A DNA stretch of 54,768 nucleotides, from assembly GCA_963575745.1 (NCBI GenBank), contig CAUYUJ010000215.1, forward strand, positions 62,001-116,768, in the 5' to 3' direction. Position 1 is the first letter of the stretch, and each line of letters begins with the position of its first letter. Source of the DNA: Prorocentrum cordatum. Its lineage: Eukaryota. Made by a program: the position numbers and the translations under genes. Below the pieces are notes generated by a model. The model ran no database searches and was not told the DNA's origin. It saw only the letters and a program-made list of their open reading frames with translations. This document shows, one piece after another, positions 1-54,768 of the stretch.

Positions 1-837
1 GGTATCCAGCTGGCGTCCATCACCGCTGCTTCGACTTCCAGCGGCGCCGCGCCTGATGGCGTTCCACCTCGGAATCCCAGTCGGCCCGTTTCCCCAAACC
101 GCGCGTGTATTTAGGAGTTCTTATTCAGTTTCTCGGGAACTGGGCCTGGCTGGCGGTCTGGCGGCTCCGCTCTCACCGTCGCCGCCCCGTCGCCGCCTCG
201 TCGCGGCTCGTCATTTGGGCGTGGCCAGCGGTCTGGCGGGTCTGCGCTCGCCGTCGCCGCCCCGCCGCCGCCTGCCCTTATTGTTCTTATTGTTCTGCGC
301 GGTCGCGGTTGGTCGCGCACGTCGCGGGTCATTTGGGGCGCGATGAATCGGAGGGAAACGGAACTCGGCGCCGCCAGGTGGCTGGAGGGAGCAGGTGGCG
401 CGGGGGCCTTTGTTTCCCCCCTCCTCTCAACCTCCCGGTGCTGCCGCCCACGTTGTTCCCGTGTCAGCGCGCGCTGTTTCGGATTGCGAACGGCGGCGAT
501 TTCAGCGCCGCGGATCGGCCGCGCTGGCCGCGACAAAAAACACGTTCTGGAGCCGCGATTGGCCAAGGCGGGGCAGCCTTTGACGTGCAGCTGCGAGCCC
601 CGGGAAAAACGCGCACCCACGCATTGGCCCCCTCGTGTAAATAACACCTGGGTCGCATCCGGCCGGTTCAACCCGTTGAGTCTTCAACGGGACGGGGAAG
701 GTTCAGCGAGGTTTCGAGGTGCAACGTCTGATCATTGTTGGCATCGCCACTGGCGTTTGCCCGTCGTGACCCCGCCACAAAGCCAGCCGATGGCCGCTCA
801 ATCTGGGCCGCCCCGCCCAACTGGTTAGAGTCAATAG

Positions 838-1112
838 GAAGAGGCGAGGAGGAGGAGGAGGAGGAGGAGGAGGAGGAAAGGAGGAGGAGGAGGAAAGGAG
901 GAGGAGGAGGGAGGAGGAGGAGGAGGAAAGGAGGAGGAGGAGGAGGAGGAGGGGGAGGAGGAAGAGGACGAGGAGGAGGACGAGGAGGACGAGGGGGACG
1001 AGGAGGACGAGGAGGACGAGGAGGACGAGGAGGACGAGGAGGACGAGGAGGACGAGGAGAAGGAGGAGGATGAGGAGGACGAGGAGGAGGAGGAGGAGCA
1101 GGAGGAGGAGGA
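838..1112. repeat. (GAG/GAC)n trinucleotide low-complexity tract
   Basis: Direct reading: long runs of GAGGAG and GAGGAGGAC. Confidence 0.95.
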
Positions 1113-1926
1113 ATATCAATAATAATAAGACTAATAAGAATAATACTAACAATAGAAAGAAGACGAATAAGACTACTAATAATAATAACACTAATATTAC
1201 GAGGAGTAATAATGATAATCGTAAGAAGAATACTAATATGCAAACACATCATACTACTGCTAGTAATAAGAAACACAAGAATACTACGAATCATAATAAC
1301 AATAATACTACGAATGCTACTAATAACAAGAGTAAGAATACGAATGCGAATCATAATAACACTAAGCATACTAATACTACGAATACTAAGAATAGTAAGA
1401 CTAATACTGATAATATTAATAATATGAAGAATAATAACAAGACGACTAATAATATACTGCGGAATAATACAACTAAGAATGCACATATTATCCATGATAA
1501 TAATAAGAGTGATAATATTCATAATGCTAAGAAGACGGCCAATAATACTAATAACATTACGATTAATATTTACATTCAGAAGGATAATAATAGTAATACT
1601 AAGAATGATCCTACGAAGAATAATATTACTACTATTACTGATACTATTAAGAATACTAATGATATCAGTAATACTACTACTACGGTTATCATTTCTGATA
1701 TTACTAATATTACTAATACTATTAAAAATACTAATAATGCTGATACTACAAGCACTACTAATACTGCTAGTACTACTATTACTAATATTATTACTAATAA
1801 TAATAAGAAGAATACGAAGGCTAAGAATAATAAGAATAATAATACGAAAAAGAAGAATACGAATAAGAAAACTAAACATAATAATAATAACAACAATACT
1901 AACAATACTAAGAAAAATAACAATAC

Positions 1927-1966
<40 letters not shown>

Positions 1967-1970
1967 AATA
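1113..1970. repeat. Degenerate AAT/ACT/AAG trinucleotide tract ending in (GAT)n
   Basis: AT-rich triplet-phased sequence; pure (GAT)n at about 1928-1965; flanked on both sides by GAG tracts. Confidence 0.9.
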
Positions 1971-1974
1971 AAGA

Positions 1975-2196
1975 TAGGAGGGGGAGGACGAGGAGGAGGA
2001 CGAGGAGGAGGAGGATGAGGATGACGAGGAGGAGGAAGGGGGTGACGGCGACGAGGGCAAAGAGGGCAAGGAGGAGGAGGAGGAGGAGGAGGGGCAGGAG
2101 TCAAGGATGTGGAGGAGGAGGAAGAGGAGGAGGAAAAGGAGGAGGAAGGGCGAGGGGGACAGTCCAGGAAGAGAAGGTGAAGGAGGAGGAGGACGA
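1975..2196. repeat. (GAG)n purine-rich tract, 3' flank of the LINE
   Basis: Direct reading. Confidence 0.9.
2181..2196. repeat. Candidate target-site duplication, left copy (AGGAGGAGGAGGACGA)
   Basis: Identical 16-mer at 2181-2196 and 9141-9156, directly abutting both element ends; low complexity weakens the call. Confidence 0.6.
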
Positions 2197-2390
2197 TGAT
2201 GCACGAGCCTCAAGCGGCGCGTGTGACCCGCCGCTCGCGCTCGCCGCGCGCCCCACGCGCGACGGGCTCGCGCTCTCAGCGAGCGCCCGCACGCCACGGC
2301 CCCTCGGGCTCGGCGTGCCGCCAGCGCGACGGCCTCACGGGCCACTCAGGCCGTCGGCCCGTCGCGCCAGGAGGAAGGGGAAGCTGGCCA

Positions 2391-5300
2391 TCACCCCTCA
2401 CTCCTGAGCGGGCTGATGGCCACCGCGACCTTGCCCGAGATCGCTGGGGCGAGCCGCCTCTCCAGGCGCGCCACGGCCAGCAGCCCCTTGGCCGACGCGT
2501 GGCCGCACGGCGGCGCGAAGCTGGAGGCCCTGGCCGCCCCCACGGCTCCGCAGGCGGCGCACGCGACCAGCGGCATGTCGCGGCGCAGCTCGACGTCACG
2601 CTCGGGCTCGATGCGCGCGAGCACGTGCGTGCTGAGCCCCCTGGCGGCCAGCTCGGCGTTGTGCTGGAGCGCCGCTGGCACGATGGTGCCTGGGCACTCG
2701 CCTGCGCGCTCCACCCAGCGGCAGCGGCTGCACCACCGCTTGCCAGGCTCCCCGCGCCAGGCACAGGAGAGCCTGGCGGCCGGCTGCGCCAGCAGCGCCT
2801 TCGGCGCGGGGCGCTGTGGCTTCGCCACGCGGTGGGTGGTGTCCCTGCCGTCCAGCGCGCCGCCCACCGCCGACACCCAGAGCGCGACGCCCTCGACCAG
2901 CTTGTCGGCCATGACGAGCCTCCTGCGATCCTGATGGCGGATCCGTCCTGCCGCCGCCGCCGACTTGGCGGCCTTGTCCGCCATGCCGTTGCCCAGCCAG
3001 TCGCGGTACGAGATCTTCCCGTGGGCGAGCATCGCCCTCTGCGTCTGGTGGGCGGGGACCTTCCTGACCTTCAGCCCGCCGTCGCCCAGGCCGCCGAAGT
3101 CCTCCAGCTTGGCCCAAACCTCCCTCCAGAGGTGGGCCCACGCCGCGCCGTGCGCGGTGGTGCGCCTCGGGCCCAGCTCCAGCAGGCCGCGGTGCACGAA
3201 GCCGCTGTCCACGACGACGGTGACGGGCGGCACCGCGAGCCTGAGGACCATCAGGAGCGCCATGAGCTCGCCGCCGTTGATGTCGACGTGGGGCTCGCAC
3301 AGCATCCCCGACGCCCCGCACAGGAAGGCGTCGGCGTCGGCCTCGAGCGCGATGACGGCCCAGGCGACGCTCGCGTACTGCTCGAAGTCGCCCTCGTACT
3401 GCGAGCCGTCCAGGTAGAGCTCGCCAGAGGGGAAGAAGCCGTCGCTCTCGCCCAGCCAGCAGACGTGCGGCGACGGGGCTGGCTTGACGATGCCAGTCGG
3501 CGCCGCCCACAGCACGCGCTCCAGCAGGCAGCGCACTTCGGGCATGTCCGACCTCGCCGCCAGCTCGCGCATCTTGTCGGGCAGCTTCAGCTCTGGCGGC
3601 CAACCTGCGCAGCTGCCACAGTGCCTGTGGAGCAGGGTGCCGACCTCGCCGCACAGCAAGCACGAGTCGTCAGAGGCCATGCCCTTCTCGTACTTGCGGC
3701 TCTGGCACCACTGGCCGTCGGTGACAACGGACGCGAGATACCCTCGCTCCTTCAGCGTGAGCTTGATGGATGACTGCTTGCCTTCCATGGGATTCGGCCC
3801 ATGGTCCATCTGCACCGTTGCTCGGCCATGGCGTGGCGACGCTGGCCGCTGCCCAGCGGGTCCTGACCTCTCGAGCACGGCAGAAATAGGCGACGTAGAC
3901 CCCTGGCCAGCGGGTCCTGACCTCTCGAGCTCAGCATGTGGCGACGCGAACGCTGGCCAGGGGGTTCTGACTCCGAGCTCAGCAAAGCTTGGCAACGACG
4001 ACCGCTGGACAGCGGGTTCTGACGCCAGCTCTGGGCAGACCGCCACCGCCATCGGAGGGACTGAGGCTGCGTCGGCGACACCAGCAGAGGCCACTGCGGC
4101 GCGCCTGGCAGGCGCCTCGTCGAACTGCTCCTCCGCGCTGATCATGGATCGCGCGTGCCGCTCCGCCTGCTCGTCCCACTCGTCAGGGTCCTGCTCTGCC
4201 AGCCGCTTCATGTTGGCGTGGTAGCGGGCTCTGATGCGCTTCCTGGCCGACCAAGCCGACTCGCAGAGGTCCTGGACCATCTTCAGCCTGGCCACGCCGA
4301 GGTTGTCGATGTCGAGGGAGCGCGCCGTCTCGGTGACTAGCGGCAGCCACGTGCCGTGCGCCAGCAGGTCGGCCACGTAGGAGACGCAGAGCCTCAGCCA
4401 GTGGGCCTTGTTACCATCCTCGTCGAGCGTGGCAAGGTCCTGGATCCAGAAGGTGGTGTAGGCCCTCAGCCGCTTCTCCAGCACCATCCGCGCGTACACA
4501 GCCGCCCTCCTCACAGGATCTTGATCCTTGGCCTCCATGACAGCCAGCTGCCGACCGAAGACGCCCTTGCGGCTGACGGCACCCGAGGAGGTCATCGTGA
4601 TCAAGGGCTCGATGACCCCCCCGCTCGCGAGGTGCTCCAGGCCAGGCCCTTTGCTAACCTCACGCCATTGCCACGCTTGAACTGCTCGCAGGAGAATGCG
4701 CTTGACCGACCACGGCCCCAGCTCGAAAACATGAATGTCGTAGCCCTCGTGCGTGCGCCACAAGGTAGGGCTCAGCACCTGCCAGCCAACTCTCTCGAGC
4801 GTGAGCCTCACCGCGCTGAAGGGGCCCTTGGCCTGGCTCCAGCTCGCAGCCTGGCAGCAAGTGAGGCCGTAGGCGATGATATGCTGCGGGATCCAGCACT
4901 CCCACGCCGCGCGCAGCATCATCAGCACTGGGAGCAGCGTGGCCCTGATCATCGGGTCCAGCATGGGCGTCAGCATAAGCGTCAGCGTGCGCGAGCGACC
5001 GTCCACGCTGGGGGCCACTGCCTTGAACGTCGCCGTGCGCAGCGTGTCCAGCTCCATGGTGGCGCAGCCCGTGACCGCGACGCCGTAGGTCACGCTGGGC
5101 TCGATCCCAGCACGGGCCACCTTGCGCACGGCCTTCTTGCGCCCAGCCCCAGTCTTCAGGATGGCCACGCGGCGCTGGCGTAGCCCTGCTTGAACCAGCT
5201 TCTCCTGCCGCACCTTGCGCACGATACGCTTGCCGCAGGCGAAGTCGACGCCCAGGTTGCGCTCGCCCTTGACGGAGAGCACGCCGAGGGGACGGCGCAG

Positions 5301-8300
5301 CCGAGCGGCCAGGGCGTGCCGGCCTGCTGGGAGGTTGGAGAGCGCCCTCGACTTCTTGACCGCCACGTTGAGGTCGACGTCCAGCAGCAGCATCTTGAGC
5401 TCGAACGCTGCCTCTGCCACCTCCTTAGTCACGCGCACGAGCCCGCCAACTCGGTGCAGCATGAGGTCGTCCACGACGACGGCCAGAGAAACTGTCGGGT
5501 GCTGTGCGACCAGGCGATCCAGCGGCCCGATCAGAATAAGCTTCAGCAGCGCCGTCGCGAAGCCATCGCCTGGGAGGATCGACTGCCTGGCCTCGATCAC
5601 GCTCGAGGCCGCGCTGCCCATGCAGAGGACCCGAGGCGCGCAGTAGAGCTCCAGCGTCAGCTTGAGCTGCCAGAGGGGAAACCCCGTGGCGATGGCGGCG
5701 TCCAGCAGCCAGTGGTGGCGCACCTGCTCGAACGCCTTGAGCAGGTCGAGCAGCACCGCCACGGCCACCCACGACTCGGCGTCCCCGCAGTCGGCACCGC
5801 GCTGCGTGGCCCACTCGCCGATCGCGGCCTGGTGCCACACCGCACGCTCGCAGCTGCGGCCAGCAGCTGCCCACCAGTAGGGGCGGTCGTTGTCTTGCTC
5901 CCACTTGCGCGCGACGCCTCGGCGCAGCCGCGCCTGCACCCTCGCCAGCACCATGATGACGGCGATGGGCCTGACGCCGCCGAGCCGCTTCTGGATGAAG
6001 CCGATCTTGGTTGTCATGAGCGGCCAGGCTGCTTCGCGCTCGACGGCCACCAGGATGTCGATCAGCACCTCCAGCGCTTCGTCGCACAGCTCGTCCAGCT
6101 GCCGCGGCCGAACGGAGCAGAAGGACATGCCCGTGCTGCCCTTGAACGAGCGCAGCACCTTGCGGAGCTCGGGGACCGTGGGCCTGGGCGGCCTCTCGCC
6201 GAGGTCGGCTGGCCACTGCAGCCGCGCTTGCTCGCAGGTAGTCCTCCACCAGCGGCTCCACTCGACCTCCAGCGCCGTGACCTGCTGCCCCAGGTCCATG
6301 GGCTCGAACAGCTGCTGGTGGTCGTCGGCGTCCTGGTCGTCCTCGGCGTCGCCGTGCGGGCTGGAGTCGAACCCGACGGGCAGGCGGGACACCGCATGTA
6401 GACCACCTCCACCGCCTTCGGCCTGCTTCTCGACCCAGTGCTGGAACTGGACGGTGCGCTGGGCCATGTCCTTCTCAGCCATGTCGAGCGCCACGGCTTG
6501 CGCCCCAGCGTGCAACTGCAGCAGCTCAGCGGGGGTCAGCGCCGCCAAGCGCAAGTTGCTAAGCAGCGACCACCATGCTACAGCTTGGGGCAACACCTGA
6601 GGGCAGGACAGAACCTCGCCAGCATCAGGTGCCGCCTTCACTGTGGCTGGGGCTCTGTCTAGCAGCCTACGCGCACCTCGAAGAGCGTCGAGACGCGCGT
6701 TGGGCTGCTCCACGTCGGCGATGTCCCGCAGCAGGCTGGCAGCACGGTGCATCCATGTCGCCTCAGCCGAGACCCGCGGCCAGCGCGCGCCACTCACGGG
6801 CAGCCGCCGAAGCCAACGTGGCTCCACGGGGCGAGCTCGCCCCTTGTGCTTGACCCTGTCCTCCTCGACCTGGTAGATGTCGATCCACTCGTCCTCGGCT
6901 GCGTCGAGGAACCTCTGCCATGCGGCGGTGAGGTTACCCTTGACGTCGGTGCTACCCTTGACCTGATCCCGCACACACTCCTCCAAGTGGCACGATCTTC
7001 CCTCGCTCGCGGGCCCCGCAACGGGCGGCGGTGAGGTCACACGGGAAACGTCCAGGCACTCCGACTCCTGCGCGCCTGCCAGCACGCTCTGCAGCTCGTG
7101 GCCGATCTCGGCCCAGCGGTCGCCGTGGGCGACGCGAGCACATCCAGCAGGCCGCTGGACAGGGAAGGGCTTGGGCACTGGCACGACCCGAACCCACGGC
7201 CGTTGGCGACACGCCTCCAGCTCCAGGATGACTGGCTTGTGCGGGTAGACGGGCGACCCGCTGACCACGCTGATGCTGGTCACCTTGAGCCCACGCGAGA
7301 CGATGAACATATCGATCGTCCGCTTCGACTGCGCGCAGGTGGGCTCCAGCGTGTCGACGACGACCGCATCGAAGAGCCGCAGCACGCCTGACTTGGCCAG
7401 CTCCTGCTTGGTACAGTTGAAGTCGCCCCCGACCACGTATGGGCGACCGTACTCGCGCAGCCTGCAGGCCAGGTCGCGCAGCATCTGGGCGTTGAACGCG
7501 TTGACGCCGACGCCTGACTGCAGGTAGATGTTGGCCATCACGATGCCGCCTCGCAGCAGCCCCGAGTGATGGAGCACTTGCACGCGCCCTTCTTGAAGCA
7601 CAGAAGGCCGCGACCCCAGCATGGTGGCAAGGCCATGCTCGCTGCGCACACAAGTGAGCAGCCCCCCAGTTGCCAGCCCTCCAGCCAGCGATGGCACCGC
7701 GGCAGCACCACATGCTCGAAGCCCTCGACGGCGAAGCTCCCCTTCAGCGTCCGCCGTGCGCGCTTCTCCCAGCCGCGTCTCTTGGAACAAAATTGCGTCG
7801 CAGCTCGTCAGCTCCTCGACCAGGCACTTGTCGATGTTCGAATACGCATTCATATTCAACGTGACGAAGCGCCAGGAGCTGCTGCGGCTAAAGCTTCCGC
7901 CGCTTGGCCTCCATCGCGGCGACGTGCTGTTGCTGCAGGTGGGCCTGTAACTCCTCGAGGAACTTCCGCTTCTCCGCGTCCGTGCCGATGAAGTCCTCCG
8001 CCGCGGCCTTGAAGGTGTCGCCCGTCGCGAAACCCAGGGGGTCGCCCTCCAGGTCCATGTCCTCGGACTCGCCCACGGGCTTCTCGGCGGCATCGTCGCC
8101 GGCCCCAGCGGCGGCGGCAGCGCGGCCTGCAGGTGCGGCTCCTCCTCCACATCCTCCAGCAGCGACTGGTTCAGGTGGCGCGGCAAGCGCGGACACACCT
8201 GCCAGCAGCGCTTGGAGAGGTCCCAGCAAGGACTCTGGAAGCTGGACGCCCTGGCTCTCCGAAGAGGTTCCCACGAGCGTCCTGAGCTTCTCCACGTTGC

Positions 8301-9119
8301 CGAGGATGCCGCTGAGATCTGCTCCTCCAGCAGCTGGCTTGGGCTCGGCGCCGTTGGCGAGCGCGGCCTTCGCCTTGGAGACGGCCTCGTCCAGCTCGAG
8401 CTGCAGCTGCGTGACCTTCTCCTTCTGTTGGAACGCTGCCTGCAGCGCCTCCGTAACCATCTTCTGCTTCTTGTTGTAGTCCGCCTTGGCCTGCTGGAGC
8501 CGCTTGCAGGCCTCGTCGGCTGCGACCTGCGCAGACTTGACGAACTTGACGTCGGACAGCACGCCCAGCTGCTGCTGCAGCAAGAAGCGCGACTGGCGCA
8601 GGCTGTGCTTGTCGCTGCCGGCCAGCGTGACGGACAGCAGCTCGAAGTCGTCGTCACTGAGGGCCATGAAGCGGTCGCGGGCCTCGGGCGAGAGCTTGGG
8701 CGGTTGCGCCCCCGAGCCCCCGCCACCTCCACGCTTCGGGTTGGCCATCGTATGCCAAGGGCGGGAGTCTGCACCTCCGCCCGCCCACGCCCCACGCGCT
8801 GGAGGAGGGCCAGAACGAGGAGCAGGTACACGATTGGTCGGCCTGCAGCCCGTGCACCCCGCTTGCCGACACTTCGCGCGCCAGCCCAGGTTCTTGTAGT
8901 GGCAGCGGTCGCAACGCCAACTCGTCCCCTGAACTGCGTCACGCGCTGCACCAGCGCCAGCGCCGCCGCCGCCACGAGGCTGAGGAGCCATGCCGCTGCG
9001 GCTCGGCACTGGACTGCCGAGCTCCTCACCTGGGGCGGACCAGGCCGAAAAGCTGAAAGACTTGCTGCGGCAGCAGCTTCCGATTTGCCTGGAGGCTGAA
9101 CAGCCTCCCAGGAAGTCAT
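2391..9119 (-). CDS. LINE ORF2 polyprotein: APE endonuclease (~7225-7870), reverse transcriptase (~5240-6150), CCHC zinc finger (~3610-3665), RNase H (~2960-3425), C-terminal Cys/His cluster. Recognisable domains begin near 7870; true start uncertain
   Basis: APE: FVTLNMN, FQETR, NIYL, GGDFN, TIDMF, PHKPV. RT: KRLGGVRPIAV, LLDLLKAFE, SILPGDGFAT, VVDD, NLGVDF. CLLCGEVGTLLHRHC. RNase H: YLDGS, GELMA, VVDSGFV, KVPAHQ, GNGMADKAAK. Confidence 0.93.
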   Translation of the reverse strand: MTSWEAVQPPGKSEAAAAASLSAFRPGPPQVRSSAVQCRAAAAWLLSLVAAAALALVQRVTQFRGRVGVATAATTRTWAGARSVGKRGARAAGRPIVYLLLVLALLQRVGRGRAEVQTPALGIRWPTRSVEVAGARGRNRPSSRPRPATASWPSVTTTSSCCPSRWPAATSTACASRASCCSSSWACCPTSSSSSLRRSQPTRPASGSSRPRRTTTRSRRWLRRRCRQRSNRRRRSRSCSSSWTRPSPRRRPRSPTAPSPSQLLEEQISAASSATWRSSGRSWEPLRRARASSFQSPCWDLSKRCWQVCPRLPRHLNQSLLEDVEEEPHLQAALPPPLGPATMPPRSPWASPRTWTWRATPWVSRRATPSRPRRRTSSARTRRSGSSSRSYRPTCSNSTSPRWRPSGGSFSRSSSWRFVTLNMNAYSNIDKCLVEELTSCDAILFQETRLGEARTADAEGELRRRGLRACGAAAVPSLAGGLATGGLLTCVRSEHGLATMLGSRPSVLQEGRVQVLHHSGLLRGGIVMANIYLQSGVGVNAFNAQMLRDLACRLREYGRPYVVGGDFNCTKQELAKSGVLRLFDAVVVDTLEPTCAQSKRTIDMFIVSRGLKVTSISVVSGSPVYPHKPVILELEACRQRPWVRVVPVPKPFPVQRPAGCARVAHGDRWAEIGHELQSVLAGAQESECLDVSRVTSPPPVAGPASEGRSCHLEECVRDQVKGSTDVKGNLTAAWQRFLDAAEDEWIDIYQVEEDRVKHKGRARPVEPRWLRRLPVSGARWPRVSAEATWMHRAASLLRDIADVEQPNARLDALRGARRLLDRAPATVKAAPDAGEVLSCPQVLPQAVAWWSLLSNLRLAALTPAELLQLHAGAQAVALDMAEKDMAQRTVQFQHWVEKQAEGGGGGLHAVSRLPVGFDSSPHGDAEDDQDADDHQQLFEPMDLGQQVTALEVEWSRWWRTTCEQARLQWPADLGERPPRPTVPELRKVLRSFKGSTGMSFCSVRPRQLDELCDEALEVLIDILVAVEREAAWPLMTTKIGFIQKRLGGVRPIAVIMVLARVQARLRRGVARKWEQDNDRPYWWAAAGRSCERAVWHQAAIGEWATQRGADCGDAESWVAVAVLLDLLKAFEQVRHHWLLDAAIATGFPLWQLKLTLELYCAPRVLCMGSAASSVIEARQSILPGDGFATALLKLILIGPLDRLVAQHPTVSLAVVVDDLMLHRVGGLVRVTKEVAEAAFELKMLLLDVDLNVAVKKSRALSNLPAGRHALAARLRRPLGVLSVKGERNLGVDFACGKRIVRKVRQEKLVQAGLRQRRVAILKTGAGRKKAVRKVARAGIEPSVTYGVAVTGCATMELDTLRTATFKAVAPSVDGRSRTLTLMLTPMLDPMIRATLLPVLMMLRAAWECWIPQHIIAYGLTCCQAASWSQAKGPFSAVRLTLERVGWQVLSPTLWRTHEGYDIHVFELGPWSVKRILLRAVQAWQWREVSKGPGLEHLASGGVIEPLITMTSSGAVSRKGVFGRQLAVMEAKDQDPVRRAAVYARMVLEKRLRAYTTFWIQDLATLDEDGNKAHWLRLCVSYVADLLAHGTWLPLVTETARSLDIDNLGVARLKMVQDLCESAWSARKRIRARYHANMKRLAEQDPDEWDEQAERHARSMISAEEQFDEAPARRAAVASAGVADAASVPPMAVAVCPELASEPAVQRSSLPSFAELGVRTPWPAFASPHAELERSGPAGQGSTSPISAVLERSGPAGQRPASPRHGRATVQMDHGPNPMEGKQSSIKLTLKERGYLASVVTDGQWCQSRKYEKGMASDDSCLLCGEVGTLLHRHCGSCAGWPPELKLPDKMRELAARSDMPEVRCLLERVLWAAPTGIVKPAPSPHVCWLGESDGFFPSGELYLDGSQYEGDFEQYASVAWAVIALEADADAFLCGASGMLCEPHVDINGGELMALLMVLRLAVPPVTVVVDSGFVHRGLLELGPRRTTAHGAAWAHLWREVWAKLEDFGGLGDGGLKVRKVPAHQTQRAMLAHGKISYRDWLGNGMADKAAKSAAAAGRIRHQDRRRLVMADKLVEGVALWVSAVGGALDGRDTTHRVAKPQRPAPKALLAQPAARLSCAWRGEPGKRWCSRCRWVERAGECPGTIVPAALQHNAELAARGLSTHVLARIEPERDVELRRDMPLVACAACGAVGAARASSFAPPCGHASAKGLLAVARLERRLAPAISGKVAVAISPLRSEG
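3845..4030. repeat. About 54-bp tandem repeat (3-4 degenerate copies) within ORF2
   Basis: CCAGCGGGTCCTGACCTCTCGAGC occurs twice 54 bp apart (LERSGPAGQ twice in the protein), with further degenerate copies. Confidence 0.75.
7888..8991 (-). CDS. LINE ORF1 (367 aa from ATG 8991): RanBP2-type zinc finger, coiled coil, C-terminal basic NLS-like motif
   Basis: WRCDRCHYKNLGWRAKCRQAGC fits W-x-C-x2-C-x3-N-x6-C-x(2-4)-C; heptad-like A/Q/K/E-rich helix; ends AKRRKL; GC3-rich codons; position upstream of the APE domain. Confidence 0.85.
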   Translation of the reverse strand: MAPQPRGGGGAGAGAARDAVQGTSWRCDRCHYKNLGWRAKCRQAGCTGCRPTNRVPAPRSGPPPARGAWAGGGADSRPWHTMANPKRGGGGGSGAQPPKLSPEARDRFMALSDDDFELLSVTLAGSDKHSLRQSRFLLQQQLGVLSDVKFVKSAQVAADEACKRLQQAKADYNKKQKMVTEALQAAFQQKEKVTQLQLELDEAVSKAKAALANGAEPKPAAGGADLSGILGNVEKLRTLVGTSSESQGVQLPESLLGPLQALLAGVSALAAPPEPVAAGGCGGGAAPAGRAAAAAGAGDDAAEKPVGESEDMDLEGDPLGFATGDTFKAAAEDFIGTDAEKRKFLEELQAHLQQQHVAAMEAKRRKL

Positions 9120-9141
9120 CTTGAGCCAAAATGGCTACGGA
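9120..9141 (-). other. Perfect 22-nt dinoflagellate spliced leader (DinoSL) TCCGTAGCCATTTTGGCTCAAG
   Basis: The plus strand reads CTTGAGCCAAAATGGCTACGGA; its reverse complement matches DCCGTAGCCATTTTGGCTCAAG 22/22 and is followed directly by ATG. Confidence 0.97.
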
Positions 9142-9355
9142 GGAGGAGGAGGACGAGGAGGAGGCGGAGGAGGAGGAGGAGGAGGAGGAGGAGGAGGAGC
9201 AGGAGAAGTTGGAGGAGGATGAGGAGGAGGGGAGGGAGTGTCGAGAAGGAGGAGGAGGAGGAGGAGGAGGAGGAGGAGGAGGAGGAGGAGGAGGAGGAGG
9301 AGGAGGAGGAGGAGGAGGAGGAGGAGCAAGAGGATGAGGGAGGAGGAGAGGAGGA
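9141..9355. repeat. (GAG)n tract, 5' flank of the LINE; includes the right TSD copy at 9141-9156
   Basis: Direct reading. Confidence 0.9.
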
Positions 9356-10115
9356 CCTCCCCATCCTCCCTTCTCCCCCGTCAGTTGGTCGTGGTGGTGG
9401 AGAACTGGCCCCTCACTCCAACTCCCTCAACGCAGCGGTGCCCAGCAGCAGGCCAACAGGGGTGCCGCTCAGGAGGGAGGGGTGGGCAGCAACTGGTGGG
9501 AGCCAGTGGGCCTGGGTGGGCTGCGCCAGTGGCGCACGATGCGAGGGGAGGAGGAGCCCCCGTGCAAGGGGCACCGGCAAGCGGCATGCGTGAGAAAGGA
9601 CGGCACGTGGCAGTCTTGACTCAGCGGAACTTTCCGTCGCCGAGCGTCGGAGAGAGAGGCTCGGCGGGGAAGAGTGAGGCGCTGGACCAGCGATCCAGAG
9701 ACGGCGCGCGTAGTATCTGGGGCAAACCCCAGGAAGTGCAGCAGGGCTTGCCACCAGACAGACAGGCAGGTACATGTTCCTGGCGTCGCAGCCCAGGAGG
9801 GGGGGGATGGTGCAGGCCAACGTCGAGACGCTCTGACAATCGTACTGTAGGCGATTGAGAGGGGCGCTGCCTGCATTAAACTCGTGGGGGTGTAGGAGGA
9901 GAACGTATACGAGCATGGGTGGAAAGCTGGGGTGATCAACGAGCTTACCAAAGCATTCACGCAGTTCAGCGCAGGCCTCCTCAGCAGAGAACCCGGAAGG
10001 TGGCCGCATCCGAGGGGACCCCAGGAAAGAATGCAGGTGCGCCTCGGCGAGCGCCTCCGCCTGTGGCCCTGCGCCTTGCGGCCTGAGCGGGGAGGTGCTG
10101 GAGCGGAACCGTGGC

Positions 10116-10345
10116 ACACACACACAAACTCACACCCAACCACACAACCACACAACCACACAACCACAAAACCACACAACCACACAACCGCACAACCACA
10201 CAACCACAAAACCACACAACCACACAACACAAAACACAAAACACACAACACACAACACACACAAACCGCAAAACAACGTGCACGCGCGCGCACGCAAACG
10301 CACACACACACACCCACACACGCGCGCACACACTCACACACACAC
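10116..10345. repeat. CACAAC/CA microsatellite
   Basis: Direct reading. Confidence 0.9.
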
Positions 10346-11553
10346 ATCCAAAGAGCACGCAACACGAGCCACGCAACAACTCGAGCAGAAACCGCGGGGC
10401 GGCCACGGGACAACCCGCGAGACAACAGCGGAACACAACCACGGGACAGCAACGGCACGACCCACGAGACCATCCACCTCCTCCTCCTCCTCCTCCTCCT
10501 CCTCCTCCTCCTCCTCCTCCTCCTCGGGTCGCCTACGGCCCCGGGGCTAAACTGTGCACCCCCCCCCCCCCGCGCGAGGGCAAGGGCAAGGGCAAGGGCG
10601 GCCCGCCCAGCGCGCCGAAGGCGGGCGCGCGCGCGCGCAAAGAGCCGCGCGCCAGCGGGACAACAACTGGACAACCACAGGACAACCACATAACGCCTCA
10701 CGAGGGAATCACGCAACAATCCACGCAACAGCTATGGCACAACCCACGGGACTCGGACTCGGACTCGGCCTGCGTCTTGCCCCGCGGAGCTGCTGCAGGG
10801 TGGGGCCGAAGCACCCGGGAAATATAGGCGTGTGAAACTGAGGTAACAACAGGCTGCTACAGAACGAGGGCGGCGGCGGCGAGCATCAACTGGTCAGAGT
10901 GTCATCTCCAGTGCAGATGGCTGGAGCAGATGAATTTTTGGCAACGACAACGGAACAACCCAAAAGACAACGGGGCAACCCACTGGATAAGCACGGGACA
11001 ACCCAGCGGGCCCCAGCGAGACGCACAGAGGGAGACATGTTGTACGACTTGGCATTCGCTGCGGCCGAACCATCATCGTCCTCGCGCAGCTTTTCATCGC
11101 ACACACGCGCGGCACGAATCGACACGACTATTCTAGTTGGTGTCCCTTCGCTGTCGCGTTCCAACCTCCGACGAAGCCAAAATAAACGTGCGTCCCTCGG
11201 AATTGGGTGTAGGCATACCTATCTCCATGAGCAGCCTTCACGTGACTTCCCAGTGGGAACATGACCTACGAAGAGCCCACATGCTTGCGTTGACACTCTG
11301 GCACAACGGCAGCATACATGTTGGAGGTTCGTTTTCACGACTGCACTGACACTGGTGCTCGACAGGATATGCGTAGTCTGCAACATGTCAGCTGTGGCCA
11401 ACCCAGCGCTGGGTGGTGAGCTCACAGGAATGACTCCCTGGGCGGCCGCTGTCCAAAATATTCGGTGCAGAATCTTCTCCATCAGCGGCACCCCGCTCCC
11501 CCCCCTTCCCCACTCACCACCGTCATCCTGTCACTCCCCATTGCAAGGACAGA

Positions 11554-11757
11554 GGCCTCCCAGATGGGGTCGGAGTAGATGGGGTCGGAGAATCGCGCCG
11601 TATCGACAATGCATTGGCGATGCATCGGCGACGTCGGCGATGCATCGGCGACGCAGGCATGGAGAAACGCTGGCTCCGCATCGCGCCGCATCGCCGATGC
11701 ATCGGCGATGCGGAACGATCCTCCGACCCCATCTACTCCGACCCCATCTGGGAGGCC
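11554..11757. mobile_element. MITE-like element with perfect 37-bp terminal inverted repeats
   Basis: GGCCTCCCAGATGGGGTCGGAGTAGATGGGGTCGGAG (11554-11590) is the reverse complement of 11721-11757; internal CGATGCATCG palindromes; 13-bp direct repeat nearby on each side. Confidence 0.8.
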
Positions 11758-11982
11758 CAACTACTTTCACTCCCCATTGAAACAAGATGTACGGCGGCGC
11801 CTTCGACAGAAAGACCCCACTGTGCTCTCCGAAGGGGTTTGCCTGCAAAGGCCAGCGCGCAGGGCGCGGGCAAGATGCGGCCGCTGGCGTCCGTGGGGCC
11901 TGCCCTTCCACGAATCGCGATCCCTTTGCTGCGCTCTCTGGGTACTGGCAGCACGCCAGCCTTGTGTTGCATCTTCAAGGGC

Positions 11983-12088
11983 CGCGTCGAATCCGTGTCG
12001 AACCCATGTCGCACTCGTCGAATCTGCGTCGGGTCCACGTCGAATCCACGCCACATCCGCGTTGAGTCCGCATCGAACACGCGTCGGG
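11983..12088. repeat. Degenerate 11-bp tandem repeat (GCGTCGAATCC-like)
   Basis: Direct reading. Confidence 0.7.
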
Positions 12089-13298
12089 CACGAGAAAAGA
12101 CTTCAGTTTTGGGGACAGACGAGGTCCCCCGAAGATGCGACGTAAGCCAGCCTCTGTGGACATACCCAGCAGGCGTGGTGGAGCGGAGCGGGCAGGGGAC
12201 AGCGCACGCATAATTAGCAACCAGCAACAATCGTGTGGCCCTCCAGGTGGGCCACCGAGCACCTTCCGCAAGCCTCTCTTCAAGAGCAAAACTCTGGCCC
12301 ATGTGGCAAAAGCAAACATCGCGATCTGAGCTCACTGGACGGTCTTTAAGGTCCCGGGAGGTCACGCCGCTGCGAGCGTCGTGTTTTCGATTCTGCGCCT
12401 CGCTCGGGCATGGACCTTCTGCCTCGTTTTCCTCCTCAGACCCGCGACGTCATGATTTTTTCGCAATGTCGACCCCCAGAGGTGTGGACCAACAGGTGTT
12501 TCATCCTGCGTCGTTTTTCGACGGCCCCGGGGCCCGGTGAGGGCCCCCGGAGGCCGAAAATAGTGAAAAACCTCTCGTGGCGATTTTTTCGCAACGCGAG
12601 GGGGTCGGGGTCCTCCACCTCCTCCTTTCACGCCAGCCCGGCTCAAGGATCTAGCCTGTAGCATTCTAACCTCCTCCTCCTCCTCCTTCCCTCCCTCCCT
12701 CCCTACCTCCCTTCCTGCCACGCCCGTCTCAAGTAGTCGTGGGCCATCCCTGGCGCCTACGCCCGACCCCCCCGGAATTACTCAGAGCGAGGCAAGCACC
12801 ACCAGACAGAGGCTCCCTCTCGAAGTCACACACACACACACACTGACTCCTGCCGTTCCAGTAGTAGATCGACTACAGAATCGATGTACCCCAAAATTGA
12901 TGTTCACGTCGAATCTTCAACAACAATATACATAATGTTCTTAGATCTACGAACGTTCTACGCATATTCCGTGGACTTGGGCGAGAAAACTCAATTCTGG
13001 GGCACATCGATTCCATAGTCGATCCCCTACTCGAGCCTCTCCAGCTTCCCAAATCCTCCCGCCGCCATCTGGGAACCTTCCTCCCCCCCCGCCCGTGCCG
13101 CTGGAATCTGCTCCTGGGGCTATCGGCCCTGGCCGTGGAAAGCTGCTCGTCTCGCACGAGCGCGACGACCGACGCCCGCGGTCCATTCGATAGCCCACAG
13201 CTGGGCGGCCGCCCCCCCCTAAGCAAAGGACAGAACAGTTGCCGAAACAAGCGCCTTCGGAGTTCCACGCGGAGCTGGGGGATCGATGCTAGACTTGG

Positions 13299-13449
13299 GT
13301 CGGGCATATCCTCCCACAGGCGGAATTTGGAAGACAAGTGCAAAAGTAGTCTACCAATAACCCAACATAGTCTAACAGGCACGACAAATCGTCCCCGGAC
13401 CATTTTTGACTATTCTCGAATATTCCTCCTGTAGAGGAACATGCCCGAC
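13299..13449 (+). mobile_element. MITE family B, copy 1 (22-bp imperfect TIR GTCGGGCATRTYCYYCYACAGG)
   Basis: TIRs at 13299-13320 and 13428-13449 match 17/22; homologous to 14957-15091 and 53241-53387. Confidence 0.7.
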
Positions 13450-13784
13450 TGAAAGTTCGACACCCTCCCGACAGTTCTTCCCCTACTTGTGGGCAGAAAA
13501 ACCCTCCTAAGAAGCACCCCGGCGCGCGAAGCCTTGTGAAAACGCACCGAGAGAAGGGATCGAATAGGGCAGGGCTGTTCAAAAAACCCAACGCTGTTTA
13601 ATAAACGCCGATTGTGCGGGCCGGAGTGTTTTTTCACGGTTGGGAGGGGACGGTCCAGCATCGCCCAAAGAAGTTCACGCCGATTCCCCAGACAATGTTT
13701 GTACATAGGGGTTTTTGTTGTTCGGGGCATCGACATTCGGCCGAAGGGTAAGGGACGGGGGGGATCTGGGTCGGGGCCGGTGCT

Positions 13785-13823
13785 CTCCTCCTCCTCGTCC
13801 TTGTCCTGCTCCTCCTTCTCCTC

Positions 13824-13883
<60 letters not shown>

Positions 13884-13960
13884 CTCCTCGTCCTCCTCCT
13901 CGTCCTCCTCGTCCTCCTCCTCCTCCTCCTCCTCCTCCTCCTCCTCCTCCTCCTCCTCTT
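13785..13960. repeat. (TCC/TCG)n tract
   Basis: Direct reading. Confidence 0.9.
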
Positions 13961-14299
13961 CCCTCGAGCAAGCAGACTGCAGACTGGGACTGCGGGGGTT
14001 TCCCTCGCCAGTCGCCAAGAGCAGCCGCCAAGAGCAGCCAGGATCTGCTCTCCGTAGGGGGAGGAGGGGGGGGGCTCTGGGACCTACGCCCATGGGCGAA
14101 GGAATGCATCAAAAAGACGACTGAGGGGGTCTTGCTTACCCTGAGTTTTCCGAATAACCGTTGGGGGGGCGTCACCCCCGCCGACAGCCCCACATCGACG
14201 CCCGTCGCGGGCAGCCACCGCGCGCCGAAGGCGCTCCGACCCCCGTCGCGGCGCGACGACGAGGCGAGGTTGACCCCCGTCGGGGAGGTACGCCCCCAC

Positions 14300-14436
14300 G
14301 CTTGTTCAGAAATGCAGAGGATGGTCAGCATCTCGGAATAAACCGTCTGCGCGGCTGAGTTGGTGCGATGCCCGCGACGATTCTTACCACGAAGACGGCG
14401 GCGTGCGCTGCAAGTCACGTGTTCCGGAAGCGCCAT
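14300..14436 (-). CDS. Possible first exon of a further fragmented multi-exon gene (MALPEHVTCSARRRLRGKNRRG...)
   Basis: ATG at 14436 in unique sequence with a basic RRRLRGK motif; downstream exons not resolvable. Confidence 0.3.
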
Positions 14437-14464
14437 GTTCCGGAGAAGCGTTCCCGGAGGGAGA

Positions 14465-14685
14465 AGCGAACATTGTAATTTACGAGGGTTGATGGCTTCG
14501 GACACGCCACTACAGCGTAATTAACGAAGGTGTATGGCCTCGGGGTCGCAGGTTTTGCATAAGTGTCACAGGTTTCTGGCCTCGGAGACGCGAACATTGT
14601 GTAATTTAGTGGGTTTGTGGTTTCGGATGCGCGAATATGGCATAATCTGCGAGGGTGTATGACTTCGGGGACGCGAATATCGGTA
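14465..14685. repeat. About 41-bp degenerate tandem repeat, about 5 copies
   Basis: Recurring GTAATTTACGAGGGT..TGGCTTCGGA.ACGCGAAC-like units. Confidence 0.7.
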
Positions 14686-14956
14686 CAACCTGAAGTGCAT
14701 CGCCTTGTCGTTTTGCAGGCGGTTTCAATGGAGGTGCATGAGCCGAGCGTCTGGAGGGATGCGTTGGCAGCATAGTGCACGGCTGGCAAAAAAAAAAAAA
14801 AAACGGATCGCGCGCACGGGACCCCCTTCCTGGCGCGCGGAGCGCGCCAGGGGCGCCGCCGGGGAGCTCCAGCGCCGATCCGAAAAATCCGCGTGGGCCT
14901 CCGATTTGTTCTGTGCATGTCGTTCTTCGTTCCCCTTGACAGGGCACCAGCGAAAA

Positions 14957-15091
14957 GTCGGGCGCGTCCTCCCTGTACAGGAGGAACGTGCAAGAAAAAC
15001 CAAGCAACAGTCTGAGGCCAGTTATGTATTATTTGGGACTATCTTTGAACATGTCTGCTCCCCCCAAATCCGCCTGTGGGGGGACACGCCC
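14957..15091 (-). mobile_element. MITE family B, copy 2 (inverted)
   Basis: The reverse complement of CCAAATCCGCCTGTGGGGGGACACGCCC matches the 5' end of copies 1 and 3. Confidence 0.55.
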
Positions 15092-15469
15092 TTTGTGGGC
15101 CCCGGAAACAGCAGGGCCGTCTTTTCACTGTTTCCTGAAAAATGTCCCTTGGAAATGGAAGCGGCAAAAATCGGCGACTGGAAACGGCAAAAAAACGGTT
15201 CCAGGATTGGACCCGGGGCTGGAACCGGTCAAAAAACGGCGGCGGGACCGGAACAAAAACACCGCCGGAACGGGCAAAAAGGCAAAACGGAACCCGTAAA
15301 AAAACAGGCCTCGCCGCCAGCGCCAGCGGTAATACACAGAGCACTGGCCGGACTGCGACCGACGGCGGCCCGCGGGGCAGAGCGCAGAGGGCGCGCCAGC
15401 CGTGTGAGGACGGCCAACGGCAACCCGCATGGCATTCTGTGGGTGAAGCAGGCATCGCCAAGGCGAGAA

Positions 15470-15870
15470 AATGTGTATAACATATACAAACTTATATATG
15501 TATACACATATATAGACACAAACATATAGATATACACATAAAATACATATACCATAAGACAAATACATATATATATATATATATATGCACACACACATCT
15601 GTTTGTGTACTAGGCTGCATTGGCGCTGCTTGCCGTGCACCTCGGTCCTCTGAGTTTCGCACGCAAGCGGGGCGCGTGCGTGCGTACATGCACGAATTCA
15701 TGTATACACGCGCACGCGCATGCACGCTCTGTACACATATTTTTGTGTATACCACACACATACTGTTGTATATGTGTATACATGACCATGGTATGTATAT
15801 GTCTATGTCAATCACAGGTGTTTGTTGGTGCACGCACCTATACGTAATTATGGGTGCGCATACGCATGCG
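15470..15870. repeat. (TA)n/(TG)n-rich microsatellite region
   Basis: Direct reading. Confidence 0.85.
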
Positions 15871-15879
15871 TATCTCAGG

Positions 15880-16720
15880 CGGTAGTGGCCTGACCGCCTG
15901 CTCAGGGCATCTCGCAACTCAGAGGTGCGAGGGTCTCAGGCGAAAGTAGCCAGACTACTACGGGGCAGTGCACCTCCGATGTCAGCGTTGCGAGGATGTT
16001 TCAAGCGAAAGTGAACTGATCACCTCAGTTGAGGACATACCCGAACCCGGAATTGCGAGGATGTCTCTAACGAAAGTGGCCTGCACACTTCAGCTCAGGG
16101 CATCCCTGAAATCTAAAGTTGCGATGAGGTCTCAAGTGAAAGTGGCGGACTACTCTGCGGCAGGGCATCTCGGAATCCAGAGTTGCGGGGATGTTTCTAG
16201 CGAAAGTGGCGGGAACACCTCAGCTCAGGGAACCCCGGAACCCAGAGTTGCGAGAGGGTCTCAAGCGGAAGTGGCCGGACAACCTTGGGGCAGAGCTTCT
16301 CTGGGGTCAGAGTGGCGAGGATGTCTCAGCCGACAGTGGGAAGGAGGAAGGCGAAGGGAAAGAGTAATGGGAGGAGTCCCGCGGACCCGAGGACAGGCAG
16401 GCACGAACGCTCAGGATCGGAAGTCATGTACTGACGCGGATGCAAGACGCTGGGAGCTGGCCTCCGAGAGCGTTGAACGACAGGAGGGCCTGAGAGGGGC
16501 TCAACGACGGGCGCCGCCAGAACCTTTGGGAAAAGTCTGGAGGCCTTGTGAACGTGTCGGAGTGCTACGCGTCTGAGTGCTACGCGGCAAGGGGTATCCG
16601 AGGTTGACGTTGCGAGGATGTCTCAGGCGAAACTGGCCCGAGCAATGTGGGACAGGACATCTCCGAAGTCAGCGGTACGAGGGAGTCTCAAGCGAAGAGT
16701 GGTCTGAACACCTCAGGCCT
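15880..16720. repeat. About 56-bp degenerate satellite with core GAGGATGTCTCAAGCGAAAGTGG
   Basis: Core recurs many times in 15900-16330 and 16610-16700. Confidence 0.8.
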
Positions 16721-17044
16721 GATGGTAGAAGAACCCCCTTGCAAGAGCGTCCGCGCAGCCCCCGGGGAGCTTCCCAGCAGGTCGAGCAGACCGGGAAGGG
16801 GCTTCCCGGCAGCCTGGGGAGTCCGAAATGCGTTCGGGGGGAATGTGTGTGCACATGTGAATTTAGTTTGCGTATGTATGCATGTACATGTGAATGTATG
16901 TATGTACGTATGGATATCAGATGACAACGCCTTCCAACGTCAGAACGTCCCAAGAGCGTTTGACGCTCGTTTCACATGGTAAGTTATTGTTAAACAAGGT
17001 CTACATCCGTGAAATAATTGCTTTACAAGGAAATTCCATGTAAA

Positions 17045-17700
17045 ACGCTCTTGGGCCGTCTTGGGCCGTTCGTGGCCCGAAAAAGCGAAACCCGACAAAA
17101 CCTTCAAACCTTTTCAACACATTAATGAATTTTGCCTCTTTGGGCCTTCTTGGGGGCCATTGTGGGCCGTTTTGGGACTCTCTTGGGCCGTTTTGGGACC
17201 CTTTCGGGTCGTCTTGGGTTGTCCTGGAGGCCTTCGGCCGTCTTCGGGCTGTCTTGGGGGCCTCTAAGGGCCCTCTTGGGAGCCTCTTGGGGTGCTCCTG
17301 AGGCTCTCTTGGGGCCGTCTTGGGGCTTCCTTAATAGTTTTCGGGCCCTCTTGGGCTGTCTAGGAGCCCTTTTAGGCCGTTTTCGCTCTTGGACCGCTCT
17401 TGTCCCGGAAAAGCGAAAACCGAAAAAAGCCTTCAACAAATCAATGAAATTTGCCTCTTCGGGTTAGGCTTGGGAAGCCTCTTGGGGGCTTCTTGGGCAT
17501 TGGAAGCCATGTTGAAGGTTTTGGTGTGCTTTGGAACTGTCGACGAGCTGTCTTGGGCAATATTGGAGGCCTCTTTGGACCTTCCAAGAAGGCCGGAAGG
17601 CCGAAGGAACCCTTTGCAAGAGCGTGTCCTAGCAGCAGGGGGGGGGCTTCAAGCAGCCCGGGGAGTCCGAAACTCGTTAGGTGGGGGGGGTCCCCGGCCT
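17045..17700 (+). repeat. Dispersed repeat rich in TCTTGGG/TTGGGCC motifs, adjacent to a (TA)/(TATG) microsatellite
   Basis: Reverse-orientation relatives rich in CCCAAGA at about 44630-45300 and 48550-49330, also next to TA-type microsatellites. Confidence 0.65.
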
Positions 17701-17734
17701 TTTAAAAATGATATGAATAGGAATATGTGGGTAC

Positions 17735-17768
<34 letters not shown>

Positions 17769-18449
17769 ATACATGTATGTATGTATGTCTGTATGTATGT
17801 ATGTATGTATGTATGTTTGTGTTTCGTTTGGGCCTGTAAACTGCCCCAGGGAGAGAAATCGCCAAAACATTGATCAATCATGAAAAAAACACGAAAACCA
17901 ATCACAAAAAAAACATAGGATTTTCCAAAAAAACACACACGGCCATCACGGATGCCCCACAGCGAACAGAAAAAACATCACTAAATATGTTTGACTACGG
18001 AGGCGCCATGTGCAGCGCACGTCCCAACGTGGACGCACCATCGTTGCGCCGTAGCGCTAGTCCGCCACATCTGTTGGGCACAAGCCATCACGCGGCCCCA
18101 ACACACCTGCGAGCAAACCGAGAAGTGCCAAAACCGAATCAGGGAAACACAAGAGGTCCGAGCAGACGCGTGGAGCATCAAACGACACTGCGCGCAAGAA
18201 ACCGCAGGGCCCGAACGGATCGGTGGAAACAACGGCCCTCCTCAGCGACGCGCGCTTCCACGAACGCCAGAAGCACGGCGAAATACGCAGCCAAGCAGCC
18301 AGGCTAAGGCTCGAGCCAATGCCAAACCGAGCAGCAAGGGTGGGTAACCAACCACGTGAAGGCAAACACAGCTGGGCCTCGCTGTGACGGGACAACGACC
18401 CTACGTGAAACGCCGTGGGGCCCAGGGTGCGCCCCCTGTGCTTGTGCGT

Positions 18450-18755
18450 GGGGTGGGTGGCGGGTGGGTGGTGGGCGGGTGGTGGGTAGGTTGTGGGCGG
18501 GTGTCAGGTGTGATGCGTGGGTGCTGGAGCGTTGGGTGGGTGGTAGGTGGGTGGTGGGTGGGCGGTGGGGCGGTGGTAGGTGGGTGGTGGGTGGTGCTTG
18601 GGTTTGGTGCGTGGGTGCTGGACTGGTGGGCGTGGTGGGTGGGCGGTGGGTGAGGGGTGGGTGGGTGGTGGGTGGGCGGTGGGCGGGTGGTGGGCGAGTG
18701 TGTGCGTGGTGGGTGGGCGGTGGGCGGGTGGTGCGTGGGTGTTGGAGTGGTGTGT
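18450..18755. repeat. GGGT/GGTG-rich tract (G-quadruplex-prone)
   Basis: Direct reading. Confidence 0.85.
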
Positions 18756-19261
18756 GGTCTTGGCAGGTTTCTGCGACCCTCGAGCTGGCGTAGCCCTGCG
18801 CCACCTCGAGAAACACATTCGAGCCACGCATGGCTTGGGTGAGGAGGAGGTGGATGAGGGGGAAGGGGGAGAAGGAGGAAGAGAAAAAGGAGGCTGAAAA
18901 GGAGGAGGTCTTCTTCAAAAGCAGTCCTCGTCCCCCCCCCCCCCGACGCCATCCTCGGTGTCGCTTGCGATCTCCAGCACGCCCCTGGAGTCGTGGACGA
19001 GCCCGAGATGCGTGGCAGGGCGGGCGGTGGTGGGCGAGGGGAGGGAGGGCGAGAGTCGAGGGGGGGGGCGGGGGAGGGCGGGGAGAGGGGGGGAGGGGGC
19101 CGCCGAGAGAGGAAGGTGGAGGGAGCGAGGGAGAGGGCGGAGGGAAGGCGAGGGGAGGGCACGCGCAAAAGCGAGGGCAAGGGGAAGTGGGGGGAAGGGT
19201 AAGCAGGAGTAGGGGAAGAGGGAGGGAGAGGATGGAGACGGCAGGTGGTTCTGGATTCCGT

Positions 19262-20770
19262 TGTGTCCCCGACCATCGTGTAGTGTTGGGTCCTCGTGTT
19301 GATGGGACAGTGCCCCGCGTCTCACTCCGCGTTTTTCCGCCCCCTCCTCCTTCCTCCCATCATCACGATCGTCACACTATCATTCTCGCCACCGCCAACG
19401 CCACCCATGTCGGCCTCCCTCCTCGTTCGGCACACCCCTGACACGCTTCGTGGCCCCATGGGGGGCCCCGCCGAAGGTCCCAATGAGATTGCCCGCATGC
19501 GCCCGCCACGCCCAGCACAGCGTTCCGCGGCCTCATAGCTACCTTCACCGACGGTCCCAGTGGGGCCGCCCGCATGCGTCCGCCACGCCCAGTGCAGCGC
19601 TTCGTGGCACCAGATGGGTCCCCACCGAAAGCCCGAATGGGACCGCGCGCGTGCGCCCGCCACACCCAGCACAGCGCCCCGTGGCCCAACAGGGATCCCC
19701 AACGAAGGTCCCAGTGGGACCGCCCGCATGCGCCCGCTGGACCCAACACAGCGATTGGTGGCACCATAAGGAGCCCCACCGAAGGTCCAAGCGGAGCTGC
19801 CCGCACGCGTCCGCCACGCGGCACAACGTTTCGTGGCCGCATAGGGGGCCCAATTGAATGCCGTATTGTGACCGCCCGCGTGCGCTCGCCACCCCCAGCA
19901 CAGCGCGTCGTGGCCCCATATGGATCCCCACCGAAGGTCCCAATGGCATTGCCCGCATGCGTCCGCCACGCCCAATGCAGCGCTTCGTGGCCCCGTAGGG
20001 AGCTCCACCGAAGGTCCCAGTGGGACGGCCCGCGCGCTCCCGCCACACCCAGCATGGCGCGTCGTGCCCCCCTGGGGGGGGGCCAACCGAATGTCACATT
20101 GGGACCGCCCGCGTGCGTCCGCCACGCCCAGCACAGCGATGTGCTGCCCCATAGGGGGTTCCATCTAAGGCCACAGGAGGGGCGCCCGCATGCGCCCGCC
20201 ACACCCAGCACACCGCTTCGTGGCCCCATAGGAAGCCACACCGAAAGCAACAGTGGGACAACCTGCGCGCGCCCGCACACCCAGCGCAGCGCGCCGTGGC
20301 CGCATAGGGGGCCTTGCCGAAGGCCCCAGTGGAACAACCCGCACGCGCCCGCCACACCCAGTACAGCGCTCCGTGTCCCCATCGGAAGTTCCACCGACCG
20401 TCCCAATGAGACCGCCCGCATGCGTCCGCAACTCCAAGCACAGCGTTTCGCGCTCCCACATGGAGCCCCGCCGAAGGCCCCAGTGGGGCCGTTCGCACGC
20501 GCCCGCCACACCCAGTACAGCGCGTCGTGGCAGCATGGGGATCTCCAACGACTGTCCCAGTGAGGCCGCCCGCATGCGCCCGCCACACGCAGCACAGCGT
20601 TTGGCAGCACCATTGGGAGCTCCAGCGAAGGCCCCAGTGGCACCGCCCACCATCCACTACAACGTTCGTGGCCCCACATGGAGCTCCACCGAACGCCCCA
20701 AAGGGAACCGCCCGTGCGCGTACCCCGCCCACTCAATACGGCACGCCCCATCACGCGGCGCGTGGTCCAC
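19262..20770 (-). mobile_element. Satellite-carrying non-autonomous element: ~90-bp tandem units, purine tract, conserved terminal motif
   Basis: Units of GGGGCCACGAAGCGCTGTGCTGGGCGTGGCGGGCGCATGCGGGCGGTCCCACTGGGACCTTCGGTGGGG type; homologous to 33720-35137 in the opposite orientation. Confidence 0.75.
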
Positions 20771-20859
20771 CGAACGTGGCATTGACAACGCGTTGCCTAC
20801 AACTGCATATGGTCGGGTCTTTCGCCAGGGTAGCCCCACCAGCCTTCTGGGCGTAGGTG

Positions 20860-21830
20860 GTCTAGGGAGCTTGCCCTTCCAACCTCTTGTATTCCCCTTC
20901 GGGGAGGGGCTTGCCCCTCACCCGCCGCCCCTCCTCTGGACCTGGACGGGGCGCACCGCGAGGCGTCAGGGGACACGGCTTTGCACAACATGGCCCCAGG
21001 ATGGCTTCAGAGAGCCAGCGATGACCTCCAAGATGGCCCGCGATAGCCCATGCTGCCTCAAGTCGGCCCCCCAATATGCCCCAGGAGATTCCCAGAACGC
21101 TTCAAGGCGGCCCCACTGCGCCCCCAAGACCTCCAAGGAGGCCCCCACGACGCCAACATCCTTCAACCACCTACGGAAGCTCAGTTGTTGATGTCTCACC
21201 GTTTCGCTTCCGATGACCACCCGACGTCCCAACAATGGTCCCAACATGGTCCAAGAAGGCCCTTGGAGGGGCCCAAGAGAGCCCCGCGACGGCCCCACGT
21301 GCGCCCAAGAGCGTTCCAAGAGTGCCCTATGCAGGCGCTACAGTGCGATGTTGGGGGCTCCCGAGCGCGTGGCGCTACGTAAAGCACCCCCTCGCGTTTG
21401 ATCGACGTCCTCCAAAATGGACCCGCGAGCGCCCCTGGAGCTCCCAGGGGCGCCCCGATAGGGCAATGAGAGGCGCCCAGGCGGCCCCAGGAGGCCCCCG
21501 AGAAGACCCCAGAAGACCCAGTACGAGGCCTCAAGAGGACCCCCGAGGTACCCATCACTACCTCATTATCCTTCTCATCCTTCTCGTCCTCTTCGTCATC
21601 GCCCGACTCCTCATCCTCCTCCTCCTCCTAATTATCATCCCCCTCTTCCTCCTCGTCCTCCTCCGACGGCGGGTCCTCCTCCATCCTCCCCCTCTTGAGG
21701 TATACGACTGCATCCCTCGCCCTTTATTCGTCTGCATGCCTCCTCACTTCCCTGACCACCTCAACTCACCAGGGTATCGTTTCTAGATGGGCTGGCAGAG
21801 GTACGCGAAACATCAGCAATGTTCGAACGG
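20860..21830 (+). mobile_element. About 1-kb dispersed repeat, same family as transposase intron 2
   Basis: Shares CTGGACGGGGCGCACCGCGAGG near the left end and GATGGGCTGG..G.ACGCGAA.C.TCA.CAAT at the right end with 39705-40688. Confidence 0.75.
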
Positions 21831-22024
21831 CCGACCGCTCTCGCACAGGCGTTGCTTCCGAGCTCGTGGCGAGCTCGCCTCAAACAAACAGTCAGAGCGT
21901 GTGAGTCCTGATCATTCTCCGTCGCACCTCTCTTTCTCGTCCCCGTCCTAACCCTCGTATCCCCCTTCATCTCCTCCCCCAGTCGCCAGCGCCAGCCGAC
22001 GAGTCCACTCGCAAGCTGTCAGGC

Positions 22025-24670
22025 TCACACTGCTGGCACACCCCCCTTGGCGGGCTGCTTCTTGATGCCCGGGAGGGAGGACTCGTTGTACAGGTAGGTC
22101 TTGAGGGGCTCAAACACACGGCCCTGGACACCCTCGGACAGCTTCTCGAGCGCCTTCCTCTCCCTATTGAGGTTCCTCTTCTTCTCGGACGCCTGCATGT
22201 CGCACGTCGCGTAGTACATGACCATGCCCTCCGTCACGGTCGCCCTGCCGTCCTCCAAGTAGCCCTTCAATTCTGCCATCACCTCCGTATTGTCAGTGAT
22301 CGAGAACATCTCGAATTGCTCCGTAGTCGTGCGGTGCATGGCCTCGCAAATGGCGAGGTTGGCGTTAAACTTCTTCACGTCGAAGCTCGCGCGCAGGATC
22401 GTGGTCGTAGCTCGCTCTTTGATCGCTGTCCAATCCGAGTCCTTGTCAAGCCCATCGTGCCACTTGGAACCGTTGTCTGTGCCGCCGCAGAGCTTCTGGA
22501 TGTCGCAGTTGTCGAACTGGTTCGCGAGCCCTGCCAACAAACTGGTAGCCACTGCGTTGCGAAGCGATTGTGCCTCCTCCACGTAGGCAGTCACGACGGG
22601 GGCGATGCCCTCGAGCGGGAAGTACGTCACGCTCTCGACGCTTGCTGCCTGCCAGGCGGTGAGGGCGCTGACGAACGCCAGCGACTTGACGAGGTCAGCG
22701 TCCAGCTCCACCCTGCAGGCCGCGTCCTTGGCCAACCTCGCCCACCCCTCGTACGAGTTCAGCAGCGCCAGTAGCTTGCTCACGACGCCCTTCGCCACCA
22801 ACACGTCGTCGCAGGCGAGCTTGCCCAGCACGGCCGAAATCTTCTCGAGCAAGTCTGCGGCAGACCTCACGCCATCGTTCCCCACGTTCTTCACGTTCTT
22901 GGCCACGTACCCGAGAAGCGAGATTGCCAGCCCGCCCAATACCTCAACACCTCTGGGGACGTCGGCGAACTTGCCAGACACCGCCATGTAGTCCTGGCAT
23001 TTCTGGGAGTACTTGGAAAGGTCCAGGGTGTCGAAGTCCGTAGTCTTCGAGAGCTGCTCCATCTCTGTAACGAATGCGGTCCCAAACGACAAATCAGAAG
23101 CACAGCCCAGCGCACGCTGAGCATTGGAGATGGCGGCCTTGATGGAAACAGCGAGGTTCGGGAATACACCAACGCACTCAGTCAAGATACCGAGCTTGAC
23201 CTTCACCTCGGAAACGATGCCCTCTGTCGTCAACGACTGCTCGATACAAAGCGCATCGATGTCGGTGATCATGGCTGCGATGCGGGTCTGGAGCGCGCCG
23301 CGCAACGGCACGACACCTCCGCCGCGGCACCCCAGCTCCCAAGACGGCAAGTTCTTGACGATGTCCGCCACGACGTCGTCGCCACAACCCTTCTGGATAT
23401 CGGAGTTGGCTTCATTGATTTTCGGCTGGACCCCGAGCGAACCACCCTTCACCGTGATGTCATCCCAGGACTGTTTCAGCTTAGCCGACTCCTGGATGAT
23501 GGAGACCAGGGATTCCTGGAGCCCAGTGAGAGTCTTGTTCTTGACAGCCGTCTTGATGTTGGCGACCTCCTGTATGTGAATGGTATCAGTAGGGTCCAGT
23601 AAGCACTGCAACACATTCACGATGCCGATGGCATCCTGGAACGCCTCGATGGTGGCGTCGGGGATGTCCAGGCCGAAGGCGTCGAGCTTCTCCAAGATCG
23701 CCTGCGACGCGTCGCCGAACAGGCGCTCAGATGCCGAACACGAAGCCACCAAGGCAGGCAAAACGTATTGTCCAAAGTACTGCGTGAACAAGGTGGCCAA
23801 CTCCTCAGGTGATCCCTCGATCAGCGCCAATTGCGGAGACGTCGGCTGGAAGTCATGCTCAGCGTCGTCATGTTGGCCCTCCGTGGATCCACCCTCGCAA
23901 TCGGCTTTGAGGACGAGCGGCAAGATGTGCTCGAGCGTTTGGCTGATACGCTGCTTGCTCACGTGCTTGTCAGCCGTCAGGCGAGACATGGTGTTCTTGA
24001 GGAGTGCGATCTTGATGGAGGTCGGGTACTCGAAGTCGCTGCCAATGGTCGCGATCCTCGCCTTGAGAGCCTCTGCATCTGCCGTCTTCTGAATGGCATC
24101 CACTGTCAAGTCGACTGCCGCCTCAACCTTATCGACGTGGGCCTTGAGGTTCTTGTACTGCGGAGTCGTTCGATCTGGAAATTTGTGCAGTAAGTCCTTC
24201 GCCCAGCGCAGGTCGGTCTTGTACGGGCCACCCTCCATGATGGCTGACACGTTGAGCTTCTCCTGGTACTTGTTGACCTTCTTGGCCCACTGATCCTTGC
24301 TGGTGACGTCGATCGGACTGGCGGAGAGCAGCGAGGGCGTTGGGCCTGCCTCGAGCGTCTTGGAGGGCGTGACGGACATGGCACGCTCTGGCCTGCGAGA
24401 TGCCGCCAGCGCCGCGATCGCACTGGCGCCTGAGGTGGCGGGGCCGCGGCTGGGGCCCGCCTCCGGATGCGCACCAACGGACTCCACCTCGGCGGGCTCC
24501 GAAGACTGGCTCCCGTCCGCTGCCTCGTCGTCCGCATCATCGTCCGCCTCGGCCGCGCCCTCGCCCTCGAGGTCCTCGGGGACACTGCCGTGGGCCAGGT
24601 TCTCGAAGCGGCCGAGGTCGAACTTCACGTTGCGCAGCTTGGAGAGGAGATTCGCCTTCAGCTTCTTGGC
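22025..24670 (-). CDS. Exon 2 of a ~1107-aa uncharacterised protein (acidic/disordered linker then a long helical region)
   Basis: Stop-free complex reading frame with GC3-biased codons; AG|GCC acceptor at 24671/24670 is in frame with exon 1. Confidence 0.82.
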   Translation of the reverse strand, partial: AKKLKANLLSKLRNVKFDLGRFENLAHGSVPEDLEGEGAAEADDDADDEAADGSQSSEPAEVESVGAHPEAGPSRGPATSGASAIAALAASRRPERAMSVTPSKTLEAGPTPSLLSASPIDVTSKDQWAKKVNKYQEKLNVSAIMEGGPYKTDLRWAKDLLHKFPDRTTPQYKNLKAHVDKVEAAVDLTVDAIQKTADAEALKARIATIGSDFEYPTSIKIALLKNTMSRLTADKHVSKQRISQTLEHILPLVLKADCEGGSTEGQHDDAEHDFQPTSPQLALIEGSPEELATLFTQYFGQYVLPALVASCSASERLFGDASQAILEKLDAFGLDIPDATIEAFQDAIGIVNVLQCLLDPTDTIHIQEVANIKTAVKNKTLTGLQESLVSIIQESAKLKQSWDDITVKGGSLGVQPKINEANSDIQKGCGDDVVADIVKNLPSWELGCRGGGVVPLRGALQTRIAAMITDIDALCIEQSLTTEGIVSEVKVKLGILTECVGVFPNLAVSIKAAISNAQRALGCASDLSFGTAFVTEMEQLSKTTDFDTLDLSKYSQKCQDYMAVSGKFADVPRGVEVLGGLAISLLGYVAKNVKNVGNDGVRSAADLLEKISAVLGKLACDDVLVAKGVVSKLLALLNSYEGWARLAKDAACRVELDADLVKSLAFVSALTAWQAASVESVTYFPLEGIAPVVTAYVEEAQSLRNAVATSLLAGLANQFDNCDIQKLCGGTDNGSKWHDGLDKDSDWTAIKERATTTILRASFDVKKFNANLAICEAMHRTTTEQFEMFSITDNTEVMAELKGYLEDGRATVTEGMVMYYATCDMQASEKKRNLNRERKALEKLSEGVQGRVFEPLKTYLYNESSLPGIKKQPAKGGVPAV

Positions 24671-25111
24671 CTTTCGGGCAATCGGATGCGGGAGGGCACA
24701 TAGGGTGCCGCCAAAAAAAACACATGTGTTTTGTTTTCAAGGGGCTGCCAAAAAAACACATGTGTTTTTTTTTCAAGGCGACTCGCCAGTGGACCTCTGA
24801 ACTCTGAATTCTGGCCCTGGGATCACCTGGTTCAGTGAGAGAGGGAGGGCAAGAGAGATAGAACGCACGAGCAAACAAACGAAAGAAATCACAGAGACCA
24901 CACCTAGGACCAAGGACCTCGCTCTACAATGATCTCAGGACGCTTGGGACGTCTCCTCATCCTCCGCCTCGTCCTCCTCATGCTCTTCCTCGTCACTTCC
25001 CCGCTCATCCTCACCTTGGATCCTCCGCCCTCCCCCGCTCCGCTCCTCAGCATTTGCCCTAACCCCCTCCCCTCCATCCCGTATTCATTTTGTGCTGGTT
25101 GACCCCCGAGC
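24671..25111 (-). other. GC-AG intron (441 bp)
   Basis: CAG|GC donor and AAAG|GC acceptor join LTLAKQ to AKKLKANLL in frame; AGGC is repeated at both junctions. Confidence 0.7.
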
Positions 25112-25789
25112 CTGTTTAGCAAGCGTGAGGTCGGCCTGATTGCGGCGCAGGTGCGTGCCCCTCTTCTCGACGAGTTTGCTGCGCCTGATCGTGAAGCTCC
25201 GCTGGACGCGGTACCTGATGCACGGGTTGGCCGCATCCTTGCACAGGAAGCCTTTGTACTCGTTGCCGACCGTGGTGCCAGGCAAGTTCTGCATGCGGAT
25301 GCTGCAGTCGTCGGGGTTCTTGCCAGTCGCTGCCTTGAAACTGGCGCGTGGAACGCCGAGCCAACACTGCTCGACGACGACCTTGAACTCGTCGCAGTCG
25401 TCCACTTCGTACTCCTCATCCCAACCCTTCGCCGAAGGGTCCAGCCTCGCGGCGTTCGCCGCGTTGAACTCCTTGTTGTAGGCCTCGTCGTCCCTGCACT
25501 TGTCTGCCACCTCCTCGAACGTGCCATCTTCTACGAAACCTCCCTGCGAGTAGGTGCTCCAACAGTCCCCGCACTTGTTGCCGATCGGGTGGCCCTTCTT
25601 GTCCCTCTCCGCCCAGTGGCCGTGCTTCGGCTGAGCCTTGCACATGTAGCACGGCGCGGCCACCAACTTGCGTCTCTTGAGGTCGCGTGCGTCGGTGGCC
25701 GCGGCGGCCGCTGAGGCCCGTCGAGGGCGCTCGGAGCAGTCGTGGGCGCTCAGGGCAGCTTCGGTGAGCTTCGAGCACTGCTTGACCAT
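25112..25789 (-). CDS. Exon 1 of the ~1107-aa protein: NLS-like KRRK and CxxC-x22-CxxC putative zinc finger
   Basis: LKRRKL, CYMC...CGDC; GC3-rich codons. Confidence 0.8.
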
Positions 25790-27039
25790 CCCACGGCTGG
25801 CGCGAACTCTGGTATAGTATAGTGTATCCCTGTGAGGCGGGAGCCCTGTGAGTGCTGCGATCTCCCCGCGGGCGTGAGTCGGCCAACTCTGATCCTGAAA
25901 AAGCTATGCGAGCAAAGGTGCGACAGCAAACGGCACAGCAGGGAGAGGAGTTGACGGGAAGGGGAAGGCGAGGGGGCCAAGAGGCAAAGGGACACGACAG
26001 TTGGAGCAACAGATGCGCGTTTGGCGAAGCAGCCGCAGAACGGGCGAAACGCCCTTCACGCGTGCGCCATGGTCGGCGCCAGAGGGGGACCTTACGCGGG
26101 CAAGCCACACGTGATCAGCACTGATCTGGGAACACACACGTTACACACAGGACCCCAAACGCACGCCTCTCTCAAGAAGCATCGGGGGCGGGGGAGGGCG
26201 GGGCGGATTCGATCAGAAGTTCTCGGTTGCAAACAGCGTGCTCGCACGTATCCTTCCTAAGAGTTGACCTCGCGTGTCATGTTTTAGTATTGCTACTGCA
26301 CTGAGACGGATAATTATGGGGGGGAGGGGGCCCCGCTCCAAGCAGACAACCTATTCCACCCTGTATGTATTATGGGTCCTTGCTTACCTGGGTGGCCTAT
26401 GCCGTATGCGTCCCCGCGGCCACTCGCCCACCCCCCGAAGGCCCTTTGGAACCCAGTTTACCCGACCCCACCCGCCAGACAGGGCGCCCTTTCATCCGGT
26501 TGACGACATGCCTCCCCCCCCCCCCGTGATGTGTCAAAGGCAACGAGAATCGCAGCGTCTGTCGCTGGCGTCGGGCCGTGCCCAACAGCAGACGCAATCT
26601 GGGCACGCCTTCTCTTATCCGACCGCCAGCCAACAACGATCAATAACTCCTTTGTCCGTGAAGCTGCCTCGCGAGCCCGCGACCTGGAGCCTCCAGGTAG
26701 GACATAGTAGTCCCAATGGGGCGCGCGAGCAGTGCCTGCCCGTCCGAGAAGAAGACAGGGGCATCACCAAATGTAAACACTTGCAGCGCGAGGGGGAACG
26801 GAAGAAACGGGCGAAACTACAATCTTGGCCGCTTGGCCCATACCAGAAGTAAAAGAAAACCTGCCACAAGGGTCACGCCGAACATGCAACATTATGTCAC
26901 CTTCAGATCGTTCAGAATGCAGACCTTGTTTCTAGCAGCAAATTAGTCTTCAGGGGGTCCAGTTTGGTTCGGGGAAGCTATACTATGCTTCGGTATGCTT
27001 CGAATACGAGACTTGACGCCCGCTGCGCTTCGCGCTGAG

Positions 27040-28085
27040 GGCTCATAGGGCTCAAAAGGGCTCAGAGGGCTCTGACAGCTCATAGGGCTCATAGGGCTCA
27101 TGGGGCTCATAGGGCCGAGTGGGCTCATAGGGCCCATTGTGCTCATAGGCCTAATAGGGCCCATAGGGCTCATATGGCATTCAGGGCTCATAGGGCTGGT
27201 AGGGTTCGCAGGGCTCATAGGGCTCATCGGTATCACAGGGCGCATCGAGCTTATACGGCTCATAGGACTCATGGGGCACATAGGGCTCGTAGGGCTCATA
27301 GAACTCATGGGGCTCGTATGGCTCAAATGGCTCATAGGGCTCATAAGGGCCCATCAGGCTCATAGGGCTCCGTGGGCTCATATGGCTCATATGGCTCATA
27401 GGGCCCATAGAGCCCATAGGGCCCAAAGGGCTCATAGGGCCAATAGGGCTCACAGGACTTTAGGGCTCATAGATCCCATAGGGTTATATGGCCCATGGGC
27501 TCATAGGGTCAAGAGGGCTCATATGACCCACAGGGCTCGTAGGTGTCATACGGCCCGTAGGGCTCGCAGGGTTCATAGAGATCATGAGGCCATAGGATTC
27601 ATATGGATCATAGGGCTCATGGGGCCCATATGGCTCGCAGGGCTCATCGTGCTCATACGGCTCGTCGGGATCATAGGGCTCATCGGGCTCGCATGGCTCA
27701 TAGGGCCCATCGGGCCCATAGCGCTCATAGGGCTCAAGGGCACAGGAAGCTCATAGGGCCCATGGTGCACATAGGGCTTATAGTGCTCATATGGCCCATA
27801 TGATCAATAGGGCTCACATGGTCATAGGGCCGAGAGGGCACATGGGCCATAGGGCCGAGAGTGCTCATGGGTCTTACAGGGCCCGCCAGGGCCACGAGGC
27901 TCGCAGGGCTCATGGGACTCATCGGGCTCATAGGGCGTTTAGGGCTCATAGGGCTCATGGGGCCCATAGGGCCCATAGGGCTCATCGGGGTCGTAAGGCT
28001 CGCAGGGGTCATATGGCTCATAGGGCGTACATGGCCCGTGCGGCTCACGCTGCTCGTAGGGGGCATAAAGGGGGCCATGGGGCCA
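27040..28085. repeat. 9-bp minisatellite (GGGCTCATA)n
   Basis: Direct reading; source of the spurious GLI/AHR/SPM ORFs. Confidence 0.92.
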
Positions 28086-28344
28086 AGCTTTTCTTTGGAG
28101 GTGCGCGAAAGTGCGGGGAAGGGGGGGAGGGCGCGATCCAGTCGACAGTCGGCACTGTGCAGTCCGAAGCAGCGGCGGCGAGGACTGGCGGCAGCGGGCG
28201 AGCGCCTTGCAGCGGGCCCGCCAGCACGGGCGAGAACGGCCCCGAGGCCGAATTCCGAGACCAGAGCAAAACCGAGCCACCCCGCCGCCCCAAGGGCAGA
28301 GGAGAGGGGGTGTGGGCTGAAAAGCGGCCGCGGTGAACGAACCA

Positions 28345-29155
28345 ACCAAGCCCGCCCCCGTGCCCATGCACCGCGGGGGGCGCCCCCCCCCTGTGCAACA
28401 GTCGCCGCAGAGGGAGCACTGCCCCCAGCGCCCCACGGCCGTGCAACAGGGAGGCGCCGACAACGCGCAGCAATGACAAGGACGGCCACTGGGGCCCCAG
28501 GCCGAACCCGCTGCGAGCGTCCGACAACCGCGGCCAGTGAAGGGGGGCGGGGCGACGGTCGAGGTGGACTGGCTAAACCAAGCCCACCCCCGCGCCCAGC
28601 CCACCCGCGAAAAGGGCGGCGCCTTGTGCAACTGTCGCCGCAGAAGGAGCGTTACCTCCAGCGCTCCACGGCCGTGCAATAGTGGGGCGCCGACAACGCG
28701 CAGCAACGGCAAGGACGGCCGCATGGGCCCCAGGTCGAGCCCGCTGCGATCGTCAGCCCACCGCAAGTGAACAGCAAGGCGTGCGAGCGACAACAATCGG
28801 CATCGCTGGTTTAGGCCCAGGGAAACAAATTGCGCCTGCTGCTGCCACATGAGGGGACGGGGCGACGGTCGATGTGAACTGGCTGGCCCAAGTCCAGCGC
28901 CGCCTGCTTGGCGGGGCCCCTCGGCCCGAGCTCCATGGCTGGCCGCGCGCCACCAGCACTGCCAATCAAGACAACAAGCACTAGACACCCCCGTGCCCCG
29001 CCCACCCCGCGGAAAAGGTTGCCCCCCTGTGCAATTGCCGCTGCAGGGCGTGGATTGCATCCAGCGCACCGCGGCCGTGCAACAGGGGGGCGCCGACCAT
29101 GCGCAGCAGAGACGAGGGCGGCCAGTGGGGCCCCAGGCCGAACCCGCTGCGACCG
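28345..29155. repeat. About 240-bp unit repeated three times, with an insertion in the second unit
   Basis: CGGCCGTGCAA.AG..GGCGCCGAC.A.GCGCAGCA and GGCCCCAGG.CGA.CCCGCTGCGA each recur three times. Confidence 0.7.
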
Positions 29156-29564
29156 CTAGGCTACCGCACTAAACGTTGGACACCCTGGCATAGCATAACA
29201 GATTGAGGACGACCAGGGTGGCCAGCCTAGACCCTTACGAAACCTTTTTTAAGAGATCAACCCTGGTACCCGAGATACCCTTACACTACTTTTAAAGCCA
29301 CATGTATGAAGATACCTTCTAAGAGACCCTCTGAGGGACCCGAGGCACCTAATAGACACAGAGACCCCTACGGGCCCCACTAGACCAACTATGACCCGAG
29401 ACCCTTGAGAAACCCTTACGAGACCTTACCTCAGATACCGTGACCATCCGAGAGACTTGCCCCCCCCCCCCCCCCTTCCCCGTCCACCTTCCCGAGGCCC
29501 AGAGACCCTTGCGAGACCCCTAGTGACCAGCCGAGAGACCCGAGGCCCTTAGGAGGGCCCGCGG

Positions 29565-32500
29565 GCGCGCGGATGGCGGTGGGGCGGCGGGGGAGGGCGG
29601 GCGCGCGCGCTGGGGGAGGGGGGGGGGGGGGGTGCTGCGGGAAGATGCGCTGGGCATCCTAAGTGCGCGCGCGCGTTTCGGCGCGCGCGGGCGGGCGGGC
29701 GGGCGCGGGGGGCGAACGGGGTGCGGGCGCAAGGGGTGCCGAGGATGGGTGCCCCACGATGCCAACTCAAGCTTGGGCCGCGCAGTCGGCGCGGTGTGGG
29801 TTTGGGGGAGGGGAGGGGGGGCGGGCGGGTGAACGCGGTGAACGGATTGGCGGGGGGTGGTCGAGCAAGGGCGGCGTCGGTGGCGGCTGCGGCGGCGGCT
29901 GCGGTCGAGACAGCGGCGGCGGCGGCCGCGGTGGCAGCGGCGGCGCGCGGGCGCGCGCGCGGGGGCGGGGAGAGGGGAAGAGAGGCGGCGTGAGGGGCGC
30001 CAGCGCTGAACGCCTGGGCGGCGCGCGGACGCGCGCACCACGCGCGCGCGCACGCGCGCACAACGCGCGCACAAGCATGCATGCAGGCGCGCGCGCACGC
30101 GCACACGCACGCACGCACGCGCGCACGCGCGCGCGCGCCCGCGCGCGCACATACAGACATACAGACAGACATTCAGACATACACGCACGCCCCAACACCA
30201 TCACCTCCAACTCCCCCCTCTCCCCTCCCCCGCGCCTCCACCCTCGCTTCGCCCCCCCCCACCGCCCCCCTCGCCCGTTCCCCGCGCGCGCCCCTCCCCC
30301 CACCCCCCGCCCCCCCCCACCCCCCCCCCGTCCACCAACCCCCCACCACCCCCCTCCTTCCTCTCACCTCGCGCCGCCGCCTTCGCCCCTTCCACATCTC
30401 CCAGCGCTCTGGCTCAGCGCCTTGCGCCCGCTCCTTTTCGCGTGCCCCCTCTCCGCCGCCGCCCGCTCGCGCCCCCCCCCCTGGCCCTTCTCGCGCCCGT
30501 GCGCCCCTCCTCCCTTCCCGCCCCCCCCGCGCCCCCCTCTCTCGTTTTCTCTCTCCCTCTCTCTCCCCCCACCCCCCCTTCCGCGCGCCCCAAGTACCTC
30601 GGCGCCGCGCCCGCCCGCCCGCCCGCGCGCGGCAGCGGCGGCGGTGGCGCGCGGGGGGGTGGGGGGGTTCGCGGGCCAGGCGAGGCGGCGCGGCCGCGGC
30701 GGCGATGGCGGCGAAGGGGGGGGGGGGGGGTAGATTGCGCGCGCGGAGGCATCGCGCGACGATTGCAAACCCACGCGCGCATGCTCAAGCGGCATGAACC
30801 ACAATTGTAAAATCACATGCGCCGTAGCACCATATGATCAATATGTGATTTTTATATAGTGGATCATATGTTTTGTATATGATTTTTGTATGATTTTTAT
30901 GTGATTTATACATGTTTTCCATGTGGTTGTTTCATACCGACGTGCGTGTTCAAATCGTAATGGATACGTCATTGTATATATGATTGAAACGTGTTTCATG
31001 TGTGATTTCGATGTGATTGATTGTATGTTTTTTTTTCTGTGCTTGATTTATGTTTGTAACGTAGTCGCTCGTATGTTCGCATGTATGATTTTTAGATGAT
31101 TGATATCGAGGAGGGTACGTATGATTTTCATATGTTTTCACTGAGGAAACATACAATCACAAATGGGCGTATGTTTGTTGTATGTTGAGATGTATGTTTT
31201 ATATGTGATTGGATGTATGTTTATGTTGTAATTTTTTCGTGATCAATTCGTGACCGCATACGTGTTTTTTCCATGGTGCAATGTATGATTGCAACGTAAT
31301 AAATTCATGATGAAATCGTAAATTCTGTATGTTGAAATCGCGGTGGCACGCGTGATTTGCAGATGATGAAAACGTGTTTGTTCGCATGTGTCTTCCATGT
31401 TTTTTCGGTGGTGGAATGTATGTTTTTCCATGATTAAATCCATGGCGCGCCTACGTGATTTTCATATGGTAAATCACATCTGCTCTCGGCGAGAGCTGGC
31501 GTTGCAACCTCGGGATCACCTGGCGCCGACACCAGGCGTAAATGGCGCGCGCGCGCGCGCCCACCCCCCTGCGGGGCGCGCGGCGCAAGAGCCCAAGGCG
31601 CACCGCCGCGCCACCGAGCGCGAGAGTTTAGGGCGCGCAAGTTCGCGACCCAGGGCGCGCCGCGCAAGGGTTCCGCCGCGCCGCCCGCCGCGAACTCCAG
31701 CAGCAGGCCTGCGTCGGAGAGCGAGCCCCCCTCCCCCCCCGCACCACCCCCCCCCCCCCCCCCCCCCCTTTTGCCCCGCAGCCGCCGCCGCCGCGCGCGC
31801 GCGAACGCGCGCGCGCACGCGCACACACGCACGCGAACACACGCACACACGCGCACACACGCACACACACACACGCTCACACACACACACGCACACACAC
31901 ACACACACCCTCCCGAACACGCACGCACACACACACACACACGCCCACACACGCGCACGCACACACGCACGCGCACACGCACACACGCACGCACGCACGG
32001 ACGCGCACTCACAAACACACGGGCGCACGCACGCACGCGGTTTGCATGCCAGCTGTTCGTGCATTGAATGCGCCAGGTTGCCCGACTGCGCGCCGCGCGC
32101 GCGCAGATTTCGGCGCGCAGCCAAGTCCATGACAGTTGTTCGCGCGCGGGTTGCGCCAGGCCGCCGAAGTGCACGACGCTGGATCGATTGCGCCAGGCCG
32201 CCGAAGTGCATGCCAGCTGTTCGTGCATGGAGGGCGCCAGGCCGCCCAATTGCGCGTCAGCTGTTCGCGCGTTGATTGCGCGGGGCGGCCCTCGCCGAGG
32301 GGGTGCCGCGTCGGCGCCCAGGGCGGAGCGGTGGCAAGCGGCGGCCGCGAGGGCTCATCCATGTTCGCGCGCGGCCCAAGTGGGTCGGACTTGGGCGCGC
32401 CGGGGCAGATGGCCGCGGCACGGGGGAGGGAAGGGGCGGGGGGCGCGCCCGCCGCGGGCGCGCAGCGTCGGCGCCCAGGGCTGCGCGCAGAGAAGCGGCT

Positions 32501-33720
32501 TGCGCGAGGGCCCCGTCATGCTCGCGCGCGGCTCAAGCGCGTCGGGCGCGCCTGTCGTGGCAGATGGCAGCGTCGGCCAAGGAGGAACGGGGGCGCGGCG
32601 GGGAGGGGGGCGGGGGGCGGGGGGGGGCGGTGGAAGGCGGGTGAAAAGGGTGAGGGGCGGGACCCGCCGAATGTGCGCAGCGCTGGCGTCAAGGGCGGCG
32701 CGCGGGGGATCGGCGGGCGCGAGGGCCCCGACATGCTCGCGCACGGCTCAAGCGGCGCACGTGCGTCGGGGCAGAATGCCACGTCGGCGAAGGAGGGTCA
32801 AGGTGGGGGGGGAAGGGGGGGGGGGGGACGGCGAGGGGGGTTGCGGCGGTGGCGGCGCGTGGGATTGCTAAGGGGACTCGCCGAAAGCGTTGAGCGTCGG
32901 GCGACAGGCGCTGCGACGGGCGCGGCGGACCGCAGAGGCCGCGCGCCGCGCCCAAAGGGGAGGGGAGGGGGGGGTGGGCGCAGGAGGCACGGCGCGCAGA
33001 CGCGCGCCGTCGCGGCGCCGCCCTGCCGCGCCGCGACTGGCTGGTGGAAGAGCAGCGGGCGTGACGAGGAGGGCGGTTGGAGGGGGGGGCATCGCCCAGG
33101 TCGGGCGCGCTGCGGTTTCGCCCGCTAGACCCTCGCCTTCTCGGCGAACAGGGGGCGCGCAACGGCGCGATGTTCCTGGCGGGGGGGCGCGCGCGGGCGC
33201 GCCTGGGCGCGCTGGTCGGCCGGCCGAAGCCCCCCGCGCCCGCGGTGGCGCGCGCGAGCTGGCGAGGGCGGGGCGCAACAGACGCACTTGTTGCGCATTC
33301 GGCTGGGGGCCAGAGGCGCGGCGCCGCCGAAGGCCGCGGAAGCCCGCGCGGGCACGGCTGCAATTGAAGGTTGACGGGCCCGCCGCGGTTGCGACCCCAA
33401 ATGCGTTTGGAATGCCAATGTCAGTCTTCGGTGCGAGCCTGAGCGGGCGGCCGACCGCAAGGCGTGGCGCCCGCCACCCGCGGGCGGGGCCGCGCGCCTT
33501 GGATCCCGGGCCCCGCATTTGCAAGCGCGCCTGGTTCATGCAAGGCTGCGGTGAGCCCCCGAGCGCCCGCGCGGGGCCCTCGCACCATTGCGACCGCGCC
33601 GCGCAGGTGCTCCCAGAACCACTACACGGCGACAGGTTGACACCTTGGCCCGCGCGCATGATGTTGCGCAGGGCCCGCGCTCGGGGCTCCTGTTGGGATG
33701 CGCGCGGGCGGTGCGCCTGT
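29565..33720. repeat. Extremely GC-rich low-complexity region (CGCG, poly-G/C, (CA)n) containing an AT-rich ATATGATTTT island at about 30800-31480
   Basis: Direct reading. Confidence 0.8.
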
Positions 33721-35137
33721 GGTCTTCTCGTGGGCCCCCCATGAGGCCACGGGGCGCTGCGCCGGGTGGGGTGGGCGCGCAGGGGGCGGGGGACGGGGGG
33801 TGATAGGAGGGGGGGCGCGGGCGGCCCCGCTGGGGCCTTCGCTGGAGCACCCTTGCGCGGTCATGAAACGTTACAGTTGGCGTGGCGGGCGCGCGCGGGC
33901 GGTCCCACTAGGACCTTGAGCGGGGCTTCCGATGGGGCCACGAAGCGCTGCGCTGGGCATGGGGAAATCACGCGGGCGGCTTCCAAGTGACCTTCGGTGG
34001 GCCGCCCTATGGCGCCACGAAGCGCCGTGTTGGGCGTGGCAGGTGCACGCGGGCTGTCTCATTGACAACATCGGTGGGGCATCCGATGGGGCCACGAAGC
34101 GCTGCACTGGCAGTGGCGGGCGCGCGCGCGCGCGTCCCCATTGGGACCTTCGGTTGAGCTTCCTTCCGACGGGCCCGCGGCGCGGTGTAGTGGGCGTGGC
34201 GGGCGCACGCGGGCGGTCCCGCTGTGATTTTCGGTGGGGCCCCATATGGGTCACGAAACGCTGCGCTGGGCGTGGCGGACGCACGCGGGCGGCACGGATG
34301 GGACCTTCGGTGGGGCATCCCATGTGGCCACGCAACGTTGTATTGGGCGTGTTGGGCGCATGCGGGCGGTCACGCTGTGACCTTCAGCGTGGCCCCCGAT
34401 GGGGCCACGAAGCGCGGTGCTGGGTGTGGCGGGCGCGCGTGGGTGGTCCCATTGGCATCTTTGGTTGGGCGCCCTATGGGGCCACGGAGCGCCGCGCTGG
34501 GTGTGGCGGGCGCATGCTGGTTGCCCCGCCGCGACTTGCAGCAGCGATCCGTATGGGGCCACGAAGCACTGTATTGGGCGTGGCGGGCGCGCGCGGGCGG
34601 CCCCGCTGCGACCTTCGGTGGGGCCCCCCTATGAGGCCGCGAAGCGGTGTGCTGGGCGTGGTTGGCGCGTGCGGGCGGGCCCATTGTGACCCTCGGTGGG
34701 GCCCCCCATGGGGCCACGAAGCGTTGTGCTGGATGGGGCGGACGCACGCGAGCGGCCCCATTAATATGTTGGGTGGGGCCCCACGTGGTGCCCCGAAACG
34801 TTGTGCTGGGCGTGGCGGGCGCATGCGGGCGGCCCCATCGGGGCCTTCTGTGGAGCACAGCATGAGGCCACGCAACAATGCACTGGACGTGGCGCACGTA
34901 CGCGGGCGGCCCCACTGAGACCTTCAGCGCACCCCCCCCCACACCCCTATGGGGCTCCCATGCGTGTCGAGGGTGTGCCGAAAGAGGGTGGTGCCACCAT
35001 GGCTGGCGAGAGCGATGTTATAATCATAGTGTGGCTGGGGATGGGGGGGAAGGAGGGAGCTGAGGAACAAAGGAGGAGCGAGGCGCGGTGCGCTGTCTTT
35101 TCCAAACGCGGGCCCGCCACCACAGGATAGCTGGGGG
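33720..35137 (+). mobile_element. Satellite-carrying non-autonomous element, second copy
   Basis: Same ~90-bp units and the same trailer (GCGTGTC.AGGGTGTGCCGAA...CCACAGGAT.G.TGGGG) as 19262-20770. Confidence 0.75.
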
Positions 35138-35184
35138 ACCGTCACGCCCTCTTCTGCCATGGCAACCGCGAATCCAGCAGCCGC

Positions 35185-36575
35185 CCTATGAGCCCCATGG
35201 GTCACATGAGCCCTGTGAGCCCTATGAGCCACGCAGGCTCTATGAACCATCTGAGCCGCGTGAGCCCTATGAGCCAGCTGCGCCCTGTGAGCCGCACGGC
35301 CCCCGTAAGGGCCCCATGGGCCCTACGAGCCGTACGGGCCCCATTGGCTTTATAAGGCCTGTGAGTCTTATGGATTTGGTGAACCCTAGGGCGCATGGGC
35401 CTATGCGGTATAAAGGAATCATCGGCATCATAGGGCTCATAGGGCCGAGAGGGCACATATGACCCATAGGGTTTGTAGGGGCCATATGGCTCGTAGGGTG
35501 CATCGGGCCCAGATGGCCCATAGGGTTCATAGGGCCCACAGGCCTCGTAGGGTTCATATGGCCCATTGGGCTCGTAGGGCTCACATGGCTTATAGGGCAC
35601 ATAAGGCTCCTAGGGCCCATGTTGATCATAGGGCCCATAGGGCTCCTAGGGCTTATAAGGCCCTGTAGGGCCCATATGGCTCATAGGGCCCATGGGGCCC
35701 ACAAGGTTCATAGGGCAAATCTGCGTCATAGTGCCGAACGGGCTCATACTGCGTATAGGGCCCGCAAGGGTGATGGGGCTCGTAGTGCCCAGATGGCTCA
35801 TATGGATCATTGGATACATACGGCTCGTAACGCTCATGGGGCCCATTGGGGTCATAGGCGCCACATGGCTCATAGGGCTCATAGGGCTCGTAGGGCGCAT
35901 GAGGCCTATAGGGGACCTTCGGTGGAGGCCCCTGCGGGGCCACAAGGCGCTGCGGTGACTGGCAGCTCCACGCAAGCATGGTTCAGAGGCCCAGTGTGGC
36001 AACGCGAAGCGTGGACTTGAGTGCTCCCAAGGCCCTGCGCCCGCGGCGCCCGCGGGCCTGTCGCCGCAGTCTCGGGAGGGCTGGGCGGGGCGCACTTCGG
36101 AGGGGCTCGAGGCGGAGAGAGGCAAAAAAAAAATCATCCTCGACCACCCTGGCCGCGCGAGGTCCGCCGACGGGCAAGATTGCTCGTCCGAAGCCTGGCG
36201 GGGGAAGTGCAGCGGACGACGGTGCGAGCTCGCATCTTCCAACTCCTTGGAAAAAACAGTTGAAGTGGCGACGAGGTTGGGCCAATGGCGGCTCATAGGC
36301 CTCATCGGGCTCATAGGGCTCATAGGGTTGTTCGGGCTCATGGGGCCCGTAGGGCTCGGAGGGCCCGTATGGCATAGGACCCACACAAGCAAATTGAGCC
36401 CTATGACCCCTATCAGCTGCATGAACCCCATGGGCCCTATGAGCCCTATGGGCCCTGCGAGCCCCACCAGCCCTATGAGCCCTTCTGGGCACTACGAGCC
36501 CCATGGGCCCCATGAGGCCCCCTACGAGCCCTGAGGGGCCTATGAGCCCTACGGGCTCCATGAGCCCTCTGAGTC
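35185..36575. repeat. (GGGCTCATA)n minisatellite blocks in alternating orientation
   Basis: ATGAGCCC-type block at about 35185-35400, GGGCTCATA at 35430-35910 and 36290-36380, ATGAGCCC again at 36395-36575. Confidence 0.85.
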
Positions 36576-36974
36576 CGATGAACAATTGAAGAGAAGCACA
36601 GCGAGCTGCAACCCTTGCACCTGTATAGATATGTATGTAAAGGTATACATATGTAATGTATGTATAAGGATATGCATATGTGTCATTCGGCGGCGTGGTG
36701 TCTGAAAGGCGACAGGCATGACCTCGCTCACCATTCAACCTTCACAATACAACACTTTGCACTGTAATCAAAATGTGACCCTCTTCACACACATCCTCTC
36801 CCCCCCTCCTCTCCTCCCCCGTTCTCGCCCCGAATCTTCCGCCTAGTGGCCCAAATGCTCGGCGCGACGGCAGTGCAACGGAACGCTGCCGAAATGCGAC
36901 GTCCATGCAATGCTACGGCTGCTGGCAGGACGGCGGTCACGCGCGGCAGCGCCACTGATGCAACACAGCACTGC

Positions 36975-38065
36975 TCATGAAACTTCAGGCGGCTCAGAGT
37001 CGCAACCATCATCGGTTGGCGACTCCTTCTCAAATAAAGCATCGGAGCCTGGAACACGATGCAACGATCTCCTGCCATCCACGCGGCCTGCGTGATCATG
37101 GCGTAGTAGCTGTCGCAAGGCATCGAGCTCATCGTGCATCTCGAAATTGTGCATCCAATGCATCATGTAGCCGAGTGGTCGCCCTTGTCCTTTCCGGCGG
37201 CCACGATACGATACTTTTGTGAGCTTGCAATTGGCATGAACGAGGCACTCGCATTCAAAGAAGCCGCCTTTCTTGGCATACCATCGTATCACCCCCATCT
37301 CAGGAACCCGAAGGACGACATCTGCAGCTCCCCTCGGCGCGTGCGCTAGACCTCCTGGAGGATGGGGTGGGGCTGGGACGGGATCACAGTCGCCACCTTC
37401 GCCGCCGCCCTCCTCACTGGCGGCGGCCTTGGAGCCGCCGTCGGAAACCTTGCCGTCAGTGCTCGAGCTGCCGCCATCGCTGGAGTCGGACGAGTGCGTG
37501 CTGTCGTTGTCGTTGCTGCTGCTGCTGCTGCTGTCGAGGGAGCCGCTGCCGCTGGAAGACGATGAACTGTCTTCAGCCGAAGACCCCCTGGTCCAGTCGG
37601 AGCCCACTGCATCGCCGCCTGGGTCGGAACTGCCGTCGGCGCTCGGGCCATCCATAGAGATAGCTGCACGACGCTCGTGTCCAAGAACATGCCACGACGA
37701 CGTCCTGTCAGACGTGTCCTGCACGGCAGGATCCCACACTGTGGTTAACGCTCCATCTCTGATCGTTTCCAAACGGAGATACTTGGGCGTAAAATCTGCA
37801 ACAAACCTATTATCAGCTACGACCGAGCATACGAACAACCGCCAGGTGTCAGACTTATCCATTGGAGAAGCTGCTTGATACGAATCAAAGTACATATGCA
37901 TGCTCTCGACGACAATCTGCCCCATGAACCTGATGCGACCCCCGTCGTCGCCAAACTCGGCCTCGAACTCTGTATTCCCAATCAAATCAACCTGGTGGTA
38001 CTGCGGCTCAAACGGAGACAATTTGCATTTACCAATGTGGAACCATAAGAATCGATGCTCATCGC
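36975..38065 (-). CDS. Transposase-like gene, exon 4 (acidic/Ser-rich linker and C-terminal Cys/His domain)
   Basis: Complex protein-like sequence FLWFHIG...ECECLVHANC...GRPLGYMMHW...EPPEVS*. Confidence 0.72.
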
Positions 38066-38446
38066 CTCGTGACGTCAAGCTTGAACGTGCGTGATTTTCA
38101 AAGGCGCTGCTCGGACGTCGGCCCCAGGGCGAAAACTGCCCCTCCCCCTCCCCCTCTGAAGTCCTCTCCCTCCTTCCGTTTGCCGACCGTCTCGTCTTAC
38201 CCCCCCTCCTCCTCCGCGCCCCTGCCCGCCCCTTTTCAGTTGCGCCCCCGCAGTCTACGGGGCGGGCGGGGGGGGGGGGTGGAGGGAAAGGTCGAGGCGG
38301 ACGCGGGGAAGGCATTCGGAAGGCCAGGAGGAGACGACTGGGCACGGGGAAGGCACGGTTTTTTTCTGGGTGCCTACTCCAAGAAAACGTGTTTCGAGCA
38401 GCGCCCCTAAAACCACGCGCGCCCAGCACACGTCCACTGATGGCTC
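38066..38446 (-). other. Putative in-frame, stop-free intron with internal inverted repeats (donor position uncertain by 1-5 codons)
   Basis: Low-complexity translation; imperfect IR at 38087-38113 and 38395-38420; AG|GC acceptor; phase-1 GA or GT donors. Confidence 0.6.
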
Positions 38447-39690
38447 CTGACTGGTCCGTGCCCACGAGGCCGAGGACGAGCTTGCCCTGGATGAGGTTCT
38501 TCCGCGCCTGCGAATGCGGAGGACACAGACGACGAAGGCACGCATTCATCACAAGAACATGTTTCGATACGTGGCCATTCTCACCAGCGGCACAGACACA
38601 CATGCCAGCACGACAACATTTCGAATCTCTATGCTGAGTGAAGTCGCGGTCGTGATCTCCATCGTGTTGCACGGGGGCAGACATCCCGTGACAGGTCTGG
38701 TCGAGCAGCTCCATGACTTTCTGGATGCCTGGTGCTTTTCCCGAAGCGCTGCCTGCTCCCATGGCTCGACCAATCGATGTAGACTGCCAACATAAGCTCA
38801 CGTGAGGATGGGATTCAGAGGCCTGCTGCTGCAAGGGCACCGCAAATACTTGGTCCAAGACGTGCTCTGCGCCGATGGAGCTGCAAGCGCGATCCGCGCT
38901 TGCCTGGCCGAGGTCGGGGCTGTTCGTGTACGTGGCCAGCTGCTGCGCGGAGGCCGAGTCGATGGCGGCGTCGATGCGGTAGCGCTCGCGGCAGCGCCTG
39001 CCAGAGTCGTGGATATCCGACCATTTGACCGTGGACTCTCGAATCACATCGTTCAAGGACTCCCTGGTGGTGCGATCGGAATCTGTGGACTGGATCACAT
39101 GTTGGTTGGCGTCGATGGCTGCCCTCGCCAACGCCGCCTGGCGCTGGCGGCGGCCCGCCCGATCCACACGAGAAGGTTTCATGCCCAGGGGATGACGTGA
39201 TCCTGCCACTCGAGCATCGTCGGCCGCGGCTGCCCTCTCTCGCAGACGCTGGAACTCCTGGTCGGAGATCTCCGCGTAGGAGGCGGCCAGCGCAGACAAG
39301 TCCCTGCCTGGCCCGCGCACCCCTGCAGTCTGCTCAGAAACCCACACCCTGTAGGGGCCCATATTCCTCTTCTTCGCGCCGTCGCGGGGGGGCGGGTCAG
39401 AGGTCTCCTCGGGCCGCTGACGAAACCGTTCGTGGCGCGAAGCATCTGGGCGCCCCCACAATTTGTTTTTCTTTCTGTGCTGGGAACCAATCCACTCGGC
39501 ATTCAGATTTTCCCTGGACAGTGCTGGCGCCTGGGTCGACATAATATTCAATATGCGTCGTATAGAAGCGTGGGAAACCTCGATGGCGGCTGTGTCAAGC
39601 TCTGCAAGCAACGCAATAAGTCTGAGCATGTGTTGGTGGTCGGTCTGGGATTCTGCATTCGTAACTTCTGAAAGGAATCCAACCAACCCT
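38447..39690 (-). CDS. Transposase-like gene, exon 3 (putative catalytic E, HMG-box-like segment, Cys cluster)
   Basis: DTAAIEVSHASIRR; KRNMGPYRVWVSEQ...LAASYAEISDQEFQRLRERA; CCRAGMCVC. Confidence 0.75.
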
Positions 39691-40690
39691 CTGGGCGCAG
39701 GTGTCTAGCGAACTTCTCCTTCCAACCCCCATTCTTCCCGTTTGGGGAGAGGTTTACCCCTCCCCCCGCACCCCCTCCCTTGGGTCTGGACGGGGCGCAC
39801 CGCGAGGTGTCTGAGGGTACGTTTTCTTAACATATGGCACCAAAAGGGCCTCATAATGCCAACAAACATGACCCCACAATGGCTCAATATAGCCCAAGAT
39901 GCCCCAAGTCGGCCCCCAAGATGCCCCAAGTGGCCCCAAGAACGCTCCAAAACGGCCCCACGACGCCTCCGAAACCTCCAAGGAGGCCCCCAAGAAGCGA
40001 GACGCCTTCCAACACCGAAGAAAAAACAGCGATGTTTGCATAGTCGCCCCTTCCCTTTCGATAGCCTCCCGAGGCCTCAAGACGGCTCCAAGATGGCCCA
40101 ACAGTGCCCCGAAAGAAGCCCAAGAGAACCCCAAAACGGCCCCAGGAACGCCCAAGAGCGCCCCAATAGCGCTCCCAGAGGGCGCAAATAGACAATGTTG
40201 GTGGCCCCCGAGGGGGTGCGCTAAGTCCAGTTTTCCTCTCGTTTGCTCCAGGTCCTCCAAGATGGCCCCATAATCGCCCCTAAAGCGCCAGAGAGCGCAC
40301 CGCGGGGGCCCCAAGAGGCGCCCAAACTGCCCCACTAGGCCCCCAAGAGGCCCCCAAGAGGCCCCCAAGAGACCCCGTACGAGGCCCCAAAAGGATCACC
40401 GATGTACCCAATTCTACATCCTTTTCCTCCCTCTCCTCCTCCTCCTCGTCCTCCTCGTCCTTGCCTTACCCCACCTCATCCTCCTCCTCATCCTCCCCGT
40501 CTCCCTCTCCCTCCTCCTCCTCCTCCGGCGGCGGCGACGATCCATCATCCATCTTCCCCCTTTGGTGTACATGGCGATTTCCCCCGCCCCTTGTTCTCGT
40601 GCATGTTAAACCACTTCCCTGGTAACCTCAAGCCCACTGGACATCGTTAGTGGATGGGCTGGTGGGGGCACGCGAAGCGTCAACAATTGC
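39691..40690 (-). other. GC-AG intron (1000 bp) consisting almost wholly of a dispersed repeat
   Basis: AG|GC donor and CCCAG acceptor restore frame (CSR/GLVG); the body is homologous to 20860-21830. Confidence 0.65.
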
Positions 40691-41211
40691 CTTGAGCATC
40701 TATCCATCACACACTGCGGTTCTTTCGACATTCTCTCCAATAAACCTGGATCAGAAAGGGCACAAAACAGTTTCATTGGATATCGTTTGTAGTCGTGCTT
40801 CATCTCGTTAATACCACATGCGCTGTGCACCAACTTGCAAAGCCATTCCGTCCTCAAGCGTTCAGTTCTGCTGTGCTGTGGTACTGCTCTGTGTCGATCG
40901 CTGTTTGTCATGATGTCACGCGTGCTGGACAAGAACTCATCCTCAAGAACACACGACGTTGCTACAGTGACTCTGTGGTGCCTCAGCCCAGCGCCTGTGG
41001 CGCCGCTGCTGAGGGCGGATGCCTCGTGGGCCCGCTGCCTCAATTCAAATTGTTCGCCTCCGAAATACAACAGCTGTTGGACGTGCACACGGTGCGGCTC
41101 GATGAGTGTTCTGGTTGTGACAACTTCGGCCAGCAGTGATGGATGGTAGCACATCTTGAGGGTGTGTTTGCGACGGGCGTCTTGCACTTGTCTGGTGTCA
41201 TTGTAGTCTGC
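40691..41211 (-). CDS. Transposase-like gene, exon 2 (helical insertion domain)
   Basis: Open frame ADYNDTRQVQDARRK...YPMKLF...CVMDRCS, in frame with both neighbouring exons. Confidence 0.75.
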
Positions 41212-41869
41212 CTGGTGGCCAACGGAAACAGCATCCGCGACCCAACATCAATCCTGCAAGTCGCCCACGCTGGGATCACAGGTTCCGCTACCACCTCGCA
41301 AACAAAAAAAGAGGAGGGCGGGGGACGCAAGGAGGAGGACACGGAGGAGGACGTGTGCGATGATGCAGGCGAGGCGGAGGGCGGCAGTGAGAAGGCAGGG
41401 GGCAAGGCAGGAAGGGGCGAGGGGGAGAGGGGGAGGGCGGGTAAAAGGGGCGGGGGGGTAAGAAGACATTGAGTGACTGACACGCGGTTGTTGAGCAATG
41501 ATGTATTAAAAGGGCCCCCCCATTTAATTGATGTAGGCATGCTCACGTTGTGCCATATGGGAGCCGACGGTCTGCGCGCAGCCCCAGCCCACCCCCTGGG
41601 AGCCGACGGCCCCGCGCACAGTCCCAACCGACCCCCATGGGAGCCGACGGTCCCGCACGCAGCCCCAGTCGACTCTTTGAGGGCCGACGTATCCGCGCAC
41701 AGTCCCAGCCGACCCCCGTGGGAGCCGACGGTCCACGCGCAGTCCCAGAAGGCCCCCTGGGAACAGACGGCCCGCCCGCAGTCCCAGCCGACCCCCATAT
41801 GTTCAGTTTGTTTATGTGGTTTCAGGGCCACTTGCAGGATTGATGTTGTTTTTTCCTTCACTTGCGCAC
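41212..41869 (-). other. GT-AG intron with 24-bp subterminal inverted repeats and an internal ~40-bp tandem array (introner-like)
   Basis: GAG|GT donor and CCAG|G acceptor; IR at 41243-41266 and 41825-41848 (23/24); GGGAGCCGACGG units at about 41555-41795. Confidence 0.75.
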
Positions 41870-43762
41870 CTCGTCGGGGCCCTTGTCGGCGCCGCCAAAC
41901 GCGACGCCGCCCTCGAAGCCGCCGTCGCCCTCGTAGTGCTTGGGCAACACGCGGGTCGGATCGATGGGGATCTTGGCGCCGTAAGCGCGGCAGAATCGCA
42001 TGTATGTTGGTTTGAGGAGGCCGAAGAAATGAAGCAGCCCAACTGTGTCAAACGCATCCTCGTTCTTGATCCAATTTCTGCCTGGGAAGGACTTCGGTAT
42101 ACAGGGCACCAGAGCGAACACAAATGATGACTTCATCCGGTTGCGGCATTGATTTTCTGATTTACAGCACTGGCACGACCGCTCATAATGCACCAACCCA
42201 TCACCAACGGAATGCACCAAACTAAGAATGACATCCCGCCTCCGTATATTCTGTTTGATCGATCTGGGCAGGAATACGTCCAAAACAGATATGATGTCAT
42301 CTCTGGAAGTGCGGTCCTGCAGCCTGTCTGTGTTGAAAGTGAAAAAGCCGTGGCTGGCGAGCACGTCTCTCATAGCTGCGCGGAATGTGTTCAGGGAACC
42401 TTGCATGCGCATGCTCAATACACAAGATATCATGGACGTCGTAATATCAGAAGACATATGTTTAAGGATGTGCTCTCTCATGGCGGCCGCCCTGTGTAAC
42501 TGACACTTGAAAGCAAAATAATGGTGGCGATATCCTACGTTTGCGATGGCACGTTCTGCTTTCGCAACAGCTTTGTCGGCATCATTTGTAGCAACCCTGC
42601 ACGTATACTCAAAGAAGTGATCTACTTCGTGGAGCGGTAACTTGGACATTTCAATGGCATCAGCGTAAACCTCACCTGTTGTTCTAGACAAACATTGCAG
42701 CCACTGCGTTGTTTTAAAACAAATCGACGTGTACAAACCCTTGTTATAAACCAGAACTCCATATTTCCACTCTGTGTTCAACAACTTTGTTGGGGCGGTC
42801 TGGTGCTGAGTGCGTCCAGCCAGCGGCAGAGGTTCGATCTCGATGTCTTCAACAGCTTGGTACGCCCTGGCGTGAGACTGCTGTGCAATGAGAGACTCCT
42901 TGATCTTGACAGGCATGGGCGTCTCGTCGCACCGTGGGTGCTCGACCAAGTATATACAACGACCGCCTGTGGACTTGACAGCTTCACATACTTGCTTGAT
43001 CATGTTGATCGCATCGCGCCGTTCCACAATCACGGCTGCTGTAGCGACACGTCTCTGAATAATTGGGTACATGTCCACAGACACACTATGCGCCCTGGCA
43101 CCTGCAGAATGAGAGGTCACGTGCTTCCGCTTGAACAAATCTTCCGCCACATTGTGCTGCGTCGTTGGGAATATATCTGTGCGTTCGTTGTGTGACTCGT
43201 GCACTCTTGCCACGCAATCAATTGCTTTGGGAAGAATGTGACCAGATACGCGAAGTGCCCGAGTGTAGACGCTCATCATATATGTGGAACGCTCATTGTC
43301 TGTCAGTGGCTCGGGTGGGAGGGCAGCTAAAACAAGGGCCTGTCGATCACCAGATAATTCCTGCATGTCGTAATCGTTCGCCTCCAAAAAACTGAGCAAC
43401 GGTTGCATGACTTCTTTGGGTCTGAGTGTTCGCCGCCGCGGCAAAAGAGCATGGGGGGCAGCGTGGGCCATCTGAACGTCCTCACTGCGCGGCACATACG
43501 GAACTATGGCGCCATCACCGTCGGCCATCTCCGCCTCGAGGTGATCACTGGCGCCGTCGCCCTGGGGACCCTGCTCGACAGAAGAAGCGTGCCACGAACT
43601 CTCGGTGCCGCTGATGCCCTGGCCCTCCTCTCGTTGATCGGCCAGGTCCGCCCAGTGAGCAGGGACATCGGGCGAACCCGAACTGGACTCACCAGCTTGG
43701 CGCTCAGAACTCAAGGCGGCCCAGCCGATCATCACCACAAAACTCGCAGTGAACAGCTTCAT
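41870..43762 (-). CDS. Transposase-like gene, exon 1: DDE-type core with CxxH motif (start codon uncertain)
   Basis: YLVEHPRCDETP (D1), RVATNDADKAVAKAE (D2), FKCQLH (CxxH), FPGRNW. Confidence 0.7.
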
Positions 43763-43803
43763 TCCTCTAGACGAAAACCGTCGGGAAGAAACACGGCTAT
43801 GGC

Positions 43804-43825
43804 TTTGAGCCAGACTGGTTACGGA
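43804..43825 (-). other. Degenerate DinoSL relic TCCGTAACCAGTCTGGCTCAAA
   Basis: 18/22 match to the SL, same strand, 41 nt upstream of ATG 43762. Confidence 0.6.
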
Positions 43826-45294
43826 TCCCGTTCTCGTGCTTTCCTTCTTGCCCCTTCCTCCCCTTCCCTTGGGCCTCCCTCCCTCCAGCCCTTCCCCTCT
43901 CTCCCTCTCGTCCACACCTCCTCTCCCTTTCCCTCGCCGCTCTCCCCGCCCCTCCACTTTCCAGTCGCACACGGGACTGGGTGATTCTCCCCCCGAACTG
44001 CTGCAAGGGGGCAGGGTGCGGTTGCTTGTTGGACGCTGCGTTCGGGTCGAAACCCAGGCGGGAACTAGGAGGATGACGAGAGGCGGGAGGAAGGGGTCGA
44101 AGGAACAGAGTGCGTGGCCATTCGATGACACCGCAATTCGAGTCTTGCACGTTCCTGGCAGGTGGCGGGACAGATTCGACAGAAGAAGTCTCAAGCGAAA
44201 CACCCAGCCCGCCCTAAATTTTAGAGCAGTGGCGAGGCACCAGTCCTGGCAAGTGGCGTTCAGAGTCATGTTTTGCGCGCGTGTGCGCTACTGACCGTAG
44301 GATCGGGGTCGAAACACAAACACTCTGCATCCTGAATAAGAAACGCATGGAGCTCTCATATTTCATACACGTGATCATTTAATTGATGGGGCCACGTCTG
44401 CCGAATCGTGAGTGTCTTTTTTACGTAGTGGCATCATATGTTTCAACCATGCTTTTTCTATGATTTGGGGTTTGGGTGGTTTCCACGAGTTTACAGGCCA
44501 GACGAAGCACAAATGTATGTAGGTAGGTAGGTAGGTAGGTAGGTAGGTAGGTATGTGTATGTATGTGCATGTATGTGCATGTATGTGCATGTATGTGTAC
44601 GTTTATATATACACACAAACAGACAGACCGGGCCCCCTCCCGGGGCGTCCTCCACCTCGCTTACATCTGGTGTGCGCTCCCGGTACCGCGCTTCCCGGCC
44701 TCCCGGGGAGCCCCCACAATGCCCAAAGACAGTCCAAGACGACCCCAAGAAGCCCCCACAACGTAAGAGAATTGCCCAAGACGCTACCAAGCAACCCAGA
44801 ATAGCTTTCGGGCGGCTCTCTAGGCTCCCAGGAGACCCCCAAGAGACCCCCAAGAGAGCTCCGAGAGGCCTCCGATAATTGTCTGTGTGTTTGCAGGTTG
44901 TTGGCCTTCTCACCATTTCAGACTTCCAACGCTCCAGGACGGCCGAAGAAGCCCCCAAGACGGCCCCAAGACTGGCCAAAGAGGCCCCGAGACTGCCGAA
45001 GAGGCGCCCAGAACAGCTCCAGACCACCCAAGAACAGGCCCCAGATGAGCCCAAGAGCGGGAGCAGGAGGCCGCCAGAGACCTCGAAGAGGACTCCAGGA
45101 CCCCCCAGAGGCCCCCAACACACCCCAGACCCTTGAGAGGCTCTTACAAAATCCCCGACGAGGCCCCCAAAACAGCCCAAGAGAGCTTCGAGAGCCGTCC
45201 CGAGAGAGCCCGAAGAGGGTATACACATTGATTGTCAGTGGTTTTTGTCGACGCTGTTCGCCTTCTCACGTTTTCCTCCTTCCAACGCTCCAAG

Positions 45295-46598
45295 ACCGAG
45301 GGATTTGGAAAACATTACCCTGTGACGTACCCAACCCTTTCTATACCTGTGGCGATTACTGCTGACTGGCATTCTGAAGGACCCGCAGCGCGCAAGAAGA
45401 GCACCCAGCAGTGATTTCAGAAGAGCGCAGCAAGAAGAGGAACGGCAAATATACAAAATGGACACACAGGGGCGTTGAAAGCAACGCGTGTGACGTACCT
45501 TCGAGTGATGCGCGTGGGACATACCTCCGCTGGGCCTGCCAGGAGCCCACGAAAGTGGCGACAATTGCGCAGATCGCAAGCCCCCCAGGGGGCGGCGAGG
45601 TACCGAGGTGATCCGCGTGGGACCCACCTCCGCCGGGCCTCCCAGGAGCCCACGAAAATGGCGACAGTTGCGCAGATCGCAAGCCACCCAGGCGGCGGCG
45701 AGGTACCGAGGTGGTCCGCGTGGGGCCCACCTCCGCTGGGCCTCCCAGGAGCCCACGAAAGTGGCGACAGTTTCGCGTGGGACCCACCTCCGCTGGGCCT
45801 CACAGGAGCCCAAGAAAGTGGCGACAGTTGCGCTGATCGCAAGCCACCCAGGCGGCGGCGAGGTACCGAGGTGATGCGCGTGGGACATACCTCCGCTGGG
45901 CCTCCCAGGAGCCCACGAAAGTGGCGACAATTGCGCAGATCGCAAGCCGCCCAGGGGGCGGCGAGGTACCGAGGTGATCCGTGTGGGACCCACCTCCGCT
46001 GGGCCTCCCAGGAGCCCACGAAAGTGGCGACAGTTTCGCGTGGGACCCACCTCCGCTGGGCCTCACAGGAGCCTAAGAAAGTGGCGACAGTTGCGCTGAT
46101 CGCAAGCCACCCAGGGGGCGGCGAGGTACCGAGGTGATCCGCGTGTGGGACCCACCTCCGCTGGGCCTCCCAGGAGCCCACGAACGTGGCGACAGTTGCG
46201 CAGATCGCAAGCCCCCCAGGGTACGGCGAGGTACCGAGGTGATCCGCGTGGGACCCACCTCCGCTGGGCCTCCCAGGACCCACGAATGTGGCGACAATTT
46301 CGCAGATCGCAAGCCCCCCAGGTGGCGGCGAGGTACCGAGGTGGTCCGCGTGGGACCCACCTCCACTGGGCCTCACAAGCGCCGAGGTGATCCGCGTGGG
46401 ACCCACCTCCGCTGGGCCTCCCGGGAGCTCACGAAAAGGCGACAGTTGCGCAGATCGCAGACGGCACGAGAGAAGAGGAGACGGAAACACAGGAAACAGA
46501 AGAGAAGGAGAAGGGGACGAGAGGGGAGGAGGAAGGAGGAAGGACGGGGCGACCACACTGCTCTGTTGAAAACGACAAACCAACACAGGAGGGTTGGG
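45295..46598 (+). mobile_element. Leader-satellite-trailer module 1 (~95-bp units)
   Basis: Leader of about 190 bp, units of CGCGTGGGACCCACCTCCGCTGGGCCTCCCAGGAGCCCACGAAAGTGGCGACAGTTGCGCAGATCGCAAGCC..., purine trailer ending CCAACACAGGAGGGTTGGGAA. Confidence 0.8.
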
Positions 46599-47812
46599 AA
46601 ACGTCCCTGCGGCGTACCCAACCCTTTTCTATACATGTGGCGAGTATACTCAGGACCACTCAATGCTGACTGGCATTCTGAAGGATTCGCAATGCGCAAG
46701 ACGAGCACCCAGCAGTGATTTCAGAAGAGCGCAGCAAGAAGAGCAGCGGCGAACATAACAAACGAACACACAAGGGGCGTGTGTGGTGGTCCGCGTATGA
46801 CGTACCTCCGCTGGGACTCCCAAGAGCCCACGGAAGCGCCGACAATCTCGCAGATCGCAGCCCCCCAAGGGCACCGCGAGCTATAGTGGTGGCCCGCGTA
46901 TGACGTACCTCCGCTGGGCCTCCCAGGAGCCCACAACAAAGCCGACAGTGTCGCAGGTCGCAGCCCCCCAGGGCACCGCGAGCTATAGTGGTGGTCCGCG
47001 TATGACGTGCCTCCGCTGGGCTTCCCATGAGCCCACGGAAGTGTCGACAGTTTCGCAGGTCGCACCCCCCCAGGGCACCGCGAGCTATAGTGGTGGCCCG
47101 CGTATGACGCACCTCCGCTGGGCCTCCCAGGAGCCCATGAAAGTGCCGACAAATTCGCAGATCGCAGCCCCCCAGGGCACCGCGAGCTATAGTGGTGGCC
47201 CGCGTATGACGCACCTCCGCTGGGCCTCCCAGGAGCTCACGAAAGTGCCGACAGTGTCGCAGATCGCAGCCCCCCAGGGCACCGCGAGCTATAGCGGTGG
47301 TCCGCGTATGACGTACCCCCGTTGGGCTTCCCATGAGCCCACGGAAGTGCCGACAATCTCGCAGATCGCAGCCCCCCAGGGCACCGCGATCTATAGTGGT
47401 GGCCCGCGTATGACGTGCCTCCGCTGGGCCTCCCAGGAGCCCACAACAAAGCCGACAGTGTCGCAGATCGCAGCCCCCCAGGGCACCGCGAGCTATAGTG
47501 GTGGCCCGCGTATGACGTACCTCCGCTGGGCCTTCCAGGAGCCCGCGAAAGTGCCGACAGTTTTGCAGATAACAGCCCCCCAGAGCACCGCCAGCTATAA
47601 AGGTGGTCGGCGTATGACGCTCCTCCGATGGGCATCCCAGGAGCCCACAAATGTGCCGACAGTTTGGCAGATCGCAGCCCCCCAGGGCACCGCGAGCTGT
47701 AGTGGTGGAACACAGGAAACAGGAGAGAAGGAGAAGGGGAGGAGGAAGAAGGAAGGAAGGGGCGACCACACTGCTCTATTCAAAAAGAGAACCCAACACA
47801 GGAAAGTTGGGG
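46590..47812 (+). mobile_element. Leader-satellite-trailer module 2 (~89-bp units)
   Basis: Leader and trailer homologous to module 1; units of CCGCGTATGACGTACCTCCGCTGGGCC...GGGCACCGCGAGCTATAGTGGTGG. Confidence 0.8.
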
Positions 47813-48466
47813 ATGAATTCCAGAGATTTGTTGTTTTCAAGGGCTCCTACTCCCGATCCTCTTCCTCGAGCCCCATCAAGACTTCGGGGTCACATGCAAA
47901 CATGTTTCGGGAATGCTGTTGAACTCTCCTGACGCTGTCTTGGCACTCTCTTGAATCGTCTTCGTGTCCTCTTGGTTGCCCCTGAAACCATTGTAGAAAT
48001 CGAGATCCCATGATCCCATGAGTTGAAGCAGTGGAGTATTAGAATTACTTTCTTCCAACTCACCCCCTGCTTATTTTTTCTTGCACGAAGACCTCGAGAG
48101 GCATCCCGACAGACCGTGGCCTGGATGCAGAAAACGTCTAACCCACAGCCCAGGCACTACAACTTTAGAACAATTGGCATCCCACCATTCCGTTTTTTGT
48201 TCCAAGTTCGCCCCCTTGTCTATTCTTGCACATAACACCACATTGAAGGCCCCAGACAAGAACCCCGGAAGCCTTCGAGGTCCCCAAATCGTTGAATACC
48301 TGACGGCAATTCGTGTGTTTTGTTCCCGTTATATACGATTCCGAGGCTTGCAGGGCCTCGAAGAGAGTCCCTGAATGCAAGAAACGACAAAGGTGGTTTT
48401 CCATGCGTTAGCCCATCAAGCCTAGCTAGAACTTGAGCGCGCGCGAAGCGCGCGCGATTGCTCTAG

Positions 48467-48505
<39 letters not shown>

Positions 48506-50219
48506 TGTATATATACACATATGTATACATATATATACACATACATATGTCGGGGTACGAGGCTGGGGGCCTCTGGCCAGCTGCCTCGAGTCGCCATGGG
48601 AGGACCCCCCCTTCCCCGGGCCTCTCCAGAGCCGCTTCGGGGCGTCTCCCGAGCGGCTCTGGACGGACCCTGGTGCTGTTTCAGCACCAGGAATGGTTCC
48701 CATCTTCGACCCATGTCGCCGAAGCACGTGGTAGAGGTGTCGGGAGGCCTCCAACATGGCTCCAAACGCTTCCAAGAGCACTCCCACGAGGGCCCCAGCA
48801 GGCCAGAAATTGTTGGCTTTACAATAGTTTTGGAAGCGTGTTGGCCTTCTGATCTTTGCGGCTGTCCGACGCTCCTAGGCGGCCCAGGAGGCTTCCGAGA
48901 TCGCCCCCAAACAGCTCCAGAAGCGCCCAACGCCGCCCCGAGGCGGTCCCGGAGAGCCCAAGGCTGGCCCAAGAAGCGCCCAGGGCAGCCCACGAGTGCT
49001 CCAAAACAGGCCCGAGAGGTGTCCAAGAGACGGACCGCGTCCGGAAAACCCAGGGCTTCCGCCTCAAGAAAGCCCCAGGAGGCCCCAGGTAGCTCCCAAG
49101 AGGCTTCAAACATGGCTCAAGACGCCTCCAGGAGCACCCCCAAGAGGGTCCCAACAGGCCAAAATCGTCAATTTTGCTTGGGAATTAGAAGATCTTGACC
49201 TTCTTGTCTTTTCGGCTTTCCGACGCTCCAATAAGGCCCAGCGCGCCTCCAGGTCCGCTCCCAAACAGCCCTAGGCGGGCCCAGAGAGCCCCAGGGAGCC
49301 CGCAAGACCAGCCCTACGCAACCCAAGAGTTCCTCGGCAGGATAGTTCGGCACTTCAAGCGCGCGCTCTGTACTATTTTGGGCTATATTTGCGCATGTTC
49401 GTTCCCCTACTGCTTTGGACACCCAGAATGGTACGGAAAGAATGGGTACAATGCCCAACAACAATTGTTGTCCCAAACCAACAGCGGCCGCTGTTGGGCG
49501 GGCGGCCCTCTGTCCCGAATGGACACAGGCCGCGGCGGCGTGGACAGCGAGTCCTGTTCAAAACGAACATGATCCGCTGTTGGGCACTGTACCCCAGATT
49601 TCGTATTAAAGGGAGGGGGGTCTCATGTCGGAGGGGGTCTCTTCCAGGCTATCTTGGAGGGCCTGGGGGGTCTGGGGACGATGTCTTGGAGGGTTCTCCC
49701 ACGGGGGAGGTCTGAAGTGGCTTGTCTTGGAGGGTCCGGACCCCCTCCCTTTTTGTTACGAAATCTGGAGTACCCGTTCTTTCCGTGCCCATTTCCTTCG
49801 TGCAGAACTGCCGCTGGCGCCCCACGGCTTGCACCGCGGCGCTCGCTCGCCAGGGAGGGTGCGAGAGCCTGCCGCCCCGGGGCCCGGGCCCCGGCACCAC
49901 CACGCTGGCGGACTCCCTGCCCGTCGTGCACTGCACCTCCCCCCCCCCCCTGCTGTGCGTGCCTGGACACCCTCCTGTCGTCCTTCGGCCGCGTCCTCTC
50001 CTCCTCCTCCCCCTCCTCCTCCTCGTCCTCCTCCTCGTCCTCCTCCTCCTCGTCCCCCCCCTCGTCCTCCTCCTCCTCCTCATCCATTCCTTCTCCTTGT
50101 AGATAATTCCTCCGTGTCGCACCCCGAGGCCAGCTTTTAGGGCGGGCCGGGCGTTTCGCTTGAGACATCCTCACCACTTATGACTTTGAAGCTTGCACAA
50201 TGACAACAGTTTCACACAT

Positions 50220-50875
50220 GGAAGGCGGGTCGCTTTCAAAATGTGGCTCTCGCCTTCGCGCCGCGCACATTCGTTTTAGAAACTCACAAGAGCTTCACGG
50301 ATTGAATTGGGGGCGGGTGGTTTTCAAAATGTGGCTGGCTCTCGCCTTTGCGTCGCGCAAATTCGTTTTCAAAATTTGCAAAGAGTTTCCGGGATTGAGG
50401 GCGGTTCATTTTCAAAATGTGGCTCTCGCCTTAGCGCCGGTCTTCAAAATGTGGCTCTCGCCTTATTGCCATGAATACAAAACGCAAGAACTTCACTGAT
50501 TGAAGGCGGGTCGTTTTCAAGATGTGGCTCTCGCATTTGCGTCGCGCAAATTCGCTTTTAAAAGATGCAAGAGCTTCGCGGATAGAGGGCGGCTCCCTTT
50601 CAAAATGTGGCTCTCGCCTTAGCGCCGGTTTTCAAAATGTGGCTCTCAGCTTTGATTGCCGCGCACATTCTTTTTTTATACATAAAAACGCAAGAACTTC
50701 ACTGATTGAAGGCGGGTCGTCTTCAATATGTGGCTCTCGCTTTTGCGTCGCGCAAAGTTGTTCACATTTGTCATAATTTCACGGATTGAGGGTGGTTCCT
50801 TTTCAAAACGTGGCTCTCGCCTTAGCGCCGCGCGCATTCGTTGTTTTGTTTAAAAATGCAAGGAGTTTCACGGAT
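50220..50875. repeat. Degenerate tandem repeat with core TTTCAAAATGTGGCTCTCGCC
   Basis: Core recurs about nine times, with a higher-order ~200-bp duplication. Confidence 0.8.
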
Positions 50876-51814
50876 ATCCATGATCAGCGCACCAGAAACT
50901 GCATTTTGGAAGGATTCTGGGTTATGCGGGCGCAACAGTTATGTTGATTCGCTGTGTTGAAGTCCCAAGAACGGCGTTCTGGCACAATTCTGGATCGTCA
51001 AGACGCAGCAGTCAGGCTGATACGTGGCGTTGAAATCCCAGGAACAAAGTTTTGGGAGGCTTCAGGATTTTCAAACTGTTATCTTCCAACGAGGCAGTTC
51101 CCTCAATGGACATGAAACGTTGTAAGGGCTTATGGAGAGGGAGCTTGGAGGGAGGGTTAATTCCAACATCGTTGGTGACTCTTGGGTTTCCAGTGGTCCT
51201 CCTCCTCCTCCTCCTCCTCCCCCTCCTCTCCTCCCTCCTCATCCTGCATGATCGCACATTTCGCTCCAACGGATCCCCCGCTTATGCCTTGCACCGCCAG
51301 CGCAGTCACCCCCTGCCCAACCGCCGACGCTGGCGGGCTCTCGTTCTGCCCGTCGTGCTCTGCAACCCCCCCGCGCCCCTGAGTAGGAACGCACTTTCTG
51401 CTCAGTCGAACGACCACAAATGCAATACAACACATTACATTGGAAATTTAGGTCTGACACGCGCCTTTCCTCGATCCAGCGAGAAATTGTCTGGCTCTGG
51501 GGACGTAAAATTCTTCCTGTCACCCCTAGGGTGGCCTGCTGTGGCGCAGGTCCCCCTGTCAACCCTGCGGTGGAGATGGCCGCAGGCCATATCACATGGG
51601 GTTCAGGCGCCCCTTAAGCCACATCACTTCAAGTCCTCCCCTTGCATGGTGGCACAATTCGCTCCAACGGACCCCCCGCTTATGCCTTGTATCGCCAGCG
51701 CAAATAAATCTTGTCGAAAACCGGCGGCGGCCGCTCTTGGGCAGGCGGCCGTCTGTCTCCAATGGACAACGCCCGCAGCGGCACAGAAAGCGAGTCCTGG
51801 TCTAGAGGACTCCT

Positions 51815-52036
51815 AGATGGGGACAGAGTATATGGGGTCGGAGGATCGTGCCGCATGGCCGATACGTCGGCGACGAATCGGCGACGCACCAACGATGCAT
51901 CGTCGACACCAGCGATGCATCGGCGACGTCGACGTGAAGCAAATCGGGTTCCACATCGAGCTGCATCAGCGATGCATCGTCGATGTGGCGCGATCCTCCG
52001 GCCCCATTTACTCTCGGTCGGTCTCTGTCCCCATTC
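51815..52036. mobile_element. Diverged copy of the 11554-11757 MITE
   Basis: AGATGGGGACAGAGTATATGGGGTCGGAGGATCG...CGATCCTCCGGCCCCATTTACTC; internal CGATGCATCG. Confidence 0.7.
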
Positions 52037-53240
52037 TTCCCGTTCCCCGTTTCGCTTCGTTCGTGCAGACTCTCTGGCGCCACACCCTGGCGCCCGCCGA
52101 CGACCTCGGGCATCTACTGACCCAGGTCGCAATGCAAAAACCCGGGTCCGTCGGGCCTTGCAGGATCCTGTAAGATCCTGCACGTAGACCCTGGTCATGG
52201 CACCCCTGGCCCTGCAGGATCTTGCAAAATCCAGCGCTCTGGTGGACCCCAGTGTGAATTGACCCCCGTCTCTTGAGCCCTGACGACTTGGGCGCGAATT
52301 CATGCTGGCGACACATGGGGGGGAGGAGAGAGAGGTGCCCTGACCCAAAAGGCCCCTGCAGGGGCCCTAGAGGGCCCCACTCTGCAGCCCTCGATGCCCC
52401 ACTATCTATCGCCCCCCGAATTCATTTCGGCGCTCTCGGAACGCCCACCACCACCCCCTGGCGGTGCCGCCGGCGGCTGCCGCACTGACGAGGCCGCGGA
52501 AGGCGAGCTCCTGAGCAGGCACCGCCGCTGCGGCCGCCCGAGGGAAAACGATTCCCCCCCCCACGGGGACCGAGGAGGAGGAGGCGGAGGAGGAGGAGGA
52601 GCAAGTGGAAAAGGAGGAGGAAGAGGAGGCGGAGGAGGAGGCGGGGGAGGAGCAGGAGGTGGAGGGGAGCAAACAATTGCACACCCTCATGATAAACACG
52701 CAGGCAAGCGCCGCCGCCTGGTCCCACTGTGAACCCGTATAATCAACACTTATAGTAAGGATGCAAGGGCCCTGGAAGGCCATGTGCCAAGTCGACTCTC
52801 TGCGAGCGGAGCGCTGCCAGCGAAAGCGGCCAGAGATGGGCCGAAGGGGAAAGATGCGAGTGCAACCTTGCAAGGTTGCTCATCCTTACTATGCGAGTTT
52901 ACTGTAAGCACGCCTCCTCCTCCGCGAGGGGGGGGGCAGGAGGGGAAGGAAGGTTCATGAAAGCAAAAAGAGCCACTACCACCAAAACTCTATAGAACTC
53001 CGTTCCCCAAGGCCATCCCCTCGAGCTGGGGGCACTCCGTTCCGGGCACTCTCTGGGGGCGCGCCAGGAACGGGGTGCCAACAGCTCATGGAGGGAGAGC
53101 GGCCAAACCCCCTAGCTGGTGTTCGTGGTTGTTTCTCCTCTTGGGAAGGGGGGGTGCAGACGAAGAGCGAGGGAAGGCTGGAGCAGACGAAGAGCGAAGG
53201 GCGGGGTGGTTGGGAAGAGGAGGCAGGAGCCAGAGTTAGC

Positions 53241-53387
53241 TCGGGCATGTCCTCCTACAGGCGGATTTTGGAAGAACAATGAGAAAACGACAAACAATAG
53301 TCAAACATTGCCAAAATAGGAAAAATCGTCCCCAGACTATTATGTTGACTATCTTTGTGGAGGGACCTGTAGAAGGACGGAACCGAC
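53241..53387 (+). mobile_element. MITE family B, copy 3
   Basis: TCGGGCATGTCCTCCTACAGGCGGATTTTGGAAGA versus TCGGGCATATCCTCCCACAGGCGGAATTTGGAAGA at 13300; shared AAATCGTCCCC.GAC. Confidence 0.7.
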
Positions 53388-53584
53388 CTAGAGCCCGAGA
53401 GCGGCGCGGGGGCGGGGTGAGCCAGGAAGAGTGGGGACGAGGAGGGGCGGGGGAGAGAAGAGAGGGACGAGGAGGAGATTGAGATTGAGATTGAGATCCC
53501 CGTTGCGAAGCAAGTCTGGGTATCGCTTAAAGCTGAGCCCCTGGTCGCTGCATCGGTGGGCCAGCCTTACCCTGGGGTTCGGGG

Positions 53585-54325
53585 GGGAGGAGGAGGAGGA
53601 GGAGGAGGAGGAGGAGGAGGAGGAGGAGGAGGAGGAGGATGAGGAGGAGGAGAAGGGAGAGGAGGAGCGGAGGAGAGTAGGAGGAGCAGGAGGAGAGGAG
53701 GAGCAGCAGAGAGAGGCACAGGAGGAGGCGGAAAGGAGGAGGAGAGTAGGAGGAGGCGGAGGAGGAGGGGATATGATGAGGAAGGGGGAGGAGGAGGATA
53801 GAGGAGGGGAGGAGGAAAGGAGGAGGGGGAGGGAGAGGAGGAGGAGGAGGAGGAGGATAATGAAGAGGTGGAGGAGCGGAAGGAGGTAAGGAGAGGAGGA
53901 GAAGGAGAAAGGAGAAGGGGAAGGAGGAGGAGGATGAGAGAAGGAGAAGGGGACGAGGAAGGAGGAAGGAGGAGCAGGAGGAGTATAAGGGGGGAGAGGA
54001 GGAGGAAAAACAAGAAAGATAAAAAAAGATAGGAGGGAGAAGAGGAGGAGGGAGGAGGGAGGAGGAGCCGCGAGCCGGAGGGCGGCACCCGGGCGAGGCG
54101 AGCCCGGGAGAGAGCGGCGGCAGCCGGCGCGCGGGTCGGCGCCATGCGGAGGTGAGCGTCTCGCCGCCGCCGCGCGCCCCCAGGAAGGTCCCCGGGGCAG
54201 GGCTCGGCCCAAACACTGCCCTCCCAGATGGGCAGGAGGACAGTGGAGGCAGGAGGAGGAGGAGGAGGAGGAGGAGGAGGAGGACAGTGGAGGCAGGAGG
54301 AGGAGGAGGAGGAGGAGGAGGAGGT
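53585..54325. repeat. (GAG)n/purine-rich tracts
   Basis: Direct reading. Confidence 0.9.
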
Positions 54326-54768
54326 GTGTCTCGCGTTCGTCATGTGTTCGTGCTCCCTCGTTTTGTCATCTTCAGTTCGCCCTGGCTGCAGGGCGACGAG
54401 GCTGGATATGGGCGGCGTTCTGCGTTTTCGTTCCGCTATTCGTTCTTCCTCGTTTTGCCCTCGCTTCGCCTGGAATGCAGAGCAAAACAAACGAGAAGCA
54501 AAGCGGCCCACGAGATGGCCAAAACAGCGTTTAGGTACAGCCCTGCCTCCCATATTCCCCCCCTTCCCTTCTCGCTATCCCCGCGACCACGTCCGTCGCT
54601 GAGCCGCCCCCGGTCTTCCGTCGCTCAGCAAGCGAATGCTTGGACAGGGGTGGACCGAGGGCCAGACGAGGCCAACAGCGACTAGCAACACCTCCAGAGT
54701 GCAGAGCGAAGTCATCAGCATCCTGCCGCGGCTGTGATCGTGGCGCACCTCAGCAGCTACCTCCTGCG

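Follow-up and report, generated by a model that had tools for sequence, protein, structure and literature searches.

Dinoflagellate genomes have been shaped by large-scale retroposition of mRNAs tagged with the spliced leader (SL), and dinoflagellate retrogenes with DNA-encoded SL relics were reportedly described by Slamovits and Keeling in 2008. The non-LTR elements CRE1/2, SLACS, CZAR, and NeSL-1 insert into SL RNA genes and carry a restriction-like endonuclease, and the LINEs Kibi, Koshi, Waldo, Mino, and Dong target microsatellites. The dinoflagellate SL is given as DCCGTAGCCATTTTGGCTCAAG in the relevant part of PMC7245778, and passages in PMC5585692 and PMC12014239 treat an SL at the 5' end of a DNA copy as the mark of a reverse-transcribed trans-spliced mRNA. 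Song et al. 2017 found the GO class 'RNA-dependent DNA replication' to be enriched among SL-bearing retrogenes (a passage in PMC5585692). The reverse transcriptase behind SL retroposition is called unknown in parts of PMC6050394 and PMC5585692, which favor LTR elements, and Suessiales LINEs are described as ancient remnants in a section of PMC8045281. In the main text of de Mendoza et al. 2018 (PMC5890265), in which the term 'spliced leader' has 0 occurrences, the LINEs of Symbiodinium, including SymbioLINE-Dnmt, have two ORFs with the reverse transcriptase in ORF2, and several subfamilies are judged active. For the trypanosomatid L1Tc/ingi elements, sections of PMC1874656 and PMC8190864 describe an internal 77-nt promoter of their own (Pr77) and unspliced transcripts. 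No paper on a LINE that starts with the dinoflagellate SL was found in the literature outside subscription journals and supplements.

The window, i.e., the whole stretch of 54,768 nt that was analyzed, carries on its minus strand at 2197-9141 a two-ORF APE-type non-LTR retrotransposon (ORF1 and ORF2), in which ORF2 comprises an endonuclease, a reverse transcriptase, and an RNase H. Its nearest named relatives are from Prorocentrum cordatum. The parts of the element downstream of its 5' leader are the following, in the direction of transcription:

7888..8991, minus strand: ORF1, 367 aa plus stop, with a Cys-rich W-x-C...C motif near the N-terminus, a long predicted helix, and a conserved C-terminal part
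7854..7887, minus strand: spacer from the ORF1 stop (CTT TAG C) up to the first Met codon in frame with ORF2; read in this frame, it specifies the conserved endonuclease start (W416...N422)
2391..7853, minus strand: ORF2, 1820 codons if Met423 of the long frame is taken as its beginning; upstream of Met423 the frame stays open as far as 9119
7200..7874, minus strand: APE-type (exo/endonuclease/phosphatase) endonuclease domain, Pfam PF03372, residues 428-623 of P0001
5343..5996, minus strand: reverse transcriptase core, Pfam RVT_1 at 19.1 bits, below the cut-off of 29.6
2955..3293, minus strand: RNase H-like domain, Pfam RNase_H at 19.8 bits, below the cut-off of 25.8
2197..2390, minus strand: 3' UTR, ending ...CATCATCG and without a poly(A) run

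The match of the long frame to PF03372 (Exo_endo_phos) exceeds the cut-off (28.4 versus 24.5 bits); the N-terminal boundary of this domain was taken from the family alignment, and 7200 is an approximate extension past the end of the Pfam match (residue 623, ~7251). RVT_1 scores above the cut-off in 8 of the 16 relatives scanned and RNase_H does so in the relatives P0008 and P0102. A family profile matched R2 retrotransposon reverse transcriptases in the PDB (E = 9e-6 to 4e-5); the single ORF2 protein searched with phmmer against the PDB gave nothing relevant, only chance interleukin matches. The element has no LTRs and 0 pairs of inverted repeats, and only microsatellite repeats are common to its two ends. 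Its identity as an APE-type LINE is thus supported at the sequence level by the APE domain, the RVT_1 and RNase H matches in relatives, the R2 profile match, and the lack of LTRs. A second copy of the element was not found within the window, and the other large minus-strand ORFs of the window have no Pfam match.

Homologues of ORF1 were retrieved by a protein word search (P0003, which is the ORF1 of the relative L001 treated below, and P0004). ORF1 has no match in Pfam when E values of up to 10 are allowed, and its Cys motif is a putative RanBP2-like zinc finger, named by resemblance to the consensus. The protein atlas held no usable match, and the AlphaFold model of ORF1 has a low-confidence mean pLDDT of 53.8, with a helix at 125-212.

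The 5' end of the element and its two flanks consist of the following features:

9142..9355, minus strand: upstream (TCC/CTC)n array, the presumed insertion target, which may also act as the polypyrimidine tract of a trans-splice acceptor
9142..9156, minus strand: 5' copy of a 15-16 bp direct repeat, a candidate target-site duplication just outside the SL; ambiguous, lying inside the microsatellite
9120..9141, minus strand: the exact 22-nt dinoflagellate SL, which forms the first bases of the element (single match, 0 mismatches)
9117..9119, minus strand: AUG1, the codon next to the SL, with which the ORF2 frame opens
8992..9119, minus strand: 128 nt separating the SL from the ORF1 ATG (the 5' UTR as seen from ORF1), in which AUG1 is the only ATG
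2182..2196, minus strand: 3' copy of the 15-16 bp direct repeat, with bases common to other copies
1976..2181, minus strand: downstream imperfect (TCC)n array, presumably the rest of the target microsatellite

The window contains TCCGTAGCCATTTTGGCTCAAG a single time, with 0 mismatches, at 9141-9120 (minus strand). No further SL match was found in the window when up to 3 mismatches were allowed (0 expected from 100 shuffles), and the 15-nt relic pattern with up to 2 mismatches gave no site in the window besides 9120-9141. On the minus strand, an imperfect (CTC/TCC)n array leads into the SL, which is followed by ATGACTTCC. The SL opens with TCC, which is also the unit of the repeat, and so just 19-21 of its 22 bases can be assigned to the leader without ambiguity. 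The preliminary description had the element begin with a perfect SL, preceded only by a microsatellite and with no SL-RNA intron at either end, and the sequence agrees on each point: the 22-mer is exact and single in the window, an ATG stands directly after it where a GT-type intron would begin, TCC repeats form the 3' flank, and Rfam detects no RNA gene anywhere in the window. The strand of the element, minus, was not given in that description.

These observations bear on the idea that the element inserts site-specifically at SL RNA genes or SL relics, so that the SL would be target DNA. Precedents are found in other SL-using organisms (CRE/SLACS/CZAR and NeSL). Here, however, SL-gene sequence is lacking on either side (it had been named earlier as a sign against trans-splicing if present at the 3' flank, where it was looked for and TCC repeats stand instead), and the whole SL lies on one side only. 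Furthermore, the 3' flank continues the 5' microsatellite, the direct repeat lies outside the SL, and the endonuclease is N-terminal and of the APE type. This reading is largely refuted and is regarded as highly improbable.

The flanks themselves are alike: Tandem Repeats Finder identifies (GGA)n over 9139-9355 and (AGG)n over 1976-2146, so that one type of microsatellite is present on both sides. The 3' end of the element has no A-run and is followed directly by (TCC)n, and the 15-16 bp direct repeat, which there sits within the microsatellite, brackets the insertion with the SL inside the bracket. Because the repeat type continues past the 3' end and the direct repeat brackets the SL, the upstream tract behaves as a target. 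The sequence down to 2181-2184 is common to contigs from three other runs; since other copies share its bases, the 3' repeat copy may be the element's own (TCC)n tail rather than a duplication. Arrays of (GGA/TCC)n are common in the window (23 exact arrays of at least 5 units), and among 30-nt windows outside the element only 1.2% and 3.0% are at least 90% pyrimidine or purine. At other genomic SL sites in IMG/VR contigs, an upstream sequence of at least 85% pyrimidine was seen in 0 of 134 and an ATG directly after the SL in 2 of 134, in a control set that is mostly AT-rich viral-bin DNA and not dinoflagellate nuclear retrogenes. Against this background, an upstream pyrimidine tract is unusual.

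A second 5' junction is provided by the metagenome contig L001, which reads pyrimidine tract, exact 22-nt SL, ATG, 113-nt UTR, ORF1, and ORF2. Its upstream tract is (CTC)7CCCCTCTTTCTC, with 32/32 bases before the SL being pyrimidines; the identical 22-mer lies at 33-54, and the ATG at 55 starts a frame that is open over 55..2184. These two junctions, of the window element and of L001, are the only ones that are readable. Between the two elements, SL plus ATG are identical at 25/25 positions, the ORF1 proteins share 233 of 360 aa (65%; 72/140 four-fold sites), and the ORF2 N-termini share 227 of 288 aa (84/138 four-fold sites). The four-fold degenerate sites are thus about 51-61% identical, and the 5' UTRs are unalignable (74 matches versus 70.8 +/- 2.7 in shuffles). 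At this level of divergence a passively inherited 22-mer should have decayed; by our own arithmetic, the chance of 22 unchanged bases at ~0.6 identity per site is near 1e-5. The like junction of L001 therefore points to the SL as a lineage trait that is renewed at each transposition, rather than a relic, a chimera, or an assembly error.

That an assembly artefact joined an SL-bearing read or contig to a LINE might be suspected from the repeats that flank the junction, and from the fact that none of the contig pieces listed spans 9141/9142, 9131-9355 being skipped as repeat. As an independent metagenome contig has the same junction, the probability of such an artefact is next to negligible. It is also quite unlikely that the SL-like 22-mer is an internal, selected sequence or that transcription starts at the SL, the RNA not being trans-spliced and the (TCC)n being element-owned or a promoter. 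A genomic SL alone is indistinguishable from a spliced one, and a pyrimidine tract lies upstream in both elements. However, these tracts differ in sequence and length between the elements, and the same repeat type past the 3' end together with the 15-16 bp repeat around the SL speaks for target DNA. In addition, 22 perfect bases beside a randomized UTR would need strong selection on every base, whereas such conservation would be automatic under renewal by trans-splicing.

The family is multi-copy, as contig pieces at 88-100% identity were found in 4/4 runs of 4 studies (290, 580, 96, and 36 pieces); this evidence comes from sequencing runs, and the run with the best match may be the source sample. 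The copies fall into identity classes from <90% to >99%, and one has a differing 3' flank. In one contig each of runs X1 and X2, the match ends at 8961 and is followed by other sequence for 83 and 63 bases, respectively, so that some close copies differ over the last 180 bases. Two contigs of X3 and one of X1 match the element only on the SL side of 9087, with other sequence downstream, from which it follows that the SL-proximal 33 bases are also joined to something else. These contigs could be read as signs of a chimeric retrocopy, in which the last 33-180 5' bases stem from a host SL mRNA through a template switch of the reverse transcriptase, for which U6/L1 chimeras are a precedent. A chimeric origin of the 5' 180 bases is made unlikely by L001, in which the same SL plus ATG junction is present and the UTR, similar in length, likewise leaves AUG1 in frame with ORF2. 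Two independent switches that yield one architecture are unlikely, and within the 30 bases past 8961 there is an ATG in frame with ORF1, consistent with a variant of that region rich in indels. A template switch is accordingly considered very unlikely.

Further searches were mostly negative within their scope. The 30-nt loose-end sequence from the other runs is absent from the window, a metagenome scan with a 22-nt 5' UTR stretch gave 0 matches, and nothing was found in family searches of viral contigs and genome contigs or with the SL plus ATG pattern in genome contigs. A tblastn search of ORF1 and ORF2 against 120 loci returned L001 only. The protein word search with residues 1-900 of the long frame, probably hampered by low-complexity words, gave 1 relative, and in the protein word search no short proteins matched the SL/UTR/zinc-finger part.

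The claim that the LINE is intact holds for the complete two-ORF element, but ORF2 lacks an AUG of its own that could be used immediately before the endonuclease domain. The endonuclease Asn N422 is invariant in 56/56 aligned relatives, among which the QE motif is also aligned and position 416 is W or L in 46/56. Because this invariant residue precedes Met423, ORF2 must start upstream of Met423. The AUG1-to-ORF1 stretches of the window element and L001 (128 and 113 nt) are both 2 mod 3, and AUG1 is hence in the ORF2 frame in both. In both elements the frame from AUG1 runs through the whole of ORF1 with no stop and opens into ORF2; in the window, it is open over 2242 codons (2391-9119). The +1 frame of ORF1 has 0 stops in 368 and 371 codons, versus 39 per 1820 codons in the +1 frame of ORF2; synonymous shuffles of ORF1 have 3.7 and 3.3 stops in this frame, with 0.7% and 0.9% of shuffles at zero. 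The argument from the open frame is weakened since the other alternative frame of ORF1 is likewise stop-poor compared with synonymous shuffles (3 vs 11.0; 6 vs 10.6), and since the +2 frame of ORF2 contains, by chance, stretches of 350-358 codons without a stop. As judged from the reading frames, ORF2 must be reached by one upstream route, which may be the SL-adjacent AUG, a +1 shift at the ORF1 stop, or reinitiation.

Taken together, the element probably represents a dinoflagellate-specific APE LINE lineage without a 5' end of its own, in which SL-bearing trans-spliced mRNA would be copied, copies would land in (TCC)n, and ORF2 would be started upstream. The proposal made at the outset, i.e., that trans-spliced element RNA was the template, that copying went as far as its 5' end, and that the transposon's 5' end is accordingly set by the SL, gains support from the L001 junction, the microsatellite flanks, the bracketing repeat, and the APE type, all of them features of the DNA. 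In such a cycle, the element mRNA would receive the host 22-nt SL by trans-splicing at the AG immediately before the first ATG. Target-primed reverse transcription would then reach the 5' end of the mRNA, and every full-length DNA copy would start with the SL. Pyrimidine-rich (TCC)n tracts would be where copies insert, or the only places where they persist, and the tract together with a genomic SL ending in AG would rebuild a site resembling a 3' splice acceptor. A copy transcribed by read-through could be trans-spliced again at that place and regain exactly one SL. The SL would supply the cap and the leader for translation, with ORF1 starting at the next strong AUG and ORF2 being reached by one of the three routes named above. 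A more far-reaching version is put forward tentatively and is doubtful as a whole: a promoter-less LINE dependent on trans-splicing, in which the tract plus the SL would act as the acceptor, a giant frame from AUG1 would overprint ORF1 and run into ORF2, the SL would be the whole 5' UTR of the polymerase, ORF1 would be translated by leaky scanning, and the lineage would be the engine of SL-tagged retrogenes.

As in the dinoflagellate SL retrogenes, the copied unit begins with an SL that is encoded in the DNA, but here this unit is an autonomous retrotransposon seen in two diverged lineages, with one complete SL, no relic, a pyrimidine microsatellite, and no poly(A) run. Non-LTR machinery in dinoflagellates would thus appear to copy trans-spliced mRNA to its 5' end, and its signature would be a pyrimidine-repeat target, no poly(A), and an SL followed by ATG. 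Because this signature can be sought at retrogene junctions, the question of the engine becomes directly testable. With SymbioLINE-Dnmt, the element shares the organization of a two-ORF dinoflagellate LINE with the reverse transcriptase in ORF2, although its ORF1 has no DNMT domain. If the nesting of ORF1 in an SL-initiated ORF2 frame is true, the mode of translation would be unusual among LINEs. Like L1Tc/ingi, the lineage resides in a host in which essentially all mRNAs are trans-spliced, but it has no conserved 5' sequence except the host SL plus ATG; in contrast to an element with Pr77, it may illustrate how an internal promoter becomes dispensable to a LINE where the genome is transcribed in long units and trans-spliced. 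CRE/SLACS/CZAR/NeSL are also non-LTR retrotransposons associated with SL sequence, whereas the present element encodes its APE endonuclease at the N-terminus, begins with the entire SL as part of itself, and lies in a microsatellite. Finally, insertion in a simple repeat with repeat on both sides, as seen here at two junctions, is shared with Kibi, Koshi, Waldo, Mino, and Dong, and differs from these in that the repeat may double as the pyrimidine tract of a splice acceptor.

The element at 2197-9141 of the window (minus strand) is an intact two-ORF non-LTR retrotransposon, in line with the intact LINE of the preliminary description, because it codes for ORF1 and a three-domain ORF2 and has neither LTRs nor inverted ends. 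The ORF2 endonuclease is of the APE type and scores above the Pfam cut-off; the reverse transcriptase is weak in the window protein, but 8 of the 16 relatives scanned pass the cut-off for it, and the solved proteins closest to the family profile are R2 reverse transcriptases; the third domain is an RNase H. ORF1 matches no Pfam family and shows a Cys-rich W-x-C motif, a long predicted helix, and a conserved C-terminal part. The first ~420 residues of the long frame resemble out-of-frame Ser/Arg/Pro-rich text. Neither a poly(A) run in the element nor a further copy in the window was found. An in-frame 54-nt tandem duplication (3835-3936, 85% identical) lies in the part of ORF2 that separates the reverse transcriptase from the RNase H. 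The features are as follows:

2391-9119, minus strand: long open frame, 2242 codons
7888-8991, minus strand: ORF1, 367 aa, in a different frame from the long one
7854-9119, minus strand: ORF2 frame overlapping ORF1, opened by AUG1, the SL-adjacent ATG (L001 counterpart, 55-1314)
9141-9120, minus strand: spliced leader (SL), 22-mer, single exact site, 0 mismatches
9139-9355: (GGA)n array on the SL side (Tandem Repeats Finder)
1976-2146: looser (AGG)n array on the 3' side (Tandem Repeats Finder)
9156-9142 and 2196-2182: 15-16 bp direct repeat, just outside the SL and at the 3' end

The exact SL noticed at the element start was confirmed and corresponds to the published dinoflagellate leader, DCCGTAGCCATTTTGGCTCAAG (PMC7245778). 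The window holds no second SL site, even allowing three mismatches, and none is expected in shuffled sequence. On the minus strand, a long imperfect (CTC/TCC)n array is followed by the SL and then by ATGACTTCC; since the SL opens with three bases that match the repeat unit, 19-21 SL bases are unambiguous. The two arrays flank the element with the same repeat type on both sides. An AT-rich minisatellite block (1118-1966, GC about 0.30, with a perfect (TGA)13 at its end) directly adjoins the (AGG)n array on its far side, so that the LINE sits within a larger low-complexity island. ATG, not a GT intron, directly follows the SL, in keeping with the earlier reading of upstream microsatellite and no SL-RNA intron, and the 3' flank, proposed as a place to look for SL-RNA gene sequence, consists of TCC repeats, with no RNA gene detected by Rfam across the whole window. 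If the direct repeat is a target-site duplication, the SL lies within the inserted DNA and SL-targeting is excluded. The repeat sits in microsatellite and its 3' copy also occurs in other runs' copies, so it is possibly tail, i.e., the 3' copy may be a (TCC)n tail priming on (GGA)n.

A second junction is provided by L001, a 2185 bp metagenome contig that codes for a diverged ORF1 and the beginning of ORF2, and that starts with (CTC)7CCCCTCTTTCTC, the exact 22-nt SL, and ATG. Between the window and L001, 233/360 residues are identical in ORF1 (four-fold sites, 72/140) and 227/288 in the ORF2 N-terminus (four-fold sites, 84/138), the UTRs show 74 matches vs 70.8 +/- 2.7 for shuffled sequence, and SL plus ATG are identical at 25/25 positions. 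Judged by this divergence, the two elements are old relatives. Taking ~0.6 identity per neutral site, we calculate a chance near 1e-5 of 22 bases remaining unchanged, which argues that the SL is renewed at every transposition or under strong selection. Renewal by trans-splicing would explain the kept SL without extra assumptions, and the comparison supports the original proposal that the element's RNA was trans-spliced and copied to its 5' end. The junction common to these two elements, the only two compared, disposes of the assembly artefact named earlier as a refuting case; a chimera formed by a single template switch also becomes unlikely. Against this proposal, or unexplained by it, among the matches listed, contigs of sequencing runs X1 and X2 that carry close copies cease to match the window at 8961, while two contigs of run X3 and one of X1 match just from 9087 toward the SL and then differ, with continuations absent from the window. 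Such contigs could represent subfamily variants or another kind of sequence that shares the same first 33 bases.

Pieces with 88-100% identity (over 2181-9050, among the matches listed) occur in the contigs of four sequencing runs, which come from four studies (290, 580, 96, and 36 pieces; details from 32 of 1012 listed; one run perhaps the window's source sample), and thus the family is multi-copy. In a full HMMER scan, 4118 proteins matched with E no higher than 0.001 and 304 with E no higher than 1e-30; identity is about 30% in most cases, and the few with a named source come from Prorocentrum cordatum.

In each of the two elements, the SL is preceded by a tract of pure pyrimidine. A control set of 134 other distinct genomic SL sites in IMG/VR contigs, imperfect because it is largely AT-rich viral-bin DNA, includes no site whose 30 upstream bases reach 85% pyrimidine, and two sites with ATG immediately behind the SL. 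Of the 30-nt windows outside the element, 1.2% and 3.0% consist of pyrimidine or purine to 90% or more. Together with the AG-ending genomic SL, the tract could re-create an acceptor for trans-splicing in a further round, an attractive, unproven step. Separately, the exact 21-nt SL core occurs in 119 viral-bin stretches (L002-L120, IMG/VR contigs, many labelled GVMAG), in many cases after a near-identical AT-rich motif of ~40 nt, and precedes varied gene starts, often several per contig. From sequence, these look like giant-virus genes encoding the host leader behind a promoter-like motif, on which titles and abstracts in the literature offered nothing obvious.

ORF2 translation was assessed in an alignment that combines the window and L001 with 54 relatives, chosen from 107 BLASTP hits because their match starts within 15 residues of the query start; the other hits were set aside. 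The endonuclease Asn (N422) just before Met423, the first Met of the ORF2 frame past the ORF1 stop, is invariant (56/56) and the strand preceding it is conserved, whereas the Met423 position itself varies; a start at Met423 is thereby excluded. The spacer between the ORF1 stop and Met423 has no in-frame AUG, and two relatives (P0006 and P0043) have a Met upstream of the conserved strand. AUG1 lies in the ORF2 frame in both elements, since the UTR lengths, 128 nt in the window and 113 nt in L001, each equal 2 mod 3. The ORF2 frame runs through ORF1 with 0 stops in 368 codons (window) and 0 in 371 (L001). In ORF2's own +1 frame, 39 stops occur over 1820 codons, equivalent to about 7.9 in 368, with a longest open run of 227 codons, and synonymous shuffles of ORF1 gave 3.7 and 3.3 stops, reaching zero in 0.7% and 0.9%. 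However, this signal is weakened by the other alternative frame, likewise poorer in stops than shuffles predict, and by open runs of about 350 codons in ORF2's +2 frame. As an alternative to an AUG1 start, the sequence at the end of ORF1, CTT TAG C for the window and GGG TAG C for L001, would permit a +1 shift to the frame of ORF2, and reinitiation may be another route. In distant relatives P0013, P0017, and P0102, long N-terminal extensions before the endonuclease contain GEA(A/S/L)(N/H)PGP, which we take to resemble the 2A ribosome-skipping motif of some LINEs.

Elsewhere in the window, three long ORFs lack a Pfam match:

22025-24628, minus strand: 867 aa
36975-39686, minus strand: 903 aa
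41858-44269, minus strand: 803 aa

Their protein sequence looks ordinary and their orientation is that of the LINE; one has a Cys/His-rich motif at its end. They could be host genes or else form a further mobile or virus-derived unit.

Dinoflagellate retrogenes that carry SL relics are well documented (PMC12014239, PMC5585692), and the reverse transcriptase behind them has been called unknown, with LTR elements preferred (PMC6050394, PMC5585692). LINEs of Suessiales have been termed ancient remnants (PMC8045281). The openly accessible main texts and abstracts searched yielded no account of a LINE starting with the dinoflagellate SL. The hypothesis that a LINE copying SL-capped RNA drives dinoflagellate retrogene formation is now testable. 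Active LINEs of Symbiodinium have been described, in the paper's main text, without mention of an SL (PMC5890265), and trypanosome LINEs use an internal promoter and give unspliced RNA (PMC1874656, PMC8190864).

Follow-up and report, generated by a model that had tools for sequence, protein, structure and literature searches.

A spliced-leader-tagged dinoflagellate LINE with an ORF2 frame that runs without a stop from the first AUG over the whole of ORF1

Bicistronic LINEs of the APE type, such as human L1 and silkworm SART1, carry ORF1 upstream of an endonuclease-reverse transcriptase ORF2 on one RNA, where ORF2 has no ordinary route by scanning; in human L1, it is translated by termination-reinitiation. 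Overlapping genes are expressed by leaky scanning in viruses, as for p69/p206 of turnip yellow mosaic virus and P/C of Sendai virus. Programmed +1 frameshift sites are found in yeast Ty1 and Ty3, in bacterial RF2 and in antizyme. In the part of the review PMC3894237 considered here, ORF2 of SART1 is reported to start at or after the ORF1 stop (UAAUG), and ORF2 initiation is presented as still an open question for most LINEs.

Among dinoflagellates, a LINE from Symbiodinium, SymbioLINE-Dnmt, is described in the available text of PMC5890265: its ORF1, a DNA methyltransferase, is followed by an ORF2 featuring Exo_endo_phos, RVT_1 and RNase_H, and a poly-A tail is absent; the terms "spliced leader" and "frameshift" do not occur in the main text, as available. 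DinoSL-tagged retrogenes, in which a DNA copy of the 22-nt leader marks a reverse-transcribed mature mRNA, are reported in PMC6050394, where the passages considered give the retroelement mediating retroposition as unknown, LTR elements being favoured.

The window analyzed here, a 54,768-nt stretch of Prorocentrum cordatum DNA, contains a single copy of an element best explained as a young and intact dinoflagellate LINE with an APE-type endonuclease, copied from an mRNA bearing the host's 22-nt spliced leader (SL). Positions are given in window numbering and all features are read on the minus strand, where all coordinates and observations of the original prediction were reproduced. The order of ORF1 and ORF2 is like that of SymbioLINE-Dnmt, as far as the latter can be compared by its description; unlike in DinoSL retrogenes, the tagged unit is the retrotransposon itself. 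In contrast to L1 and SART1, the ORF2 frame begins at the very first AUG of the transcript and spans ORF1 entirely. No published description of such a LINE layout was found among open-access papers and preprints. Copies are present elsewhere: a diverged metagenome copy, L001, shares the 5' end and the layout, and contigs 90–99% alike were found in all four sequencing runs.

The whole ORF2 frame (2391..9119) consists of 2242 codons and a TGA stop, and contains, as predicted, the endonuclease, reverse transcriptase and RNase H regions behind an ATG (9119-9117) adjoining the SL. ORF1 (7888..8991; 367 codons and a TAG stop) is nested within it, and features a Cys-rich N-terminal motif, a predicted long helical middle and a frame under amino-acid selection. 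Its start at ATG 8991, in a frame other than that of ORF2, was likewise correctly anticipated: an offset of 128 nt makes ORF2 the +1 frame of ORF1. No Pfam family is found for ORF1 at E <= 0.01, and only noise at E <= 1; the only match among PDB sequences is of low complexity (ribosomal protein P1, E 0.026). Three ORF1 relatives were found, at 53–64% identity, and none in the viral_contigs and genome_contigs collections.

The SL is present as DNA in its complete 22-nt form (9120..9141; T+CCGTAGCCATTTTGGCTCAAG), as an exact match at 9120-9140 plus the T at 9141, only once in the window. Its 21-mer is identical to the string used to fish SL reads, as given in the part of PMC6616646 considered. 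The SL forms the 5' end of the element and its entire 5' UTR, as originally proposed; the same holds for L001, and thus for both copies. Read depth at 9113-9150 is about 22 to 1,100 times the typical depth of the run over the rest of the stretch, in four runs. Upstream lies a (CCT)n microsatellite (9142..9355; (GGA)n on the plus strand), reported by Tandem Repeats Finder at 9139-9355 with period 3 and 72 copies, which represents the target site or, alternatively, a polypyrimidine tract before the terminal AG of the SL. At the other end, a 3' UTR of about 190 nt (2198-2390) is followed by an imperfect (CCT)n repeat (1976..2197). Because both flanks are (CCT)n, target-site duplication and tail are unreadable. 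An SL followed by ATG has no match in genome_contigs, and in viral_contigs matches two unrelated loci, neither featuring a tblastn match to ORF1 or ORF2.

The APE-type endonuclease (7200..7877, about aa 415-640) is recognized by Pfam Exo_endo_phos (PF03372; 28.4 bits, exceeding the cut-off of 24.5, at E 1.7e-6). Its AlphaFold model (mean pLDDT 74, pTM 0.76), where the first strand spans aa 415-423, is predicted to be nearest in fold to the LINE-1 endonuclease: the top Foldseek matches are LINE-1 endonuclease structures, the best PDB entry being human 2v0r_A (E 3.3e-11). Matches to the other two regions are weak: RVT_1 scores E 0.0053 and 16.9 bits (cut-off 29.6) for the reverse-transcriptase region (5448..5996, about aa 1042-1224), and RNase_H E 2.2e-4 and 21.9 bits (cut-off 25.8) for the RNase H region (2955..3293, aa 1943-2055). 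A library search gave 2756 matching, unnamed proteins, most long ones at query residues of about 940-1197. A PDB sequence search with the endonuclease-RT region gave no match.

The first two AUGs of the window RNA are in different frames. AUG1 (9117..9119, context CTCAAGATGA; base 55 in L001) adjoins the SL and opens the ORF2 frame. An in-frame TAG, found within the SL when the ORF2 frame is followed backwards, makes AUG1 the first possible start of this frame. AUG2 is the start of ORF1, and the 128 nt in between (8992..9119, hereafter the leader) are open in the ORF2 frame and contain no further ATG; shuffled leaders stay open in only about 34% of cases. At AUG1, 22 nt from the cap, the -3 base is A, so that the context is not obviously weak, and the +4 base is A or T; at AUG2, the -3 base is G or A and the +4 base is G. 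Runs X1 and X2 give no cover over 9019-9065, where the leader is either variable or filtered out. In one low-depth contig of run X5 (depth 2.9), 35 letters without ATG take the place of the 75 nt that follow the SL, the ATG being among those lost, but the shorter side of this contig fits 24 letters only, under the reliability mark of 30.

Alternative starts for ORF2 are scarce. Upstream of the endonuclease, the window copy has in-frame Met codons at aa 1 and 343 and L001 has them at aa 1, 107, 249 and 315; only that at aa 1 is shared. The first Met past the ORF1 stop is M423, within FVTLN-M-N, and there is no in-frame AUG from the ORF1 stop to M423, nor from aa 343 to M423. It had been argued that reinitiation at this Met would clip the first APE motif; the model agrees, as M423 is inside the first endonuclease strand, which a start at this position would remove. 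Unlike in L1 and SART1, no usable AUG is available near the ORF1 stop. An internal SL acceptor, yielding a separate ORF2 mRNA, was set aside in view of the absence of in-frame AUGs between aa 343 and M423, and because an AUG cannot come from the SL, which contains no ATG and has G as its terminal base. A different arrangement is seen in a relative 63% identical in the endonuclease (P0008), where the start Met is located 24 residues before an LNFN motif; judging from this sequence, some family members may use a local ORF2 start.

The reading we prefer, with a probability of roughly 0.55, is that ribosomes starting at AUG1 make ORF2p, and those passing AUG1 make ORF1p. The former would translate a 410-residue, Arg/Ser-rich stretch of no sequence importance, and continue into ORF2p; the latter would start at AUG2, with its purine at -3 and G at +4. 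The fraction passing AUG1 would set the ORF1p:ORF2p ratio. With the viral cases this arrangement has in common a pair of AUGs near the 5' end that open different frames, an extended overlap and a poorly conserved, basic overprinted product. Unlike in viruses, the first AUG here leads to the long polymerase frame and the second to the short protein, in a cellular retrotransposon that has a trans-spliced leader as its 5' UTR.

The first 410 codons of the ORF2 frame (7889..9119), made of the leader and of the +1 frame of ORF1, are free of stops, as noticed in the original prediction, and show no amino-acid conservation. Within the 367 codons of ORF1, no +1 stop is present, versus 40 in the remaining 1832 codons of ORF2, where the longest open +1 run is 226 codons; none of the 30 NTG codons of ORF1 is followed by A. 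A synonymous-codon shuffle, suggested with the original prediction as a check, showed the open frame to be improbable: in 20,000 shuffles, the mean was 3.72 stops and P(0) was 0.0056, a somewhat generous null, since observed stops are fewer than expected in 7 of 9 control windows from ORF2, none of which is free of stops. Shuffling the order of ORF1 codons gives a P(0) of 0.0006. When the null takes into account both the encoded amino acid and the base that follows, with codon usage drawn from the non-overlapping ORF2 parts, 3.66 stops are expected and P(0) is 0.0105. Chance is therefore an unlikely origin of the open +1 frame.

The absence of stops over ORF1 is due to the choice of Leu and Val codons, which end in G only when the next codon does not start with A. 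Among Leu, Val and Met codons of ORF1, the window copy uses NTG in 0 of 8 before a codon starting with A, versus 30 of 49 at the other sites (Fisher 0.0013), and L001 in 0 of 5 versus 27 of 51 (Fisher 0.052). This avoidance is specific to ORF1: in the non-overlapping parts of ORF2, NTG precedes A in 37 of 82 cases in the window and in 9 of 17 in L001.

L001, an independent replicate, is well diverged, ORF1 identity being 64.7%, with 68 of 140 four-fold sites (49%) differing. Its layout is that of the window copy: the SL adjoins an ATG, and from there the ORF2 frame crosses ORF1 and enters the endonuclease without a stop, extending over 710 codons between base 55 and the end of the contig. No +1 stops are present in the 370 codons of ORF1, versus 11 in 301 codons of the endonuclease part, and P(0) is 0.025 under the null conditioned on amino acid and next base. 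The leader is 15 nt shorter (113 versus 128 nt), both lengths being 2 mod 3: its sequence is barely alignable between the two copies, and the reading frame is kept nonetheless. In L001, it contains an extra out-of-frame ATG at offset 28; this ATG belongs to the third frame and starts a short upstream ORF, which terminates ahead of the ORF1 AUG. Codon choice follows the next base: at seven Leu/Val sites kept in both copies, where the next codon starts with A in only one, four feature NTG in the copy lacking the A and NTC/T in its counterpart; NTG is found in neither copy at the other three, and before A at none of the seven. For L001 alone, the rough joint chance is about 0.003–0.006, obtained by multiplying 0.025–0.05 for the overlap by 1/3 for the frame and 0.33 for an open leader. 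Conservation of the SL-adjoining ATG and of the open frame, which had been named as a check, is therefore observed in one diverged copy with DNA, in a comparison of two such copies, of which that in the window was picked for having the feature. Since L001 keeps the ATG, the open frame and the leader length modulo 3, the open +1 frame looks selected, as judged from these sequences.

Among other explanations, the most probable is that the open +1 frame is a by-product of the Ala/Gly-rich and GC-rich make-up of ORF1 (.734/.533/.780 GC at the three codon positions), ORF2p being produced, as proposed for other LINEs, by termination-reinitiation or from a non-AUG start near the ORF1 stop. Long open alternative frames do occur elsewhere in the element (357 codons in the +2 frame, 460 antisense), the +2 frame of ORF1 is itself stop-poor (3 stops against 11.0 expected from shuffles), and the excess of stops expected by the synonymous-shuffle null in control windows points the same way, as do the lack of amino-acid constraint over the overlap and the precedent of reinitiation at the SART1 UAAUG, listed in the part of PMC3894237 considered. 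Yet P(0) stays at 0.0105 and 0.025 when the codon-pair context of these very elements is used, a copy with about half of its four-fold sites changed shows the feature again, with codon switches tracking the next base, and the SL-adjoining ATG, the frame and the open leader are kept while the leader sequence is not. Furthermore, this explanation has no in-frame AUG to draw on from the ORF1 stop to M423, a Met at which initiation would truncate the modelled fold. We consider it unlikely, at something like one chance in four.

A programmed +1 frameshift at the ORF1 stop, generating an ORF1-ORF2 fusion similar to Gag-Pol and leaving the upstream open frame irrelevant, is a good deal less probable. 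As in known +1 systems, the junction features a stop codon and leads into a +1 frame; the conserved part of ORF2 begins 17 codons past the ORF1 stop. ORF1 ends in CTT TAG C in the window, which we take to resemble the bacterial RF2 shift site CUU UGA C, and TAG is followed by C in both copies; the codon before the stop, however, is CTT in the window and GGG in L001. Unlike in those systems, no shift site was found to be conserved, and the open frame extends over 1.1 kb further upstream than a shift site would require. Three P. cordatum gene models (P0005, P0015, P0070) join ORF1 and endonuclease in one protein, and the junction of P0005 looks like that of L001 minus one T. These models, however, skip parts of the alignment and may contain predicted introns; their use as a sign of a single-ORF ancestor was likewise down-weighted, as they stem from the gene annotation of a eukaryote genome and skip alignment blocks. 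Both copies also feature a hairpin 3' of the ORF1 stop. In the window, a palindrome (GAATATGAATGCGTATTC, 7840..7857) is located at the endonuclease start; it contains M423, is composed of rare A/T-ending codons, including two of the three AAT codons of ORF2 (AAC is used 18 times in ORF2), and forms a hairpin in both copies. Frameshift stimulators are usually found a few nucleotides from the shift site. The hairpin, instead, begins about 28 nt past the ORF1 stop, and its 124-nt stretch, compared to shuffled sequences, scores a z of -0.05 in L001 and of -1.99, a slightly better fold, in the window. A frameshift would, moreover, leave unexplained the 367 stop-free codons, the conserved AUG1 and the frame-keeping leader.

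The original prediction also spoke of dual coding. Within the overlap, purifying selection is visible on ORF1 only, and two conserved proteins are not found. Between window and L001, differences by codon position are.239/.208/.406 in the ORF1 frame, while variability in the ORF2 frame peaks at position 2 (.374). Four-fold sites change at.486 in ORF1 versus.396 in the endonuclease part, so that ORF1 is not slower. The 40 close variants from four runs create no stop in either frame, and no indels are listed, in line with a frame that is kept open; they are 19 synonymous and 17 non-synonymous in ORF1, against 9 and 31 in the ORF2 frame. The overlap product, 410 residues in the window with 17% Arg, 17% Ser and a pI of 12, is similar in both copies (R 17–18%, S 17%, P 10–12%, pI 12.0). 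A protein search with ORF2 aa 1-425 found no match among long proteins and, among short ones, only an 87-aa, transcriptome-derived sequence (P0047), 97% identical to ORF2 aa 1-87 and starting at the same Met, in line with the use of AUG1. That the extension is a functional, selected domain, such as an Arg/Ser-rich RNA-binding or nuclear-import module, is thus very improbable: its shared composition and the frame kept open would fit, but the composition follows from ORF1 codons read one base on, identity is 50.9% against 64.7% for ORF1, the 9:31 ratio is close to random expectation (a rough estimate, not computed), no Pfam family matches the N-terminal extension, and P0047, a near-identical fragment, is the only homologue found. 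The only visible constraint on the overlap is the absence of stops, the sequence of the 410-residue extension being unconstrained; on these sequence grounds, the overlap is a putative read-through bridge, not a second conserved protein.

Taking initiation at AUG1 for ORF2p and at AUG2 for ORF1p together with the flanks, a wider, tentative picture may be drawn, which we hold at somewhat less than even odds. This would be a LINE family without a 5' UTR of its own, where the host SL serves as UTR; AUG1 would lead to ORF2p through a 1.2-kb, stop-free, freely varying bridge overprinting ORF1, and AUG2 to ORF1p, while the (CCT)n target would provide, at each new site, the pyrimidine tract for re-splicing at the terminal AG of the SL.

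If true, reaching ORF2 from the first AUG over an overprinted ORF1 would represent a third kind of solution, beside reinitiation and 2A peptides, and a clean natural example of a frame selected to stay open while its protein is not under selection. Gene regulation in dinoflagellates is thought to be dominated by translation control, and the element would offer a handle on start-codon choice on their SL-capped mRNAs. Finally, the element is a plausible source of the enzyme for leader-tagged retrogenes, a source called unknown in the part of PMC6050394 considered here.

The element is read on the minus strand. The spliced leader T+CCGTAGCCATTTTGGCTCAAG (9141-9120) comes after an extended (CCT)n repeat (9355-9142) and abuts an ATG (9119-9117), indicated here as AUG1. 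The frame it opens, ORF2 (ATG 9119 to 2391, 2242 codons), encodes an endonuclease and putative reverse transcriptase (RT) and RNase H regions. Reading backwards from AUG1, an in-frame TAG is met within the leader, so that AUG1 is the earliest possible start. ORF1 (8991-7888, 367 codons) begins at AUG2, with an offset of 128 nt, and ORF2 is therefore its +1 frame; no further ATG is present in the 128-nt stretch. The coordinates bear out the original prediction, by which ORF2 is open from the leader-abutting ATG and covers all of ORF1. PMC6616646 used the CCGTAGCCATTTTGGCTCAAG 21-mer for picking spliced-leader reads, and in PMC6050394 the 22-nt DinoSL is a tag marking retrocopied mRNAs. Read depth at 9113-9150 ranges from 148 to 11,657 in four public runs, versus about 5 to 55 across most other window positions: this fits a sequence common to very many loci.

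Three ORF1 relatives (53–64% identity) were found in the protein collection; one of them, L001, was obtained as DNA, a metagenome contig of 2185 nt, and comparison of the element at the DNA level concerns two sufficiently diverged copies, window and L001. The leader-adjacent ATG and the open frame, whose conservation was to be checked in diverged members, are both kept: in L001, CCT-rich sequence is followed by an identical 22-nt leader and by an ATG at base 55, from which 710 codons are open, into the endonuclease and up to the contig end. ORF1 (168-1280, 370 codons) is again offset by 2 mod 3. The two ORF1 proteins are 64.7% identical; at the four-fold sites common to both genes (n=140), 68 differences are seen. 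The AUG1-AUG2 stretches are hardly alignable and differ in length by five codons (128 nt in the window, 113 nt in L001); when shuffled, only about 34% are open.

A chance origin of the open frame was evaluated by shuffling, as originally proposed. ORF1 contains 30 NTG and 2 NTA codons, none followed by a base creating a +1 stop. Synonymous shuffles (n=20,000) predict 3.72 stops and yield P(0) = 0.0056; when codon order is shuffled instead, P(0) is 0.0006. Applied to nine 367-codon windows of ORF2, the synonymous null proves somewhat over-generous: 2 to 17 +1 stops are observed, fewer than expected in seven of the nine, and zero in none. Since, in addition, the +2 frame of ORF1 is likewise poor in stops (3 vs 11.0 expected), a stricter null was constructed, where codon choice is conditioned on the amino acid and on the base with which the following codon starts, with training on the non-overlapping ORF2 parts of both copies. 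Under it, 3.66 stops are expected in window ORF1, and P(0) = 0.0105. For L001 ORF1, P(0) is 0.010 by synonymous shuffles and 0.025 by the context-aware null; +1 stops are 0 over ORF1 versus 11 over the 301-codon endonuclease part. Over the remaining 1832 codons of window ORF2, +1 stops number 40, and the open +1 runs reach 226 codons at most. By our own rough arithmetic, replication in L001 alone has a chance probability of 0.003–0.006, the product of 0.025–0.05 (overlap), 1/3 (frame) and 0.33 (open leader).

Codon choice follows the same line. Before a codon starting with A, Leu, Val and Met are encoded by NTG in none of 8 cases in window ORF1 and none of 5 in L001 ORF1, versus 37 of 82 and 9 of 17 in the non-overlapping ORF2 parts. 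Seven aligned sites carry Leu or Val in both copies, with an A-starting next codon in one copy only: in four, the copy with the following A uses NTC/T and the other NTG, while in three neither uses NTG (NTG before A, 0/7).

The original prediction spoke of dual coding: the second frame is indeed kept open, but two conserved proteins are not found, the amino acids of the second frame being unconserved. Taken by codon position, differences in the overlap are.239/.208/.406 in the ORF1 frame, a profile expected of coding sequence. Variability in the ORF2 frame peaks at the second position (.374), with 50.9% identity between the two products. At four-fold sites ORF1 changes no more slowly (.486) than the endonuclease part (.396). 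Contigs of four runs yield 52 close variants, of which 40 are considered here. Those in the overlap comprise 19 synonymous and 17 non-synonymous changes of ORF1; in the ORF2 frame the 40 divide into 9 synonymous and 31 non-synonymous, and neither stops in either frame nor indels occur among them. In window and L001 alike, the predicted N-terminal extension of ORF2 would have a pI of 12 and contain Arg and Ser at 17% each; it has no Pfam match. By these data, dual coding of two conserved proteins is rejected; the sole constraint visible on the second frame is to stay open and joined to the leader-adjacent ATG.

Transit of ribosomes may be the simplest account for a frame that is obligatorily open yet free in sequence. 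Initiation at AUG1 would produce ORF2p carrying a disposable N-terminal extension, while ribosomes bypassing AUG1 would initiate at AUG2, giving ORF1p. AUG1, 22 nt from the cap, has A at -3 and no G at +4; AUG2 has, in both copies, a purine at -3 and G at +4. Some data count against this use of AUG1. The inter-AUG stretch of L001 carries one extra, out-of-frame ATG. P0008, a relative with a 63% identical endonuclease, has its start Met 24 residues ahead of the first motif. In one run X5 contig (depth 2.9) the first 75 nt are replaced by 35 ATG-less letters, with 24 letters fitting on the shorter side, under the tool's mark of 30. Finally, runs X1, X2, X3 and X5 each hold a contig matching 8880-8961 and then joined to another 5' part, with ATG GCA GGA in the ORF1 frame: these contigs read as a subfamily with a different leader and a shorter ORF1 N-terminus.

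Alternatively, the +1 frame might be open as a by-product, ORF2p being made by reinitiation, a possible but unlikely explanation. It is consistent with the absence of amino-acid constraint in the overlap and with the long alternative open frames found elsewhere in the element; it must absorb, however, low P(0) values twice, plus the kept ATG and frame. A start for such reinitiation had been judged problematic, the first Met past the ORF1 stop, M423, being placed in the endonuclease. Identity of this domain is clear (PF03372, E 1.7e-6, ORF2 aa 428-623): an AlphaFold model of aa 400-660 (pTM 0.76, mean pLDDT 74) finds LINE-1 endonuclease structures as top PDB matches (2v0r_A, E 3.3e-11), while RT and RNase H matches in Pfam are weak, under curated cut-offs. 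In the model the first strand spans aa 415-423 (WRFVTLNM), so M423 is predicted to lie inside the fold. Comparison of in-frame Mets (aa 1 and 343 in the window vs aa 1, 107, 249 and 315 in L001) reveals no conserved alternative ORF2 start.

Frameshifting by +1 on the ORF1 stop codon is improbable: the window junction, CTT TAG C, resembles a known bacterial shift site, but L001 reads GGG TAG C there; the one hairpin in the vicinity begins about 28 nt downstream of the stop; the 124-nt stretch that includes this hairpin is no more stably folded in L001 than its shuffled versions (z -0.05; -1.99 in the window); and the upstream open frame is left without explanation. In P0005, P0015 and P0070, gene models of Prorocentrum cordatum, ORF1 and the endonuclease are fused; as alignment blocks are missing from these models, which might include predicted introns, they are counted neither for nor against.

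The hairpin corresponds to a palindrome, GAATATGAATGC(G/A)TATTC, at the endonuclease start, kept in both copies (window 7840-7857, minus strand; L001 about 1309-1326). The palindrome contains two of the three AAT codons of ORF2 (AAC: 18) and a TAT codon, also rare (2 TAT vs 19 TAC); GC3 in this frame being 86%, this suggests that the nucleotide sequence itself is constrained. ORF1 features a conserved Cys-rich motif, W-x-C...C-x3-N-x6-C-x4-C-x2-C (window 8865-8930, minus strand, aa 25-50; L001 ORF1 aa 21-50), which resembles a RanBP2-type zinc finger; no match was found in Pfam.

(CCT)n is found on both flanks of the element (9142-9355 and 1976-2197), and L001 is also CCT-rich ahead of the leader (1-32), which points to insertion by microsatellite targeting; such a flank would put a pyrimidine tract ahead of the terminal AG of the relic leader. 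The far side of the downstream flank adjoins a low-complexity, AT-rich tract of about 850 nt (1100-1975, minus strand) with 3-nt periodicity (ATC, TAT/TAG/TAA-like units), in sharp contrast with the 61% GC of the window. P0047, which shares 97% identity with ORF2 aa 1-87, is a EukProt entry under a transcriptome of the green alga Pyramimonas: this peptide is probably dinoflagellate carry-over, and gives a hint of transcription at the element's 5' end. On L003, an IMG/VR contig assigned to a giant-virus MAG, a full dinoflagellate leader is joined without gap to a start ATG whose ORF extends over 400 codons or more (3001-3024 and downstream); the DNA is very rich in AT. Either a virus carries a retrocopy of a host-type mRNA, or a dinoflagellate contig was mis-binned.

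Searches of the literature, subscription journals lying outside their coverage, found no published description of such a LINE. In the consulted portions of the review PMC3894237, the routes listed for LINE proteins are reinitiation, IRES and 2A, and leaky scanning appears as a viral strategy only. The element works like bicistronic LINEs. Examples exist of viral overlapping genes read by leaky scanning, and the expression proposed here would be similar; in contrast to them, it is the long polymerase frame that begins at the first AUG of the element, and ORF1 is overlapped over its full length.
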